The position numbers were made by a program, and so were the translations under genes. A DNA stretch of 46,557 bases from Bacilli bacterium. Its GTDB lineage: Bacteria > Bacillota_I > Bacilli_A > RF39 > UBA660. Shown one piece after another: positions 1 to 46,557 of the stretch (the first letter of the stretch is position 1; each line of letters begins with the position of its first letter). Below the pieces are notes generated by a model. The model searched no databases, was not told where the DNA came from, and was given only the letters and a program-made list of their open reading frames with translations. The DNA lies in NCBI GenBank assembly GCA_017476885.1, contig JAFUYX010000039.1:1-46557 (forward strand), read 5' to 3'.

Positions 1-694
1 CGAAAATGAATAATAATTTTAGTATTATTAGTACATAATACATAAGTATATACTGCTGCAATAGAAGGAATGATCAAAATAGAAAGTGACTGTAAGGTAG
101 TTCATTTCATACCGACTCGATTGGAGCAGTTGTATAAACCTCAATTAAAGTAAAGAAAAGTTAGAATGCATAAGCGTGATATTAATTTAAAATATAAAAG
201 ACTTAAACCGGTCTTTTTTTGTTGAAATGAAAGGAGAGATATAATATGTTTTACAAACAGGAATTATTAGAGAATATGCCATACGTGGCAAAATTAAAAT
301 TTATAGGGAAGAATAAAGTTATAGATTTGAATGATGTTGTTAAATGTTTGGTTTATATAATTCATATTTTAATTTGCAAATGGAAAACAATGATAAGAGT
401 GCAGATCTCAGAAATTTACCTAGATTGTAAGTGTTAATGTAATAAAAAATATGATTTCATTGATTTAATTTATGAAATATATTATCGAATGTGTTTTGAA
501 AAAACAGTTCTATATTATTAGTTCTAACTACTAGATGTAGGGTTCAGCATATAACTTTAATGTTCGTAATGGAATTAATGAATGGATAAAAAATGAAATA
601 AAAGGATAACTCAACTTTAAGTTGTTTTCTTTCAACTATTAGTTTATTGATTATATAGGAATGTATATGTATAATTTTTAGCAGAGGTGAAGAG

Positions 695-1402
695 ATGAAA
701 AAAAGAAGTATAGTATTAATTTTACTATTTATTTGTTTGTTGTCAGTTACAGGTTGCAATAATAAAAACTCCATGGAATTTAAAAAAGAATATGAAGAAG
801 TGAATGGAAAGACTATAAGAGATGATATAAAATATAGGACTTTGGATATTAGTAAAGATAATCCATATGTAAAAGTTTCAATTGATGAAATTGAAAATAA
901 AATCAATAATAAAGAAACTTTTTATTTATATGTAGGAGATGCACTATGTCCTTGGTGTAGATCAGGATTAGAAAAAATGATAGAAGTAGCCAAAAAGGAG
1001 AATATTAAAACAATATATTATGTAGACTTTTGGGATGATAATCATAATGAAATATTAAGAGATTTATATGAAGTAGAAGAAGATCATGGAAATATTCGCT
1101 TCAAAAAAACTAAAGATGCTACTCATGGATATGAAACATTATTGAATAAAGTCTCAGATTATGTACAAGACTATACTATTATGAAAGACGGGAAAGAATA
1201 TAATGTTGGTATAAAAAGAATATATGGAGGAGATCATTTCTATTTTGAAAATGGTGAATGTACCAAATATGTATCTTTAAGAAGTGATAAATTATCCAAT
1301 GCAAATAATGAGTTAACGGATGAGGTGTTAAAAGATCAAGAACTAAAATTTACTAATTTTTTTGCTCCTAAAAATGTTTGCACAGGAATTGAAAATTGTT
1401 AA
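695..1402 (+). CDS. Thioredoxin-like lipoprotein
   Basis: N-terminal signal peptide with lipobox LSVTG-C. CPWC redox motif (GDALCPWCRSG). GAGGTGAAGAG Shine-Dalgarno region before the ATG. Confidence 0.7.
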   Translation: MKKRSIVLILLFICLLSVTGCNNKNSMEFKKEYEEVNGKTIRDDIKYRTLDISKDNPYVKVSIDEIENKINNKETFYLYVGDALCPWCRSGLEKMIEVAKKENIKTIYYVDFWDDNHNEILRDLYEVEEDHGNIRFKKTKDATHGYETLLNKVSDYVQDYTIMKDGKEYNVGIKRIYGGDHFYFENGECTKYVSLRSDKLSNANNELTDEVLKDQELKFTNFFAPKNVCTGIENC

Positions 1403-1452
1403 AAACAAAGTACTATAAAATGACATCCTATAATATATTTGGAGGTGTAACA

Positions 1453-1566
1453 GTGAAAGTAGCCGTAACTTATGATAATGGAAATGTTTTTCAACATTTT
1501 GGGCATATTAAAAAAATAGGAGGAAAGAAAAATGAAAGAGAAGAAAAGTTTAATAATCTACTTTAG
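1453..1566 (+). pseudogene. Truncated remnant of a NifB/NifX-type (Nitro_FeMo-Co-like) small protein
   Basis: GGAGGTG RBS followed by a GTG start. The first 18 codons, VKVAVTYDNGNVFQHFGH, match the conserved N-terminus of that family. The reading frame then runs into the flavodoxin RBS/start and stops after 37 codons. Confidence 0.45.
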
Positions 1567-2038
1567 TAGAGCAGATGAGAATTATTTTGGTGGAGAAATG
1601 AGATATGTAGAACAGGGAAATACAGAAATAGTTGCTCAATACATTAGAGATATTGTTGGTGCGGATATGTTTAAAGTTGAACCACTTCATCCATATCCAA
1701 AGGACTATATGGAGTGTATTGAAGAAGCAAAAGTAAGAACTAAAGAACATAATGCACCTATTAAAGAGAATGTTCCTAACATATCGAATTATGAAGTTAT
1801 TTATGTTGGTTCGCCCATTTATTGGGGTGGAATGCCTGAAGAGTTATTTACCGCTTTAAAAGGATTAGATTATTCTGGTAAAATAATAAGACCATTTACA
1901 ACTCATGAAGGTTCAGGATTATCTGGAGTACCAAGACAGTTAAAAGAATTATGTGTTGGTGCAGAAGTGATGGATGGGTTAGCCATTGTTGGCTCTCAAG
2001 TTAAAAACTCAAAACAAAAAGTAGAGAATTGGATTTAA
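1532..2038 (+). CDS. Flavodoxin-like protein (Flavodoxin_4-type)
   Basis: 168 aa. The N-terminus SLIIYFSRADENYFGG and the segment YVGSPIYWGGMPEE are typical of this flavodoxin-like family. Strong AGGAGGAAAG RBS. Confidence 0.7.
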   Translation: MKEKKSLIIYFSRADENYFGGEMRYVEQGNTEIVAQYIRDIVGADMFKVEPLHPYPKDYMECIEEAKVRTKEHNAPIKENVPNISNYEVIYVGSPIYWGGMPEELFTALKGLDYSGKIIRPFTTHEGSGLSGVPRQLKELCVGAEVMDGLAIVGSQVKNSKQKVENWI

Positions 2039-2246
2039 GGAGGAATCTGTTATGGAAAAGTCCAATTTAAGATTCAAAAATTAATATATTGTTAAAAAAT
2101 GCACTTACAAATCACGTCAATGATAGAGAAGTACAAATGAAAGCGATTGATACAAGGTATAGGTATGAGAAATATCATTGAGTGAATTAGATTAAACTAT
2201 AAGTGATAAGAGTTAAAAAGCTAGGTCATACTAGTTTTTTTATGTA

Positions 2247-2277
2247 TTGACAGGACTCCCTGGAGGTAGTGTATAAT
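2247..2277 (+). promoter_or_regulatory. cop operon promoter with candidate CsoR operator
   Basis: TTGACA (2247-2252) and TATAAT (2272-2277) are separated by a 19-nt spacer. The spacer contains the GC-rich pseudo-palindrome ACTCCCTGGAGGTAGT (2255-2270, 12 of 16 positions symmetric). Confidence 0.55.
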
Positions 2278-2300
2278 GCTGGTAATGGAGATGATTTTAA

Positions 2301-2563
2301 ATGGCAAAATGTCCTCAATTTGATGAGTATAGTCGAAATAAATATAAAACTACAGATAAAAAAAGTATTTAAAGACTAGATTAAATACGATTGAAGAACA
2401 AATAAGAGAATTTTTAAAAAATGACAATTATTGTAACGACCTATTCATCCAATTACCGGCGATGTATCAATCAATTAATAGTTTCAGTATTGAGTTGTTA
2501 TAGGTCCATTTATCTTTTTGTATAGTAGATGGTAGGAATTTTTTGAAAGGTGGTCAATCATGA
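2301..2563 (+). pseudogene. csoR: CsoR-family copper-sensing repressor, disrupted by a frameshift and an in-frame TAG
   Basis: Frame 1 reads MAKCPQFDEYSRNKYKTTDKKS and stops at 2370. The +1-shifted frame, starting in the A7 run (2358-2364), reads KKYLKTRLNTIEEQIREFLKNDNYCNDLFIQLPAMYQSINSFSIELL*VHLSFCIVDG. This matches the CsoR RLxRIEGQ...YC...HxxxC layout. The TAG lies at 2501-2503. The frame ends in a TGA that overlaps the copA ATG. Confidence 0.7.
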
Positions 2564-4758
2564 AAAAAGTAATATTAAAAGTGGAAGGAATGAGTTGTAG
2601 TGCATGTCAAAATAGAGTTGAAAAGTATTTAAATCAACAAGATGGAGTAAGTGCATCGGTAAATTTAGTTATGGCACAAGCACTCATAGAATATGATGAA
2701 GAAAAAGTATCTTTATCCGATTTAGATCGATTTATTGAGGAAGCGGGATATAAAAGTGCTGGAATATATCATGAAGAATTAGATGAAAAAAAGGATAATA
2801 CAAAATATTATTTAATAGGTTTTGCTTTTTTAATTATTGTCATAATGTATATTTCTATGTCACATATGATAGGATTTCCAGTAATACCGTTTTTCCATAG
2901 GATTCATCATCCGATTCATTATGGTGTAGCTTTATTTATATTCACAATACCATTCCTTATATTTGGATTTGACATTTTAAAAAGTGGAATAGTTAAATTA
3001 ATTCACAAAAGTCCTAATATGGATACTTTAGTCACTATTGGAGTTTTGGCAAGTTTTATTTATAGCATAGTTAATTTAGTATTAATTTTTTTAGGAAATA
3101 ACATGTTAGTAGAAAATTTATATTTTGAAAGTTCTGCCATGATAATTTATTTTATAAAACTTGGAAGATTTATCGATAAAAAATCAAAAGAAAAAACGAA
3201 AGAAGCCATTAAAGAATTAGTTCAAATAACACCACAAAGTGCAATTATTAAAACTAAGAGTGGCGAAAAAGAAGTAACAATCGATGAAGTTAAAAAAGGA
3301 GATATTTTAATTTGTAAGCCTGGCATGAAAATTGCTGTTGATGGAGTAATTACTAGTGGTGAAACTCATTTAGATGAAGCCTTTATAACAGGAGAATCTT
3401 TTCCCGTAAAGAAAAGTAAAAATGATAAAGTAATTGCGGGTTCCATTAATATCGATGGTTCTATTGAGTATCAAGCAGAGAAAATTGGACCAGATTCCAC
3501 AATATCTGAAATTGTGAGATTAGTTGTTGAAGCAACCAGCACAAAAACACAATCACAAAGATTAGCAGATCAAGTGTCAGGATATTTTGTTCCAGGAATA
3601 ATGATTATTGCTACTATAACATTTATAAGTTATTTATTATTAGGTTATCCATTTAATGAATCAATTATTTCATTTGTTACTGTTTTGGTGGTAGCTTGTC
3701 CTTGTGCTTTAGGGTTAGCCACTCCACTTGCAATCGTTGTCAGTGAAGGTGAGTGTGCAAAAAAAGGAATTCTAGTGAAAACCAGTGAAACATTAGAAAA
3801 TGTAAATAAAATAGATACTATAATTTTTGATAAAACAGGAACACTTACATATGGTAATTTAAAAATATCTAAAATTTATAATTATTCTCAATATCACGAT
3901 AAGGAAATACTTCATATTGTGGCTGGTTTGGAGAATTATAGTACTCATCCAATAGCTAATGCATTTAAAGACTACTATGATTCTAAAATTAAAGTAAGTA
4001 ATTTCCAAAATATTTCTGGAGTAGGTTTATTTGGAAATATCAATAAAAAAGAATTTTATGTTGGTAATAATAAATTATTTAAAAAACTAGATATTAAAAA
4101 TGAATATTTAAAAGATGAAAAAGAATTAATAGAAAATGGCAATAGCATTATTTATGTATTTGAAGACAATAAGGTAATAGCATTAATTGGAGTAAAAGAT
4201 ATTATTAGAGAAAATGCTAAAGCTACTATTAAAGAATTAATTAAACTAAATAAAGAAGTCATAATGTTATCTGGGGATCATGAAACAACGGCAAATATGG
4301 TTGGTAAAGAACTTGGGATAAGTAAAGTCATTGCTAATGTACTTCCTAATGAAAAAGAGAAGGTAATTAAAGAATTGATAAATAATAATCATAAAGTAAT
4401 GATGGTAGGAGATGGAATCAATGATGCTCCGTCCCTTGCAAGTGCTACTATTGGAGTTTCAGTCAATAGTGGAACAGATATTGCAGGAGATTCAGCCGAT
4501 GTGCTATTAATGCAAGATGATTTATCTAAAATCATTTCCTTGTTTGATGTGAGCAAGAAAACGGTAAGAATCATAAAACAAAATTTATTTTGGGCATTTA
4601 TATATAATATTTTAATGATACCTTTAGCAATAGGGGTATTTAAACCATTAGGATTAAGTATTACTCCTATGATAGCAAGTATTTCAATGACTATCAGTAG
4701 TTTGTGTGTGGTATTTAATTCTTTAAGGTTAAGGAGAAAAGGCTTTTTAAGAGATTAG
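2560..4758 (+). CDS. copA: Copper-translocating P1B-type ATPase
   Basis: N-terminal HMA domain (GMSCSACQNRVE). CPC transmembrane motif (ACPCALGLATP). DKTGTLT phosphorylation site. GDGINDAP hinge. Confidence 0.95.
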   Translation: MKKVILKVEGMSCSACQNRVEKYLNQQDGVSASVNLVMAQALIEYDEEKVSLSDLDRFIEEAGYKSAGIYHEELDEKKDNTKYYLIGFAFLIIVIMYISMSHMIGFPVIPFFHRIHHPIHYGVALFIFTIPFLIFGFDILKSGIVKLIHKSPNMDTLVTIGVLASFIYSIVNLVLIFLGNNMLVENLYFESSAMIIYFIKLGRFIDKKSKEKTKEAIKELVQITPQSAIIKTKSGEKEVTIDEVKKGDILICKPGMKIAVDGVITSGETHLDEAFITGESFPVKKSKNDKVIAGSINIDGSIEYQAEKIGPDSTISEIVRLVVEATSTKTQSQRLADQVSGYFVPGIMIIATITFISYLLLGYPFNESIISFVTVLVVACPCALGLATPLAIVVSEGECAKKGILVKTSETLENVNKIDTIIFDKTGTLTYGNLKISKIYNYSQYHDKEILHIVAGLENYSTHPIANAFKDYYDSKIKVSNFQNISGVGLFGNINKKEFYVGNNKLFKKLDIKNEYLKDEKELIENGNSIIYVFEDNKVIALIGVKDIIRENAKATIKELIKLNKEVIMLSGDHETTANMVGKELGISKVIANVLPNEKEKVIKELINNNHKVMMVGDGINDAPSLASATIGVSVNSGTDIAGDSADVLLMQDDLSKIISLFDVSKKTVRIIKQNLFWAFIYNILMIPLAIGVFKPLGLSITPMIASISMTISSLCVVFNSLRLRRKGFLRD

Positions 4759-4812
4759 GTGAATCTTGTTCTTTTTCTATGGTAAAATATGGTTAGGGCA
4801 AGGAGGTGCTTC

Positions 4813-4902
4813 ATGGAAAGAATTATTTTTACTTGCTCATGGCTCTGCATATGGGTACCTCTAGATATCAAAGATGTCCTCACTGTGGGAAGAAATCGTT
4901 GA
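4813..4902 (+). CDS. Small ORF (29 aa) behind a strong RBS; possibly a frame-disrupted zinc-ribbon peptide
   Basis: AAGGAGGTG lies 5 nt before the ATG. The frame gives MERIIFTCSWLC... An overlapping frame reads RYQRCPHCGKKSLTKKVMKK*, which suggests a split CxxC...CxxC ribbon. Confidence 0.25.
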   Translation: MERIIFTCSWLCIWVPLDIKDVLTVGRNR

Positions 4903-5081
4903 CTAAAAAAGTGATGAAAAAATAGTTATTAGAACGAAGACTCCATTGAATTAGATTTTTTTTCTTTTGATTTGCAGGGTGTGAATTACATTAAAGGCAC
5001 CTAATTTTTTACGATTTTTATATCTCTATTGATAATTATGGGTTAGTTATGTTATACTTACGTAGAAATGAGGATGATGGG

Positions 5082-5945
5082 ATGAAAAAATTTTTTGGTG
5101 GAATCGATTTATCTTGGAAAAAATTGATTTTATTTTCTATTTTAGCAGGAGTTTATACTGCTGTGATGTGTTTGATTCCAATGACGAAGGATACTTCTTT
5201 TAGAGATATTACAATTTCTTTTGAAGTGTGGATATTGTTTGGTATATTTATTATTATTAATAGTAAATCTTCAAAAGATTCCGCGTTCAAATGTTTTGTA
5301 TTCTTTTTAATAAGCCAACCACTTGTTTATTTAGTTCAGGATTTGTTCAATCATAGTAATTTATTTTTAACGTATTATCAATTTTGGATTCTATGGACAT
5401 TAGCCACCATTCCTATGGGGTTTATAGGCTATTATATGAAAAAAGATCGTTGGTGGGGATTATGTATTCTTGTTCCAATGTTAGTTTTTTTAGGAATTCA
5501 TTATGGTGGTTTTTTAGGCGAAGCAATTTTTTACTTTCCACGTCATCTTTTAAGTGCTTTATTTTGTGTTGCTACTATGATTCTGTATCCACTATGTATA
5601 TTTCATAATAAAAAAATTAAGTATACTGGATTTGCTATTAGTTGCGTTCTTATTTTGGGGATGACTTTTGTTACTTTATCAAATAAGATTACTTATAATA
5701 CGATACTTTTAGTCAGTAGCGTTGAAAATGGCAATGTGTTTGACGATAGTTATACGGTTTATCTAGAAAACGATAAAATGGGAGAGGTTTCTATTGAGTA
5801 TGACGAAAGTTTTGAGGCTTATAGAATAGATGCTGAATTTAAAAGAGCAGGAAAGACTAATTTAGTTTTGGAAGATAAGAATGGGAATAAAACAATCTAT
5901 GAGGTTGATGTTCAAAGAAATTCTTATGATATTATTAAAAAATAA
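5082..5945 (+). CDS. Multi-pass membrane protein of unknown function with a soluble C-terminal domain
   Basis: GAGGA RBS before MKKFFGG. The ATG at 5049 lies inside a TTGATA-18-TATACT promoter (5029-5058). About six hydrophobic helices are followed by roughly 90 hydrophilic residues. Confidence 0.6.
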   Translation: MKKFFGGIDLSWKKLILFSILAGVYTAVMCLIPMTKDTSFRDITISFEVWILFGIFIIINSKSSKDSAFKCFVFFLISQPLVYLVQDLFNHSNLFLTYYQFWILWTLATIPMGFIGYYMKKDRWWGLCILVPMLVFLGIHYGGFLGEAIFYFPRHLLSALFCVATMILYPLCIFHNKKIKYTGFAISCVLILGMTFVTLSNKITYNTILLVSSVENGNVFDDSYTVYLENDKMGEVSIEYDESFEAYRIDAEFKRAGKTNLVLEDKNGNKTIYEVDVQRNSYDIIKK

Positions 5946-5949
5946 AGGT

Positions 5950-5978
5950 GCTTCATCAATTTGATGAAGTTTTCTTTT
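5950..5978 (+). terminator. Rho-independent terminator
   Basis: Stem CTTCATC/GATGAAG followed by TTTTCTTTT. Confidence 0.75.
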
Positions 5979-6053
5979 GCTTTCTTGGAGATTTTTTTTA
6001 TGATATCCATTGCCAAGAAGGTATATTATAATGGTGTTGAAGTGGTGAGATGT

Positions 6054-6719
6054 ATGAAGAATTATTTAAAAGCTAAAGATTATAGAAAAATATTTTTTTT
6101 ATATGGTTTAGTTTATGCTACTATTCCAATTATTATTGTTGAAATCCTGTGGGATTGTTTTGTTCCTGCTATTTTTTTTCTTGATGGATTATTTAGGGAA
6201 CTCATAGAATCTTTTTTCAGAGCTGCTTTGATTGAAGAGTTTTTTAAATTTTATGGGTTTATGAAAGCTAATAAAGCCTATCATTTTAGCAATGAAAAGG
6301 AGTTTATGATAGGAGCTGGGATGATTGGACTTGCCTATGCAGTGATTGAAAAAATTGCCACTGGGAATGTTTTGGCAATCCTTTTGAGTATTATTTTTCC
6401 TATGCATATCTTATGGCAAATGAATCAAGGAAGACATTTCTAGCAGTATCAAAAAGCGAGAGACGAAGGGGACAATAAAAAAGCTAAAAGAGAGTTCTTT
6501 TTAGCTACTTTCGCTATATTTTTAATGCATGGATGTTGGGATGCTTCTATTAGTCTTGTTCAATTCTTTTCTGAACCATCGGTATTTGAAGCGGCTGATA
6601 TTATTGGAGGAATTTTACTGATTCTCATTCTTTTATGGGGAGTTTTCTATCTTGTTTTCAGTATCATTAAAATTCGACAAGTGTTAAAAGCAAATCCCTT
6701 GACTAGAAATCAAGAATAG
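6054..6719 (+). pseudogene. PrsW-family intramembrane protease with a single in-frame TAG
   Basis: GGTGAG RBS before MKNYLKA. EExxK motif (AALIEEFFKF) and a downstream HxxxD motif (FLMHGCWDAS). ORFs 5961-6443 and 6525-6719 are in the same frame, separated only by the TAG at 6441-6443. The combined length of 221 aa fits PrsW. Confidence 0.6.
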
Positions 6720-6772
6720 ATTTTGATTTCTTTTTTTATTGAAGATGTGGAGAAAGCAATATTCTATTTGTT

Positions 6773-7339
6773 TTATAACTTATTTGGAATTAATTTGTCA
6801 ATATAGGATAATAGTTCCTCTTTACTATATTTATCTTTTCTTGTAATCAAAGTTATTCCAATGTTGATTAATCCTCCTGCATAAAATTTTACAATAATGT
6901 CTAGAGGGAGATTTGAATCAATTACTTCGTTATTATTCTTTAATCGATCTGCTACATCTCTTTCCAAAGCATCAATTAAAAAATCAATTAAGATTCCATT
7001 TCTATTATTGGTTAGAATGGCACTATAGGTGTCTTTATTGTCATTGATATGATCGATTAAAATATTGAGTAATTCCATCAGATATTCTTTTGAAAAAGTA
7101 TTGTTTTCATTTTCTCCTAATTCTTTTAGTAGAATGTTTTTTTGTTCTTCGAATAAATCTTTTAGTAATTCATATTTATCTTCGTAGTGTGCATAAAATG
7201 TAGAACGATTAATCAAGGATTCTTCGCATATATCTGATATTTTAATCTTTTCAAACGTATTGTTTTTCATTAGTTTTAATAATGAATCAAATAGAACTTT
7301 CTTTGTTTTTATTACTCTTAAATCGGTTTGTTTGGACAT
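6773..7339 (-). CDS. TetR/AcrR-family transcriptional regulator
   Basis: N-terminal HTH (ISDICEESLINRSTFYAHYEDKYELL). AAGAGGA RBS before MSKQTD. Divergent from the MMPL gene. Confidence 0.85.
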   Translation of the reverse strand: MSKQTDLRVIKTKKVLFDSLLKLMKNNTFEKIKISDICEESLINRSTFYAHYEDKYELLKDLFEEQKNILLKELGENENNTFSKEYLMELLNILIDHINDNKDTYSAILTNNRNGILIDFLIDALERDVADRLKNNNEVIDSNLPLDIIVKFYAGGLINIGITLITRKDKYSKEELLSYIDKLIPNKL

Positions 7340-7518
7340 ATGAATTCCTCTTTTCAATCGATATTATAAGACTTAACTTTACAAAAGTCAAATAACATAC
7401 AAAATGTATGATAAATATACATATATATTTATAAAAGTGTTGGATAACCATCATATATGAGGTAATGATGTGGTATTTCTTTAATAACTGCCATAAAATG
7501 TATTGCTGAGGTGGGATA

Positions 7519-9591
7519 ATGAAGAAATTCTCAAATTTTGTAGTTAAAAATAGAGTCATCATTTTATTTATCAGTGTACTATTGGTCATTCCTTCTGTTA
7601 TTGGGTATATTGGTACTAAGACAAATTATGATATCTTAGTTTATTTACCTAGTGATATTGAAACGTTAAAAGGTCAAAACATTTTAAAAGATGATTTTGG
7701 AATAGGGGCTTTTTCAGTTTCTTTGGTAGATCGTAGCATTAATCCAAAAGATCTCATTGAACTTGAAAATCAGATTAGACAGATTGATGGGGTTAGCAAT
7801 GTGGTCAGTATTAATGATCTTACTGGAACTACGATTCCTTTAGAAATGATTCCAGAAAAGATATTAAAACATGTTTCTAGTTCAGATTCCATTTTATTAC
7901 TTATTACGTTTAAAACGGGAACGAGTGATGAAGAAACCACTGATGCAGTCAAAGAAATTGAGGCTTTATCGAGTAGAATCAAAGTCGGTGGAATGAGTGC
8001 GATGTCTTTAGATATGAGAAGACTAGTAGAAAGTCAAACTTTTGCCTATGTTGCTGTAGCAGTTGTTTTTTGTTTCATCGTTTTATTGTTATCTTTAGAT
8101 TCGTATTTGGTTCCTTTCTTGCTTCTAGGTAATATTGGATTGTCCATTCTTTTTAATATGGGAACTAATATTGTGTTTGGAGAGATTTCCTATATTACAA
8201 AAGCTATTGCCGCGGTTTTACAACTAGGAGTAACGACTGATTTTTCGATCTTCTTATATCATAAATATGAAGCTGCCAAAGAAAAGAAGAAATCGAAGGA
8301 TGAAGCAATGTGCGAGGCTATTTGTGAAACTATGGTTTCGGTGGTTGGTTCTTCTCTTACTACTATAGCTGGATTTTTAGCCTTGTGTACCATGAAATTT
8401 GGATTAGGAAATGATATTGGCCTAGTTATGGCAAAAGGGGTCGTATTTGGGGTACTTACAGTTTTAACTGTCTATCCATCTTTATTGTTGTTATTTGATC
8501 GGTTTATTCAAAAAACAAAACATAAACCTTTGATACCCAAATTTAAATTTGTGAGCCCAATTGTAATGAAAAACTATAAATGGATCTTTCTGATTTTCTT
8601 AATTCTTTTAGTCCCTGCTTATTTATCTCAAAAAAATACAGAGGTTTACTATAAGTTAGATACTTCTATCCCAGAGGATTATAATTATTCTATTGTTAGT
8701 AAAAAGTTAATGAATGAGTATGGACTTATCTCTCAATCCATGATTCTTGTTGATGCTAATATAAAGAATCAGATGCTGAATCAGATGATTGATGAGATTG
8801 ATGAAGTGAAAGGAATTGATAGTGTCATCTCTCTAAATATGTTTTGCCAATACGGAATTTCAACAGATATGCTTCCCTCTAAAATAAGAAATCTGTTAGA
8901 GACTGATCGATACCGATTAATTCTTGTTAATTCTCAATATGAAATTGCTACGGATGAATTAAATGAGCAAATTGTTCAGTTAAATACTATTGTAAAAAAC
9001 TATGATAAAAATGCTATTTTAGCTGGGGAAGGTCCTTTAATGAACGATTTAGTAGAGATTACTGCGGTTGATTTTAGAAATGTGAATTATGTTTCTATTG
9101 GAGTCATTTTTATCATTATGTTCTTTGTATTAAAATCTTTCAGTTTGCCGGTTCTGTTAGTGTTATCTATTGAATTTGCAATATTCATTAATATGGGGGT
9201 TCCATATTGGCAAGGGAAGAGTATTCCGTTTGTGTCTTCGATTGTTATAGGAACGATACAGTTGGGGGCCACCATCGATTATGCAATTCTTTTAACTACA
9301 AAGTATTTGGCTGAAAGAAAAAGTGGAAAAGATAAGAAAGAAGCTGTTGGAGAGGCATTAAATTCTTCTGTATCCTCTATTTTTGTTAGTGCAATGTGTT
9401 TTTTTGCTGCGACCTTTGCGGTATTTGCTATATCCAAAATTGATATGATTGGCTCGTTGTGTTTATTAATGTCTAGGGGAGCTGTGATAAGTATGGTTGT
9501 CGTGATGTTTGTTGTTCCTAGTGTGTTATTAATGTTTGATAAAATGATTATCAAAACCACGGTTGGTTTTAAGAAAGGAAAGAGTTTATGA
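7519..9591 (+). CDS. MMPL/RND-superfamily membrane transporter
   Basis: 690 aa with two repeats, each a large extracytoplasmic loop followed by a bundle of about 5 TM helices. MMPL-like sequence GFLALCTMKFGLGNDIGLVMAKGV. Confidence 0.8.
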   Translation: MKKFSNFVVKNRVIILFISVLLVIPSVIGYIGTKTNYDILVYLPSDIETLKGQNILKDDFGIGAFSVSLVDRSINPKDLIELENQIRQIDGVSNVVSINDLTGTTIPLEMIPEKILKHVSSSDSILLLITFKTGTSDEETTDAVKEIEALSSRIKVGGMSAMSLDMRRLVESQTFAYVAVAVVFCFIVLLLSLDSYLVPFLLLGNIGLSILFNMGTNIVFGEISYITKAIAAVLQLGVTTDFSIFLYHKYEAAKEKKKSKDEAMCEAICETMVSVVGSSLTTIAGFLALCTMKFGLGNDIGLVMAKGVVFGVLTVLTVYPSLLLLFDRFIQKTKHKPLIPKFKFVSPIVMKNYKWIFLIFLILLVPAYLSQKNTEVYYKLDTSIPEDYNYSIVSKKLMNEYGLISQSMILVDANIKNQMLNQMIDEIDEVKGIDSVISLNMFCQYGISTDMLPSKIRNLLETDRYRLILVNSQYEIATDELNEQIVQLNTIVKNYDKNAILAGEGPLMNDLVEITAVDFRNVNYVSIGVIFIIMFFVLKSFSLPVLLVLSIEFAIFINMGVPYWQGKSIPFVSSIVIGTIQLGATIDYAILLTTKYLAERKSGKDKKEAVGEALNSSVSSIFVSAMCFFAATFAVFAISKIDMIGSLCLLMSRGAVISMVVVMFVVPSVLLMFDKMIIKTTVGFKKGKSL

Positions 9592-11783
9592 AAAAAAGAG
9601 TTCAAAAATTTATCGCATTTACATTGATATTATGCGATTTGTTTCAAACAACAGGAGTTTATGCTTTAACAAAAGATGAGCATGTATATGTAAAATTAAA
9701 TGAACAAGGGGAAGTAAAAAATACATCTATTATAGAGCACTTGTTTGATTATGATGGAAATACGATTTATGATAAAACTTTATTGAGGGATATTAAAAAT
9801 TTGAATGGCAATGAGAATTTTACGCAGCATGAAAATGATTTGATTTGGGAAACGAAGGGAAATGATATTTATTATCAAGGAACCTATCAAGAAAATCTAC
9901 CTATTACTCTTGATGTAAAGTATTATTTGGATGATGAAGAAACAAGCATAAATGAAATGTTAGGTAAAAAAGGCCATGTTAAAATTGTTTTGACCTATAC
10001 AAATCATTTGTATAAAACTATGAATATGAATGGTCAAAATGAAAAAATTTATGTTCCATATGGGATTGTGACAACTACAATTCTGAATAATACGGATCAT
10101 AAAAATATTGAAGTGACGAATGGTAAAGTGCTTGATAATGGTGTCAGTTCTATAGTAATGGCAATTTCATCGCCAGGATTAAATGAGTCTTTAAAACTTG
10201 AAGATTTTAATGATATGAATCATGTAGAAATTCAATACGATACTGAATCTTTTGAATTGAATTCTATTTATTCAGTTGCTACAACAAATTTGTTTGATGA
10301 GAGTAATTTTGATTTGTTTGGTAGATTTAATGACTTGTATCATAGTATTAATCTATTACAGAATAATATGAATACGATTGTAGAGGCTTCTAAAAATTTA
10401 AGTGAAGGATCTAGTCAAATGGATGCTGGAATGACTGAATTGAATGCTAAAATCCAAGAATTAGTAACAAAATATCAGTCTTATAGAAATAGGGATAAAA
10501 ACGATTTAAAAGAAGAATTTATAAAAATTGTGGAAAGCAATTTAAATTCTATTACTCCTGCATTAGAGGAAGAAATTACTGCTGAAGCTAGTCGATTGAT
10601 AAAAGAGAATAAGGAGGAATTAGAAAAAGCAGTTATAGATTACGCTGGAAAAAATACAAAAGAAGTCGTAGAAAAGGAAGTTTCTAAGATTGTTTCTGAA
10701 TTAGATCTCCATCATTTGATGGAACAATCCATTCATAGTAATCTTTATCATTTCATTCAAAATGATCCTGAAATTGTTCGTTTCACTACGATGCTTCAAG
10801 AGGATTTAAAAAATGAATTAAAGCAAATTGTTTTCACTGAATTGAATGAATTTTATCAGAGTTTAGATGATCATATGTCTGAGATTCAAGAGAAGGATGT
10901 TCAATATATGATTACCAACTATGGTTTATCAGAAGAGCAAGCAAAAGAAATTGTAAGTAAAGTTCAAACCGATACATTACTTCAAGTTAAAAAAAATGTT
11001 GAGCAATCTCCTATTTTAGATCGAATTATTAGTGCCTTTCACGATGATAAGTCTGTTTCTAATTTGGTAAGTCAATATGTTACTCAATTAAATCAAAGAT
11101 TAAGTGAATCTTTGACTAAAGATGCGACAATAGCCGATTATTCCAAAGCTTTAAAGGATAAAATCATCATTTCCATCAAACAAGATTTAGAAGAAGGAAA
11201 TTTGTATTTTGAACCCAATGCAAAGGGTTATCTTTCCGGGGTTGTAGATCAAATTATTGATCGTACTTCTAAAGATTTATCAACGAAGTATACCCATGAT
11301 TATACGAATAGGATTGTAAAAAAGGTGATTCATAATCAATTTGATGAAGCAAATGTTGATTCTAAACTTAGAGAGGTACTTAATCATTATGAAAATGATC
11401 TTGATCAAAAGGTTATGGTTTTAGATGATTCCATACAAACTTTATCTGATTCATTAAATCAATTAAATGATGGCTCTAATCAACTTAGTGCTGGAATGAA
11501 TGCTCTATGGAATGGGTTAGATCAGTATAATAGGGAAGGCATTCATAAGTTAAATGGAGTGGTGAATGGAGATGTTAAAAATTTTCAACAACGTTTGGAT
11601 GCGTTGAGAAGTTTAAGCAAGGAATATCAAACGATTGATATTACTCCATCTCATTTTTCTGGTCATTCTACCATTGTTTTTATGATTGACTCTGTTGCGA
11701 AAATGAATGTGATTAAGCCTGATGTTATTAGAGAAGAGAGAAAAAGTTCTCTATGGGATAAGATTACAGGGTTATTCCAATAA
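9588..11783 (+). CDS. Secreted coiled-coil protein with YhgE/Pip-like LxxG heptad segments
   Basis: ATGA overlap with the MMPL stop. Signal peptide ending VYA-LTK. Segments LSEGSSQMDAGMTELNAKIQEL and LNDGSNQLSAGMNALWNGLDQ resemble YhgE/Pip repeats. No C-terminal TM bundle. Confidence 0.55.
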   Translation: MKKRVQKFIAFTLILCDLFQTTGVYALTKDEHVYVKLNEQGEVKNTSIIEHLFDYDGNTIYDKTLLRDIKNLNGNENFTQHENDLIWETKGNDIYYQGTYQENLPITLDVKYYLDDEETSINEMLGKKGHVKIVLTYTNHLYKTMNMNGQNEKIYVPYGIVTTTILNNTDHKNIEVTNGKVLDNGVSSIVMAISSPGLNESLKLEDFNDMNHVEIQYDTESFELNSIYSVATTNLFDESNFDLFGRFNDLYHSINLLQNNMNTIVEASKNLSEGSSQMDAGMTELNAKIQELVTKYQSYRNRDKNDLKEEFIKIVESNLNSITPALEEEITAEASRLIKENKEELEKAVIDYAGKNTKEVVEKEVSKIVSELDLHHLMEQSIHSNLYHFIQNDPEIVRFTTMLQEDLKNELKQIVFTELNEFYQSLDDHMSEIQEKDVQYMITNYGLSEEQAKEIVSKVQTDTLLQVKKNVEQSPILDRIISAFHDDKSVSNLVSQYVTQLNQRLSESLTKDATIADYSKALKDKIIISIKQDLEEGNLYFEPNAKGYLSGVVDQIIDRTSKDLSTKYTHDYTNRIVKKVIHNQFDEANVDSKLREVLNHYENDLDQKVMVLDDSIQTLSDSLNQLNDGSNQLSAGMNALWNGLDQYNREGIHKLNGVVNGDVKNFQQRLDALRSLSKEYQTIDITPSHFSGHSTIVFMIDSVAKMNVIKPDVIREERKSSLWDKITGLFQ

Positions 11784-11839
11784 GTAGTATTTGAATTTTA
11801 AAGAAAGAATGATAGGAATCCATACTTCTATTTTACATT

Positions 11840-11866
11840 AGACTAGATTATTTCTAGTCTTTTTTG
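11840..11866 (+). terminator. Rho-independent terminator
   Basis: Stem AGACTAGA/TCTAGTCT followed by TTTTT. Confidence 0.8.
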
Positions 11867-11939
11867 TTTTCAAAGGGATTGTAATGGCTAGTGATTTTGA
11901 AGCATATTTGATATACTCTTTTTAGGAGGTAGAGGTTGA

Positions 11940-12329
11940 ATGGCTCGTATTTCTTCAGGAATAAGATTGGATTCTAATTTTTTGAATCTGAAAGCAATGG
12001 ATAAAAGTGAAATTAGAAAGGAAATACCGGAATTACTGGTAGAGAAGGAATTGATTCTATCCGCATTTAAAACGGTTCGAGATCAAGTGATATTTACAAA
12101 TAAAAGAATTTTTGTGGTGAATGTTCAAGGGATTACTGGGAAAAAGATTTCGTATTTTTCATATCCCTATTCTAAAGTTCAGTACTATGGAATCGAAACC
12201 GCTGGTCTTGTTGATATCGATAGTGAATTATTCTTAAGATTTATGGATGGGACAATTTTACAATTTGATTTTAAAACAAGTGTCAATATTAAAGAAATTC
12301 ATCAACTATTATCTGATTCTATTTTATAA
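11940..12329 (+). CDS. Bacterial PH-domain protein (bPH_1 / YvbH-like)
   Basis: RDQVIFTNKRIFVVNVQGITGKKISYFSYPYSKV matches the YvbH-family core. GGAGGTAGAGG RBS. Confidence 0.6.
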   Translation: MARISSGIRLDSNFLNLKAMDKSEIRKEIPELLVEKELILSAFKTVRDQVIFTNKRIFVVNVQGITGKKISYFSYPYSKVQYYGIETAGLVDIDSELFLRFMDGTILQFDFKTSVNIKEIHQLLSDSIL

Positions 12330-12426
12330 TAAAACTATGGGTTTAAAGATTTTGCAATGATATTTATCTGTTATTGCAAGTATTTTTGATTTTTGATGCC
12401 TGTTTTATGAGAAAGGATTGTTGTCG

Positions 12427-13275
12427 ATGAAAGAGAATCATTTAATTTTGGTAACGGCTTGTTTCAATTTTATTTCTGCGTCTTTAAAAATGATACTAGG
12501 GATAGGTTTTTCATTTTCTACTTTAATTGCTGATTCGATTCAATCTTTTTTAGATTTCATTACGGATATTATTAGTTTATTAGTGAATAAAATCGGCAAA
12601 AAAAGAGCGAACAAAACTTATCCTTTTGGCTATGGACAAGTGTATTATTTATCTAATATTTTGACTGGGGTTTTATTGCTGCTTATTGGAATTTTTATTG
12701 TGTATCAGTTTTTTACTTTACATCATAAGTTTGTTCCCAATGGTATTATTTTGCTAGGATTAATTGTAGTATTATTCATTAAAGGAATTGTTATTTTTTT
12801 GATAAAGCGGTATGTGAATAGTACTAAGAGTGAATTTTTTATTGAAGCTTATAAAGAATCTACTACGGATTTTATTTCTACCTGTGTCGTTATGGTAGTC
12901 CTTATATTGTCTTTTTTTGAAGACTATATTCCAAGTTTTATAAATCTTGATAAGATTGGTAGTATTGGTATGGCTATTTATATCTTTTATACTTCAATTA
13001 AAATGATTGTTTCTAATATTCGTGGAATCCTTACTAATGATGAGGGCAATGAGAAACTGAAAGAGATTATTAGAGAAGAACTAGAACAGTTGAAATCTTT
13101 TCGAATAGAGAACATTAAAGTGATTAAGATGTCTTATTATTATAGTGTTTTTTTACAAATTGATGTAAACAATAATATTCGAATTAAAGATTTTTTAAAA
13201 ATTGAAAAAAAGATTAAGAAACGTTTGAAAGAAATCGATAAAGCTATTAAATATATCGATGTAGAACCATTCTAG
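12427..13275 (+). CDS. Cation diffusion facilitator (CDF) family efflux transporter
   Basis: Six TM helices. ADSIQSFLDFITD motif in TM2. C-terminal cytoplasmic domain. The ATG at 12427 follows a GAAAGGA RBS. Confidence 0.75.
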   Translation: MKENHLILVTACFNFISASLKMILGIGFSFSTLIADSIQSFLDFITDIISLLVNKIGKKRANKTYPFGYGQVYYLSNILTGVLLLLIGIFIVYQFFTLHHKFVPNGIILLGLIVVLFIKGIVIFLIKRYVNSTKSEFFIEAYKESTTDFISTCVVMVVLILSFFEDYIPSFINLDKIGSIGMAIYIFYTSIKMIVSNIRGILTNDEGNEKLKEIIREELEQLKSFRIENIKVIKMSYYYSVFLQIDVNNNIRIKDFLKIEKKIKKRLKEIDKAIKYIDVEPF

Positions 13276-13283
13276 AAGAAGTT

Positions 13284-15893
13284 ATGGAGGAAAGTATGTA
13301 TTATAATGAAGATGTAGAAACTGTATTAAAGAAGTTAGATTCTAGTGAAAGTGGGCTTTTGCTAAAAGAAGTGGATAATCGGTTAAAAAAAGATGGAAAA
13401 AATATTTTGCCACATAAGAATCGACCTTCATGGTTTGAATTGTATTTGAAAGAGTTTCAATCTCCGATTGAATTAATCTTAGTTTTTACAGTGATTGTTT
13501 CATTTGCTGTTGGTGAAATAGTGGATGCCTTTGTGATTTTATTTATTATTTTAGTGGATACCATCATGGGTGCATTTCAAGAAAATAAAGCTTTAAAATC
13601 CGTAGAGAGTTTAAATAATATGATAAAAAGCAAAAGCAAGGTTTTAAGGGATGGAAAAGAGTATTTGATTGATTCAGAATTGATTGTTGTAGGAGATATT
13701 TTACTTTTAGAGAGTGGAGATCGTATCAATGCAGACGCTAGAATTGTAGAGTCTACAAATTTGCAAGTAGATGAATCTGTATTAACTGGAGAAAGTCTTC
13801 ATGTTCAAAAAAATAATCAAGTATTGAGTGATAATACTATTTTAGCAGAGAGAAAAAATATGCTTTATGCGGGGTGTAGTGTGATTACAGGGAGAGCTTT
13901 AGCTGTAGTTGTTTCTACTGGAATTCAAACTGAAATTGGGAAAATTTTTACACAAGTGGTTGATACGGAAGAGGAAAAGACTCCTCTAACTATTCGAATG
14001 GAAAAATTTTCTAAGCAAATTAGTATCATTATTATTCTGGTTTCTATTGTTTCAGCCATTATTTTATATGTAAATGGTCAGAATCCAAGCAGTATTTTTT
14101 TGTCTGTTGTGGCTTTGGCAATATCTGCTATGCCTGAGGGGCTTCCTCTTGCTTTAACGATGGCTTTAACGATTGCTTCTAATAAAATGAGCAAGAAAAA
14201 TGTAATTGTAAAAAATTTAAGTTCGGTAGAAGCATTAGGAAGTTGTACTGTGATTGCTAGTGATAAAACAGGAACTCTTACTGTAAACGAACAAACTGCT
14301 CGGAAAATTGTATTAAAGAATGGAGAAACGATTGAAGTCACTGGGATAGGATATAATGATAATGGGAAAGTATTGATTAAAGATGAGCGCTTCAAAGATG
14401 AGGTTACTCAGATTATTCATCTTTGTGCTTTTAATAATGAAGCAACATTTGAAAAAAAAGGAAATCAATTTGAATATTTTGGAGATTCGATTGATATTGC
14501 ATTTTTAGCTTTGAAAGAAAAATATGGTACTTCCTTTAGTTATGTTCAAGAAAAAATGATTTCTTATGAATCAGAAAAGCAATATTCAGCTGTTTTTTAT
14601 AAAGATAATGGAAGATTAAAATGTTGTGTGAAAGGGTCTTTGGAAAAGGTGATGTCTTTTTCTGAAAAGAAACAGGAATATGTGTCTCAAAATGAAAAAT
14701 TGTCTGAAGAAGGGTATCGAGTTATTGCTGTTTGTGATGGATTTGTAGATGGCATGGATGAGAGAGATATTAAAAATCTTGATTTTTTGGGGATGGTTGC
14801 TTTTATTGATCCAGTAAGAAAAGAAGTGAAGAAATCTATTAAGGAATGTCAACAGGCGGGTATTAAAGTCATTATGATTACGGGAGATCATCCTACAACG
14901 GCATTCACTATTGCAAAGGATTTAAATTTAGCAGTAGATAAAGATGAAGTAATTACGGGGATGAAATTAGATGAAATCTATGCAAAAGGGGAAGAGTACT
15001 TTGATGAATGCATCAAACATAAAAAGGTCTTTTCAAGAGTGACTCCAACAGACAAATTAAGAATTGTTAAGTCTTTAAAAAGAACTGGTGAATTTGTTGC
15101 TGTTACTGGGGATGGGGTGAATGATGCTCCGGCTATAAAATCTGCTAATATTGGAGTTGCTATGGGAAGTGGAACGGATGTGGCGATTGACACTGCCGAT
15201 TTAATTATTTTAGATGATGATTTTACCTCTTTAGTTGAAGGAATCAAAGAAGGTAGAGTGGCTTATTCAAACATTAGAAAAATTGTTTTGTTTTTACTTT
15301 CTTGTGGAATAGCTGAGATTTTGTTTTATTTGTTTGCCGTTTGTTTTGGATATGAATTACCATTGGTTGCCATTCAATTATTATGGATTAATATTGTTAC
15401 CGATGGGCTTCAAGATATGGCTTTATCTTTTGAAAAAGAGAGCAGCGATATTATGAAAGAAAGACCAAGGAGTACGAAAGAATCGCTATTTAATCGGGAT
15501 TTAATGATTGAAGTAGGTGTTTATGGTTTTACGATTTCATTTATGATATTTTTTGTATGGAAATACTTGATGGATCATCAAACAAATATTTTTTTTGCGC
15601 GTAGTATTATCATGTTAATTATGGTCGGAATTCAAAACTTTCATGTTTTAAACTGTAGAAGTGAAAAGAATAGTGTATTTGCTACATCTCTTATGAGTAA
15701 TCCGTTGATTTTGTATACTATTATAGGTTCGATTTTATTACAATTCCTTGTCATTTTTATTCCAGTATTTTCTAAGTTTTTGAAAATTACTATATTACCA
15801 ATTGACACTATTTTGGCTAGCCTTGTTTTTTCTCTAGTTATCATTGTGGTTGCAGAATTATATAAATTTGTTTATCGAATGGTGAAACAATAA
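13284..15893 (+). CDS. P2-type cation-transporting ATPase (Ca2+-ATPase-like)
   Basis: Cation_ATPase_N-like N-terminus. TGES, DKTGTLT and TGDGVNDAPA motifs. PEGLP in TM4. 869 aa. Confidence 0.9.
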   Translation: MEESMYYNEDVETVLKKLDSSESGLLLKEVDNRLKKDGKNILPHKNRPSWFELYLKEFQSPIELILVFTVIVSFAVGEIVDAFVILFIILVDTIMGAFQENKALKSVESLNNMIKSKSKVLRDGKEYLIDSELIVVGDILLLESGDRINADARIVESTNLQVDESVLTGESLHVQKNNQVLSDNTILAERKNMLYAGCSVITGRALAVVVSTGIQTEIGKIFTQVVDTEEEKTPLTIRMEKFSKQISIIIILVSIVSAIILYVNGQNPSSIFLSVVALAISAMPEGLPLALTMALTIASNKMSKKNVIVKNLSSVEALGSCTVIASDKTGTLTVNEQTARKIVLKNGETIEVTGIGYNDNGKVLIKDERFKDEVTQIIHLCAFNNEATFEKKGNQFEYFGDSIDIAFLALKEKYGTSFSYVQEKMISYESEKQYSAVFYKDNGRLKCCVKGSLEKVMSFSEKKQEYVSQNEKLSEEGYRVIAVCDGFVDGMDERDIKNLDFLGMVAFIDPVRKEVKKSIKECQQAGIKVIMITGDHPTTAFTIAKDLNLAVDKDEVITGMKLDEIYAKGEEYFDECIKHKKVFSRVTPTDKLRIVKSLKRTGEFVAVTGDGVNDAPAIKSANIGVAMGSGTDVAIDTADLIILDDDFTSLVEGIKEGRVAYSNIRKIVLFLLSCGIAEILFYLFAVCFGYELPLVAIQLLWINIVTDGLQDMALSFEKESSDIMKERPRSTKESLFNRDLMIEVGVYGFTISFMIFFVWKYLMDHQTNIFFARSIIMLIMVGIQNFHVLNCRSEKNSVFATSLMSNPLILYTIIGSILLQFLVIFIPVFSKFLKITILPIDTILASLVFSLVIIVVAELYKFVYRMVKQ

Positions 15894-16189
15894 TGCCACT
15901 CTTTATAAACTATTACTACTAGAGTATGGTAAATATTTCATTTTCTTTTAAAGACTAGAATTTTCTAGTTTTTTTCTAATTTTTTCGTATCAATTTTTTC
16001 GATTCCTTTATTGGCTTTGATAACTCATGATTCTGTTTATATCTAATACTTCCCATATCTTTATTATTATAAATATTGGTGGATTGATTAGAATATTATA
16101 AAATGATGAAAATATAATGAACTAGGGATTTTGTTATTTTACTAGAGAATTCTATTATTATTTGATATAGTATTTGGGAGGTGAGAATT

Positions 16190-17137
16190 GTGAAAGTAGT
16201 TGTATTAGGTGGAGGAACGGGTGCTTCTACTTTATTAAGAGGGTTAAAACTATTTCCATTGGATATTACGGCCGTGATTTCTGTTGCAGATGATGGAAGA
16301 AGTACTGGTAAATTGAGAAAAGAATTTCATACGATTGCGGTTGGAGATATAAGACAAGTGATTACTGCTCTTTCTGATACGGAGCCTCTGTTTGAAAAGT
16401 TGATGAATTATCGTTTTCAAACGACTTCTGATTTAAATGGACATCCGGTAGGAAATCTATTACTTACTGCACTTTTAAATATTCAAGGGAATATGTCTAC
16501 GGGAATTCAATCTCTATCAAAAGTTTTTAATTTGAAAGGGAGAGTACTTCCTTTAACGGAAGAAAGTGTTACGTTAAAAGCAAAAATGAATGATAATACG
16601 ATTATCGTTGGGGAACATCATATTACAGAATCTCATAAGGGAATTAAAAAAATCTCTTATACCAGTATGGTTCATACCAATCCTTACGTTTTAGAAGCAA
16701 TTCGAGGTACAGATTTAATTATTTTATCCATGGGAAGTTTATATACTTCTTTGATTCCTAATTTAATTCCGAATGATATGAAAAAAGCATTGAAAGAATC
16801 TAAAGCAAAGATTATGTATGTTTGCAATATGATGACTCAGCCAGGTGAAACTGATGATTTTAAGGCTTCGGACCATATTAAAGTGATTAATGAGTATTTA
16901 AAACGAAATGTGGATATTATTGTTGTAAATGATGGGGAGATTGAAAGTAAAATTATTCAAAAATATAAGACAGAAGAACAAAAAGATAAGGTCCTTTTTG
17001 ATCAAGAAAATTTAGAGAAACTAAATCTTGAGATTATTCATAATAATTATGTGGATACTTCCAGTGGAGTTTTAAGACATAAAGTAGATAAACTATCTTT
17101 AGATATCTATGGGTATATGATTGATCATATAAGGTAG
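16190..17137 (+). CDS. yvcK: YvcK/CofD-like gluconeogenesis factor (UPF0052)
   Basis: VVLGGGTGASTLLRGLK N-terminus and SVADDGRSTGKLR. The GTG at 16190 lies 8 nt after GGGAGG. An in-frame GTG at 16181 is an alternative start. Confidence 0.8.
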   Translation: MKVVVLGGGTGASTLLRGLKLFPLDITAVISVADDGRSTGKLRKEFHTIAVGDIRQVITALSDTEPLFEKLMNYRFQTTSDLNGHPVGNLLLTALLNIQGNMSTGIQSLSKVFNLKGRVLPLTEESVTLKAKMNDNTIIVGEHHITESHKGIKKISYTSMVHTNPYVLEAIRGTDLIILSMGSLYTSLIPNLIPNDMKKALKESKAKIMYVCNMMTQPGETDDFKASDHIKVINEYLKRNVDIIVVNDGEIESKIIQKYKTEEQKDKVLFDQENLEKLNLEIIHNNYVDTSSGVLRHKVDKLSLDIYGYMIDHIR

Positions 17138-17214
17138 ATAAAATGTTATGGTTTATTATAAAACTTTTTAGAGGAATTAAAAAAGAACTTTCAAGGAAGA
17201 GGAATTTTGAGATG

Positions 17215-18441
17215 TCAGTGTTTTCTCTTCTTTGAGGTTCTTTTCTTTTTTCTTAAATGATGGATGATAATTATGGTTAGTGATATTACCACGAATAATA
17301 TCGGTATTAAATATATGCCATATTTTTGAATGATTTTTTGGATGCTCAATTTGATTTCACTCTTTAATATGACTTCTTCATTTTTTATTACTTCGTCTTT
17401 GTAGGAGTAAATAATAGTTCCTATTTTTTCTCCTTTTTGATTTTTATAACTCAATTCATTTAGACCATGATATTCTATTTTTAGATTGTTGATGTCGTAG
17501 TCACTTGGGAGGTATTTTTTGATGTTTTCCTGAGCATAGATGGGGTATGTTTCTTCTTCACTGAATTTGATAGGAATATTAGCAATAAGCGTTCCTTCTG
17601 AAACAAGGGTTTCTTCTTTGTAGTTTTGATTTAAAAAGTGAATTAAGTCTATCGAATCGGAGATGTTATAATAATTTGTTCCTATTTTTGGGGCATTGAG
17701 TACAAGTATTATGATTTGATGACCATTGATGTTACTTAGGGTAGATAAACAGTAACCTGCTTGATTTGTAAAGCCTGATTTACTTCCTTGGATGGGCGAT
17801 AAATCTATATCCATGTTTTTAGAATACGTATATAAGGTTGTTTTCAGTGTTTTTCCATTTGTCATTGTATATTCTCTAGTTGTATAGATTTTTTGAAATA
17901 ATGGGTTTTTAAGAGCATATTCTAATAGTTTTCTGATTTCATCGGCAGTGGAGTAGTGATTTTCATTATCAAGGCCGGTTACATTTATAAAATGAGTGTT
18001 TTCTAAGCCAATTCTTTTTACTAAGTCATTCATTTTACTAACAAAATTCTCAATGGAGCCACTGCTTTGTATTGCTAGAGCATTGGTCGCATCAGCTCCA
18101 CTTGGCAGCATCGAAGCATACAGCAAGTCTTTGTAGGTTAGGCGGTCTCCTGCTCTTAATCCTGCGGTAGAAGCTTCAACATCAACGGTTCTTAATATTT
18201 CAGGTGTAATTATTACTTCTTCCTCTAAATTTTCAATGTTTTCAATGGCTGTAATCGTGGTGGCAATTTTGGTTAAGGAGGCAATTGAAATGACATCTTT
18301 CGCATTTTTTTCGTATAATATTTTTTGGTCATTGAAATCATATATTTCGATTACTTTTGAATTTAAGTTTGGATATTCTAAAGCGCTTATTCGTATTGGA
18401 ATCCATGTGCATAGTATTATCAATAATATTTTTTTCTTCAT
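17215..18441 (-). CDS. D-alanyl-D-alanine carboxypeptidase (S11 low-MW PBP) with C-terminal membrane anchor
   Basis: Signal peptide. SxxK (SLTK), SGAD (in place of SxN) and KSG motifs. C-terminal TM helix followed by a basic tail. Confidence 0.85.
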   Translation of the reverse strand: MKKKILLIILCTWIPIRISALEYPNLNSKVIEIYDFNDQKILYEKNAKDVISIASLTKIATTITAIENIENLEEEVIITPEILRTVDVEASTAGLRAGDRLTYKDLLYASMLPSGADATNALAIQSSGSIENFVSKMNDLVKRIGLENTHFINVTGLDNENHYSTADEIRKLLEYALKNPLFQKIYTTREYTMTNGKTLKTTLYTYSKNMDIDLSPIQGSKSGFTNQAGYCLSTLSNINGHQIIILVLNAPKIGTNYYNISDSIDLIHFLNQNYKEETLVSEGTLIANIPIKFSEEETYPIYAQENIKKYLPSDYDINNLKIEYHGLNELSYKNQKGEKIGTIIYSYKDEVIKNEEVILKSEIKLSIQKIIQKYGIYLIPILFVVISLTIIIIHHLRKKKRTSKKRKH

Positions 18442-18573
18442 CTGAAACTACCTTCTTATACGATTATAGCATATCTTTTGTATAATCGGATAAGAAATCA
18501 TTGCTTTCACATTAAAAGCAAGACAGAGAAATGGCTTTGTGGTATAATAGAGTTGTTTAAAGGATGGGATATT

Positions 18574-19029
18574 ATGAGTAGATGGTTTGTTAGAGGTAAA
18601 ATAGTTTTTGTTGTATTGATTTTTCTCTTTATTAGTGGATGTCAAAGCCAAAATTTATCTACGAGTGATTCCAATCATTTTAATGAAAGGAGTAAACTTA
18701 TGAAAATTGAAATAAATGGTGTGAAGTATGATATGACTTTAGAGAATAATGATACGGTTCAATCTTTGTTAGAATTGATTCCTTTAGAATTTGAGATGCA
18801 AGACCTCCATGGGAATGAAAAATTTGTTTATTTGAATACTAATCTTCCTATGAATTCCAGTAGAATTGGAAGGATTCATAAAGGGGATGTTATGTTATAT
18901 CAAGATAATTGTTTTGTTATTTTTTATAAAGATTTTGAAACTACTTATTCTTATACGAAAATTGGTACGATTTCTAATCTCCCTGATTTGGATCAAGACT
19001 CGATTCATGTGTCCTTGACCGATTCATAA
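18574..19029 (+). CDS. Lipoprotein with a cyclophilin-like domain
   Basis: The internal ATG follows an AAAGGA RBS. Lipobox FISG-C. The C-terminal MKIEINGVKY...GDVMLYQDNCFVIFY pattern matches cyclophilin-like fold proteins. An extended -10 (TGGTATAAT) lies upstream. Confidence 0.6.
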   Translation: MSRWFVRGKIVFVVLIFLFISGCQSQNLSTSDSNHFNERSKLMKIEINGVKYDMTLENNDTVQSLLELIPLEFEMQDLHGNEKFVYLNTNLPMNSSRIGRIHKGDVMLYQDNCFVIFYKDFETTYSYTKIGTISNLPDLDQDSIHVSLTDS

Positions 19030-19114
19030 TTTATTTTTTTATCTAGAAATCGAGCATAGGAGTCTATGTCTTACTTGCAAAAAGAGTCGGATGGGATTTC
19101 TTTTTTTCTGTCGT

Positions 19115-19141
19115 AAGTTCTTTTCAAAAGAACTTTTATTT
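19115..19141 (+). terminator. Rho-independent terminator
   Basis: Stem AAGTTCT/AGAACTT followed by TTTATTTT. Confidence 0.7.
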
Positions 19142-19209
19142 TATTAAAATTAATGTTATAATCTATAAGAAAGAGTATTTAACATACTTGTAAAAAGGGA
19201 GAGATAATA

Positions 19210-20343
19210 ATGATTGCATTAAGTATTGGAAAAACTAATTTTGATGTCACTATTCCTGTTGAGTCTTATCCTCAGGAAAATACTAAGATAACTGTTTCAG
19301 AAAAGATAGAGAGTAGTGGAGGGGGTGCTTTTAATGTCGCTTATCTGCTTGGAAAATGGAATGTAGAAACCTATTTTGCAGGAGTTGTTGGATATGATGA
19401 TTATGGGTCAACGATAAAAAAAGATTTGGATGGCCTTGGCGTTCATACTACTTTTTTAGAGACCAATTATGAAAAGAAAACGGCTACTACGTTTATTTTA
19501 AATAATAAGGCTACAACATCTAGAACTCAGATTCGAATTGAACCCGAGGTATATCATATGAAAAAGTATGAATATGATTTTATGGCAGGGGTGATTTATT
19601 CTGATGGGTATGAGTACTCTGCTACGATGGCAGCGATTAATAAATTTCCAAATGTACCTGTGATTTTAGGAGCGGGGTTAAATTATGGAGATTATAAAGA
19701 AATTGTAGCCCTTGCTAAATTTGCTAAATATATTATTTTTTCTCTAGAATTTGCAGAGTCTATTACTAAAGTAAAAGTCAATGTGGAAGATCCAGAGTCC
19801 TTATTAAATTTATATAAGAAATTAAAGGAATCATTTATTAGTAATGAGGTTATTGTGACCTTGAAATCTAATGGGGTTTTATATGCTGTAAATGATAATG
19901 TTCAATATATGCCTACGATTCAAGTTCAGGAAGTGGATAGAACTGGTGCGGGAGATGTTTTTGATGGAGCGTTTACCTATGCTATTTCTAAGGGATATGA
20001 TATTGAGAAGTGTATGAGAATTGCTAATATTGCTGCTGGCCTTTCTACTACGAAAGTAGGAGCTAAAACGGCGATTCCAATTTTATCCGATGTTATTAAT
20101 TATTATGAAAGTAAATTTGGACCTATTGATGCTGTAGAACAACAACAGTCAACTACTCCTCAAGAAAATCCTACTCCGGTAAATGTTTCTCCAGGTCAAG
20201 AAGTTTCTTCTCCAATACAAAATCCCACTATGAACCCTGAGAGTACGCCTATGAATTCTTCTAATGCAACTACTCAAACGGTTGTAAATCAACCTAATAT
20301 GGCGAATACCTCTATTGAAGGGCAGTCTTCTACACCACAATGA
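19210..20343 (+). CDS. PfkB-family carbohydrate kinase with a low-complexity C-terminal tail
   Basis: SSGGGAFNVA and the DRTGAGDVFDGAF PfkB signature. The last roughly 75 aa are rich in P/Q/S/T/N. Confidence 0.75.
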   Translation: MIALSIGKTNFDVTIPVESYPQENTKITVSEKIESSGGGAFNVAYLLGKWNVETYFAGVVGYDDYGSTIKKDLDGLGVHTTFLETNYEKKTATTFILNNKATTSRTQIRIEPEVYHMKKYEYDFMAGVIYSDGYEYSATMAAINKFPNVPVILGAGLNYGDYKEIVALAKFAKYIIFSLEFAESITKVKVNVEDPESLLNLYKKLKESFISNEVIVTLKSNGVLYAVNDNVQYMPTIQVQEVDRTGAGDVFDGAFTYAISKGYDIEKCMRIANIAAGLSTTKVGAKTAIPILSDVINYYESKFGPIDAVEQQQSTTPQENPTPVNVSPGQEVSSPIQNPTMNPESTPMNSSNATTQTVVNQPNMANTSIEGQSSTPQ

Positions 20344-20591
20344 TTTCATGGTCTTATTATCCCTCTATCGATTTGCATGGAGAGTTTGCTGTTACAGCTT
20401 ATACTGTAGTGCATGATTTTATTACGGATCAAATAAAGTTAAAAAATAAGTATGTTTTGATTATTCATGGAAAGGGTAGTGGAAAATTAAAAGAGGAAGT
20501 GCATCATATTTTATCTCAGGATAAACGAGTGGTTCAGTACCAATTAGACGGATCTAATCTTGGGCAAACCATAGTTGAATTAAGAGTCTAA
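20340..20591 (+). CDS. Smr-domain protein
   Basis: IDLHG ... LIIHGKGSGKLKEEV ... GSNLGQTIVEL matches the Smr nuclease domain. ATGA overlap with the upstream gene. Confidence 0.75.
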   Translation: MISWSYYPSIDLHGEFAVTAYTVVHDFITDQIKLKNKYVLIIHGKGSGKLKEEVHHILSQDKRVVQYQLDGSNLGQTIVELRV

Positions 20592-20612
20592 AGTTCATTT
20601 TTCTTCCAGCAT

Positions 20613-20716
20613 TTGACTTTTTTTGTAAATTGTAGTATACTTTATGTACACAAGGGGATAGAAAAAGTCAATGCAATATACACAAATTTGACATTTTTGA
20701 TATTTTGTGATATAAT
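20613..20716 (+). promoter_or_regulatory. Two tandem near-consensus sigma-A promoters
   Basis: P1 is TTGACT-17-TATACT (20613-20641). P2 is TTGACA-17-TATAAT with a TGn extension (20688-20716). Confidence 0.6.
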
Positions 20717-20752
20717 GTAATTACGAGATGAGTAATAGAGGGGGTTTTATAT

Positions 20753-21175
20753 ATGAAAAATTTCGTTTTAGATTATGTGAATGAGAATGAATTTAGAAAG
20801 TTGGAAAGATCTCTTAAGAAATATAATATGAGAGCGTTTAAGAAGTTAAATTTCGATTATTATCCTGAAATGAGAGATGGTAAATTTCCTGGTGAGATGA
20901 TTAGTAAAAACAAAGAAGCTGGGACTGAAACTTATGAACTTAAATTACCAAGTGATCCAATGTTTGCTCAAGTTCATGGAGAGGTTAAGTTAATTTATAC
21001 AGTTTATAAAAAAGAAGAAACTATTATGTTAAAAGAGATATTACCTAAAGATATCTTACTTGAAGGACATCGAAGTGAACTTGGAACTTATAAAGGAATC
21101 ATGATTAGTAAAGCCAATGCTTCTAAAGATATTTTCAAAATTGACTTGCTAAATATGTTACAAGAAAAGGAATAA
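20753..21175 (+). CDS. Hypothetical protein (140 aa), possible RelE/ParE-like core
   Basis: GAGGGGG RBS. The segment ETYELKLPSDPMFAQVHGEVKLIYTVYKKEETIMLKEILPK resembles the ELR...RIIY...I.L..I strand pattern of RelE/ParE or Gp49 toxins. No partner gene is present. Confidence 0.5.
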   Translation: MKNFVLDYVNENEFRKLERSLKKYNMRAFKKLNFDYYPEMRDGKFPGEMISKNKEAGTETYELKLPSDPMFAQVHGEVKLIYTVYKKEETIMLKEILPKDILLEGHRSELGTYKGIMISKANASKDIFKIDLLNMLQEKE

Positions 21176-21190
21176 TTTTTCCTTTTTTTT
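21165..21190 (+). terminator. Rho-independent terminator
   Basis: Stem AAAAGGAA/TTCCTTTT followed by a T-run. Confidence 0.75.
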
Positions 21191-21227
21191 ATTGTAATTT
21201 TATGCTATAATGTTTTTGTGCTTTTAT

Positions 21228-21303
21228 TACCCAGTAGCCAAGTGGTAAGGCAGTGGGCTCTGACCCCATCATTTCGTAGGTTCGAATCCTACCTGGGTAG
21301 CCA
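21228..21303 (+). tRNA. tRNA-Gln (anticodon CTG)
   Basis: Acceptor stem TACCCAG/CTGGGTA. GCCAAGTGGTAAGGC D-arm. Anticodon loop CTCTGAC. T-arm GTAGG-TTCGAAT-CCTAC. Encoded CCA. Confidence 0.85.
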
Positions 21304-21373
21304 ATTTTTTTAGATATTTTTTTAAAAATGTCTTGTATTTTGATAAATACTATTGTATAATTAAGTAGTTGTT

Positions 21374-21450
21374 GGACCTCTAGCTCAGTTGGTTAGAGCA
21401 CTCGGCTCATAACCGATTGGTCGTAGGTTCGAGTCCTACGAGGTCCACCA
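21374..21450 (+). tRNA. tRNA with CAT anticodon (elongator Met or lysidine-modified Ile2)
   Basis: Acceptor stem GGACCTC/GAGGTCC. Anticodon loop CTCATAA. T-arm GTAGG-TTCGAGT-CCTAC. Encoded CCA. The G1-C72 pair argues against an initiator tRNA. Confidence 0.85.
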
Positions 21451-21459
21451 TTTATTACT

Positions 21460-21544
21460 GCAGGTGTGGCGAAATTGGTAGACGCATTAGACTTAGGATC
21501 TAACGCTTTACGGCATGGGGGTTCAAGTCCCTTCACCTGCACCA
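21460..21544 (+). tRNA. tRNA-Leu (anticodon TAG)
   Basis: Acceptor stem GCAGGTG/CACCTGC. Anticodon loop CTTAGGA. Long variable arm. T-loop GGGGG-TTCAAGT-CCCTT. Encoded CCA. Confidence 0.9.
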
Positions 21545-21583
21545 GTGACGAATCTGTTCGAACTATTCGAACTTTATATATAG

Positions 21584-21608
21584 AGAACTTGAAAAAAGTT
21601 CTTTTTTA
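21584..21608 (+). terminator. tRNA cluster terminator
   Basis: Stem AGAACTT/AAGTTCT followed by TTTTT. It overlaps the -35 element of the next promoter. Confidence 0.65.
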
Positions 21609-21623
21609 TGTTATTATGTATTT

Positions 21624-21736
21624 AGCAAGAAAACTTGCATAAAATAAAAAAGAGGAACATTTAAAGTTGCTAGTGAATGTCGCCTCAATTAATTGAGTTG
21701 GACACTCTATCTAAGCAGATGAGTGTCTATTTTTTT
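21624..21736 (+). ncRNA. Candidate antisense (antitoxin) RNA, module 1
   Basis: TTGAAA-17-TATTAT promoter (21589-21617). Strong terminator GACACTC(T)ATCT-aagc-AGATGAGTGTC plus T-run (21701-21736). The terminator overlaps the stop codon and 3' UTR of the minus-strand peptide gene. Confidence 0.5.
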
Positions 21737-21819
21737 ATGACTAATACCAATAAGGTAAGAAGTGATAAAATGATACAGATGTATCTTAGGAGTTTAATTA
21801 CATAAACTCTTTTTTTCAT
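21727..21819 (-). CDS. 30-aa hydrophobic peptide, candidate type I toxin (module 1)
   Basis: The minus strand reads MKKRVYVIKLLRYICIILSLLTLLVLVIKK*. A GGAGG RBS lies 9 nt upstream. Promoter TTGAGT-17-(TG)nCATAAT at 21885-21913. Terminator hairpin plus T-tract at 21641-21686. Confidence 0.6.
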   Translation of the reverse strand: MKKRVYVIKLLRYICIILSLLTLLVLVIKK

Positions 21820-22059
21820 CGATATCTACCTCCTTCCTTTTTCAAGACTGGAGGACGACACTCACATTAAATGTTCCTAATAAAATTATGCCAAACATTT
21901 ATTCGCGACTCAATAGTTTTACTATATTTTTTCTATTATATATAATAAACCATAGTATTTTGATATTAATGTCAAAATACCTAGGGGGTTAAATATTTTG
22001 TCAAAACAAAATAATGGAAAAATTTTGACAAAACAATGTTTTTATGATAATATTTGTAT

Positions 22060-22178
22060 GTAAGCAGAAAGAACTGCATAAAATAAAAAAGGGAACATTC
22101 AGTTTAGCAATGTTGAATGTCTACCCAAAATTATTTGGACGACATTTAATTCATATGCGAATTAAGTGTCATTTTTTT
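22060..22178 (+). ncRNA. Candidate antisense (antitoxin) RNA, module 2
   Basis: TTGACA-17-TAATAT promoter with a TGn extension (22025-22053). A 12-bp terminator stem GACATTTAATTC/GAATTAAGTGTC plus T7 (22141-22178) covers the peptide stop codon. Confidence 0.5.
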
Positions 22179-22261
22179 ATTACTACTATCATAATGATAA
22201 GGAGAAATAAAATGATAGTAATGTATCGAAGAACTTTGATTATAAAGTTTCTTTTCTTCAT
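22169..22261 (-). CDS. 30-aa hydrophobic peptide, candidate type I toxin (module 2)
   Basis: The minus strand reads MKKRNFIIKVLRYITIILFLLIIMIVVIKK*, a paralog of the module 1 peptide. GAGGAGG RBS. Promoter TTGTTT-17-TATAAT at 22327-22355. Terminator hairpin plus T-tract at 22077-22126. Confidence 0.6.
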   Translation of the reverse strand: MKKRNFIIKVLRYITIILFLLIIMIVVIKK

Positions 22262-22516
22262 CATTATCAAACCTCCTCTCTATAAGAGATTTGGTAGACA
22301 CTCAACAACTGATATTCCCTATGAAAATTATACTATTAAACAATTATATAAACAAGCGAACAAGTAAAAAAATGTAACAATTTTATAAAGTTGTGATATA
22401 CCTATATTAGTTAGTAAGTTATTATTACCTATTAATGTTTGTAAGAAAAGTTATTCGACTTCTTCTTCGTGGGCACCATTAAAGAATCTGGTTGAACTTT
22501 GGTTCAATTTACTAAT

Positions 22517-22549
22517 AAAAATCAATTCTTGAAATGGAATTGATTTTTT
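22517..22549. terminator. Bidirectional hairpin terminator with no obvious gene
   Basis: Stem ATCAATTC/GAATTGAT flanked by an A-run and a T-run. Confidence 0.5.
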
Positions 22550-22860
22550 GTTTTGCAAAAGAAAGGAATGATTTAATGGTAAATATTATTAAACAAAAAA
22601 TTGATATTGAAGAATTCGATTTAGAAAGCAAAAATGATGACTTTTAGAGGTAAAACTTTATTTCATCTTTATTTTTTTGTAATTTTTTTTACTGATTTTA
22701 AACTATAATAAGAAGGTGGAGTCAATGTGGGAATTTGGGATTATTCTATAGCACTCTTAACGCACTTTAGAGTTTTTCTTTTAGACTTTATTCGAATCGT
22801 ATTTGACCCGTTTTTTTTCTTATGTTATACTAAGTTTAATTGAAGATAGGAGGTGTGTGT

Positions 22861-23247
22861 ATGAAAAAAGGTTTCAAATTTTTGGGGGTTTTGGTTCTTG
22901 TTGGTGCTTTGTTTTTCGCTGCTGGATGTGAAAAAAAGGATATGAGTCGTGTTGTTGGAACTTATGAAGGTCAATTTACAAAATTCGTAGGAGATCCTGA
23001 TGAGGCTAAGAATACCGAAGATGCTTTTTCTATTGAATTAAAAGAAGATGGGACTGGTATTCATCATCGTGATGATTTAGATTTAAGTATTACTTGGACT
23101 TTGGATGGAGAAAACTTTACTATGAAAGAGACTTTTTTAAAGATTTCTATAGATTATACAGGAACTTTAAAAGATGGAAAATTAGATATCTTTAATGGAG
23201 ATCCTACTAATGATGTTACTTGCGAGTATGTATATCAAAAAAAATAA
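22861..23247 (+). CDS. Small lipoprotein of unknown function
   Basis: TAGGAGGTG RBS. Signal peptide with lipobox FAAG-C. TTGACC-17-TATACT promoter at 22803-22831. Confidence 0.7.
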   Translation: MKKGFKFLGVLVLVGALFFAAGCEKKDMSRVVGTYEGQFTKFVGDPDEAKNTEDAFSIELKEDGTGIHHRDDLDLSITWTLDGENFTMKETFLKISIDYTGTLKDGKLDIFNGDPTNDVTCEYVYQKK

Positions 23248-23270
23248 AGAACGTTTCTGTTCTTTATTTT

Positions 23271-24605
23271 TTAATAGTTTAATGTTTCCATTGATGGAGG
23301 CATATTTTGTTTGGGTTCTTGATTAATAGTTTCAAATTTGGCTTCTTCCATCTTCTTTTGATTTCTATCTACTTTTCCAATGATAGCATTTTTCAAGTCG
23401 CTTTGTTTTTCACCTAAGTCATCTTCAATATCGATTACTCTTAGTACTTCTTCAAAGCTTGTAAGGCCATTAATAACTTTGATTAATCCATCGTTTAATA
23501 AACTTGTTGCCGTTCCTGTATTATAAATTAACTCACGTATTTGTTCTTTGGGCATATTATTTACGATTGCATCTCTGATTTCTTGATTTAAAACCAGTAC
23601 TTCATGTAAAGGAATACGTCCTGTATATCCCTTATAGCAGTTATTACATCCAACTGGTTTATAGATGTTTTCAATATCCATTCCAAGGGCAGCTTTAAAC
23701 ACTCTTTTTTCATAATCTGTTGTTGGTCTTGCTTCTCTACATTTAGGGCATAATTTTTTACATAATCTTTGAGAGATGATGGCTTCTAGAGCAGAACCTA
23801 GTAAATATCTTTCTACTTCCATATCTACAAGACGTTCTATGGTTGTCAGAGAGTTGTTTGTGTGGATGGTGGATAATACTAAGTGACCTGTAATCGAAGC
23901 ACGTACAGCAATTCTTGCGGTTTCGTTATCACGAATCTCTCCAATCATGATAATGTCTGGGTCTTGACGTAAGATAGAACGTAAGGCTGTGGCAAATGTC
24001 AGACCGATTTCACTCATGGTTTGAACTTGATTGATTCCGGCGATTTTCATTTCGACTGGGTCTTCAACGGTGATAATATTTCTGCTTTCTGTATTTAGGG
24101 TTTCTAGTATGGCATATACCGTGGTTGATTTACCTGATCCGGTAGCTCCTGTGACTAAAATGATTCCATTTGGTTTGCTTATGGCTTTTTGAACTAATTC
24201 ATAATTTCTTTCTGAAAATCCTAGGGAATCTAAACTACTTGTTGTAGCAGAGTAATCTAGCAAACGGATAACGACTTTTTCGCCATATACAATTGGTAGA
24301 GTAGAGACACGGAAATCCAAATCTTTTCCGTCTGCAGTCATTTTAATCGCACCATCTTGAGGGATTCTTGATTCTGTAATATTCATTCCTGAAATAATTT
24401 TTACTCTGGTTACGAGATTCTTTTTTACTGCTTCTGGAACTACAGCATATAAAATTAGTTCTCCATCTACACGAATACGCACGTTTAAAACATCTGGTGT
24501 GGGATCCATATGAATATCGCTGGCTCTTTTTCTTGCTGCGTCTAAAAGCATTTCATTCACGATGTCAACGATTGGTTGGTTTTGATAATCATATTCTGTA
24601 AACAT
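23271..24605 (-). CDS. GspE/PilB-family secretion ATPase (T2SSE)
   Basis: Walker A GATGSGKSTT. Asp and His boxes. Tetracysteine motif CPKC...CNNC. AAGGTGA RBS before MFTEY. A roughly 50-aa hydrophilic C-terminal extension. Confidence 0.85.
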   Translation of the reverse strand: MFTEYDYQNQPIVDIVNEMLLDAARKRASDIHMDPTPDVLNVRIRVDGELILYAVVPEAVKKNLVTRVKIISGMNITESRIPQDGAIKMTADGKDLDFRVSTLPIVYGEKVVIRLLDYSATTSSLDSLGFSERNYELVQKAISKPNGIILVTGATGSGKSTTVYAILETLNTESRNIITVEDPVEMKIAGINQVQTMSEIGLTFATALRSILRQDPDIIMIGEIRDNETARIAVRASITGHLVLSTIHTNNSLTTIERLVDMEVERYLLGSALEAIISQRLCKKLCPKCREARPTTDYEKRVFKAALGMDIENIYKPVGCNNCYKGYTGRIPLHEVLVLNQEIRDAIVNNMPKEQIRELIYNTGTATSLLNDGLIKVINGLTSFEEVLRVIDIEDDLGEKQSDLKNAIIGKVDRNQKKMEEAKFETINQEPKQNMPPSMETLNY

Positions 24606-24748
24606 CACTGCATCACCTTTAGTTCCCTTATTCTTGTTTTATTTTAACATAGACCTAAAAAAAATACAATTCTTATATCGGTTTTTCTTTCTATTTTTTT
24701 ACACTTGATGTATAATACGAGTTAGGTAAGGGAAAAAGAGTTGATATT

Positions 24749-25318
24749 ATGAATTCCATTAGACAGTTGCTTCATTCTTCCAAACGTTCTTGGTTGTTAT
24801 TAATTTGTATTTTTCTCTCTTTAATGGGTGCTTTTGCAATGTTGCTTTCAAAACATTTACTAGAAGTACAAATTGATGCTAGGTTATCCAAAGCTTCTAA
24901 GGAACAGGAAACTTTAGTTTTTACTTATCTTCCTAGTGAGGATAAAAAAAGGGTTTTAATCTATGAAGATGATACTTATCATTACTATTATTATGGAATA
25001 CAAGAGGCTTCTATTCATTATGAAAGCACTTATACTTCCTTTCCAAACGCTTTAAAAAAAGAGTATATTACGATTGAGGGTATGTTAGATGGTTGTGTGA
25101 AAAAAGAATCGACAGCGAATACGAATTTTTATGTTCATGCATCTACTAAAGAGAAGGAAGATTTTCAATTTGCTATTGAGACTCGGAAGGATGAAGAAGG
25201 AAATACTCTTGGCTTTTATATTACTTTTGCTCCTACGAAGGTAGATTTAATCAAGTATTTGAGTCAAGGTGACGCTTTAGAAAATATGCGTTTAGAATCA
25301 CTACAAAAAAAATGTTAA
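24749..25318 (+). CDS. Membrane-anchored hypothetical protein
   Basis: One N-terminal TM helix (WLLLICIFLSLMGAFAMLL) followed by a soluble domain. The 3' end overlaps the convergent spoVB-like gene by 68 nt. Confidence 0.45.
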   Translation: MNSIRQLLHSSKRSWLLLICIFLSLMGAFAMLLSKHLLEVQIDARLSKASKEQETLVFTYLPSEDKKRVLIYEDDTYHYYYYGIQEASIHYESTYTSFPNALKKEYITIEGMLDGCVKKESTANTNFYVHASTKEKEDFQFAIETRKDEEGNTLGFYITFAPTKVDLIKYLSQGDALENMRLESLQKKC

Positions 25319-26552
25319 ATATTTCTGAGAATACTAGGGAGTAAAGCCCTATGTGACAAAAGGTTAGAATTGAGAGAAGGAATAGTTTTAAAATGATTCC
25401 TAAAAAACTAATTTTGAAGGAGGTTTTTGCTTTTCCAATTGCTTGCATGGTGCTAATTAAAGGAGATTCTAAGTAGAATAGTACAAATATGGGAGCAAGT
25501 AAGGAAATGTAGGCAGCACCAGATGTGGTTCTATATAGAATTTTTAAGAGATTATCTTTGGCTATGAGGATTCCTATGGAAGATAGAAATCCAATTGTAA
25601 AAGAATAGAATAAGGCTTGTTTGAGTCTTTTTTTTAGTTTGATATAGTTTTTTTTACTATAGTGCTTTGATATTTCTGGTATGAGGATTTGGTCGATTGC
25701 TGAGATGAAAAAGGAAGGCATGGTTAGTAGACCTAGGGCATAGGCATGGTAAGACGCGTATTCACCTAAGATATAGTGGTTTGAATATCCATTTAGTAAG
25801 AGGAGATTTGTGAGTATAATGGGTTCTAGAAAGAATCCTATGTTCCCTATGAGTCTTGAAGATACACAGGGGATACTTGTTTCTAAAAGAGAGGATAGAA
25901 TTTTTCTTTGAGGGATAAAATCTTTTTTTTCAATATGGATTTTTTTAGGTAAAAATAGAAAAAAGATGAAACAACTCACTGATTCTGTTAAAATGCTAAT
26001 CAGAATGAAACAAATCAGCCCTGCTAGTGCGTTATGCATTACTAATTTTGGAAGGAAAAAGATTAAAAAGAGGATTCTAATACTTTGTTCTATCATGTTG
26101 GATAATGTATTTGGAAGTACTTTAAATTTACCTAGAAAGTATCCTTTGAATATGGAAGAAAAGGATATAAATGGTAATGTTAATGCCATGGCTTTGATGA
26201 TGGGGATGACCTCTTTTTGCTTTAGAAATATTTGAGCTATAAAGTCTGAGAAATGGTAGAATATAAATATTAAGATTCCTTCTAGTAGAAGTGCAAAAAA
26301 GAAGGAAGTGGTAAGAATTCTTTTTTCTGAGAATCGTTCTTCACTTATGAGTTTAGAGATGGACAAAGGAAGAGCAAACGTGGCTAAGGCAACCATTAAC
26401 GAGTAGGTTGGAACAGCTATGGTATAGAGTGCTAAGGCTTCTTCTCCGATGGCTCTGGTAAAAAGAATTTTAATGATAAAACTTTGTATTTTTACGATGA
26501 AACCACCTATTAATAGAACTATAATTGACATTTTAAATGTATCTTTTTTCAA
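25251..26552 (-). CDS. spoVB: SpoVB-like MOP-superfamily flippase (stage V sporulation protein B family)
   Basis: The N-terminus IIKILFTRAIGEEALALYTIAVPTYSLMVALATFALPLSISKLISE parallels B. subtilis SpoVB. Polytopic. Synteny with comN-like and relA. Confidence 0.7.
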   Translation of the reverse strand: MKKDTFKMSIIVLLIGGFIVKIQSFIIKILFTRAIGEEALALYTIAVPTYSLMVALATFALPLSISKLISEERFSEKRILTTSFFFALLLEGILIFIFYHFSDFIAQIFLKQKEVIPIIKAMALTLPFISFSSIFKGYFLGKFKVLPNTLSNMIEQSIRILFLIFFLPKLVMHNALAGLICFILISILTESVSCFIFFLFLPKKIHIEKKDFIPQRKILSSLLETSIPCVSSRLIGNIGFFLEPIILTNLLLLNGYSNHYILGEYASYHAYALGLLTMPSFFISAIDQILIPEISKHYSKKNYIKLKKRLKQALFYSFTIGFLSSIGILIAKDNLLKILYRTTSGAAYISLLAPIFVLFYLESPLISTMQAIGKAKTSFKISFLGIILKLFLLSILTFCHIGLYSLVFSEIFNIFFVVILNAYFLKRHLDSNT

Positions 26553-26633
26553 TATTCATCTTTCCTATTCTTTCACAATGATATATAATAATATATGAGG
26601 AAACACTTCTATTTTAGAAGAGGATGTGATTTT

Positions 26634-26888
26634 GTGAATAAAGAACGATTTAAAACGATAGAAGAACTATATCAAAGAGTTTATCCAGCTTTAAGAATTA
26701 AAGTCAAAGATATGAAACTGGAAAAACTGGCTTTGATTGACGAAAAAAGTTTGTGGGATTATTTTTGCAATAAAAAATGGAGGATACAGAAGTCCATTAC
26801 ATTAGGTGAGATGATTGATGATATTTTGAACACGGATAGTTTTCAAATCTATCATGAAATGAAGGGAATGTTTGGTCGTGAAGATTGA
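26634..26888 (+). CDS. comN: ComN-like post-transcriptional regulator
   Basis: The SLWDYFCNKKWRIQKSITLGEMIDDIL core resembles ComN/YrzD. It sits next to spoVB, as in Bacillus. The GTG at 26634 follows an AGAGGA RBS. The ATG at 26595 abuts a TATAAT. Confidence 0.5.
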   Translation: MNKERFKTIEELYQRVYPALRIKVKDMKLEKLALIDEKSLWDYFCNKKWRIQKSITLGEMIDDILNTDSFQIYHEMKGMFGRED

Positions 26889-27516
26889 TGTAAATAAGCA
26901 GAGTAGTATTCGAATTTCAGGAAGTAAAATTCTTTATTTTGACCCTTTGGAATGGAATTATAAGCATGATGCTGATTATATTTTTATTACGCATTCTCAT
27001 TTTGATCATTTTTCTCTTCTTTCTATTTTAGAGTTGAAAAAAGATTCTACTGTCATTGTGACTCCAAAAGATATTGTAGAAGAATTATTATCTATTGGGA
27101 TTGGGGAAGAGTACATTTTAGTTGTTTCTCCAAATCAAAAAATCGTTTTAAAAAATTTGGAGATTCGTACGATCCCTGCTTATAATTTGCATAAGAAACA
27201 TCATCCTAAAGATAAAGGATGGGTTGGATACTTGGTAGATTTTGATGGAGTTACTTATTATATTGCAGGAGATAGTGATGTGACTAGTTCTGCGAAAGAG
27301 GTAAAATGTGATGTGGCTTTTTTGCCGGTTGGAGGAACCTATACGATGGATTGTCTTGAGGCTGCTAGTCTATGCAATCTTATTCATCCTAAACTTGCCA
27401 TTCCTATTCACTATGGTTATGTAGTTGGAAGTATTAAAGATGCTGAGATTTTTAAAAAACGTTTGGATAAAGATATTGAATGTAAAATTTTTATGAAAGG
27501 AGAACAACAAGATTAG
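26878..27516 (+). CDS. MBL-fold metallo-hydrolase
   Basis: HSHFDH (HxHxDH) motif, a later GDSD and a C-terminal IPIHYG. A GTG start lies 10 nt after GAAGGGA (TTG at 26872 is an alternative). The gene ends 2 nt before relA. Confidence 0.75.
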   Translation: MKIDVNKQSSIRISGSKILYFDPLEWNYKHDADYIFITHSHFDHFSLLSILELKKDSTVIVTPKDIVEELLSIGIGEEYILVVSPNQKIVLKNLEIRTIPAYNLHKKHHPKDKGWVGYLVDFDGVTYYIAGDSDVTSSAKEVKCDVAFLPVGGTYTMDCLEAASLCNLIHPKLAIPIHYGYVVGSIKDAEIFKKRLDKDIECKIFMKGEQQD

Positions 27517-27518
27517 TC

Positions 27519-29660
27519 ATGAAAATAGAAAAACAAATGGAGGAATTTCTTGATGCTTGTGGTAAGGTATTGTCTTCCAGTGATCTAGAGAGCATTAAGA
27601 AAGTTTTAATTTATGCTCAAGAAAAGTATGATGGAGTAAAAAGATTAAATGGGAGTCCTTATTTTGAACATGCCATCGATGTAGCGCGAATTTTGCTGGA
27701 TTTTGGGGCAGATGTGGTTACTTTAACCGTCGCTATTTTGCATGGTGTCATTAATAATTCTGAAGTTTCTAAAGAAGAATTGGAAGAGAATTTTGGCAGT
27801 GAAGTAGCTGATTTGGTTGACGTTGTTTCTAAACTGAATCGTCTTGAATTGCAAGATGATTCTGAACATTCTGCACTTTCTTTAAGAAAAGTCCTTGTAG
27901 GGATGAGTGAAGATGTAAGAGTTTTGTTTTTGAAACTTGCTGATCGTTTACAAAATTTGAGGACTGCTCAGGAAATTTCTGAAGAGGAAAGAAAAAAAAT
28001 GGTTCAAGATACGATGTCAGTTTTAATCCCAATTGGACATCGGCTTGGAGTTTCGCGAATTACTAGTGAAATGGAAGATTTATGCCTTCGTTATTCTAAA
28101 CCAGATGTGTATCAAGATATTTTGGAACGATTGAATGTTAGCAAAGAAGAACTTAAAGATTCTTTGAGTGAAATGGAACAAGATCTTTCAGAAATGTTGA
28201 TGGAACAGAGCATTCCTTTTCGGATTAAGAGTCGTGTAAAGAGTGTCTATAGTATTTATAATAAACTAAGTAATGGAAAAAAATGGGAAAACATCTATGA
28301 TATTTTGGCATTGAGAATCATTGTAGAAACGATTCCTCAATGTTATTTGACTATTGGTTTAATTCACGCTAAATATCGACCTATTCCGGGTAGATTTAAG
28401 GACTATATTGCTATTCCTAAAGCTAATATGTATCAAAGTTTACATACAGGAGTTTTTGGAAGTGATGGACATCGTTATGAGATTCAGGTTCGAACCGAAG
28501 AGATGGATGAATTTGCAGAAAAGGGATTCGCTGCTCATTTTGCTTATAAAGAAAAGCATAATAATAATGTCAAAAGTGTGATGGAACAAAAGTTGGAGAG
28601 TTTTAGAAACTTAATTGAATCGACTGATACTTTATCCGATATTGAATTTGAAGGAACCATTCAAAATGATTTATTAAATGAAAGTATTTATGTTTTTACG
28701 CCAAAAGGAGATGTTTTGGAACTTCCAAAGGGTTCTACTCCTCTTGATTTTGCATATCGGATTCATAGTGCAGTGGGGGATAGCACAGTTCAAGCTTTAG
28801 TTAATGATGTGAGTGTTCCCCTAGATTATGAACTTCATAATAATGATATTGTTAAAATCCGGACAAATCCTAGTGCAACTCCGAGCAAAGAATGGTTAAA
28901 TTATTGTAAAACATCTCATGCAAAAAATAAGATTAAAGCTTACTTTAGCAAGCAAGAAAAGGATATTTATACCGAAAAAGGAAAAGTGATTTTACAAAAT
29001 GAACTTCGTAAGAGAAAACTTTCTTTTGATACTGTTTTTGCTCCGGACAATTTAAAAAAGATTTTAAGTGATTTAAAACTAGAAGATTTAGAAGATTTAT
29101 ATTTTTCTATTGGATCGCTTCGATATACGGCCTCCTATATTATTAGTTTGGCTTCGGAAGATAAAAGTGAAGTTGTCGATCTTTATATGGAACGATTACT
29201 CGCTTCTAAACCTCAAAACCAAAAGAAGAATACCACAAGTGATGTTTTAGTAGGTGGAGAAGATCATATTTTAGTGTCTTTAGCAAAATGTTGTCATCCA
29301 ATCCTTGGAGATGAGATTAAAGGATATGTTACGAAGGGAGATGGCGTTTCGGTTCATAGAAGTAATTGTAAGAACTTACTTTCTAGTGAAGCAAGATTTA
29401 TTGATGTGGAATGGAGACCGATGTCCTATACTTACCTAGCCAAAGTGAAAGTAACCTGTGAATCTGGAAAAAATTATTTAATGGATCTTGTTGGAAAGGC
29501 CACAAGTAAGAATGTAACCATTGATTCTGTGAAGACAAAAAGTGATGATTCTAAAACAGTTTATGAATTAATGGTAAAAGTAGCTTCGAAGGATGAATTG
29601 GATCGTTTTATGGATAGTTTACTTCAATTTCAGTTTGTCGAAAGTGTGGAGAGAATATGA
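27519..29660 (+). CDS. relA: RelA/SpoT-homolog (p)ppGpp synthetase with a degenerate hydrolase domain
   Basis: Synthetase motifs are intact (YDILALRIIV, GRFKDYIAIPKANMYQSLHT, EIQVRTEEM). TGS, CCHP zinc-finger and ACT/RRM domains are present. The HD-domain motifs read LHGVINNS and DRLQNLRT instead of LHDVVEDT and DRLHNMRT. Confidence 0.9.
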   Translation: MKIEKQMEEFLDACGKVLSSSDLESIKKVLIYAQEKYDGVKRLNGSPYFEHAIDVARILLDFGADVVTLTVAILHGVINNSEVSKEELEENFGSEVADLVDVVSKLNRLELQDDSEHSALSLRKVLVGMSEDVRVLFLKLADRLQNLRTAQEISEEERKKMVQDTMSVLIPIGHRLGVSRITSEMEDLCLRYSKPDVYQDILERLNVSKEELKDSLSEMEQDLSEMLMEQSIPFRIKSRVKSVYSIYNKLSNGKKWENIYDILALRIIVETIPQCYLTIGLIHAKYRPIPGRFKDYIAIPKANMYQSLHTGVFGSDGHRYEIQVRTEEMDEFAEKGFAAHFAYKEKHNNNVKSVMEQKLESFRNLIESTDTLSDIEFEGTIQNDLLNESIYVFTPKGDVLELPKGSTPLDFAYRIHSAVGDSTVQALVNDVSVPLDYELHNNDIVKIRTNPSATPSKEWLNYCKTSHAKNKIKAYFSKQEKDIYTEKGKVILQNELRKRKLSFDTVFAPDNLKKILSDLKLEDLEDLYFSIGSLRYTASYIISLASEDKSEVVDLYMERLLASKPQNQKKNTTSDVLVGGEDHILVSLAKCCHPILGDEIKGYVTKGDGVSVHRSNCKNLLSSEARFIDVEWRPMSYTYLAKVKVTCESGKNYLMDLVGKATSKNVTIDSVKTKSDDSKTVYELMVKVASKDELDRFMDSLLQFQFVESVERI

Positions 29661-30091
29661 GAGTGGTTGTTCAAAGAGCACGGGATGCATCTGTAAGTGT
29701 TGAAAATCAAGTTGTTGGACATATTGATGAGGGATTAATGATTTTGGTAGGGTTTACTGAAGGAGACAATTTAGAAAAGATTCAATATCTTGCTAAAAAG
29801 TGTTTGAATTTAAGAATATTCCCTGATGAAAATGGGGTTATGAATAAAAGTGTCTTAGAGGTAGGAGGTTCTATTTTATCTGTTTCTCAGTTTACTTTGT
29901 ATGCTGATACGAACAAAGGAAATAGACCAAGCTATGTTCATGCCTTAAACGGAGATGAGGCTGTAAAATTGTATGATTGTTTTAATGAAGAATTGAGAAA
30001 AGAAGTGGTTGTTGAGACCGGTGTTTTTGGAGCTGATATGGAAGTTTCATTTACAAATATGGGACCGACTACAATTCTTATAGAACGGTAG
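29657..30091 (+). CDS. dtd: D-aminoacyl-tRNA deacylase
   Basis: MRVVVQRA N-terminus, SQFTLYADTNKGNRPS and GADMEVSFTNMGP. ATGA overlap with relA. Confidence 0.9.
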   Translation: MRVVVQRARDASVSVENQVVGHIDEGLMILVGFTEGDNLEKIQYLAKKCLNLRIFPDENGVMNKSVLEVGGSILSVSQFTLYADTNKGNRPSYVHALNGDEAVKLYDCFNEELRKEVVVETGVFGADMEVSFTNMGPTTILIER

Positions 30092-30097
30092 TTTTAT

Positions 30098-30520
30098 ATG
30101 GAATATAAAAGATTTGGAAGTCGGATTGTTGTAAGAATCGATAAGGGATAAGAAATATTAGAACAGATCAAAGAACTTGCTTTAAAGGAAAATATTAAAT
30201 TAGCTAGTATTGCAGGATTAGGAGCGGTTCATGATGTAACCGTAGGCGTGTTTAAAACGAAAGAAAAAAAATATTATGCAAATCATTTTGAAGGAGATAT
30301 GGAAATTGTATCTTTAACGGGTTCCATTAATACCATGAATCATGAGTTCTATTCTCACTTGCATATGGCAGTTGGTGATGAAAAGGGCAATGTCGTTGGA
30401 GGACATTTAAATAGGGCTGTTGTTTCGGCTACGGTTGAAATGTTTGTTGATGTTATTGATGGTGTTGTGGATAGAAAATTGGATGAAGAACTTGACTTAC
30501 ATTTATTTCAATTTGAATAA
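30098..30520 (+). pseudogene. PPC/DUF296-domain protein interrupted by an in-frame TAA
   Basis: MEYKRFGSRIVVRIDKG*EILEQIKELALKENIKLASIAGLGAV...GGHLNRAVVSATVEMFV. The single TAA at 30149-30151 sits where family members have E (GAA). The frame is otherwise continuous with ORF 30248-30520. Confidence 0.6.
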
Positions 30521-30619
30521 GAACTTGAAAGGGTTCTTTTTTGGTAGTTTCAATATTTGGTAGAACGTTGGTTCAATTTGCATTTGACTAAAGTGTTAAA
30601 TTGCTATACAATAGGAATG

Positions 30620-30830
30620 TATTTTTAAGCAAAGAACCAAGTACATGATATCCCTACTTTTAAGAGAAGGCTAGATGGTGGAAATGCCTAAAGCAAATAT
30701 TTTGGAACAACGTCTTAATGAATGCTTAAATCCGGATTATTTCCGTTATAAAATAATAAAGAGTACCTAGGTAAAGTAAGGTGGCACCGCGCGGGTTTTC
30801 GCGTCCTTACAATGCTTAGGTTTTTTCTAC
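30620..30830 (+). promoter_or_regulatory. T-box leader, candidate Asn (AAC) specifier
   Basis: TTGACT-17-TACAAT promoter at 30584-30612. AGAGA and GA-motif elements. AACA at 30706-30709 in the specifier region. Conserved T-box sequence AAGGTGGCACCGCG (30778-30791). A hairpin ending in TTTTTT (30821-30826). Confidence 0.8.
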
Positions 30831-30851
30831 TTAAAGAAAGGGTGAGGATTG

Positions 30852-32231
30852 ATGTATTTAAATGAATTGTGGAAGAAAAAGGAAGATTTTTTAGGAAAAG
30901 AAATTGTTGTAAAAGGATGGATTCGAAATCATAGACCTCAAAAGGAATTTGGATTTATTGATTTTAGTGATGGGACTTGTTTTAAACATTTGCAAATTGT
31001 TTATGATAAGAGTAATGATAATTTCTTAGAATATACTAAGTTATCGAATGGATCTTCTATTGAAGTCAAAGGTACTTTAATTAAAAGTGAAGGAAAAGGG
31101 CAAGATGTTGAGTTAAAAGCAAGTAGTATTGTTTTACTTGGTGATTGTAGTGAAGATTATCCTTTACAACCGAAGAAACATTCTATGGAGTTTTTTAGGG
31201 AGATTGCTTATCTTAGACCTAGAGCGAATACGTTTCAAGCAGTCTATCGAATCAGAAGTGTAGCAGCAATGGGAATACACGAGTATTTCCAAAGCCATGG
31301 TTATGTTTATGTGCATACTCCTTTATTTACCACAACGGATTGTGAAGGAGAAAACCAAATGTTTAAGGTTACAACACTAGATTTCAATAAGTTGCCTAGA
31401 ACTGAGCAAGGCGATGTTGATTTTTCAAAGGATTTATTTGGAAAAGAGACGTTTATTACTGGAACGGGTCAATTGCATGGTGAAGCATGTGCGATGGCAT
31501 TTAATAAAATTTATACGTTTGGGCCTACTTTTAGAACAGAAAAATCTAATACAAAAACCCATGCTAATGAATTTTGGATGATTGAACCTGAAATGGCTTT
31601 TATGGATTTAAATGATTTGATGGATGCCGAAGAAGAGATGTTAAAAAGTGTTGTAGGATATGTTTTAGAAAGATGTAGCGATGAAATTGATTTCTTAGAT
31701 AAATTTGTTTCGAATGGGTTAAGAGAGAAACTAGAAAATTTAGTGAAGTCTACGTTTGTAAGAATTACTCATCATGACGTGATTGATTTACTTAAGAAAG
31801 CAGATGTAGAGTGGGAGTTTGAGCCTGATTATGAAGGAGATATCGCCAAAGAACATGAAAAATATATTACTGAGTATTATTCTGCTCCAGTTTTCATAAC
31901 AAATTGGCCTAAGGATATTAAAGCTTGGTATATGAAGTTAAATGAGGATGGTAAGACGGTTGCAGCAGTAGACTTGGAAGTTCCTGGGTCTGGTGAATTG
32001 ATGGGTGGTTCTCAAAGAGAAGAAGATTTTGATAAATTAATGGAGCAAATTAAGACTCATCATGTTGATACCAAAGAAATTGAGTGGTATATTAATTTAA
32101 GAAGATATGGGGGATGTTATCACTCTGGTTATGGAATGGGATTTGAAAGACTTATTATGTATTTAACGGGTATTGAAAATATCAGAGATGTTATTTTGTT
32201 CCCTAGAACTCCAGGTAATTGTGATTTTTAA
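30852..32231 (+). CDS. asnS: Asparagine--tRNA ligase
   Basis: Class IIb layout. FRTEKSNTKTHANEFWMIEPEMAF motif 2 region. GGSQREE. GMGFERLIMYLTG motif 3. Confidence 0.9.
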   Translation: MYLNELWKKKEDFLGKEIVVKGWIRNHRPQKEFGFIDFSDGTCFKHLQIVYDKSNDNFLEYTKLSNGSSIEVKGTLIKSEGKGQDVELKASSIVLLGDCSEDYPLQPKKHSMEFFREIAYLRPRANTFQAVYRIRSVAAMGIHEYFQSHGYVYVHTPLFTTTDCEGENQMFKVTTLDFNKLPRTEQGDVDFSKDLFGKETFITGTGQLHGEACAMAFNKIYTFGPTFRTEKSNTKTHANEFWMIEPEMAFMDLNDLMDAEEEMLKSVVGYVLERCSDEIDFLDKFVSNGLREKLENLVKSTFVRITHHDVIDLLKKADVEWEFEPDYEGDIAKEHEKYITEYYSAPVFITNWPKDIKAWYMKLNEDGKTVAAVDLEVPGSGELMGGSQREEDFDKLMEQIKTHHVDTKEIEWYINLRRYGGCYHSGYGMGFERLIMYLTGIENIRDVILFPRTPGNCDF

Positions 32232-32488
32232 TGGCAAGGCATAATGATATGGAGTCTTGCTTTAAGGCTACTATAGATACGTTTCTTTTGTATCGGTACA
32301 ATAAAATATCGAAGTATCATTTAGATCATGGATTCTTTGAAGGGCTAAAAACGAATGCAAAAGAATTTTTGAATCTATATAATTTAGAACATCATAGTAG
32401 TTTATCACTTTATGAAGCATTGAAGGCTTATAACGAAGAAAGGAAGGAAAAATATGGAAATCAAATTCACCCATGGATTGGTAGATAA
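32231..32488 (+). CDS. Hypothetical 85-aa protein between asnS and gatC
   Basis: TAATG coupling to the asnS stop. No recognisable motif and no clear SD. Overlaps gatC by 35 nt. Confidence 0.35.
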   Translation: MARHNDMESCFKATIDTFLLYRYNKISKYHLDHGFFEGLKTNAKEFLNLYNLEHHSSLSLYEALKAYNEERKEKYGNQIHPWIGR

Positions 32489-32753
32489 ATATGCAAAAGA
32501 TTTAATGTTTGAATTAACTGAGGAAGAAAATCAAAATGTTTTAGACGAATTTGAAGTTATTAAAGAAAATATGGATTCGATTGCTGGAATGAAAAATATC
32601 AGTGATGTTGAGCCAATGACTCATCCTTTGGAATATGAGGATGTGGTTTTAAGAAATGATGAAGTAGGGGAAGAATTAAGTGTAGAAGAAGTTCTTTCTA
32701 ATGCTAAAGATAAAACATTAGAAGAAATTATTGTTCCAAAGGTGGTGGAATAA
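32454..32753 (+). CDS. gatC: Glu/Asp-tRNA amidotransferase subunit C
   Basis: AAGGAAGG RBS. The KYAKDLMFELTEEE...VEPMTHPLE pattern is typical of GatC. Confidence 0.85.
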   Translation: MEIKFTHGLVDKYAKDLMFELTEEENQNVLDEFEVIKENMDSIAGMKNISDVEPMTHPLEYEDVVLRNDEVGEELSVEEVLSNAKDKTLEEIIVPKVVE

Positions 32754-32754
32754 A

Positions 32755-34167
32755 ATGAAAAGTGTTCTATTAAATATTCATGATAAGCAAAAAGAACTGG
32801 ATAGAACTTTTGATGAGATTCAAGAGCATCAAAAAAATTATAATTCTTTTGTTACTCTTTTAGAAAAAGTACCTTTAAAAGAGGAAACTTCTTCTTTGTT
32901 AAGTAATGTGTGTTATGCCCTAAAAGATAATTATTCTACAAAAGGTATCTTAACTACGGCTTCCTCTAATACTTTAAGAGATTATATTCCACCTTTTAAT
33001 TCTACTGTTTATGAAAAACTAGAGGCTGCTGGGGCTATCTGTGTTGGAAAAACAGTTTTAGATGAATTTGGAATGGGTGGAACTGGGACGACAGGTCATA
33101 CTGGTGTTGTTAGAAATCCTTTTGATACGAGTCGTATTGCTGGAGGGTCTAGCGCTGGTTCTTGTGCTGCTGTGGCAAGCGGTTTAGTTCCTTTTGCTAT
33201 TGGTTCTGATACTGGCGATAGTGTCAGAAAACCAGCTGCTTACTGTGGAATTGTCGGGTATAAACCTACTTATGGAATGATTTCTAGATGGGGGATGTTG
33301 CCTTTTGCTAGTTCTTTAGATCATGTTGGAATTTTTACTCGTAGTGTGTTAGATGCTGCGATTGTAGCAGATGCTTTAAAGGGAAAAGATGAGAAAGATA
33401 TGACCACTTGGGATTCTTCTTCTATTCATTTGCAAGAATCAGTAGAAAATTCTAAGGATCAAAAATATAAATTATTCTATATTAAAGAGATAGTGGAGGA
33501 AGAAAATTATTCTAATATCAAGGAAAATCATCGTCAAGTGATTGAGAACTTTAATGCGGTCTTGGAACATTGTCAAAAGAATGGAATTTTGGTAGAAGGT
33601 GTTTCTATAGATAAGGATTTACTTGCTAAAATTCCTTCTGTTTATACATGTATTTCCTGTGCTGAGGCAACTAGCAATATGTCAAATTTAACTGGTATTT
33701 CTTTTGGGCCAAGAGAAAATGGTTCGAAAATTGATGAACTTATGACAAACTTTAGAACTAAGAATTTTTCGCCATTGATTAAGAGAAGATTTGTCATTGG
33801 CTCTTATGTATTACAAAGCGAGAATCAAGAAAAGTATTTTGTTAATGCACAAAGAGTTCGCAGACTTTTAGTTGAAGAATTAAAAAAATATTTTCAAGAG
33901 TATGATGGGCTTATTTTACCATGTTCTTCTAGTATTGCTAGTAAAATTGAAGATGCGAAAGATATGATGAAGAAAAGTGATGATTTAGCAATTTTAGAAA
34001 ATCATATGGCTCTAGGAAACTTTGGAGGATTTCCTAGCATCACCATTCCTTGTGGCAAGGTAGATGGTATGCCAATTGGGTTAAATATTACTGGAAATGT
34101 TTATGAAGATGAAAAAGTACTTTCTTTGGCTTCTAGAGTAGAAGAAATCATTGAGGAGGAGGTGTAG
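32755..34167 (+). CDS. gatA: Glu/Asp-tRNA amidotransferase subunit A
   Basis: Amidase signature GGSSAGSCAAVASG...GSDTGDSVRKPAAYCG. The ATG at 32755 follows GGTGGTGGA. Confidence 0.9.
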   Translation: MKSVLLNIHDKQKELDRTFDEIQEHQKNYNSFVTLLEKVPLKEETSSLLSNVCYALKDNYSTKGILTTASSNTLRDYIPPFNSTVYEKLEAAGAICVGKTVLDEFGMGGTGTTGHTGVVRNPFDTSRIAGGSSAGSCAAVASGLVPFAIGSDTGDSVRKPAAYCGIVGYKPTYGMISRWGMLPFASSLDHVGIFTRSVLDAAIVADALKGKDEKDMTTWDSSSIHLQESVENSKDQKYKLFYIKEIVEEENYSNIKENHRQVIENFNAVLEHCQKNGILVEGVSIDKDLLAKIPSVYTCISCAEATSNMSNLTGISFGPRENGSKIDELMTNFRTKNFSPLIKRRFVIGSYVLQSENQEKYFVNAQRVRRLLVEELKKYFQEYDGLILPCSSSIASKIEDAKDMMKKSDDLAILENHMALGNFGGFPSITIPCGKVDGMPIGLNITGNVYEDEKVLSLASRVEEIIEEEV

Positions 34168-34170
34168 AAA

Positions 34171-35589
34171 ATGGAATACGTACCAACGATTGGAATTGAA
34201 ATGCATTGTGAGATGAAGAGCAATAGTAAGGTTTTTTCACCAGCTGCAAATACCTATTCAAAACATTCCAACACGCATGTTTCTCCTATTGATATGGGGC
34301 TTCCTGGGGTATTACCTACTGTTAATAAGGAATGTGTTAGAAAGTCTATCATGATGGCTTCTATCTTACATTGCGAAATTCCTGAAGTATTGTGTTTTGA
34401 TCGAAAGAATTATTATTATCCTGATTTACCAAAAGGATTTCAAATTACCCAAAGTCACATGCCAATTGGTATCCATGGAGAAATTGAAGTGCCTTATGGA
34501 GAATCTACTTTAAAGGTAAAAATTCATGATATTCATCTTGAGGAAGATTCTGCCAAGATGGAACATTTGGAAAGAGAATCTTTAATTAACTATAACCGTG
34601 CTGGAGTTCCTTTGCTGGAACTTGTTACAGAACCTGTTTTTCATTCTATAGATGAGACGATTGCTTTCTTAGAGTACATTCGAAGAGTTTATCAATTTAC
34701 AGGGATTTCGGATGCGGATATGAAAAAGGGGCAAATTCGTTGCGATGTGAATGTTTCTATTAATGAGGAGGATGGTAGTCTTGGAACAAAGGTCGAAGTT
34801 AAGAACGTCAATTCTTTTTCCAATATTGAAAAAGTATTAGAATGCGAAATAAAACGTCAAATTCAGTTAATTGATAATGGAAAAAGAGATGAAATTGAAC
34901 AAGAAACAAGACGTTATGATGAGGCAACCAACTCTACTATTCGGATGCGTAGTAAAGTAGACGCCATTGACTACAAGTATTTTGTGGAACCTAACATTCC
35001 TAAGATTAAAATTGATCCCGATTGGGTCAAAGAAATACAAGACTCCATTATAGAACTTCCTCTGTCTAGAAGAAATCGATATCAAGCGTTAGGACTTACG
35101 AGTGAAGATATAAAGATTCTTTTAAGAGAAAGAACTATTTCTGATTATTTTGATGAATGCATTACCCTTGGTTGTGAAGCAAAAATGGCCTCTTCTTGGA
35201 TTACATCGATTATTTTAGCAAACTTAAAAGATGAGGAGTCTTCGATTGAAGATTTTAAAGTACAACCAAAAGATTTGGCTAAATTATTAAGTAAAGTTTT
35301 AGATAAGACGATTTCGAATAAGCAGGCAAAAGAGATTTTTGATAGAGTATTAAAGGAAGATATTTTGATGGAGAAAGCCATTGAAACTAGTGATGTTCAG
35401 ATATCAGATGAAGCTTATCTAGATTCTCTTGTTAAATCTATTGTAGAGGCTCATCCTAGTGAGGTAGAGGCCTATAAAAATGGAAGAACCAACTTGTTTA
35501 ATTTCTTTGTTGGAAATGTAATGAAAGAAACTAAAGGAAAGGCTAACCCTGTTTTAACAAAAGAAATTATAGAAAAATATTTACAATAA
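34171..35589 (+). CDS. gatB: Glu/Asp-tRNA amidotransferase subunit B
   Basis: IGIEMHCEM, NYYYPDLPKGFQITQ, NRAGVPLLELVTEP and a C-terminal GatB_Yqey-like tail. Confidence 0.9.
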   Translation: MEYVPTIGIEMHCEMKSNSKVFSPAANTYSKHSNTHVSPIDMGLPGVLPTVNKECVRKSIMMASILHCEIPEVLCFDRKNYYYPDLPKGFQITQSHMPIGIHGEIEVPYGESTLKVKIHDIHLEEDSAKMEHLERESLINYNRAGVPLLELVTEPVFHSIDETIAFLEYIRRVYQFTGISDADMKKGQIRCDVNVSINEEDGSLGTKVEVKNVNSFSNIEKVLECEIKRQIQLIDNGKRDEIEQETRRYDEATNSTIRMRSKVDAIDYKYFVEPNIPKIKIDPDWVKEIQDSIIELPLSRRNRYQALGLTSEDIKILLRERTISDYFDECITLGCEAKMASSWITSIILANLKDEESSIEDFKVQPKDLAKLLSKVLDKTISNKQAKEIFDRVLKEDILMEKAIETSDVQISDEAYLDSLVKSIVEAHPSEVEAYKNGRTNLFNFFVGNVMKETKGKANPVLTKEIIEKYLQ

Positions 35590-35617
35590 AAAAATCCGAT
35601 ATTTTCGGATTTTTTTA
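35587..35617. terminator. Bidirectional terminator shared by gatB and the XRE gene
   Basis: Stem ATCCGA/TCGGAT flanked by A8 and T6. Confidence 0.8.
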
Positions 35618-35836
35618 ACCTTTAGGATAAGGTTTTCTTTGATTGGTGAGACTTAACAAGTAATCTAGTGACACTCCATAGAAATTTGCTAGAATTATTA
35701 ATTTGTCGATAGGAATGACTCTGGCTCCTGTTTCATATCTTGAGTATTGTACTTGATTAATCTTTAAAACAGCAGCGATTTCTTTTTGAGTCAAGTCTCG
35801 ATCCTTTCGGATTTCCCTTAATCTTTCAATATTCAT
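35615..35836 (-). CDS. XRE-family helix-turn-helix regulator
   Basis: LTQKEIAAVLKINQVQYSRYETGARVIPIDKLIILANFYGVSLDYL is a classic HTH_3 sequence. GGTGAG RBS before MNIERL. Confidence 0.85.
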   Translation of the reverse strand: MNIERLREIRKDRDLTQKEIAAVLKINQVQYSRYETGARVIPIDKLIILANFYGVSLDYLLSLTNQRKPYPKG

Positions 35837-36028
35837 ACATCTCACCAAATTCATTGTGCCATACTTTTTAACTTTTATGTTTATATTATAACCGAATTGG
35901 GATAAAAAATCGACAGTTTTATTTTTTTTGTATACTTTATTCTGTTTATTATATTATATTTTATTTTATATCCTTGATTCTACAGACAAATAATGTTATA
36001 TTATATTTATAATAGAGGTGTATGAAAA

Positions 36029-38095
36029 ATGAAGCAAAGACTAAATTATAAAAAGAAAGTGATTTATTTTGGGATAATAGGTGTCCTTTTGCTCATAGGA
36101 GTATCCTATGCCATCTGGCAATTAAATTTTACTCAGGATAGTTCTAATACTTTATCTGTTGCTTGTTTTAGTGTGACTTATACTGAACAAGATAACATCT
36201 CTCTTTTAAATACTTATCCGATGCTCGATAGTGAAGGAAAGAATCTAACACCTTATCAAGTTACGATTAAAAATAATTGCAGTGAATACGGTGCTTATCA
36301 AGTGAATCTAGAAGTGTTAAATACTACGACTTTAGATAGTGCATTTGTTAAAATCATGTTTGATGAGCAAGATCCAAAATTATTAAATTCTTATACTGCA
36401 GTAGAAAAAACTTTAAGTGATGCTACTTCTGCCTATAAAATGACTACAGGGTATTTAAAGCCAAATGAAGAGAGAACCTACACTTTAAGACTTTGGCTTG
36501 ATGAAAATGTTACTTTAGAAGACCATGTCGAAGGAAAGAAGTTTGCTTCCAAAATCACGATTGCTAATACCTATAAAGCAAGTGCTCCAACATCTTTAGA
36601 AGAATGTGAAGCACAGTACGGTGAAGGGGCCGCTATTTGTAATATCATAGCTAGTGCTGACCCGACTAATTCCAAATGTTTGCAAGTTAATGAAGATGGT
36701 TCAATTAAAGATCCATATTCAACAACAGAAGAACCAATAATCTGTACTATGGAAGATGATTATGGAACTTCTTATTACCTAAGAGGAAATCATCAAGATA
36801 ATAATGTCAAATTTGCTAACATGTGCTGGAAGTTAGTCAGAGTAACTGGAAGTGGAGGATTAAAACTCATCTATAATGGAGATTTAGATGCCAATGGCAA
36901 GTGTACAACAACATCAGGAGAGCACTCAGGATTTGCAGGATTTGCAGGACAAACTTTGTCCTTATCTGGAAATAAAGTATATGGAAGTTCTTACACCAAA
37001 GAAGGAACTACTTACACCTTAACTGATACTTCTACATTAAACTGGACTAACGATTCAGCAAGTATCATAGGAAAATATACCTGTGGAGATACGAATACTT
37101 CTTGTACTACTTTATATGTTGTTACAGGAGAATATAGTTCAAGTCAAGGCTATGCTTTAAAACTAGACCAAAGTACCAATTATGCCCAGATAGGTACGAG
37201 TGCATTTAATTCAAGTTATAACTCACCAGCCTATGTAGGATATATGTATAATGATGTCTATACGTCTAATAGTAAAAGCTTATCATCTAATACAAATAAC
37301 TATTACTATGGGGAGTCATTCACCTACACAGGAGGAACCTATACATTAAATAATACAGTACAATTTGCTGATGTTTCAGACAGCACAAATCAAACAAACT
37401 TAAATACTCATCATTATACCTGCTTTAATGCAAGTAATAATACCTGTACAGAATTGTATTACATCTATTATTTAAGTGGAACAACTCCATACTATATCAA
37501 ACTCAATGGAAACGAAACAGGACCTGAAGCTTTAAACAAAATGGTAACTAATAATGATATTAATGTAAAAAATAGTCACATTAAAGGAGCCATAGATTGG
37601 TGGTACGAACAAAATATTAAGAATACCGAATATGAAAGTAAATTAGAGGATACGGTGTTCTGTAATGACAGGACCGTAGATGCCCTAGGAGGATGGAGTG
37701 AAACAGGAAGTTTAAGTAGCTATTTATACTTTAATGCATATAATAGTAAATATTATTTAAAATGTCCAAATAAAAGAGATGCGTTTACAGTAAGTGATGG
37801 TAATAAAGGAAATAGTGCCTTAACATATCCAATAGGGCTATTAACAATAGCAGAACATAGTTTAATAGGAAATTATACAGCTAATAAAACAGGAACTTAT
37901 TATTGGTCCTCTGCGCCTTCCTATTTCATCAGCTACAATGCTATTGAGAGGTACGTGGACTCGACGGGTTCTTGGTACAGCAGCAACAATGTGCTCAATT
38001 CTTTCGGCGCCCGGGTGGCTCTTTCCCTTCGCCCAGGCACAACGTTTAAAAGTGGTGGAGAGGGAAGTGCAAGTAATCCATACGAAGTAGAATAA
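36029..38095 (+). CDS. Large secreted or cell-surface protein of unknown function (688 aa)
   Basis: N-terminal anchor/signal KKVIYFGIIGVLLLIGVSYAIWQ (SipW/TasA-like Y-A-x-W). Rich in Cys, Thr, Asn and Tyr. The C-terminus YYWSS...G...FGARVALSLRPG...GGEGSASNPY resembles CLec/DUF1566-type ends. Confidence 0.75.
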   Translation: MKQRLNYKKKVIYFGIIGVLLLIGVSYAIWQLNFTQDSSNTLSVACFSVTYTEQDNISLLNTYPMLDSEGKNLTPYQVTIKNNCSEYGAYQVNLEVLNTTTLDSAFVKIMFDEQDPKLLNSYTAVEKTLSDATSAYKMTTGYLKPNEERTYTLRLWLDENVTLEDHVEGKKFASKITIANTYKASAPTSLEECEAQYGEGAAICNIIASADPTNSKCLQVNEDGSIKDPYSTTEEPIICTMEDDYGTSYYLRGNHQDNNVKFANMCWKLVRVTGSGGLKLIYNGDLDANGKCTTTSGEHSGFAGFAGQTLSLSGNKVYGSSYTKEGTTYTLTDTSTLNWTNDSASIIGKYTCGDTNTSCTTLYVVTGEYSSSQGYALKLDQSTNYAQIGTSAFNSSYNSPAYVGYMYNDVYTSNSKSLSSNTNNYYYGESFTYTGGTYTLNNTVQFADVSDSTNQTNLNTHHYTCFNASNNTCTELYYIYYLSGTTPYYIKLNGNETGPEALNKMVTNNDINVKNSHIKGAIDWWYEQNIKNTEYESKLEDTVFCNDRTVDALGGWSETGSLSSYLYFNAYNSKYYLKCPNKRDAFTVSDGNKGNSALTYPIGLLTIAEHSLIGNYTANKTGTYYWSSAPSYFISYNAIERYVDSTGSWYSSNNVLNSFGARVALSLRPGTTFKSGGEGSASNPYEVE
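37903..38044 (+). other. GC-rich, adenine-depleted patch; candidate DGR variable region
   Basis: 53 of 90 bases (59%) are G or C across 37951-38040, against an AT-rich background. A 36-nt run has no A (37999-38034) and a 20-nt run has no A (37903-37922). Adenines cluster in the AGC TAC AAT GCT ATT GAG AGG TAC and TAC AGC AGC AAC AAT codon blocks. Confidence 0.45.
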
Positions 38096-38098
38096 TAT

Positions 38099-38476
38099 CT
38101 AACCTAAGAGATTCATATCTTCATTTGTTCTAGAAAATATTTCAACCAGAATGGTTGCAAGGCCTGCTAAAACAAAGAAAATATTTGTGATAAAACTGAC
38201 ATCATTTAAGATGTCTTTTTTTAGATTGACGTGTCCATGTTCTTTTTTATAACGAATGTAAGCTCGATATAAAAAATAAAGATAGATAAAAAAAATGATT
38301 ATTCCATTATCAAGATTTAGAAAATGAAATGCTTGATAGTCTTTCTTTTGATGATGAAGAGTATATTCTCTTTCAAACTTATTTGAGAGGATGGCCATAA
38401 TTGATAAGAATATATAAATAATCCAAATACAATCTTCGATTTGTAAATTTTTTAAAGTCTCTTCTAAATCACTCAT
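38099..38476 (-). CDS. Small membrane protein (3 TM), unknown function
   Basis: 125 aa with three hydrophobic helices. Divergent from the next gene. Confidence 0.5.
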   Translation of the reverse strand: MSDLEETLKNLQIEDCIWIIYIFLSIMAILSNKFEREYTLHHQKKDYQAFHFLNLDNGIIIFFIYLYFLYRAYIRYKKEHGHVNLKKDILNDVSFITNIFFVLAGLATILVEIFSRTNEDMNLLG

Positions 38477-38526
38477 AGTTTATTTTATGATGTTGTGATA
38501 TAATACTTTCAAGGAAGTGAAGAGGT

Positions 38527-38826
38527 ATGAAAAACAAATATCAAAGAATGAGCAAAGAAGAGAAAGCCAAAGTGAAATCCAAATATTATGCAACAGAGAA
38601 AGGCAAAGAGATGAAAGCAAGATTAGATCGTTTAATAGTGCTTGGAATCATTGGAATTTGTTTTTCAATATTCTTAGTGGTGAGTGGTATTCTAGCAAAT
38701 AAAATAGAGTGGTATACTTGGGTAGTAGCCATTACATTATTAATTTTTTCAATTGTTTACATCGTTGGTTCTATTACAATTAGAGGAAAGGTTTTAAACC
38801 AATTTGCAATTAAAAACGTAAAATAA
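38527..38826 (+). CDS. Small membrane protein (2 TM) with a basic N-terminus
   Basis: 99 aa. Lys-rich N-terminus followed by two TM helices. Preferred over the overlapping frame 38517-38702. A weak terminator lies at about 38846-38872. Confidence 0.5.
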   Translation: MKNKYQRMSKEEKAKVKSKYYATEKGKEMKARLDRLIVLGIIGICFSIFLVVSGILANKIEWYTWVVAITLLIFSIVYIVGSITIRGKVLNQFAIKNVK

Positions 38827-38930
38827 GTGTAAACTTATACTAAAAATTGTCGAAAATGGCAATTTTTTTGCTTTTAAAAAAAGGAAATCCCCTTTTTCCC
38901 TTGAATATATATAAGTAGGGGAGGAATTAG

Positions 38931-40646
38931 ATGCCAAGAATAGATGGCGATGTCGTAGAAAATATTCGAGCCAGTGCCGATATAGTAGAGATCATTAGCA
39001 AATACATTCCTCTCGAACAAAGAGGAAAGAACTTTTTTGGGGTTTGTCCTTTCCATGCCGATCATTCCCCATCTATGAGTGTCTCAAGAGAAAAACAAAT
39101 GTATAAATGTTTTTCTTGTGGTGCTGCCGGGAATGTTTTTAAATTTGTAAGTGACATCGAAAACATAAGTTACTCTGAGGCTATTGCCAAAGTGGGTGAA
39201 TACATTGGAATTACAGTAGAAGTCTCTTCGAAATACCAATCCAAAAGTAAATACGAAGAAGAATATCAAATCATGAATCTGGCAATGATGTATTATCAAA
39301 ACCTATTAAATTCAGAGTATGGGAAAAAAGCAAAAGAATATTTAAAAAAACGGGGTTTAAATGAAGAGATGATGAAAGATTTCCAGATGGGACTTTCCAT
39401 CAGTGGAAATACTTTACTATCTTTTTTAAAACAAAAGAATTATACAGAAGAACAATTACAAAACCTAGGACTAATTAATGAGTCCTATAACAAATATCAT
39501 GATATATTCATAAATCGAATCATTTTTCCAATCCACAATCCGCAAGGAAAAGTGGTAGGATTTACCGCCAGGGTCTATGAAGGAAAAGAAGAACCAAAGT
39601 ATCTAAACAGCAAAGAAACAGTCATATTTAAAAAAGGAAACATCCTATTTAACTATCATAGAGCAAGAGATGCCATTCGAACTTCAAAAGAAGTAATTTT
39701 AGTAGAAGGAAATATGGATGCCATTAGAATGGCAGCCTCAGGAATCAAAAACACGATTGCTCTGATGGGTACAGCCATGACAAGTGACCAAGTAAATATG
39801 ATTCTAAAACTAAGAGTTCCTGTGGTATTGATGTTTGACAACGATAATGCAGGTCTCCTTGCTACAAGAACCAACGGAAGGCTTTTGCAAAACGCCGGAG
39901 CAGAGATTAAAGTCGTTCGTTTAGAAGGGGAAAAAGACCCAGATGAATACATCATAAATCATGGAGTAGAAGCAATGAGAGAAAACATTAAACATGCCAT
40001 CTCCTTTGCCGAATTTGAATATCTCTCTTTAAGACAAGATAAAAACTTGAAGGATAGCAAAGAACTCGCTTCTTACGTCAAAGAAGTATTAAAATCAGTA
40101 GAAAAAGAAGATGACATCACCATCGATGTAACCCTTCATAAACTAGTGGATGAGTTTCACTTATCCTATGAAGTCTTAAAAAAAGAACTGGAAGATAGAA
40201 AAACACCCATAAAAGTAGAACTACCTAAAAATATGGATGAAAAAGCAAAAAAAAGGAAGAGTTCTTATGATATTAGTGCTTGCCATGTATTATACGCAAT
40301 GATGAATGACGTGAAATACATCAAAGAATTCAAAGAAAAATTAGGATTCTTTAAAGAACAGAAATATCGAGATATAACAAGTGAAATCCTAGATTATGCA
40401 AGCCAAAGAACTAGTATCAACCTTGCAGATTTCTTGAGTTATGCTGAAGAGAGTCCTCTAAAAAAAGAAATTTATGAAGTCATTGAGAGTATAAATGAAC
40501 TAGATTTTGAAGAAACTAGTATAGAGGAGTATCTTTATGTCATCAAAAAAGAACTACTAGAAAGTGAAATCAAAAGGTTAAAAGAAGAACAAAGAAATTG
40601 TCTTGATAGTACGCAAAAAAGTGAAATTGGAATGAAAATTGTATAA
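38931..40646 (+). CDS. dnaG: DNA primase
   Basis: CHC2 zinc finger [13 protein letters not shown]...[22 protein letters not shown]...DNDNAG. AGGGGAGG RBS. Confidence 0.95.
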
Positions 40647-40690
40647 ATAAAGAAAAAAATAGAAGAAATGAAGAAAGAAGTGTGTTGAAA

Positions 40691-41986
40691 ATGACAAAAT
40701 TTGAAATGAAGAAAAATGAACTCATTGAAAAAGGACAAAAAGAAGGATTTATTTTAATATCAGAAGTAGTGGAGATTGCTAAGGAATGTAAGGTAAAAGC
40801 AACAGAAGTCAAAAAATTTCAAAAAGAAATTGAAGAGTTAGGAATCGAATTAGCAGATCGAATTCCTGAAAAAAGAAAAGAACCAGTAAAAGTAACTGAA
40901 ATTAAATCTTTTGAAGATCGAAAAAACGAACTCATAAAATTAGGATTGGAAAAAGGAAGAATTACCTATGAAGAACTAGCTACAGCCCTAAAAGGATTAG
41001 ACGTTGATAACGATTCTCTAGATGAATTATATACAGCCCTAGTAGATAATGGAATAGCTGTTGTTGGAGAAGATGATGAAAGTACTTCTGCTCAGGGAAA
41101 AAATAGTTCAGATGAGCCCATTATTTTAGACGATGCCGAAATTACAAGAGACGTGAACATCAACGATCCAGTTAGAATGTATCTAAAGGAAATTGGTCGT
41201 ATTTCATTGTTAACCCCGGAAGAAGAGATGGATTTATCCATTCGAGTTGCCAATGGAGAAGAAGAAGCCAAAAATCGTTTAGCAGAATCAAACCTTCGTC
41301 TAGTAGTTAGTATTGCCAAACGTTACGTTGGAAGAGGGCTTCTATTCTTAGATTTAATTCAAGAAGGAAATATTGGACTTATGAAAGCCGTTGATAAATT
41401 TGATTATGACAAAGGGTATAAATTCTCTACCTATGCAACATGGTGGATTAGACAAGCCATTACTAGAGCCTTAGCAGACCAAGCAAGAACCATTCGTGTA
41501 CCAGTACACATGGTAGAAACCATCAACAAAATGGCGCGTATCCAACGTCAATTAACTCTAGAGTTAAACCGCGAACCAAGTGAAGAAGAACTAGCTAAAA
41601 AGATGGGAATCTCCGTTGAAAAGGTTCGTGAAGTTATCAAGATTAGTCAAGATCCAGTATCTCTAGAAACCCCAATCGGAGAAGAAGATGATTCTCATTT
41701 AGGAGATTTTGTCAAAGATGTAAACGCAATGACTCCAGAAGAATATGCAACAAACGAAATCTTAAAAGAAGAAATCCGTTCCGTACTAGAAACACTTCAA
41801 GAAAGAGAACAAGAAGTACTAGAACTTCGTTTTGGATTAATTGATGGAACGAGCCATACTCTAGAAGAAGTAGGACGTAAATTCAACGTAACCCGAGAAA
41901 GAATTCGACAAATTGAAGCGAAAGCCCTTAGAAAACTAAGACATCCATCTCGTGCCAAAAAACTAAAGGATTTCATGTCTGACTAA
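40691..41986 (+). CDS. sigA: Primary RNA polymerase sigma factor
   Basis: Region 2 [37 protein letters not shown]. Region 3. Region 4 [30 protein letters not shown]. Follows dnaG. Confidence 0.95.
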
Positions 41987-41988
41987 TC

Positions 41989-42648
41989 ATGAAAAGTAAA
42001 AGATTAAAAGCTATTCTAGCCTATTTAAGTCCTGAAGATTGTATTATTGATGTAGGATGTGATCATGCCTACATAGCAATTGAAATAGCAAAATTAGGGT
42101 GTAAAAAAGTCCTTGCCACGGATATTTCTCAAGGTGCAATCCAGATTGCCAAAAGAAATATCGAACAACAAGGGCTATCCAAAATCATAAAAACACAAAA
42201 ATGTGATGGCTTAAAAGGCGTTGATGAAAATGCATACAACACAATTGTAATTGCTGGAATGGGGGCTTCTACTATGATGGACATCTTAATCCCACCCTGT
42301 TTAAAAAGGATTGAGAAAATCATTTTACAATCCAATAACGATTTAGAAGAACTGCGTAGGTTTATGACTCAATTAGACTATCACTTAGCAGACGAAACCG
42401 TGGTGTTAGAAAAAAAACATTACTATACCATTATGAAATATGAAAAAGGAAGAAAAGAACTAGAAGAAATTGAATATCAATTGGGGCTATATAAAAGTGA
42501 AAATAAAGATTATTATGAATATTTAAATCATAAGTTAGAAGAGATTTTAGAAAAACTTCCAACCGAACAAGATGAAAAAAGAGCCTATATTGAAGCCCAG
42601 AAAGAACGGTTGCAGATTTATTTAAACAAAGAAAATCGGACGATTTGA
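41989..42648 (+). CDS. trmK: tRNA (adenine22-N1)-methyltransferase
   Basis: IIDVGCDHAYIAIEIAK SAM motif. VIAGMG. YqfN-like position after sigA. Confidence 0.8.
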   Translation: MKSKRLKAILAYLSPEDCIIDVGCDHAYIAIEIAKLGCKKVLATDISQGAIQIAKRNIEQQGLSKIIKTQKCDGLKGVDENAYNTIVIAGMGASTMMDILIPPCLKRIEKIILQSNNDLEELRRFMTQLDYHLADETVVLEKKHYYTIMKYEKGRKELEEIEYQLGLYKSENKDYYEYLNHKLEEILEKLPTEQDEKRAYIEAQKERLQIYLNKENRTI

Positions 42649-42879
42649 AGAAGAAACAGACGCAGTTTCTTCTTTTTTGTCACTTTTACGAAGTGGAACC
42701 GGCTTATTTTTGGGAGCAAGATACTTTTGAGTACTGCCAAGAATGTTTTTTGCACTTTCAATAGCCGGTTGAACCTTAGAAACCAAAGGAAGGACTTGAT
42801 TGGCAAAATTAAGAGTTTTGCTCACATGTCCAATTAATTTTGATATATTAAAATGTGGATGAGACAAACCAGGGTACAT
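42622..42879 (-). CDS. YqfQ/VrrA-like small protein
   Basis: AGGTGA RBS before MYPGLS. The core LIGHVSKTLNFANQVLPLVSKVQPAIESAKNIL resembles the YqfQ family. Synteny with trmK/sigA. Confidence 0.4.
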   Translation of the reverse strand: MYPGLSHPHFNISKLIGHVSKTLNFANQVLPLVSKVQPAIESAKNILGSTQKYLAPKNKPVPLRKSDKKEETASVSSSNRPIFFV

Positions 42880-42933
42880 ACACATCACCTACTATAGAAT
42901 ATGCAAAAACAAGGAATCTTGAGTACTAGTTTT

Positions 42934-43782
42934 TTATAAGAAAATACTAACAATCGATAGAAAAGCAAAGAAAACAAAGAAACCATGAGCATTCCTAAAG
43001 TCTTTTTTTAGAGAAACACAACTAATAAAAAGCGTAAAAAACACAGGAATTAAAAACGCAAAAGAAAGAATATTTTCCAGATTTTCCATGAAATTAAATA
43101 CTTTGATTTCTTGTAATAAGGAATAAAGAGGATGATACGCCAGGGCATATTCATTAGTTCCTAAAACCAAAATAATAAACATTCCTACGATAAAAACAAG
43201 AGTACTAGAAATAAAATAGGATTTGAAAGAGTAGTGTTTTTCCAACAATAAATAGGGAATACTTAAATAAATTCCAAATACAATTGAAGATAGAAATATA
43301 TCAGCGAAGGACGAAGTAAAAACAGGCAAAATATAATCTACATGAACATGAGAGATGAGACCGATAAAAATGAGAAGATAAAGTACCAACAGAATAGGAA
43401 TGCAAACTTTTGCAAGAGAATTCAACGTACCATAGTGTAGTTTCGAAATTCGAATGAGTAATAATGCCAATGGAAGTAGCAAGAATGCTCTAGGAGTCTG
43501 AATAAGAAAGAAAGTGCCAATAAAATGTAGAATGAGAGATAAAGAATACAAAAACATGAAACTATGAAAGCAAATTTGAAAAAAACGTCCTATCCATGAA
43601 TGCTCAAAAGTTCCAACTTTACTTTTTTTGACTAGGAAAAGAATCAAAAATCCAATCAAAATTCCAAGAATCATAGAAACCCAACTATCTTTAGATGAAA
43701 TCCTAAGAACCGTAGAATAACCCGTACTTAAGAAAAAAGTACTACCTAGATAAAGTGCTAAATAACAATTCTTATCCTTCAT
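42934..43782 (-). CDS. Spore germination protein, GerAB-type permease subunit (short, 282 aa)
   Basis: Polytopic. SKDSWVSMILGILIGFLILF is typical of GerXB. Overlaps the gerAC-like stop. Confidence 0.65.
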   Translation of the reverse strand: MKDKNCYLALYLGSTFFLSTGYSTVLRISSKDSWVSMILGILIGFLILFLVKKSKVGTFEHSWIGRFFQICFHSFMFLYSLSLILHFIGTFFLIQTPRAFLLLPLALLLIRISKLHYGTLNSLAKVCIPILLVLYLLIFIGLISHVHVDYILPVFTSSFADIFLSSIVFGIYLSIPYLLLEKHYSFKSYFISSTLVFIVGMFIILVLGTNEYALAYHPLYSLLQEIKVFNFMENLENILSFAFLIPVFFTLFISCVSLKKDFRNAHGFFVFFAFLSIVSIFL

Positions 43783-44705
43783 GAAGAACCCCTTTCTAAA
43801 TCAAGAGAAACATGGACACTTTTTTCTTGAAAAGGACCCATATCTATTCTAGTCAAATCATAGATTTTTTTACGAATTCCTAAGACATCACAATTCTTTT
43901 TCTGTAGTTTCTCCAAAAAGTGTTGATAGTCCTTGGATAAATCATCAGAATCTTTATCATCCTTCAGATCCAAAGTGATATCAATGGTAGAATCATGATA
44001 GGAAAGGACAGGTTTTTGATTTAATACGGACTCCAAAAAAGAATTGCTTAGACTTTGAAAAGATTGATATAAATTCGATTCTTGTTCACTAAAATAAAAA
44101 GAAAGTTGATCAGAAGAAAAGGCTGCTAAGCCAGTAAGTGAGCATGTTCCTTGCTTTTTTTGGGCCACGTTAATTACTGCATCAATCCCTGTATCTAAAA
44201 TCGTATTAAAAAAACTTGTGAAAGTTTGTTTAGTAGCAAGGGAGGAAGATTGTTCATTAAAATCTAGTTGCTCTTGAATGGAGGTAGAACAATAAGTGGA
44301 GTTTTGCTCAAAGAACTCATCAAAAGAACCTTGAATCAAAGTCGGATAAAAAGTATTGTGAATCCGATGATTTTGGAAAAGATAAACAATGGTCTCTTTC
44401 ATTTTCCAAGTAGCCAATTCTTCACCAAAGAATACCACCCTAACATGGGAAAGGGTAGGTTCCTTCCTCAAGGATTGATTTAACCTTTGAAAAGCACTTT
44501 CTAAAGTATCTCCAGTCTCAGAAGAAATCACGGGCTTGTCACTCTCTTTTTCTTTAGAATCTACCATTTCATAAAGAACTTGATATCCTTCCTCTATTTT
44601 ATTAATTCCAATTCCTAAAACAACATAATTATTATTAAGTTCCTTATAATCATAACAGCCCGTAAAAAAGAAACAACAAAATAAAATAATGATTCCTTTT
44701 TTCAT
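43779..44705 (-). CDS. Spore germination lipoprotein, Ger(x)C family
   Basis: Lipobox FFTG-C followed by YDYKELNNNYVVLGIGINK, the GerAC N-terminal pattern. Confidence 0.75.
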   Translation of the reverse strand: MKKGIIILFCCFFFTGCYDYKELNNNYVVLGIGINKIEEGYQVLYEMVDSKEKESDKPVISSETGDTLESAFQRLNQSLRKEPTLSHVRVVFFGEELATWKMKETIVYLFQNHRIHNTFYPTLIQGSFDEFFEQNSTYCSTSIQEQLDFNEQSSSLATKQTFTSFFNTILDTGIDAVINVAQKKQGTCSLTGLAAFSSDQLSFYFSEQESNLYQSFQSLSNSFLESVLNQKPVLSYHDSTIDITLDLKDDKDSDDLSKDYQHFLEKLQKKNCDVLGIRKKIYDLTRIDMGPFQEKSVHVSLDLERGSS

Positions 44706-46138
44706 GGTTTCCTCCTTTGTTTAATAAGATTTTTCTTAGCTAGAAGGGGATTTCTAAAGCGATTATGAGTAATATCCTGAGGTTGTAAAAACTGTTGAAT
44801 CATTTCTTTGAACCCTCCTGGTACAATAGGATAAAAATAAGGATATCCCATCGATTGAAGTTCAAACATATGAATACAAAAATAAATGAATGTCAGCCAT
44901 ATTCCATATAAACCAAAAAGAGAAGCAGAAAGTAAAAATAGAATACGGAAAAATCTTGCTGCAGAAATGAGTTCTTGCTCTGTAAAAACCAGACTTGTAA
45001 TAAAAGTTAAAGCAACCACAATAATCATAATGGGACTGACAAATCCAGCTGAAACTGCCGCATCTCCTAATACTAGAGCTCCTAAAATAGAAATAGCACT
45101 TCCATACGGGCTTGGAGAACGGATATCACTTTCTCTTAAAATTTCATAAACAAAGAGTAAGAGAAAAGCTTCCACAACAGAGGGAAAAGGAATATCACTT
45201 CTTTGGATGCTAAAATTTAAGAGTAAACTAGTAGGAATGGTTTCTTCATTGTAATTAATCAGAGCAATATAAAGGGCAGGAATCATCATGGTAAAGAAAA
45301 AGCAAAATAAACGGATAACTTTCAAAAAGTTAACATTAAATCCCTTATCGTATTGATCCGTAATAGGATTGATAAAATCTCCAAAAAACGAAGGTAGAGC
45401 AAGCACAAAAGGAGAAGTATCTACTAGAATCGCGACTTTCCCATTTAAAATAGAAGAGGCAATTTGGTCAGGTCTTTCACTTTTTAAGATGGTTGGAAAG
45501 GGAGTTTTTTGAGGACGGGATAAATACTCTGAGATTTGACCTGAATCTAAAATAGAATCTACATCAATTTGATTTAATTTTAAATAAATTTTCTCTACCA
45601 AAGAAGAATCACAAACATCATCCAAATAGATTAATTGGACTAGAGTTTTAGTTTTTCTTCCAATAAAAAGACTCTTACTTTTTAAAGAAGAGGTTTTAAT
45701 CCTTCTTTTGATCAAGCCTAAATTGATTTGGATGGACTCCGTAAATGCATCTTTTGGTCCGACAATACTTTGTTCTGTACTAGGCTCAGACACGCTTCTA
45801 TGAATGTCTGCTCTCGTTTCAAGAGCAAGAATTTCTTGACCCTTAATAACAATAGTAAACCCATTGGTCAAATAAAATTCCACTTCCTCCACTTTAGAAA
45901 GAAAAATACAGTGAGGAGCTGGGATAGAACCATTCAAATCTCTAAAATTATGAACTCCTAAATCCCGTAATAAAGAAATATTTTGTAAGATAAAGTCATG
46001 AACAAGATTGCTTGAAGAAACACTTTCCAAATAAAAAACAGTAAGATTCATCGTTTTAGAAAGAGGAATCTCTTTCACAATAAAATCTTCACAAGAAGCA
46101 AATTTTTTCTGGATGTGTTTAACAAGTTGATTATCCAT
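44702..46138 (-). CDS. Spore germination protein, GerAA-type subunit
   Basis: SVSEPSTEQSIVGPKDAFTESIQINLGLIKRRIK and a C-terminal TM bundle typical of GerA-family A subunits. Confidence 0.85.
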   Translation of the reverse strand: MDNQLVKHIQKKFASCEDFIVKEIPLSKTMNLTVFYLESVSSSNLVHDFILQNISLLRDLGVHNFRDLNGSIPAPHCIFLSKVEEVEFYLTNGFTIVIKGQEILALETRADIHRSVSEPSTEQSIVGPKDAFTESIQINLGLIKRRIKTSSLKSKSLFIGRKTKTLVQLIYLDDVCDSSLVEKIYLKLNQIDVDSILDSGQISEYLSRPQKTPFPTILKSERPDQIASSILNGKVAILVDTSPFVLALPSFFGDFINPITDQYDKGFNVNFLKVIRLFCFFFTMMIPALYIALINYNEETIPTSLLLNFSIQRSDIPFPSVVEAFLLLFVYEILRESDIRSPSPYGSAISILGALVLGDAAVSAGFVSPIMIIVVALTFITSLVFTEQELISAARFFRILFLLSASLFGLYGIWLTFIYFCIHMFELQSMGYPYFYPIVPGGFKEMIQQFLQPQDITHNRFRNPLLAKKNLIKQRRKP

Positions 46139-46154
46139 GATTCATCACCCTTAT

Positions 46155-46184
46155 TAGTATGGAAAGAAACCTCTTTTTTAATTC
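46155..46184 (-). promoter_or_regulatory. Candidate forespore (sigma-G-like) promoter of the ger operon
   Basis: The minus strand reads GAATT-18 nt-CATACTA, approximating the sigma-G consensus GnATR-17/18-CATnnTA. AAGGGTGATGA RBS downstream. Confidence 0.35.
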
Positions 46185-46219
46185 TTTATTCTGATATATA
46201 ATAGGAACAGGTGAACAAT

Positions 46220-46557
46220 ATGGAACTAGAAATTGAAAAACTAGATTATGAAGGAAAAGGAATTGCAAGAAAAGACCATAAAATTATATTCATCCCAAGA
46301 ACTCTGCCAAACGAAACCATAGAGGCTTCCATTATCAAAGAAAATAAGAACTATTCAATAGGGAAGTGTCAAAAAATATTAAAAAAAAGTCCTTTAAGAG
46401 TGGAATCCTATTGCCCTTATGCAAGCCAATGTGGAGGATGCAGTTATGATATCGTATCTTATGAAGAGTCCCTTAAAATAAAGAAGAATGCCATTCAAGA
46501 ATTATTTCAAAAGAATGGTATATCAATAGAAAATTTAGAAATAGAAGCGTCCAATCA
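46220..46557 (+). CDS. RumA/TrmA-family RNA (uracil-5)-methyltransferase, N-terminal part (runs off the window)
   Basis: MELEIEKLDYEGKGIARKDHKIIFIP TRAM domain. 4Fe-4S ligands CPYASQCGGC. Open to the window end. Confidence 0.75.
   Translation, partial: MELEIEKLDYEGKGIARKDHKIIFIPRTLPNETIEASIIKENKNYSIGKCQKILKKSPLRVESYCPYASQCGGCSYDIVSYEESLKIKKNAIQELFQKNGISIENLEIEASN

Follow-up and report, generated by a model that had tools for sequence, protein, structure and literature searches.

Two tandem candidate type I toxin-antitoxin modules with 3'-overlapping antisense RNAs beside a tRNA cluster of a Bacilli bacterium

Downstream of three tRNA genes (tRNA-Gln, tRNA-Met and tRNA-Leu, ending at position 21544), contig JAFUYX010000039.1 of a Bacilli bacterium (assembly GCA_017476885.1) carries two short, similar units, for which an earlier note had proposed a type I toxin-antitoxin-like function. 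This raises the question of whether the units encode a small toxic peptide controlled by an antisense RNA and, if so, which of the known systems they resemble. Positions below refer to the whole stretch of 46,557 nucleotides that was analysed (the window). The region 21584-22355 indeed contains two paralogous modules, arranged in tandem beside the tRNA cluster as had been described, which share 72% nucleotide identity over 244 nt and 19 of 30 amino acids of their peptides; the window holds no further copy. Each structural element proposed earlier for the type I reading is present and conserved across dozens of genomes, and we consider it likely that both modules are chromosomal type I toxin-antitoxin loci with the 3'-overlapping organisation of Gram-positive systems.

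Conservation of the putative toxin reading frames

The following reading frames and ribosome-binding sites were considered:
21727..21819, minus strand: putative toxin ORF 1, 30 aa (MKKRVYVIKLLRYICIILSLLTLLVLVIKK), TAG stop at 21727-21729
21829..21833, minus strand: Shine-Dalgarno (SD) sequence GGAGG of toxin 1, 9 nt upstream of the ATG
22169..22261, minus strand: putative toxin ORF 2, 30 aa (MKKRNFIIKVLRYITIILFLLIIMIVVIKK), TGA stop at 22169-22171
22272..22276, minus strand: SD sequence GGAGG of toxin 2, 10 nt upstream of the ATG
22044..22367, plus strand: spurious 107-aa ORF antisense to module 2

Both minus-strand ORFs and their GGAGG sequences were found exactly as the earlier note had quoted them. 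For ORF 2, alternative in-frame starts exist at 22264 (an extra ATG, 31 aa) and 22270 (TTG, 33 aa). In this genome TGA does act as a stop codon, ending 8 of 32 long ORFs, which rules out genetic code 4 (TGA as Trp) for the host. The 30-residue peptide has a basic N-terminus, a hydrophobic core between MKKR and KK, and a KK tail, and AlphaFold predicted a single helix spanning residues 2-29 (pLDDT 91.6). Being small (<60 aa) and hydrophobic, with a transmembrane helix predicted, it shows a defining feature of type I toxins. That it damages membranes is suggested by its size, helix and charge pattern and by the architecture of the locus.

A profile search of a representative library combined with a back-translated scan of genome contigs, in line with the earlier suggestion to look for copies in relatives, revealed 48 copies in 40 loci, including 34 loci of species-representative MAGs; the family thus occurs in numerous uncultured Bacilli of gut and rumen. 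The SD sequence lies 7-10 nt upstream of the start codon in the copies found, and 41 of the 48 were analysed in full. Exactly 30 codons are kept in 40 of these 41, with ORF length, start codon, SD and stop codon conserved, so that the widespread stops or frameshifts that would have spoken against a peptide gene were not observed. Of the two alternative frames on the same strand, one is closed in every copy and the other in all but 14 of the 41, while the variability of the ORF is highest at the third codon position (pN/pS 0.38). The 107-aa plus-strand ORF is open only in this species (2/41 copies) and is therefore spurious, as had been assumed.

These data bear on the possibility that the modules are a non-coding structured repeat, composed of tRNA-trailer and bidirectional-terminator sequence, in which the 30-codon ORF is fortuitous. 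In one clade, the copies do start precisely where a tRNA or tmRNA gene ends, and they contain several terminator-like hairpins. The conserved ORF features, the alternative frames closed in all or most copies and the coding-type variation nevertheless argue against this explanation, as does the absence of an adjacent tRNA gene from most copies, and we regard it as extremely improbable. Adjacency to a tRNA gene, which is true of one clade only, was rejected as a rule for the whole family.

The exact peptides were absent from the protein collection in an exact look-up, meaning that gene callers have never called them in this form; a profile search of a library of 1.84 billion representative proteins matched 54 protein clusters. 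No toxin family in Pfam or NCBIfam matched the peptide at E ≤ 10, and PHROGs and PADLOC gave noise-level matches or none. In an Rfam cmscan of positions 20500-23500 (E ≤ 10), the gathering score was reached only by the three tRNAs and by no antitoxin family (RatA, Sok, Sib, IstR, RNAII and others). Phage and plasmid collections yielded no match by blastn or tblastn, and nothing identified the modules as phage- or plasmid-borne addiction or defence modules. A full-text literature search with the peptide motifs was also negative. The peptide and the RNAs of both modules therefore match no curated toxin or antitoxin family in these databases. At the level of sequence, it is well supported that the modules form a new, uncatalogued type I toxin-antitoxin family whose architecture is of a known kind.

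Predicted convergent transcripts and their folding

Promoters, terminators and predicted transcripts were assigned as follows (transcript ends are deduced from the promoter and terminator motifs):
21589..21617, plus strand: antisense promoter 1, TTGAAA-17-TGtTATTAT, extended -10
22025..22053, plus strand: antisense promoter 2, TTGACA-17-TGaTAATAT, extended -10
21885..21913, minus strand: toxin promoter 1, TTGAGT-17-TGgCATAAT
22327..22355, minus strand: toxin promoter 2, TTGTTT-17-TATAAT
21701-21727, plus strand: antisense terminator stem 1, followed by T7, covering the stop codon 21727-21729
22141-22170, plus strand: antisense terminator stem 2, followed by T7, covering the stop codon 22169-22171
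21640..21878, minus strand: predicted toxin mRNA 1, ~239 nt
22078..22320, minus strand: predicted toxin mRNA 2, ~243 nt
21850..21854, minus strand: anti-SD CCUCC in the 5' UTR of mRNA 1, paired with the SD in the MFE fold
~22285-22289, minus strand: anti-SD UCUCU of mRNA 2 (whole arm 22284-22293), paired with the SD
21624..21737, plus strand: predicted antisense RNA 1, ~114 nt, fold -30 kcal/mol, z = -3.5
22060..22179, plus strand: predicted antisense RNA 2, ~120 nt, z = -4.5

A simple promoter scan of the region detected 8 sites versus 8.5 in shuffled sequence, that is, no excess. The module promoters are credible only because their positions are conserved in other genomes: the antisense promoter has a counterpart at the equivalent site in 37 of 41 copies, and in most copies the toxin -10 box precedes the ATG by 64-65 nt. 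With this qualification, the earlier assignment of convergent plus-strand promoters and of separate promoters for the toxin genes holds for both modules. The same applies to the plus-strand terminator stems, which in both cases cover the peptide stop codon, and to the conserved post-terminator sequence CTTTTTTATTTTATGCA. From the conserved convergent promoter and terminator, an overlap of ~95-100 nt between antisense RNA and mRNA is predicted; thus, at the level of sequence, an antisense RNA gene complementary to the toxin mRNA is present.

Folding of the predicted mRNAs, which the earlier note had recommended, gave a long 5'-3' helix in both modules. In mRNA 1, the helix is formed by 21855-21878 (5' strand) and 21653-21683 (3' strand), after which the U-tract follows; in mRNA 2, the strand 22294-22320 pairs with 22090-22124. 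The minimum free energies for modules 1 and 2 were -76.9 and -76.8 kcal/mol (z = -8.2 and -7.7, respectively), and none of 200 shuffled sequences was as stable in either case. The perfect 12-nt complementarity noticed before in module 1 (AGGAACATTTAA; 21867-21878 versus 21653-21664) is exact and forms part of this longer helix. In 38 of 39 copies, 21 or more of the 35 nt at the 5' end find their partners within the last 75 nt, and the helix is 96.5% paired versus 36-49% when the partner columns are slid. Compensatory changes were found at 10 of its 20 pairs, values that 0 of 500 shuffles reached, although most of this covariation separates two subfamilies and the independent compensatory events are fewer than the cell counts suggest. 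The local terminator hairpin of the toxin mRNA, which abuts the U-run, has a mean of -7 kcal/mol, and the competing 5':3' duplex averages -34 kcal/mol. The motifs GAGUGUC and GACAC/UU each occur twice per mRNA, and several mutually exclusive helices can be drawn.

The SD sequence is predicted to be sequestered as well. Its pairing with the CCTCC tract, which the earlier note had put forward for module 1, was recovered in the MFE fold and at all transcript prefix lengths, and the predicted unpaired probability of this SD was 0.005. Across 39 copies, the mean predicted probability of an unpaired SD was 0.08 for full-length mRNAs and 0.05 for nascent transcripts (below 0.1 in 30/39 and 34/39 copies, respectively), and removal of the last 45 nt left the mean at 0.07. 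Since the anti-SD just upstream pairs with the SD at each length of the growing transcript, and still does so once the 3' end is truncated, the fold-back is not what hides it, and it was rejected as the SD-hiding element. The thermodynamic model offered no obvious route by which the SD would be freed.

This result argues against a hok/AapA-type mechanism, in which the full-length mRNA is inert by fold-back, 3' trimming exposes the SD and the antisense RNA targets the activated form. The strong covarying 5'-3' helix and the sequestered SD would fit such a mechanism. However, the SD stays paired with its local anti-SD after truncation, the complementarity of the antisense RNA is with the 3' UTR and does not extend to the 5' UTR or translation-initiation region, and no Hok-, Ldr- or AapA-like match was found in Pfam or Rfam. 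Activation by 3' trimming was therefore rejected, and we consider a hok/AapA-type system very unlikely. Of the likeness to these mRNAs drawn in the earlier note, 5'-3' fold-back and SD sequestration stand; the organisation does not, with the antisense RNA at the 3' end and the SD hidden locally.

The predicted antisense RNA 1 has a stem-loop (SL1) at its 5' end, which a single-stranded AUAAAAUAAAAAAG linker joins to SL2, SL3 and the terminator with U7; this architecture is conserved among the copies. As RNAalifold on a plain MAFFT alignment recovered only SL2, because indels misalign SL1, SL3 and SL4, we assessed the structure by folding each copy and by a strand-asymmetry test. The antisense strand folded better than its complement in 30 of 32 copies (-30.0 vs -25.2 kcal/mol), and the U-G pairs in the terminator of type-2 copies correspond to C-A mismatches on the toxin strand. 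The SL1 stem covaries although it lies outside the mRNA overlap. The A-rich linker is moderately accessible, with a mean unpaired probability of 0.60 in the ensemble. Co-resident copies are predicted to be mutually orthogonal: cognate duplexes had ~-170 kcal/mol and non-cognate ones -43 to -96 kcal/mol. Together, the copies in other genomes, the covariation, the antisense promoter position and the strand asymmetry show that the modules are more than a chance arrangement.

On this basis, we propose the following mechanism. The minus strand would be transcribed into an mRNA of ~240 nt for the single-helix peptide, which would be made translationally silent: the anti-SD, 15-20 nt upstream, would pair with GGAGG once the SD is transcribed, and after termination the arms of the weak terminator hairpin would re-pair with the first ~30 nt to form an end-to-end 5'-3' clamp. 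This clamp may stabilise the mRNA by hiding both ends from exonucleases, and it is from the clamp that we infer the stable toxin mRNA and labile antitoxin RNA typical of type I systems. From a near-consensus extended -10 promoter, the plus strand would produce an antisense RNA of ~115 nt. Its sequence is the perfect complement of the final 3-4 codons of the mRNA and of the entire 3' UTR, to which the 3' strand of the clamp belongs. If bsrG/SR4 and txpA/RatA are taken as a guide, the A-rich linker of the antisense RNA would probably pair first with the free U-tail of the mRNA, or the hairpin loops would pair; pairing could then spread to a duplex of ~100 bp and open the clamp. Cleavage of the duplex by RNase III would be followed by degradation of the mRNA, and no toxin would be made as long as the antisense RNA is present. 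RNase III-dependent decay has been described for Gram-positive 3'-overlapping systems (PMC6562991).

Comparison with characterised type I systems

The closest known analogue appears to be bsrG/SR4 of Bacillus subtilis and not hok or AapA, because the antisense RNA overlaps the 3' end of the mRNA and SD sequestration is local. In bsrG mRNA, the P1 helix joins the first ~35 nt to the 3' region and the SD is in a short local stem, while SR4 overlaps the 3' end of this mRNA and has four stem-loops, the last of which is the terminator (PMC3834814). The modules share the convergent gene arrangement, the antisense RNA over the mRNA 3' end and the end of the ORF, a P1-like 5'-3' helix with the SD in a local stem, an antitoxin of four stem-loops with the terminator last, and a small hydrophobic single-helix peptide. 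In contrast, no sequence relation was detected (the Rfam BsrG model scored 13.6 bits versus a gathering threshold of 55, E = 3.9), and neither the peptide nor the RNAs showed homology to the TxpA/BsrG family. The peptide has 30 aa, with its basic N-terminus and KK tail, as opposed to the 38 aa of BsrG, and the antisense RNA ~115 nt versus 183 nt for SR4. The 3' strand of the clamp is the terminator region itself and abuts the U-tract, whereas bsrG has a separate terminator SL4 after P1. Unlike in bsrG, the SD stem of at least 5 bp is fully closed in the model, and, unlike bsrG/SR4, the modules are chromosomal without a prophage context.

The 3' overlap with ~100 bp or more of perfect complementarity is also shared with txpA/RatA, bsrE/SR5 and yonT/SR6 of B. 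subtilis and sprG/SprF of S. aureus, for which RNase III-initiated mRNA decay is the expected mode (PMC8594479; PMC6562991), but the peptide and RNA sequences are unrelated. The Gram-negative systems hok/Sok and aapA/IsoA similarly have a toxin mRNA with a long-distance 5'-3' interaction and a sequestered SD. Their antisense RNAs act at the 5' side and their mRNAs are activated by 3' trimming, and neither 5' targeting nor activation by 3' processing was found in the modules, where the antisense RNA lies at the 3' end. Convergent transcription, a translation-limiting 5' stem-loop and a small helical membrane toxin are features in common with par (fst/RNAII) of Enterococcus faecalis. However, the RNA-RNA interaction in par uses direct repeats at the 5' end of the mRNA, outside the overlap (PMC8594479), and the Fst family was not matched in the Pfam scan.

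Genomic setting, decay and implications

Two further features of the region relate to tRNA ends:
21584..21608, plus strand: trailer hairpin of the tRNA operon, AGAACTT-GAAAA-AAGTTCT followed by a T-run
22436..22565, plus strand: degenerate copy of a tRNA 3' end (..GGGCACCA), trailer and hairpin with a TTGAAA loop

The loop and 3' arm of the trailer hairpin carry the -35 box of antisense promoter 1, and this trailer recurs in conserved form behind various tRNA and tmRNA genes. The degenerate tRNA remnant to the right of module 2 lies inside a 772-bp segment that is absent from some strains. A second tRNA-Leu 3' end, which could serve as an attR site, was not found in the window within 3 mismatches. 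It is conceivable, though in our estimate unlikely, that a type-1 cassette of ~470 bp (trailer, antitoxin and toxin) moves from species to species, landing exactly behind the CCA end of a tRNA or tmRNA gene and carrying the tRNA-3'-end/trailer repeat with it. If this were true, the antitoxin promoter would reside in a tRNA terminator hairpin, where read-through from the strong tRNA promoter would top up the antitoxin, and the toxin terminator, once the transcript is released, would be reused to build the 5'-3' clamp. In that case the modules would be persistent remains of tRNA-targeting integrative elements or a new tRNA-end-associated mini-element.

The distribution of the copies also bears on whether the peptide is a toxin at all. 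The gene could instead encode a non-toxic small membrane protein, for instance an accessory subunit or regulator, whose expression a cis-antisense RNA adjusts; purifying selection acts on the peptide, some copies lie between housekeeping genes (tatD/metG, the dcw cluster, gyrB-like genes), and a phage or plasmid link was not found. Against this, the copies occur in unrelated contexts without a conserved partner gene, strains of one species have 0, 1 or 2 modules, and tandem arrays of up to 3 copies exist. Expression is also predicted to be silenced in three layers (local anti-SD, 5'-3' clamp and antisense RNA), and decay lesions are concentrated on the signals for peptide expression: L002 has lost the -10 box, 5' UTR and SD, the SD is mutated in L021 and L027, and the ORF is broken in L040 and L044. 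The clearest loss of the antisense promoter is in L012, where the SD is mutated too, and this promoter is weak or unclear in L030 and L042. Unrelated contexts, strain variability, tandem copies, layered silencing and expression-side lesions are what one typically sees with type I toxins, whereas small housekeeping proteins seldom show them. We therefore assign only a small probability to a non-toxic function and retain the type I toxin-antitoxin reading.

A literature search found no published type I system for this large lineage of uncultured low-GC gut and rumen Bacilli. Gene callers miss the toxin ORF, read through its TGA stop or call the 107-aa ORF on the opposite strand. The ~40 diverged natural copies are a covariation data set for studying how clamp, local anti-SD and 3' antisense RNA cooperate, and the orthogonal co-resident copies could supply parts for RNA-based regulators. 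Should the peptide prove toxic, it would rank, with its 30 residues, among the shorter single-helix type I toxins. Judging from their sequences, the modules would extend the known type I toxin-antitoxin systems by one family of toxin peptides and one of antisense RNAs.

Layout of the two modules

The earlier note had described window 21584-22355 as two paralogous type I toxin-antitoxin-like modules, and a re-reading of the region matched that description exactly. The modules follow a cluster of three tRNA genes (Gln, Met, Leu) that ends at 21544 and are 72% identical in an alignment; no further copies were found within the window, a complete 46,557-bp contig of a MAG labelled "Bacilli bacterium". 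The host sequence has ~30% GC and uses the standard genetic code, with TGA ending 8 of 32 long ORFs, and the flanking protein is MBR1679486.1. The main features are as follows.

Features of modules 1 and 2 (window coordinates)
21727-21819, minus strand: toxin ORF 1, encoding MKKRVYVIKLLRYICIILSLLTLLVLVIKK
22169-22261, minus strand: toxin ORF 2, encoding MKKRNFIIKVLRYITIILFLLIIMIVVIKK
21589-21617, plus strand: antisense promoter 1, with TGn (promoter scan)
22025-22053, plus strand: antisense promoter 2, with TGn (promoter scan)
21913-21885, minus strand: toxin promoter 1 (promoter scan)
22355-22327, minus strand: toxin promoter 2, TTGTTT-17-TATAAT (read from the sequence and from promoter comparison across copies)

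The claimed GGAGG ribosome-binding site is present 9 or 10 nt 5' of the ATG of both ORFs, the plus-strand terminator stems (21701-21727 and 22141-22170, both with a T7 behind them) cover the stop codons, and the 12-nt complementarity between the two ends of the module 1 mRNA is exact. Since promoter-like hexamers were no commoner in the region than in shuffled sequence, the case is built on RNA folding and cross-genome comparison.

The ~100 bp that precede toxin promoter 1 on the minus strand (21914-22024) are kept only in the tRNA-linked clade, and the equivalent segment is missing from loci L011 and L015. This stretch contains three TTTTGACA/TGTCAAAA motifs, one of which is the inverted repeat TTTTGATATTAATGTCAAAA, as well as a CCCCCTAGG core, and may be an operator or an extra promoter.

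The putative toxin gene, its mRNA and the antisense RNA

Using tblastn, we collected 48 family copies with a Shine-Dalgarno sequence (SD) 7-10 nt 5' of the start. Exactly 30 codons were retained in 40 of the 41 fully analysed copies, variability was highest at codon position 3 (pN/pS 0.38), and the alternative frames were unconserved. Judged by this pattern of substitution, the ORF is a real coding gene under purifying selection. AlphaFold modelled the peptide, which would be toxic to the membrane, as one helix (residues 2-29, pLDDT 91.6). The U7 of the antisense terminator is the complement of the Lys-Lys-stop sequence of the toxin, so the KK tail is doubly constrained, by the peptide and by the terminator.

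In silico, the toxin mRNA has a covarying end-to-end clamp and a locally sequestered SD. The predicted folds of toxin mRNAs 1 and 2 reached -76.9 and -76.8 kcal/mol (z = -8.2 and -7.7, respectively), each matched by 0 of 200 shuffles. In both, the first 24-27 nt are paired with the last ~35 nt ahead of the U-tract, and the SD pairs with a pyrimidine tract in the 5' UTR (CCUCC in module 1, as had been claimed; UCUCU in module 2). Folding across the family gave the same picture: in 38 of 39 copies, 21 or more of the 35 nt at the 5' end were paired with the final 75 nt, and the SD was paired in nearly all copies, usually with nt 28-42. On the alignment, the 5'-3' helix was paired at 96.5%, versus 36-49% when the partners were slid, and compensatory changes were found at 10 of its 20 pairs (for example, UA22/CG11/UG6, AU19/GC16 and GC16/UA16/AU4). 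These values were reached by none of 500 shuffles, with the covariation mostly splitting two subfamilies, so that there are fewer independent events than the cell counts suggest.

In the fold model, the SD was paired at every nascent transcript length and still after a 3' truncation of 45 nt. SD sequestration is therefore local in this model, and the fold-back is a clamp on the RNA ends rather than an SD-hiding element. Both structures that the earlier note had postulated are found in the predicted folds; a role of the fold-back in hiding the SD is not borne out. Next to the U-run, almost all copies have a local terminator hairpin that is weak (mean -7 kcal/mol); once the transcript is released, the 5' segment can pair anew with both hairpin arms in a duplex of about -34 kcal/mol.

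By eye, each toxin mRNA contains two instances of GAGUGUC, one in the 5' UTR and the other in the post-stop hairpin (3' arm), and the partner motifs GACACUC (or GACACUU) and GACAUUC are likewise present twice (window 21855-21866, 21721-21727, 21701-21707 and 21673-21683 for toxin mRNA 1, with equivalents in module 2). The doubled GAGUGUC/GACACUC motifs permit mutually exclusive helices, an arrangement that would fit stepwise co-transcriptional refolding such as has been described for the hok and aapA1 mRNAs.

The convergent antisense gene is likewise conserved in silico and perfectly complementary to the mRNA over ~100 nt. The position of its promoter (TTGACA-like -35, 17-nt spacer, TGnTAttAT -10) is shared by 37 of 41 copies, and the predicted RNA keeps one plan: stem-loop SL1, an A-rich single-stranded linker, SL2, SL3, terminator and U7. 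The plus-strand RNAs predicted in the window fold better than shuffles (z = -3.5 for module 1 and -4.5 for module 2), and in 30 of 32 copies folding is more favourable for the antisense strand than for its reverse complement (-30.0 versus -25.2 kcal/mol). SL1 lies outside the mRNA overlap and yet covaries (GCAAG/CUUGC, GCAG/CUGC, AUGAAG/CUUCAU, GUGAAG/CUUCAU). Computed duplex energies were about -170 kcal/mol for cognate pairs, versus -43 to -96 kcal/mol when co-resident RNAs were paired with a non-cognate partner.

Relatives, damaged copies and tRNA ends

Back-translated scanning, with each GTDB species represented by a single genome, located 34 loci. The MAGs that carry them are uncultured, come from rumen, rabbit, mouse and human gut, and bear various labels (Bacilli, Erysipelotrichaceae, Tenericutes or Clostridium sp. 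CAG:594). Among 1.84 billion representative proteins, a profile search picked out 54 clusters, many of them mis-calls running past the TGA stop. Public gene calls are often 40-150 aa (P0016-P0022 and others); the mis-called proteins translate TGA as Trp (genetic code 4), and one enters the reverse complement of a tRNA gene. Owing to such over-long calls, the toxin family is hidden or mis-annotated in protein databases.

Contigs of the window's species carry zero, one or two modules, and module 2 with ~470 bp (22027-22798, 772 bp) is missing in strains L001 and L003. Several copies are damaged. Module 1 of L002 has lost the toxin -10 box, 5' UTR and SD and retained the antisense gene; the SD is mutated in L021, which also has no stop codon, and in L027; and the toxin ORFs of L040 and L044 are broken. 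One copy carries an IS element whose transposase gene lies on the opposite strand (L036:84-1700); the insertion is in the loop of the hairpin directly behind the toxin stop codon and splits the ORF from the remaining 3' UTR and the antisense promoter. The clearest loss of an antisense promoter, a 48-bp deletion between CAAGTT repeats in L012, is accompanied by a mutated SD, and L030 and L042, with weak or unclear antisense promoters, have weakened SDs too. Anecdotally, these natural lesions agree with toxin-antitoxin logic.

Diverged copies occupy unrelated intergenic sites among housekeeping genes (neighbours: tatD/metG; mraZ-rsmH-ftsL/PBP; tsaD/gyrB-like; addA-like helicase; TetR regulator), and phage and plasmid collections gave no match to the modules. 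The type-1 cassette, a ~470-bp unit of tRNA trailer, antitoxin and toxin, is 90-97% identical across MAGs of different species (window 21545-22015 compared with L012-L014, L021-L024, L027 and L028 around 2300-2860). Its start directly abuts the CCA end of differing genes (tRNA-Leu(TAG), tRNA-Leu(CAA), tRNA-Thr(CGT), tRNA-Thr(GGT) and tmRNA), all cassettes compared share an unchanged 46-nt trailer (GTGACGAATCTGTTCGAACTATTCGAAC...), the far-side gene is identical in five loci despite the differing tRNA, and the tRNA and antisense RNA always have the same orientation. This pattern could reflect tRNA-end-targeted mobility, decayed edges of integrative elements or trailer recombination.

A degenerate tRNA 3' end (..GCACCA) with trailer and terminator-like hairpin (TTGAAA loop) recurs at window 22436-22565 and L021:1470-1625. 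These repeats adjoin second modules, the window copy lying inside the 772-bp segment absent from L001 and L003, and look like att-type repeats. The same strain-variable segment contains a small plus-strand ORF (22534-22647; 37 aa, or 23 aa from an internal ATG with an AAAGGAA ribosome-binding site) beside a terminator-like hairpin at ~22505-22540; it is called as a gene in L002 (5710-5823). In L005, also of the window's species, homology to the window ends at ~21590, at the antitoxin -35 box, and the modules give way (L005:1260-4700) to an integrase-like gene of the rve type and the gene for a 486-aa SLFN/AlbA_2 + HATPase_c_4 protein (Schlafen/AlbA_2 ATPase), which might be a defence gene. This replacement marks the site directly 3' of the tRNA genes as a variable hotspot.

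Comparison with known systems and proposed mechanism

No credible family for the peptides was found in Pfam, NCBIfam, PHROGs or PADLOC, and a full-text literature search for their motifs returned no paper. Rfam yielded neither an antitoxin nor a toxin RNA family; the sole related match, BsrG, was at noise level (13.6 bits versus a gathering threshold of 55). The T1TAdb paper lists 24 type I families and notes that in those of Gram-positive bacteria the antisense RNA lies on the 3' side and overlaps the mRNA (PMC8594479). In the probed bsrG mRNA, nt 1-35 are paired with nt 232-262 (helix P1) and the SD is in a 4-bp stem, while the antitoxin SR4, with four stem-loops, targets the 3' end (PMC3834814); SR4 has two effects, promoting decay that RNase III initiates and making the SD stem tighter (PMC3834814; PMC6562991). 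A homology test did not place the modules in the bsrG/SR4 family; in its way of working, bsrG/SR4 is the nearest known analogue.

Both strands would be transcribed, with RNA ends as predicted. Pairing of mRNA and antisense RNA would start at the U-tail and A-rich linker, or at hairpin loops, and would open the clamp, leading to RNase III cleavage and then exonucleolytic decay. The SD might be exposed by stem breathing or by a cut in the A/U-rich loop between anti-SD and SD. We consider it probable that the modules are type I toxin-antitoxin systems, and that they form a new family of an already known kind is well supported.

Follow-up and report, generated by a model that had tools for sequence, protein, structure and literature searches.

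The G+C-rich, adenine-poor patch at positions 37903–38044 of the 46,557-nucleotide stretch analysed here (the window) appears, from its sequence, to be the hypervariable tip of a surface protein, namely the variable region (VR) of a diversity-generating retroelement (DGR) that is not adjacent to its cassette. Systems of this kind are already known; the present one belongs to an uncultured bacterium of the rumen. In these elements, a reverse transcriptase (RT) and the protein Avd copy the RNA of a template repeat (TR) into cDNA, misincorporating opposite the template adenines, and this cDNA takes the place of the VR at the 3′ end of the target. At the level of sequence, the analysis demonstrates that the patch has a DGR origin, that cassettes exist both in sister genomes and in the samples that carry this strain, and that the patch has its scaffold in common with a paralogue. 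The window VR would be either a trans target of a second, unseen template or a VR that was recently orphaned. With modest confidence, the patch is read here as a DGR target VR that is most likely served in trans, away from any cassette, and rarely rewritten.

An open reading frame at 36029–38095 (plus strand), the putative DGR target gene, contains the patch in frame at its 3′ end; the 688-residue product of this gene has an N-terminal membrane or signal segment and is predicted to be a secreted or surface protein. An exact look-up found no identical protein on record, and a Pfam search gave no match even at E < 5. A homologue search, in turn, returned 1137 matches, with several paralogues per metagenome-assembled genome (MAG), which places the protein in a large paralogous family present in genomes of uncultured “Bacilli bacterium” from rumen and gut. 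Upstream of the target, an HTH_3 regulator gene recognised by Pfam (35615–35854, minus strand) provides a synteny marker; it also precedes an 851-residue target in the related contig L015, where TR, avd, and RT follow.

The unusual composition of the patch, to which the earlier note had drawn attention as G+C-rich and adenine-poor, is real, and the A-free runs and the rare codons are confirmed. GC content is 54.2% at 37903–38044, against a mean of 31.4% (sd 4.9%) for all 142-nt windows, which makes the patch the top-ranked GC region of the 46.5 kb, above the tRNA cluster. The GC step at the patch is abrupt. Other GC-rich windows, at 33075, 21396, and 18048, were set aside as gatA, tRNA genes, and an ordinary open reading frame. 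Adenine makes up 17.6% of the patch and 35.1% of the whole window, and two A-free runs are present, one of 20 nt from 37903 and one of 36 nt from 37999, the second longest in the window. GC3 is 0.66 in the 47 patch codons, compared with 0.23 in 10,404 background codons and 0.22 in the rest of the gene, and third-position A occurs in 4% of patch codons versus 34% of the background. The elevated GC3 is intact in the VR, with no decay towards the value of the genome. Codons of low frequency in the window (per 1000) include CGC (0.6), CGG (1.4), AGG (2.9), GGC (3.9), and GCG (4.1). Ordinary amino-acid selection for a binding loop rich in Gly, Ala, Arg, Pro, Ser, and Tyr, together with chance and with homogenisation of the paralogous VRs by gene conversion, is a very unlikely origin of this composition: Ser, Tyr, Asn, and Gly are indeed abundant in the VR, and conserved flanks common to the paralogues could seed conversion, but amino-acid choice leaves unexplained the presence of synonymous codons ending in G or C, which this genome seldom uses.

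Complete cassettes stand next to homologues of the gene in relatives. A scan of genomes with a predicted-template pattern, which demanded AAY where the window's type probably has TAC and was blind to the window's own template type (TR-B, below), found TRs in L007 and L008. The order of genes in L008 is target with VR, TR, avd, and RT, and L010, L015, L022, and L025 have this same target–TR-avd-RT arrangement, their TRs being of the window's type. A DGR RT adjoins the homologues in all five of these contigs (L008, L010, L015, L022, and L025); the cassette RTs carry the motifs IGAMSSQ and YMDD, and their best PDB match is the 328-residue RT of entries 8ub7–8ube (E 2e-23). Proteins of 108–122 residues between TR and RT match the PHROG family “Avd protein of DGR” (E 1.6e-4 and 5.6e-4). 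The template in L022 and L025, TR22, mismatches the adjacent VR of L022 at 16 of 39 adenines and at only 1 of 83 other sites, and the cassette-adjacent target differs between P0002 and L022 in half of its VR. Rfam gave no matches on the cassettes, and no second TR lies downstream of the L022 RT, which is followed by an AAA_14 ATPase gene.

Cassettes are not found beside every homologue. The VRs of L009 and L012 differ from the template of L015 (TR15) at only 2 of 83 non-adenine sites, and no RT is present within 8–10 kb downstream of them; from these VRs, remote DGR action appears to occur in the clade. Likewise, no RT lies within 10 kb of the homologues L001–L003. In L015, positions 100–1744 are 90.8% identical in nucleotide sequence to window positions 35609–37261. 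At this orthologous, HTH-flanked locus the cassette sits directly downstream of the gene, and the VR and tail differ from those of the window; the 3′ end of the window gene therefore appears to have been swapped by recombination. In L016 and L017, the cassette is erased at its TR. Gains or losses of cassettes are apparent at orthologous loci.

The VR core (37904–38025, plus strand; 122 nt, about 41 codons), which begins at the Trp codon of YYWSSAP and ends with GCT CTT TC, aligns without gaps, codon for codon, with both TR22 and TR15. Against TR22, the window VR has mismatches at 19 of 39 TR adenines and at 13 of 83 other sites (Fisher p=1.8e-4), and the mismatches include the GC-rich 3′ end. 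Owing to the 13 non-adenine mismatches, TR22 is therefore non-cognate; it appears to be related to the window VR without being its cognate template. The scaffold common to the window VR and a paralogous VR, that of L023, is longer (37904–38053, plus strand), spans the whole GC-rich patch, and probably represents the extent copied from an unseen “group-B” template. Within it, the G+C-rich 3′ end of the VR, TTC GGC GCC CGG GTG GCT (38003–38020, plus strand), is a candidate IMH-like element, as it occupies the position that GGC GGG GTC CGG CCG GCT has in the cassettes, where their TR/VR homology stops; about 7 of its 18 positions differ from the counterpart in TR22. No convincing hairpin or cruciform was seen within 250 nt 3′ of the VR.

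Adenine-directed writing is also supported by a paralogue of the same species. MAG GCA_017479965.1 includes both L023 and L019, two contigs of which L019 is the window locus. Over a 47-codon stretch, the VRs of the window and of L023 differ 12, 10, and 1 times at codon positions 1, 2, and 3, whereas flanking 47-codon stretches differ about 5, 4, and 15 times, so that differences at the third position are depleted in the VR (Fisher p=7e-5). TR22, a sister template, has adenines at 19 of the 22 differing sites (p=7e-9); the other three fall at its non-adenine sites. Variable positions lack K, E, Q, M, and W, and their residues all belong to the 15-residue set that is reachable from AAY. The scaffolds of the two VRs differ at about 3 of 80 non-adenine sites, and live VRs differ from their own TRs at 1–2 of 83. 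Both VRs were, on this evidence, probably written from one template, termed TR-B, which would serve at least two such paralogous genes in the species. Its predicted sequence is TGGTCCTCTGCGCCTAACTATTTCAACAACAACAATGCTAATGAGAGGTACGTGAACTCGACGGGTAATTGGAACAACAGCAACAA[A/T/C]GTGAACAATACTTTCGGCGCCCG[A/G/T]GTGGCTCTTTC[A/C/T]CTTCGCCCAGGCAC[A/G]ACG. The suggestion of the earlier note that the patch is a DGR VR with no TR, avd, or RT in view is thus supported by cassettes beside homologues, by the common register with their TRs, and by differences that fall on TR adenines.

These differences also bear on the two explanations that dispense with a retroelement. Gene conversion among paralogues would wipe out the 22 first- and second-position differences too, and selection on the binding loop does not account for the adenines of an independent TR predicting which sites differ (p=7e-9). 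The other explanation, raised in the earlier note, is a horizontal or recombinational mosaic, in which a piece of a higher-GC foreign gene was joined to the 3′ end. It draws on the abruptness of the change in GC and on the greater divergence of the C-terminal third of the gene from L015 (80% identity, against 91% for the N-terminal part). It is nevertheless hardly credible: no match was found in 50,697 phage and 72,556 plasmid records, the patch is homologous to and in register with the TRs of the family, and the variation is concentrated in the first two positions of codons, on TR adenines. Moreover, every family member carries the same GC-rich scaffold, in genomes of 28–32% GC, and this scaffold is the one found in the family's own TRs.

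The cognate template itself was sought in several places. The absence of a similar repeat, an avd gene, and an RT from the window, stated in the earlier note, is confirmed, as blastn with 7-nt words returned no TR-like copy above chance and tblastn with the Avd and RT proteins of sister cassettes found neither gene in the 46.5 kb. The window strain is also present in the two samples from which L022 and L025 derive, and TR22, carried by both contigs, is the sole cassette TR recovered from samples with that strain in a search of RT/Avd clusters. A scan of JGI metagenomes with a pattern able to match TR-B yielded six loci and one TR, in L010, which is of group A, and no TR-B. A scan of viral contigs with the family pattern gave 0 matches.

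These results are part of the case for an orphaned, or fossil, VR, that is, a region written by a DGR in the past whose cognate template was lost or replaced, leaving a static coding region with a compositional scar. This is a substantial possibility, although we give it less than an even chance. The recovery of just the non-cognate TR22 from samples with the window strain and the lack of TR-B in the JGI scan are consistent with it, and recombination between TR and VR or between paralogues may have produced the orphan, as it removed the cassette from the locus; the swapped 3′ end relative to the cassette-bearing locus of L015 and the cassettes erased at the TR in L016 and L017 point the same way. 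Where the scaffold departs from that of the paralogue at sites that are not adenine in TR22, as it does three times, drift after template loss could be responsible. In addition, no difference in the VR separates the window from L018, L019, or the partial L021 (from 37978), although the flanks of the compared contigs are likewise identical for about 800 nt, which makes the strain comparison low in power and weakens it as support for an orphan. The earlier note had named invariance across strains and reads, combined with the lack of any TR or RT in the genome, as evidence against a DGR; the four assemblies do agree with one another, and their identity argues against rapid ongoing diversification at the window copy, but leaves the DGR origin untouched. 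Against an orphaned VR, the scaffold matches the paralogous VR as tightly (about 3 of 80) as live VRs match their TRs (1–2 of 83), GC3 has not relaxed from 0.66 towards 0.23, and the searches for TR-B were incomplete, as the pattern of the genome scan would miss it and the ENA contigs lay outside the DNA-pattern scans.

A trans target that is rarely rewritten is the reading preferred here, and its mechanism would be as follows. The non-adenine scaffold of the template, GC-rich in this case and with C or T ending its AAY codons, would be copied faithfully, and template adenines would be turned into any base. Adenine mutagenesis on such a scaffold would yield a VR that is therefore A-poor and GC-rich in a genome of 31% GC. 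The target would not lie beside a cassette but would be served in trans by TR-B and rewritten rarely; TR-B may persist in the window genome, and rewriting of the window copy may be ongoing. A broader scheme can be put forward only tentatively, and we consider it rather doubtful: the lineage would run a chromosomal, multi-template DGR that rewrites about 7–10 scattered surface-protein paralogues in trans, recombination between TR and VR and among paralogues would relocate or delete the cassette and change which template each locus answers to, and the window gene would still be rewritten from TR-B. If true, programmed surface variation would arise from a DGR combined with recombination within a gene family.

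The domain that bears the VR is remotely related to DUF6273, the closest family found: PF19789 (DUF6273) is matched by 8 of 54 homologues, with a best E of 1.3e-5. The fold search comprised two AF2 models (pLDDT 87 and 81) and three Foldseek runs, in which the T. ramosa IgA peptidase 9qa6 was retrieved with E 0.019 and probability 0.98; this peptidase has a DUF6273 N-terminal domain (PMC12402451). A phage DUF6273 protein was matched weakly (E 0.4). DUF6273 is thus closer than the DUF1566-like domain proposed in the earlier note, and the C-type lectin fold that it also proposed finds no convincing demonstration in the weak Foldseek matches to the lectin domains of CD23 and the mannose receptor (E 2–3).

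In a wider context, the locus indicates that the VR of a DGR can be recognised by composition alone, with the retroelement far away; remote targets on short contigs were undetectable in a large DGR survey (Roux et al. 2021, PMC8144416). The analysis further shows that, in this uncultured Bacilli lineage of rumen and gut, a DGR serves a family comprising many paralogous surface proteins, with two or more types of template implied. Should TR-B exist and be active, the lineage would be a good natural system in which to ask how one RT selects between numerous trans targets and several templates, and how VRs arise and become stranded through recombination. Should TR-B be absent, the locus would be a clean, datable case of a stranded VR.

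DUF6273 domains are known from DGR targets of gut phages, such as the tentaclins and Mtd-like proteins (PMC10743442), and from Faecalibacterium prophages (PMC11792537). The VR domain described here resembles them in its remote DUF6273 relationship and in its top fold matches, to a DUF6273-bearing IgA peptidase and a phage protein. In contrast to these targets, the present genes are cellular and chromosomal, located among housekeeping loci and not among phage tail genes; the window copy falls below every Pfam threshold, and the proteins are much longer and have an N-terminal membrane or signal segment.

With the DGR of the Bordetella phage BPP-1 (mtd-avd-TR-brt), the system has in common adenine-specific mutagenic retrohoming, the AAY codon design, a G+C-rich VR end, and the pair of Avd and RT, the best PDB match of the latter being the RT of the 8ub7 series. 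Unlike the system described here, that of BPP-1 is phage-borne, has a single adjacent target, the C-type lectin trimer Mtd, and carries its TR between avd and brt. Its IMH and cruciform were defined experimentally, whereas here they are conjectural.

The DGR of Treponema denticola, which serves TvpA and about seven related targets scattered on the chromosome, belongs to “lineage 4”, non-phage DGRs with remote targets (Wu et al. 2018, PMC5758913). The two systems are alike in being chromosomal, in serving a paralogous surface-protein family with a C-terminal VR, and in having some targets distant from the RT, and both have one-codon indels beside AAC runs as well as some non-A substitutions. 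They differ in the host, here an uncultured, low-GC, spore-forming “Bacilli bacterium” of the rumen or gut, in the gene order, here target-TR-avd-RT, and in the target domain, which is an FGE-sulfatase-like C-type lectin in TvpA and DUF6273-like here. A further difference is that the cognate TR of the window copy is unseen and the TR found, TR22, is non-cognate; more than one template type is therefore implied in the clade.

The patch at 37903-38044 lies in frame within the final 190 nt of the gene for the 688-aa surface protein (36029-38095, plus strand). Its GC content of 54.2%, against a mean of 31.4% (sd 4.9) for 142-nt windows across the 46,557 nt, ranks first among such windows, above even the tRNA cluster at 21.2-21.5 kb, and adenine makes up 17.6% of it versus 35.1% overall. 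Third-position G/C reaches 66%, compared with 23% in 10,404 background codons and 22% in the remainder of the same gene, and several of the codons are among the rarest of the window, as the earlier note had stated. The abrupt compositional switch that it described is real and extreme, and a base count confirms both adenine-free runs, of 36 nt from 37999 and of 20 nt from 37903.

The protein begins with a membrane or signal segment, matches no Pfam family and belongs to a very large group of relatives (1137 homologue matches), nearly all of them in uncultured 'Bacilli bacterium' MAGs and rumen/gut metagenomes, with several paralogues per genome (e.g., seven in MAG IJ743, three on one 233-kb contig). 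The C-terminal regions share the frame Y-W-x-S-A-P ... F ... A-x-E-R-x-V ... G-x-W ... V ... G-(A/V)-R-P-x-x-S-L-(K/R)-P-G, between whose fixed positions the residues are nearly always N, S, T, I, Y, F, C, D, G, A, V, H, R, P or L; the codons that vary have the form NNY, the third base being fixed. At the N-terminus (window 36029-36160), family members have basic residues, a hydrophobic segment and the conserved motif SYA(I/Y)W, and two homologues match Peptidase_M73 (camelysin/TasA-like), which suggests that the signal peptide is of SipW type and the N-terminal domain TasA-like.

A C-type-lectin-like/DUF6273 fold of the C-terminal domain is plausible rather than established, because the Foldseek matches are weak and PF19789 (DUF6273) is matched by 8 of 54 homologues. 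AF2 models of residues 420-688 (pLDDT 87) and 539-688 (pLDDT 81) gave no Foldseek match below E=0.001. The best match was the T. ramosa IgA peptidase 9qa6 (E 0.019, prob 0.98), which has DUF6273 as its N-terminal domain (PMC12402451); in gut phages, DUF6273 is known as a C-type-lectin-like domain targeted by DGRs (PMC10743442). Next came C-type lectin domains (CD23, mannose receptor; E 2-3), and phage DUF6273 and DUF1566 proteins were matched at E 0.4-0.8.

Diversity-generating retroelement (DGR) cassettes are found beside homologues of this gene. A template pattern predicted from the family variable region (VR), TTC AAY AAY AAY AAY GCT AAY GAG NGN AAY GT, was matched twice in a scan of 185,579 species genomes, both times by a template repeat (TR). 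One locus, L008, holds a family member with its VR, the TR 210 nt downstream, a 122-aa gene and a 498-aa reverse transcriptase (RT), and the other, the 2.6-kb contig L007, a VR, a TR and a small gene. A metagenome scan with a frame-only pattern yielded L010 (VR-TR distance 395 nt, then avd and RT), and protein look-ups led to three further cassettes: L015 (TR ~3373-3495, avd 3669-4022, RT from 4009), L022 (TR 1071-1192, complete 485-aa RT) and L025, whose TR is identical to that of L022. The cassette RT carries the DGR hallmark IGAMSSQ plus YMDD, and among solved structures its best match is the 328-aa RT of PDB 8ub7-8ube (E 2e-23), the Bordetella phage bRT. The small protein between TR and RT matches the PHROG family 'Avd protein of DGR', and by these matches the cassette enzymes are classed as DGR type. 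The L022 TR differs from its adjacent VR at 16 of 39 TR adenines and at 1 of 83 other sites. The cassettes are canonical DGRs, in the order target-TR-avd-RT.

Several further features of the cassettes were observed. The RTs of the clade (~490 aa) have a C-terminal extension (L008 3175-4671, RT residues 358-399; many RT homologues) that matches Pfam PF01624, MutS domain I (E 1.6e-5, above gathering score). The TR-avd spacer of ~170 nt (L022 1193-1371; L015 3490-3668; L010 2288-2465, minus strand; L008 2651-2825; L007 681-879) is conserved although the RTs are only ~57% identical; RNAalifold predicts 42 pairs in it, 7 with compensatory changes, Rfam gave no match, and it is probably a structured spacer part of the DGR RNA. 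The genes 3' of the RT vary among otherwise near-identical cassettes (an AAA_14 ATPase at L022 3304-3849, an unrelated ORF at L010 1-330, minus strand), and thus the cassette occupies differing contexts. The VR of the homologous protein P0002, which is cassette-adjacent, and L022 588-709 come from different samples and are identical at the protein level in their first half (YCFNYYNARERYVASDG), the second half alone differing, which hints at recent activity at the adjacent target and possibly at partial retrohoming.

The relation of the window gene to these loci is clearest at L015, where positions 100-1744 are 90.8% identical to window 35609-37261, a stretch that takes in the HTH gene, the intergenic region and 1.2 kb at the start of the target. 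This identity marks L015 as the orthologous locus of a close relative, with a cassette directly 3' of the gene. The 3' third of the window gene is of a different paralogue type (80% identity, different tail), and the alignment indicates that the 3' end was exchanged between paralogues. The L015 gene itself (1-4675 versus window 35609-38500) encodes 851 aa and has a 540-nt internal insertion, another VR type and another tail, followed by TR-avd-RT.

The 41 codons of the window VR (37904-38025) pair gap-free with the 41 of TR22, the template of L022 and L025, and with those of TR15, that of L015. Relative to TR22, 19 of 39 adenines are mismatched, as are 13 of the 83 remaining sites (p=1.8e-4), compared with 1-2 of 83 in live VR/TR pairs of the clade; the window VR is therefore homologous to these templates, yet was not written from them. 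A second comparison used two contigs of MAG GCA_017479965.1: L019, which is the window locus (97.6% identity over 6.4 kb), and L023, where a paralogue (P0044; 65% protein identity) lies between unrelated genes. Across the 47-codon stretch that contains the VR, the window gene and the L023 paralogue differ 12, 10 and 1 times at codon positions 1, 2 and 3, versus about 5, 4 and 15 times in flanking 47-codon stretches (third-position deficit, p=7e-5), and TR22 adenines underlie 19 of the 22 sites that differ in the 122-nt core (p=7e-9). Here synonymous sites are homogenised and positions 1 and 2 scrambled at template-adenine sites, a combination that neither gene conversion alone nor selection alone yields. 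It is the picture expected of two VRs that share a single template, and the two together give the inferred sequence of that template, TR-B. Their common scaffold, 37904-38053, is precisely the GC-rich patch. The template register, the 12/10/1 pattern and the adenine sites bear out the earlier reading of a DGR variable region, and non-DGR explanations of the patch are very improbable.

A recombination patch from a higher-GC donor, which the earlier note had also considered, is rejected: the patch matches no phage or plasmid record, and its composition is explained by the mechanism. The TRs have 43-45% GC and 32-33% A, with a GC-rich non-adenine scaffold (e.g., GGCGGGGTCCGGCCGGCT at the 3' end) and AAY codons ending in C; random bases in place of template adenines would raise GC and lower A. 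Every VR examined has 50-58% GC and 12-25% A in genomes of 28-32% GC. The composition is a consequence of copying such a scaffold with its adenines replaced, not of foreign DNA.

Searches of the whole window found no second copy resembling the patch and no Avd or RT like those of the sister cassettes, in agreement with the first inspection; 3' of the target gene lie a 125-aa ORF on the minus strand and then dnaG, with no cassette. Since the neighbours are housekeeping genes (gatA, gatB, an HTH regulator, then dnaG and rpoD), the locus is chromosomal rather than part of a mobile element. Action of DGRs in trans occurs in this clade: the VRs of L009 and L012 differ from TR15 at 2 of 83 non-adenine sites, no RT lies within 8-10 kb downstream of either, and after the L012 VR gene come a terminator and a gene for a tRNA synthetase. 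The window VR is somewhat more probably than otherwise a trans target of an unseen template, rewritten rarely. That it was recently orphaned is possible, at appreciable but lesser odds, and would fit the failure to find TR-B in the searches made, including a JGI metagenome scan with a pattern capable of matching it; the pattern of the 185,579-genome scan was blind to TR-B, requiring AAY where both VRs have TAC. Both samples with this strain gave TR22 cassettes only. Against an orphan, the scaffold differs between window and paralogue at ~3 of 80 sites, as tight as in live VR/TR pairs, and the GC3 of the window VR has not decayed.

The strain hypervariability proposed earlier was not seen, the VR being identical in the window and three other assemblies of the locus (L018, L019, L021), which also favours an orphan. 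This test is weak: L019 and the window have 0 mismatches for 800 nt around the VR and 154 further on, pointing to a very recent common ancestor of the copies at this segment. Divergence from L019 is mosaic over 37742-44190 (0 mismatches in 37742-38541, ~1% up to 42 kb, up to 9% per 200 nt after 42142), which suggests recent recombination between strains and weakens the test further. The assembly is broken at the VR or within it in three metagenome contigs of this strain (L004 end and L018 start at 37827-37881, a 55-nt overlap just 5' of the VR; L021 start at 37978, mid-VR), consistent with assembly-graph branching at paralogue-shared sequence or with population heterogeneity. At L016 5478-5668 and L017 3855-4045, the spot where sister loci have the TR retains their upstream flank (..GTTAACCTAGTACTATGTCGTTAAAATGAGTTGCC) and is occupied by an A-poor, diversified copy resembling a VR, which runs into a gene tail (..PGTNFKAGGDGTASNPYEVE*), then a terminator and uvrC; avd and RT are gone, and it looks as if the cassette was deleted when the TR recombined with a remote VR.

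Some interest attaches to how large and dispersed the target family is, to the signs of at least two template types in the clade, and to visible cassette loss or gain at orthologous loci. The system as such is of an already known kind, since non-adjacent and remote targets, and also one-codon TR/VR length differences, are documented for DGRs. In four of five comparable cassettes, the lengths of the TR and its neighbouring VR are exactly one codon apart, the difference lying within AAC runs (L007, TR 561-679 versus VR 126-247; L008, TR 2529-2650 versus its VR; L010; L015), those of L022 being equal; known DGRs share such differences, recorded as slippage (PMC5758913), which seem unusually frequent here. 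Non-adjacent targets are on record for 45 of 372 DGRs, Treponema having seven such targets, and only non-phage lineage 4 has targets >100 kb away (PMC5758913); large metagenome surveys were unable to pick up remote targets (PMC8144416).
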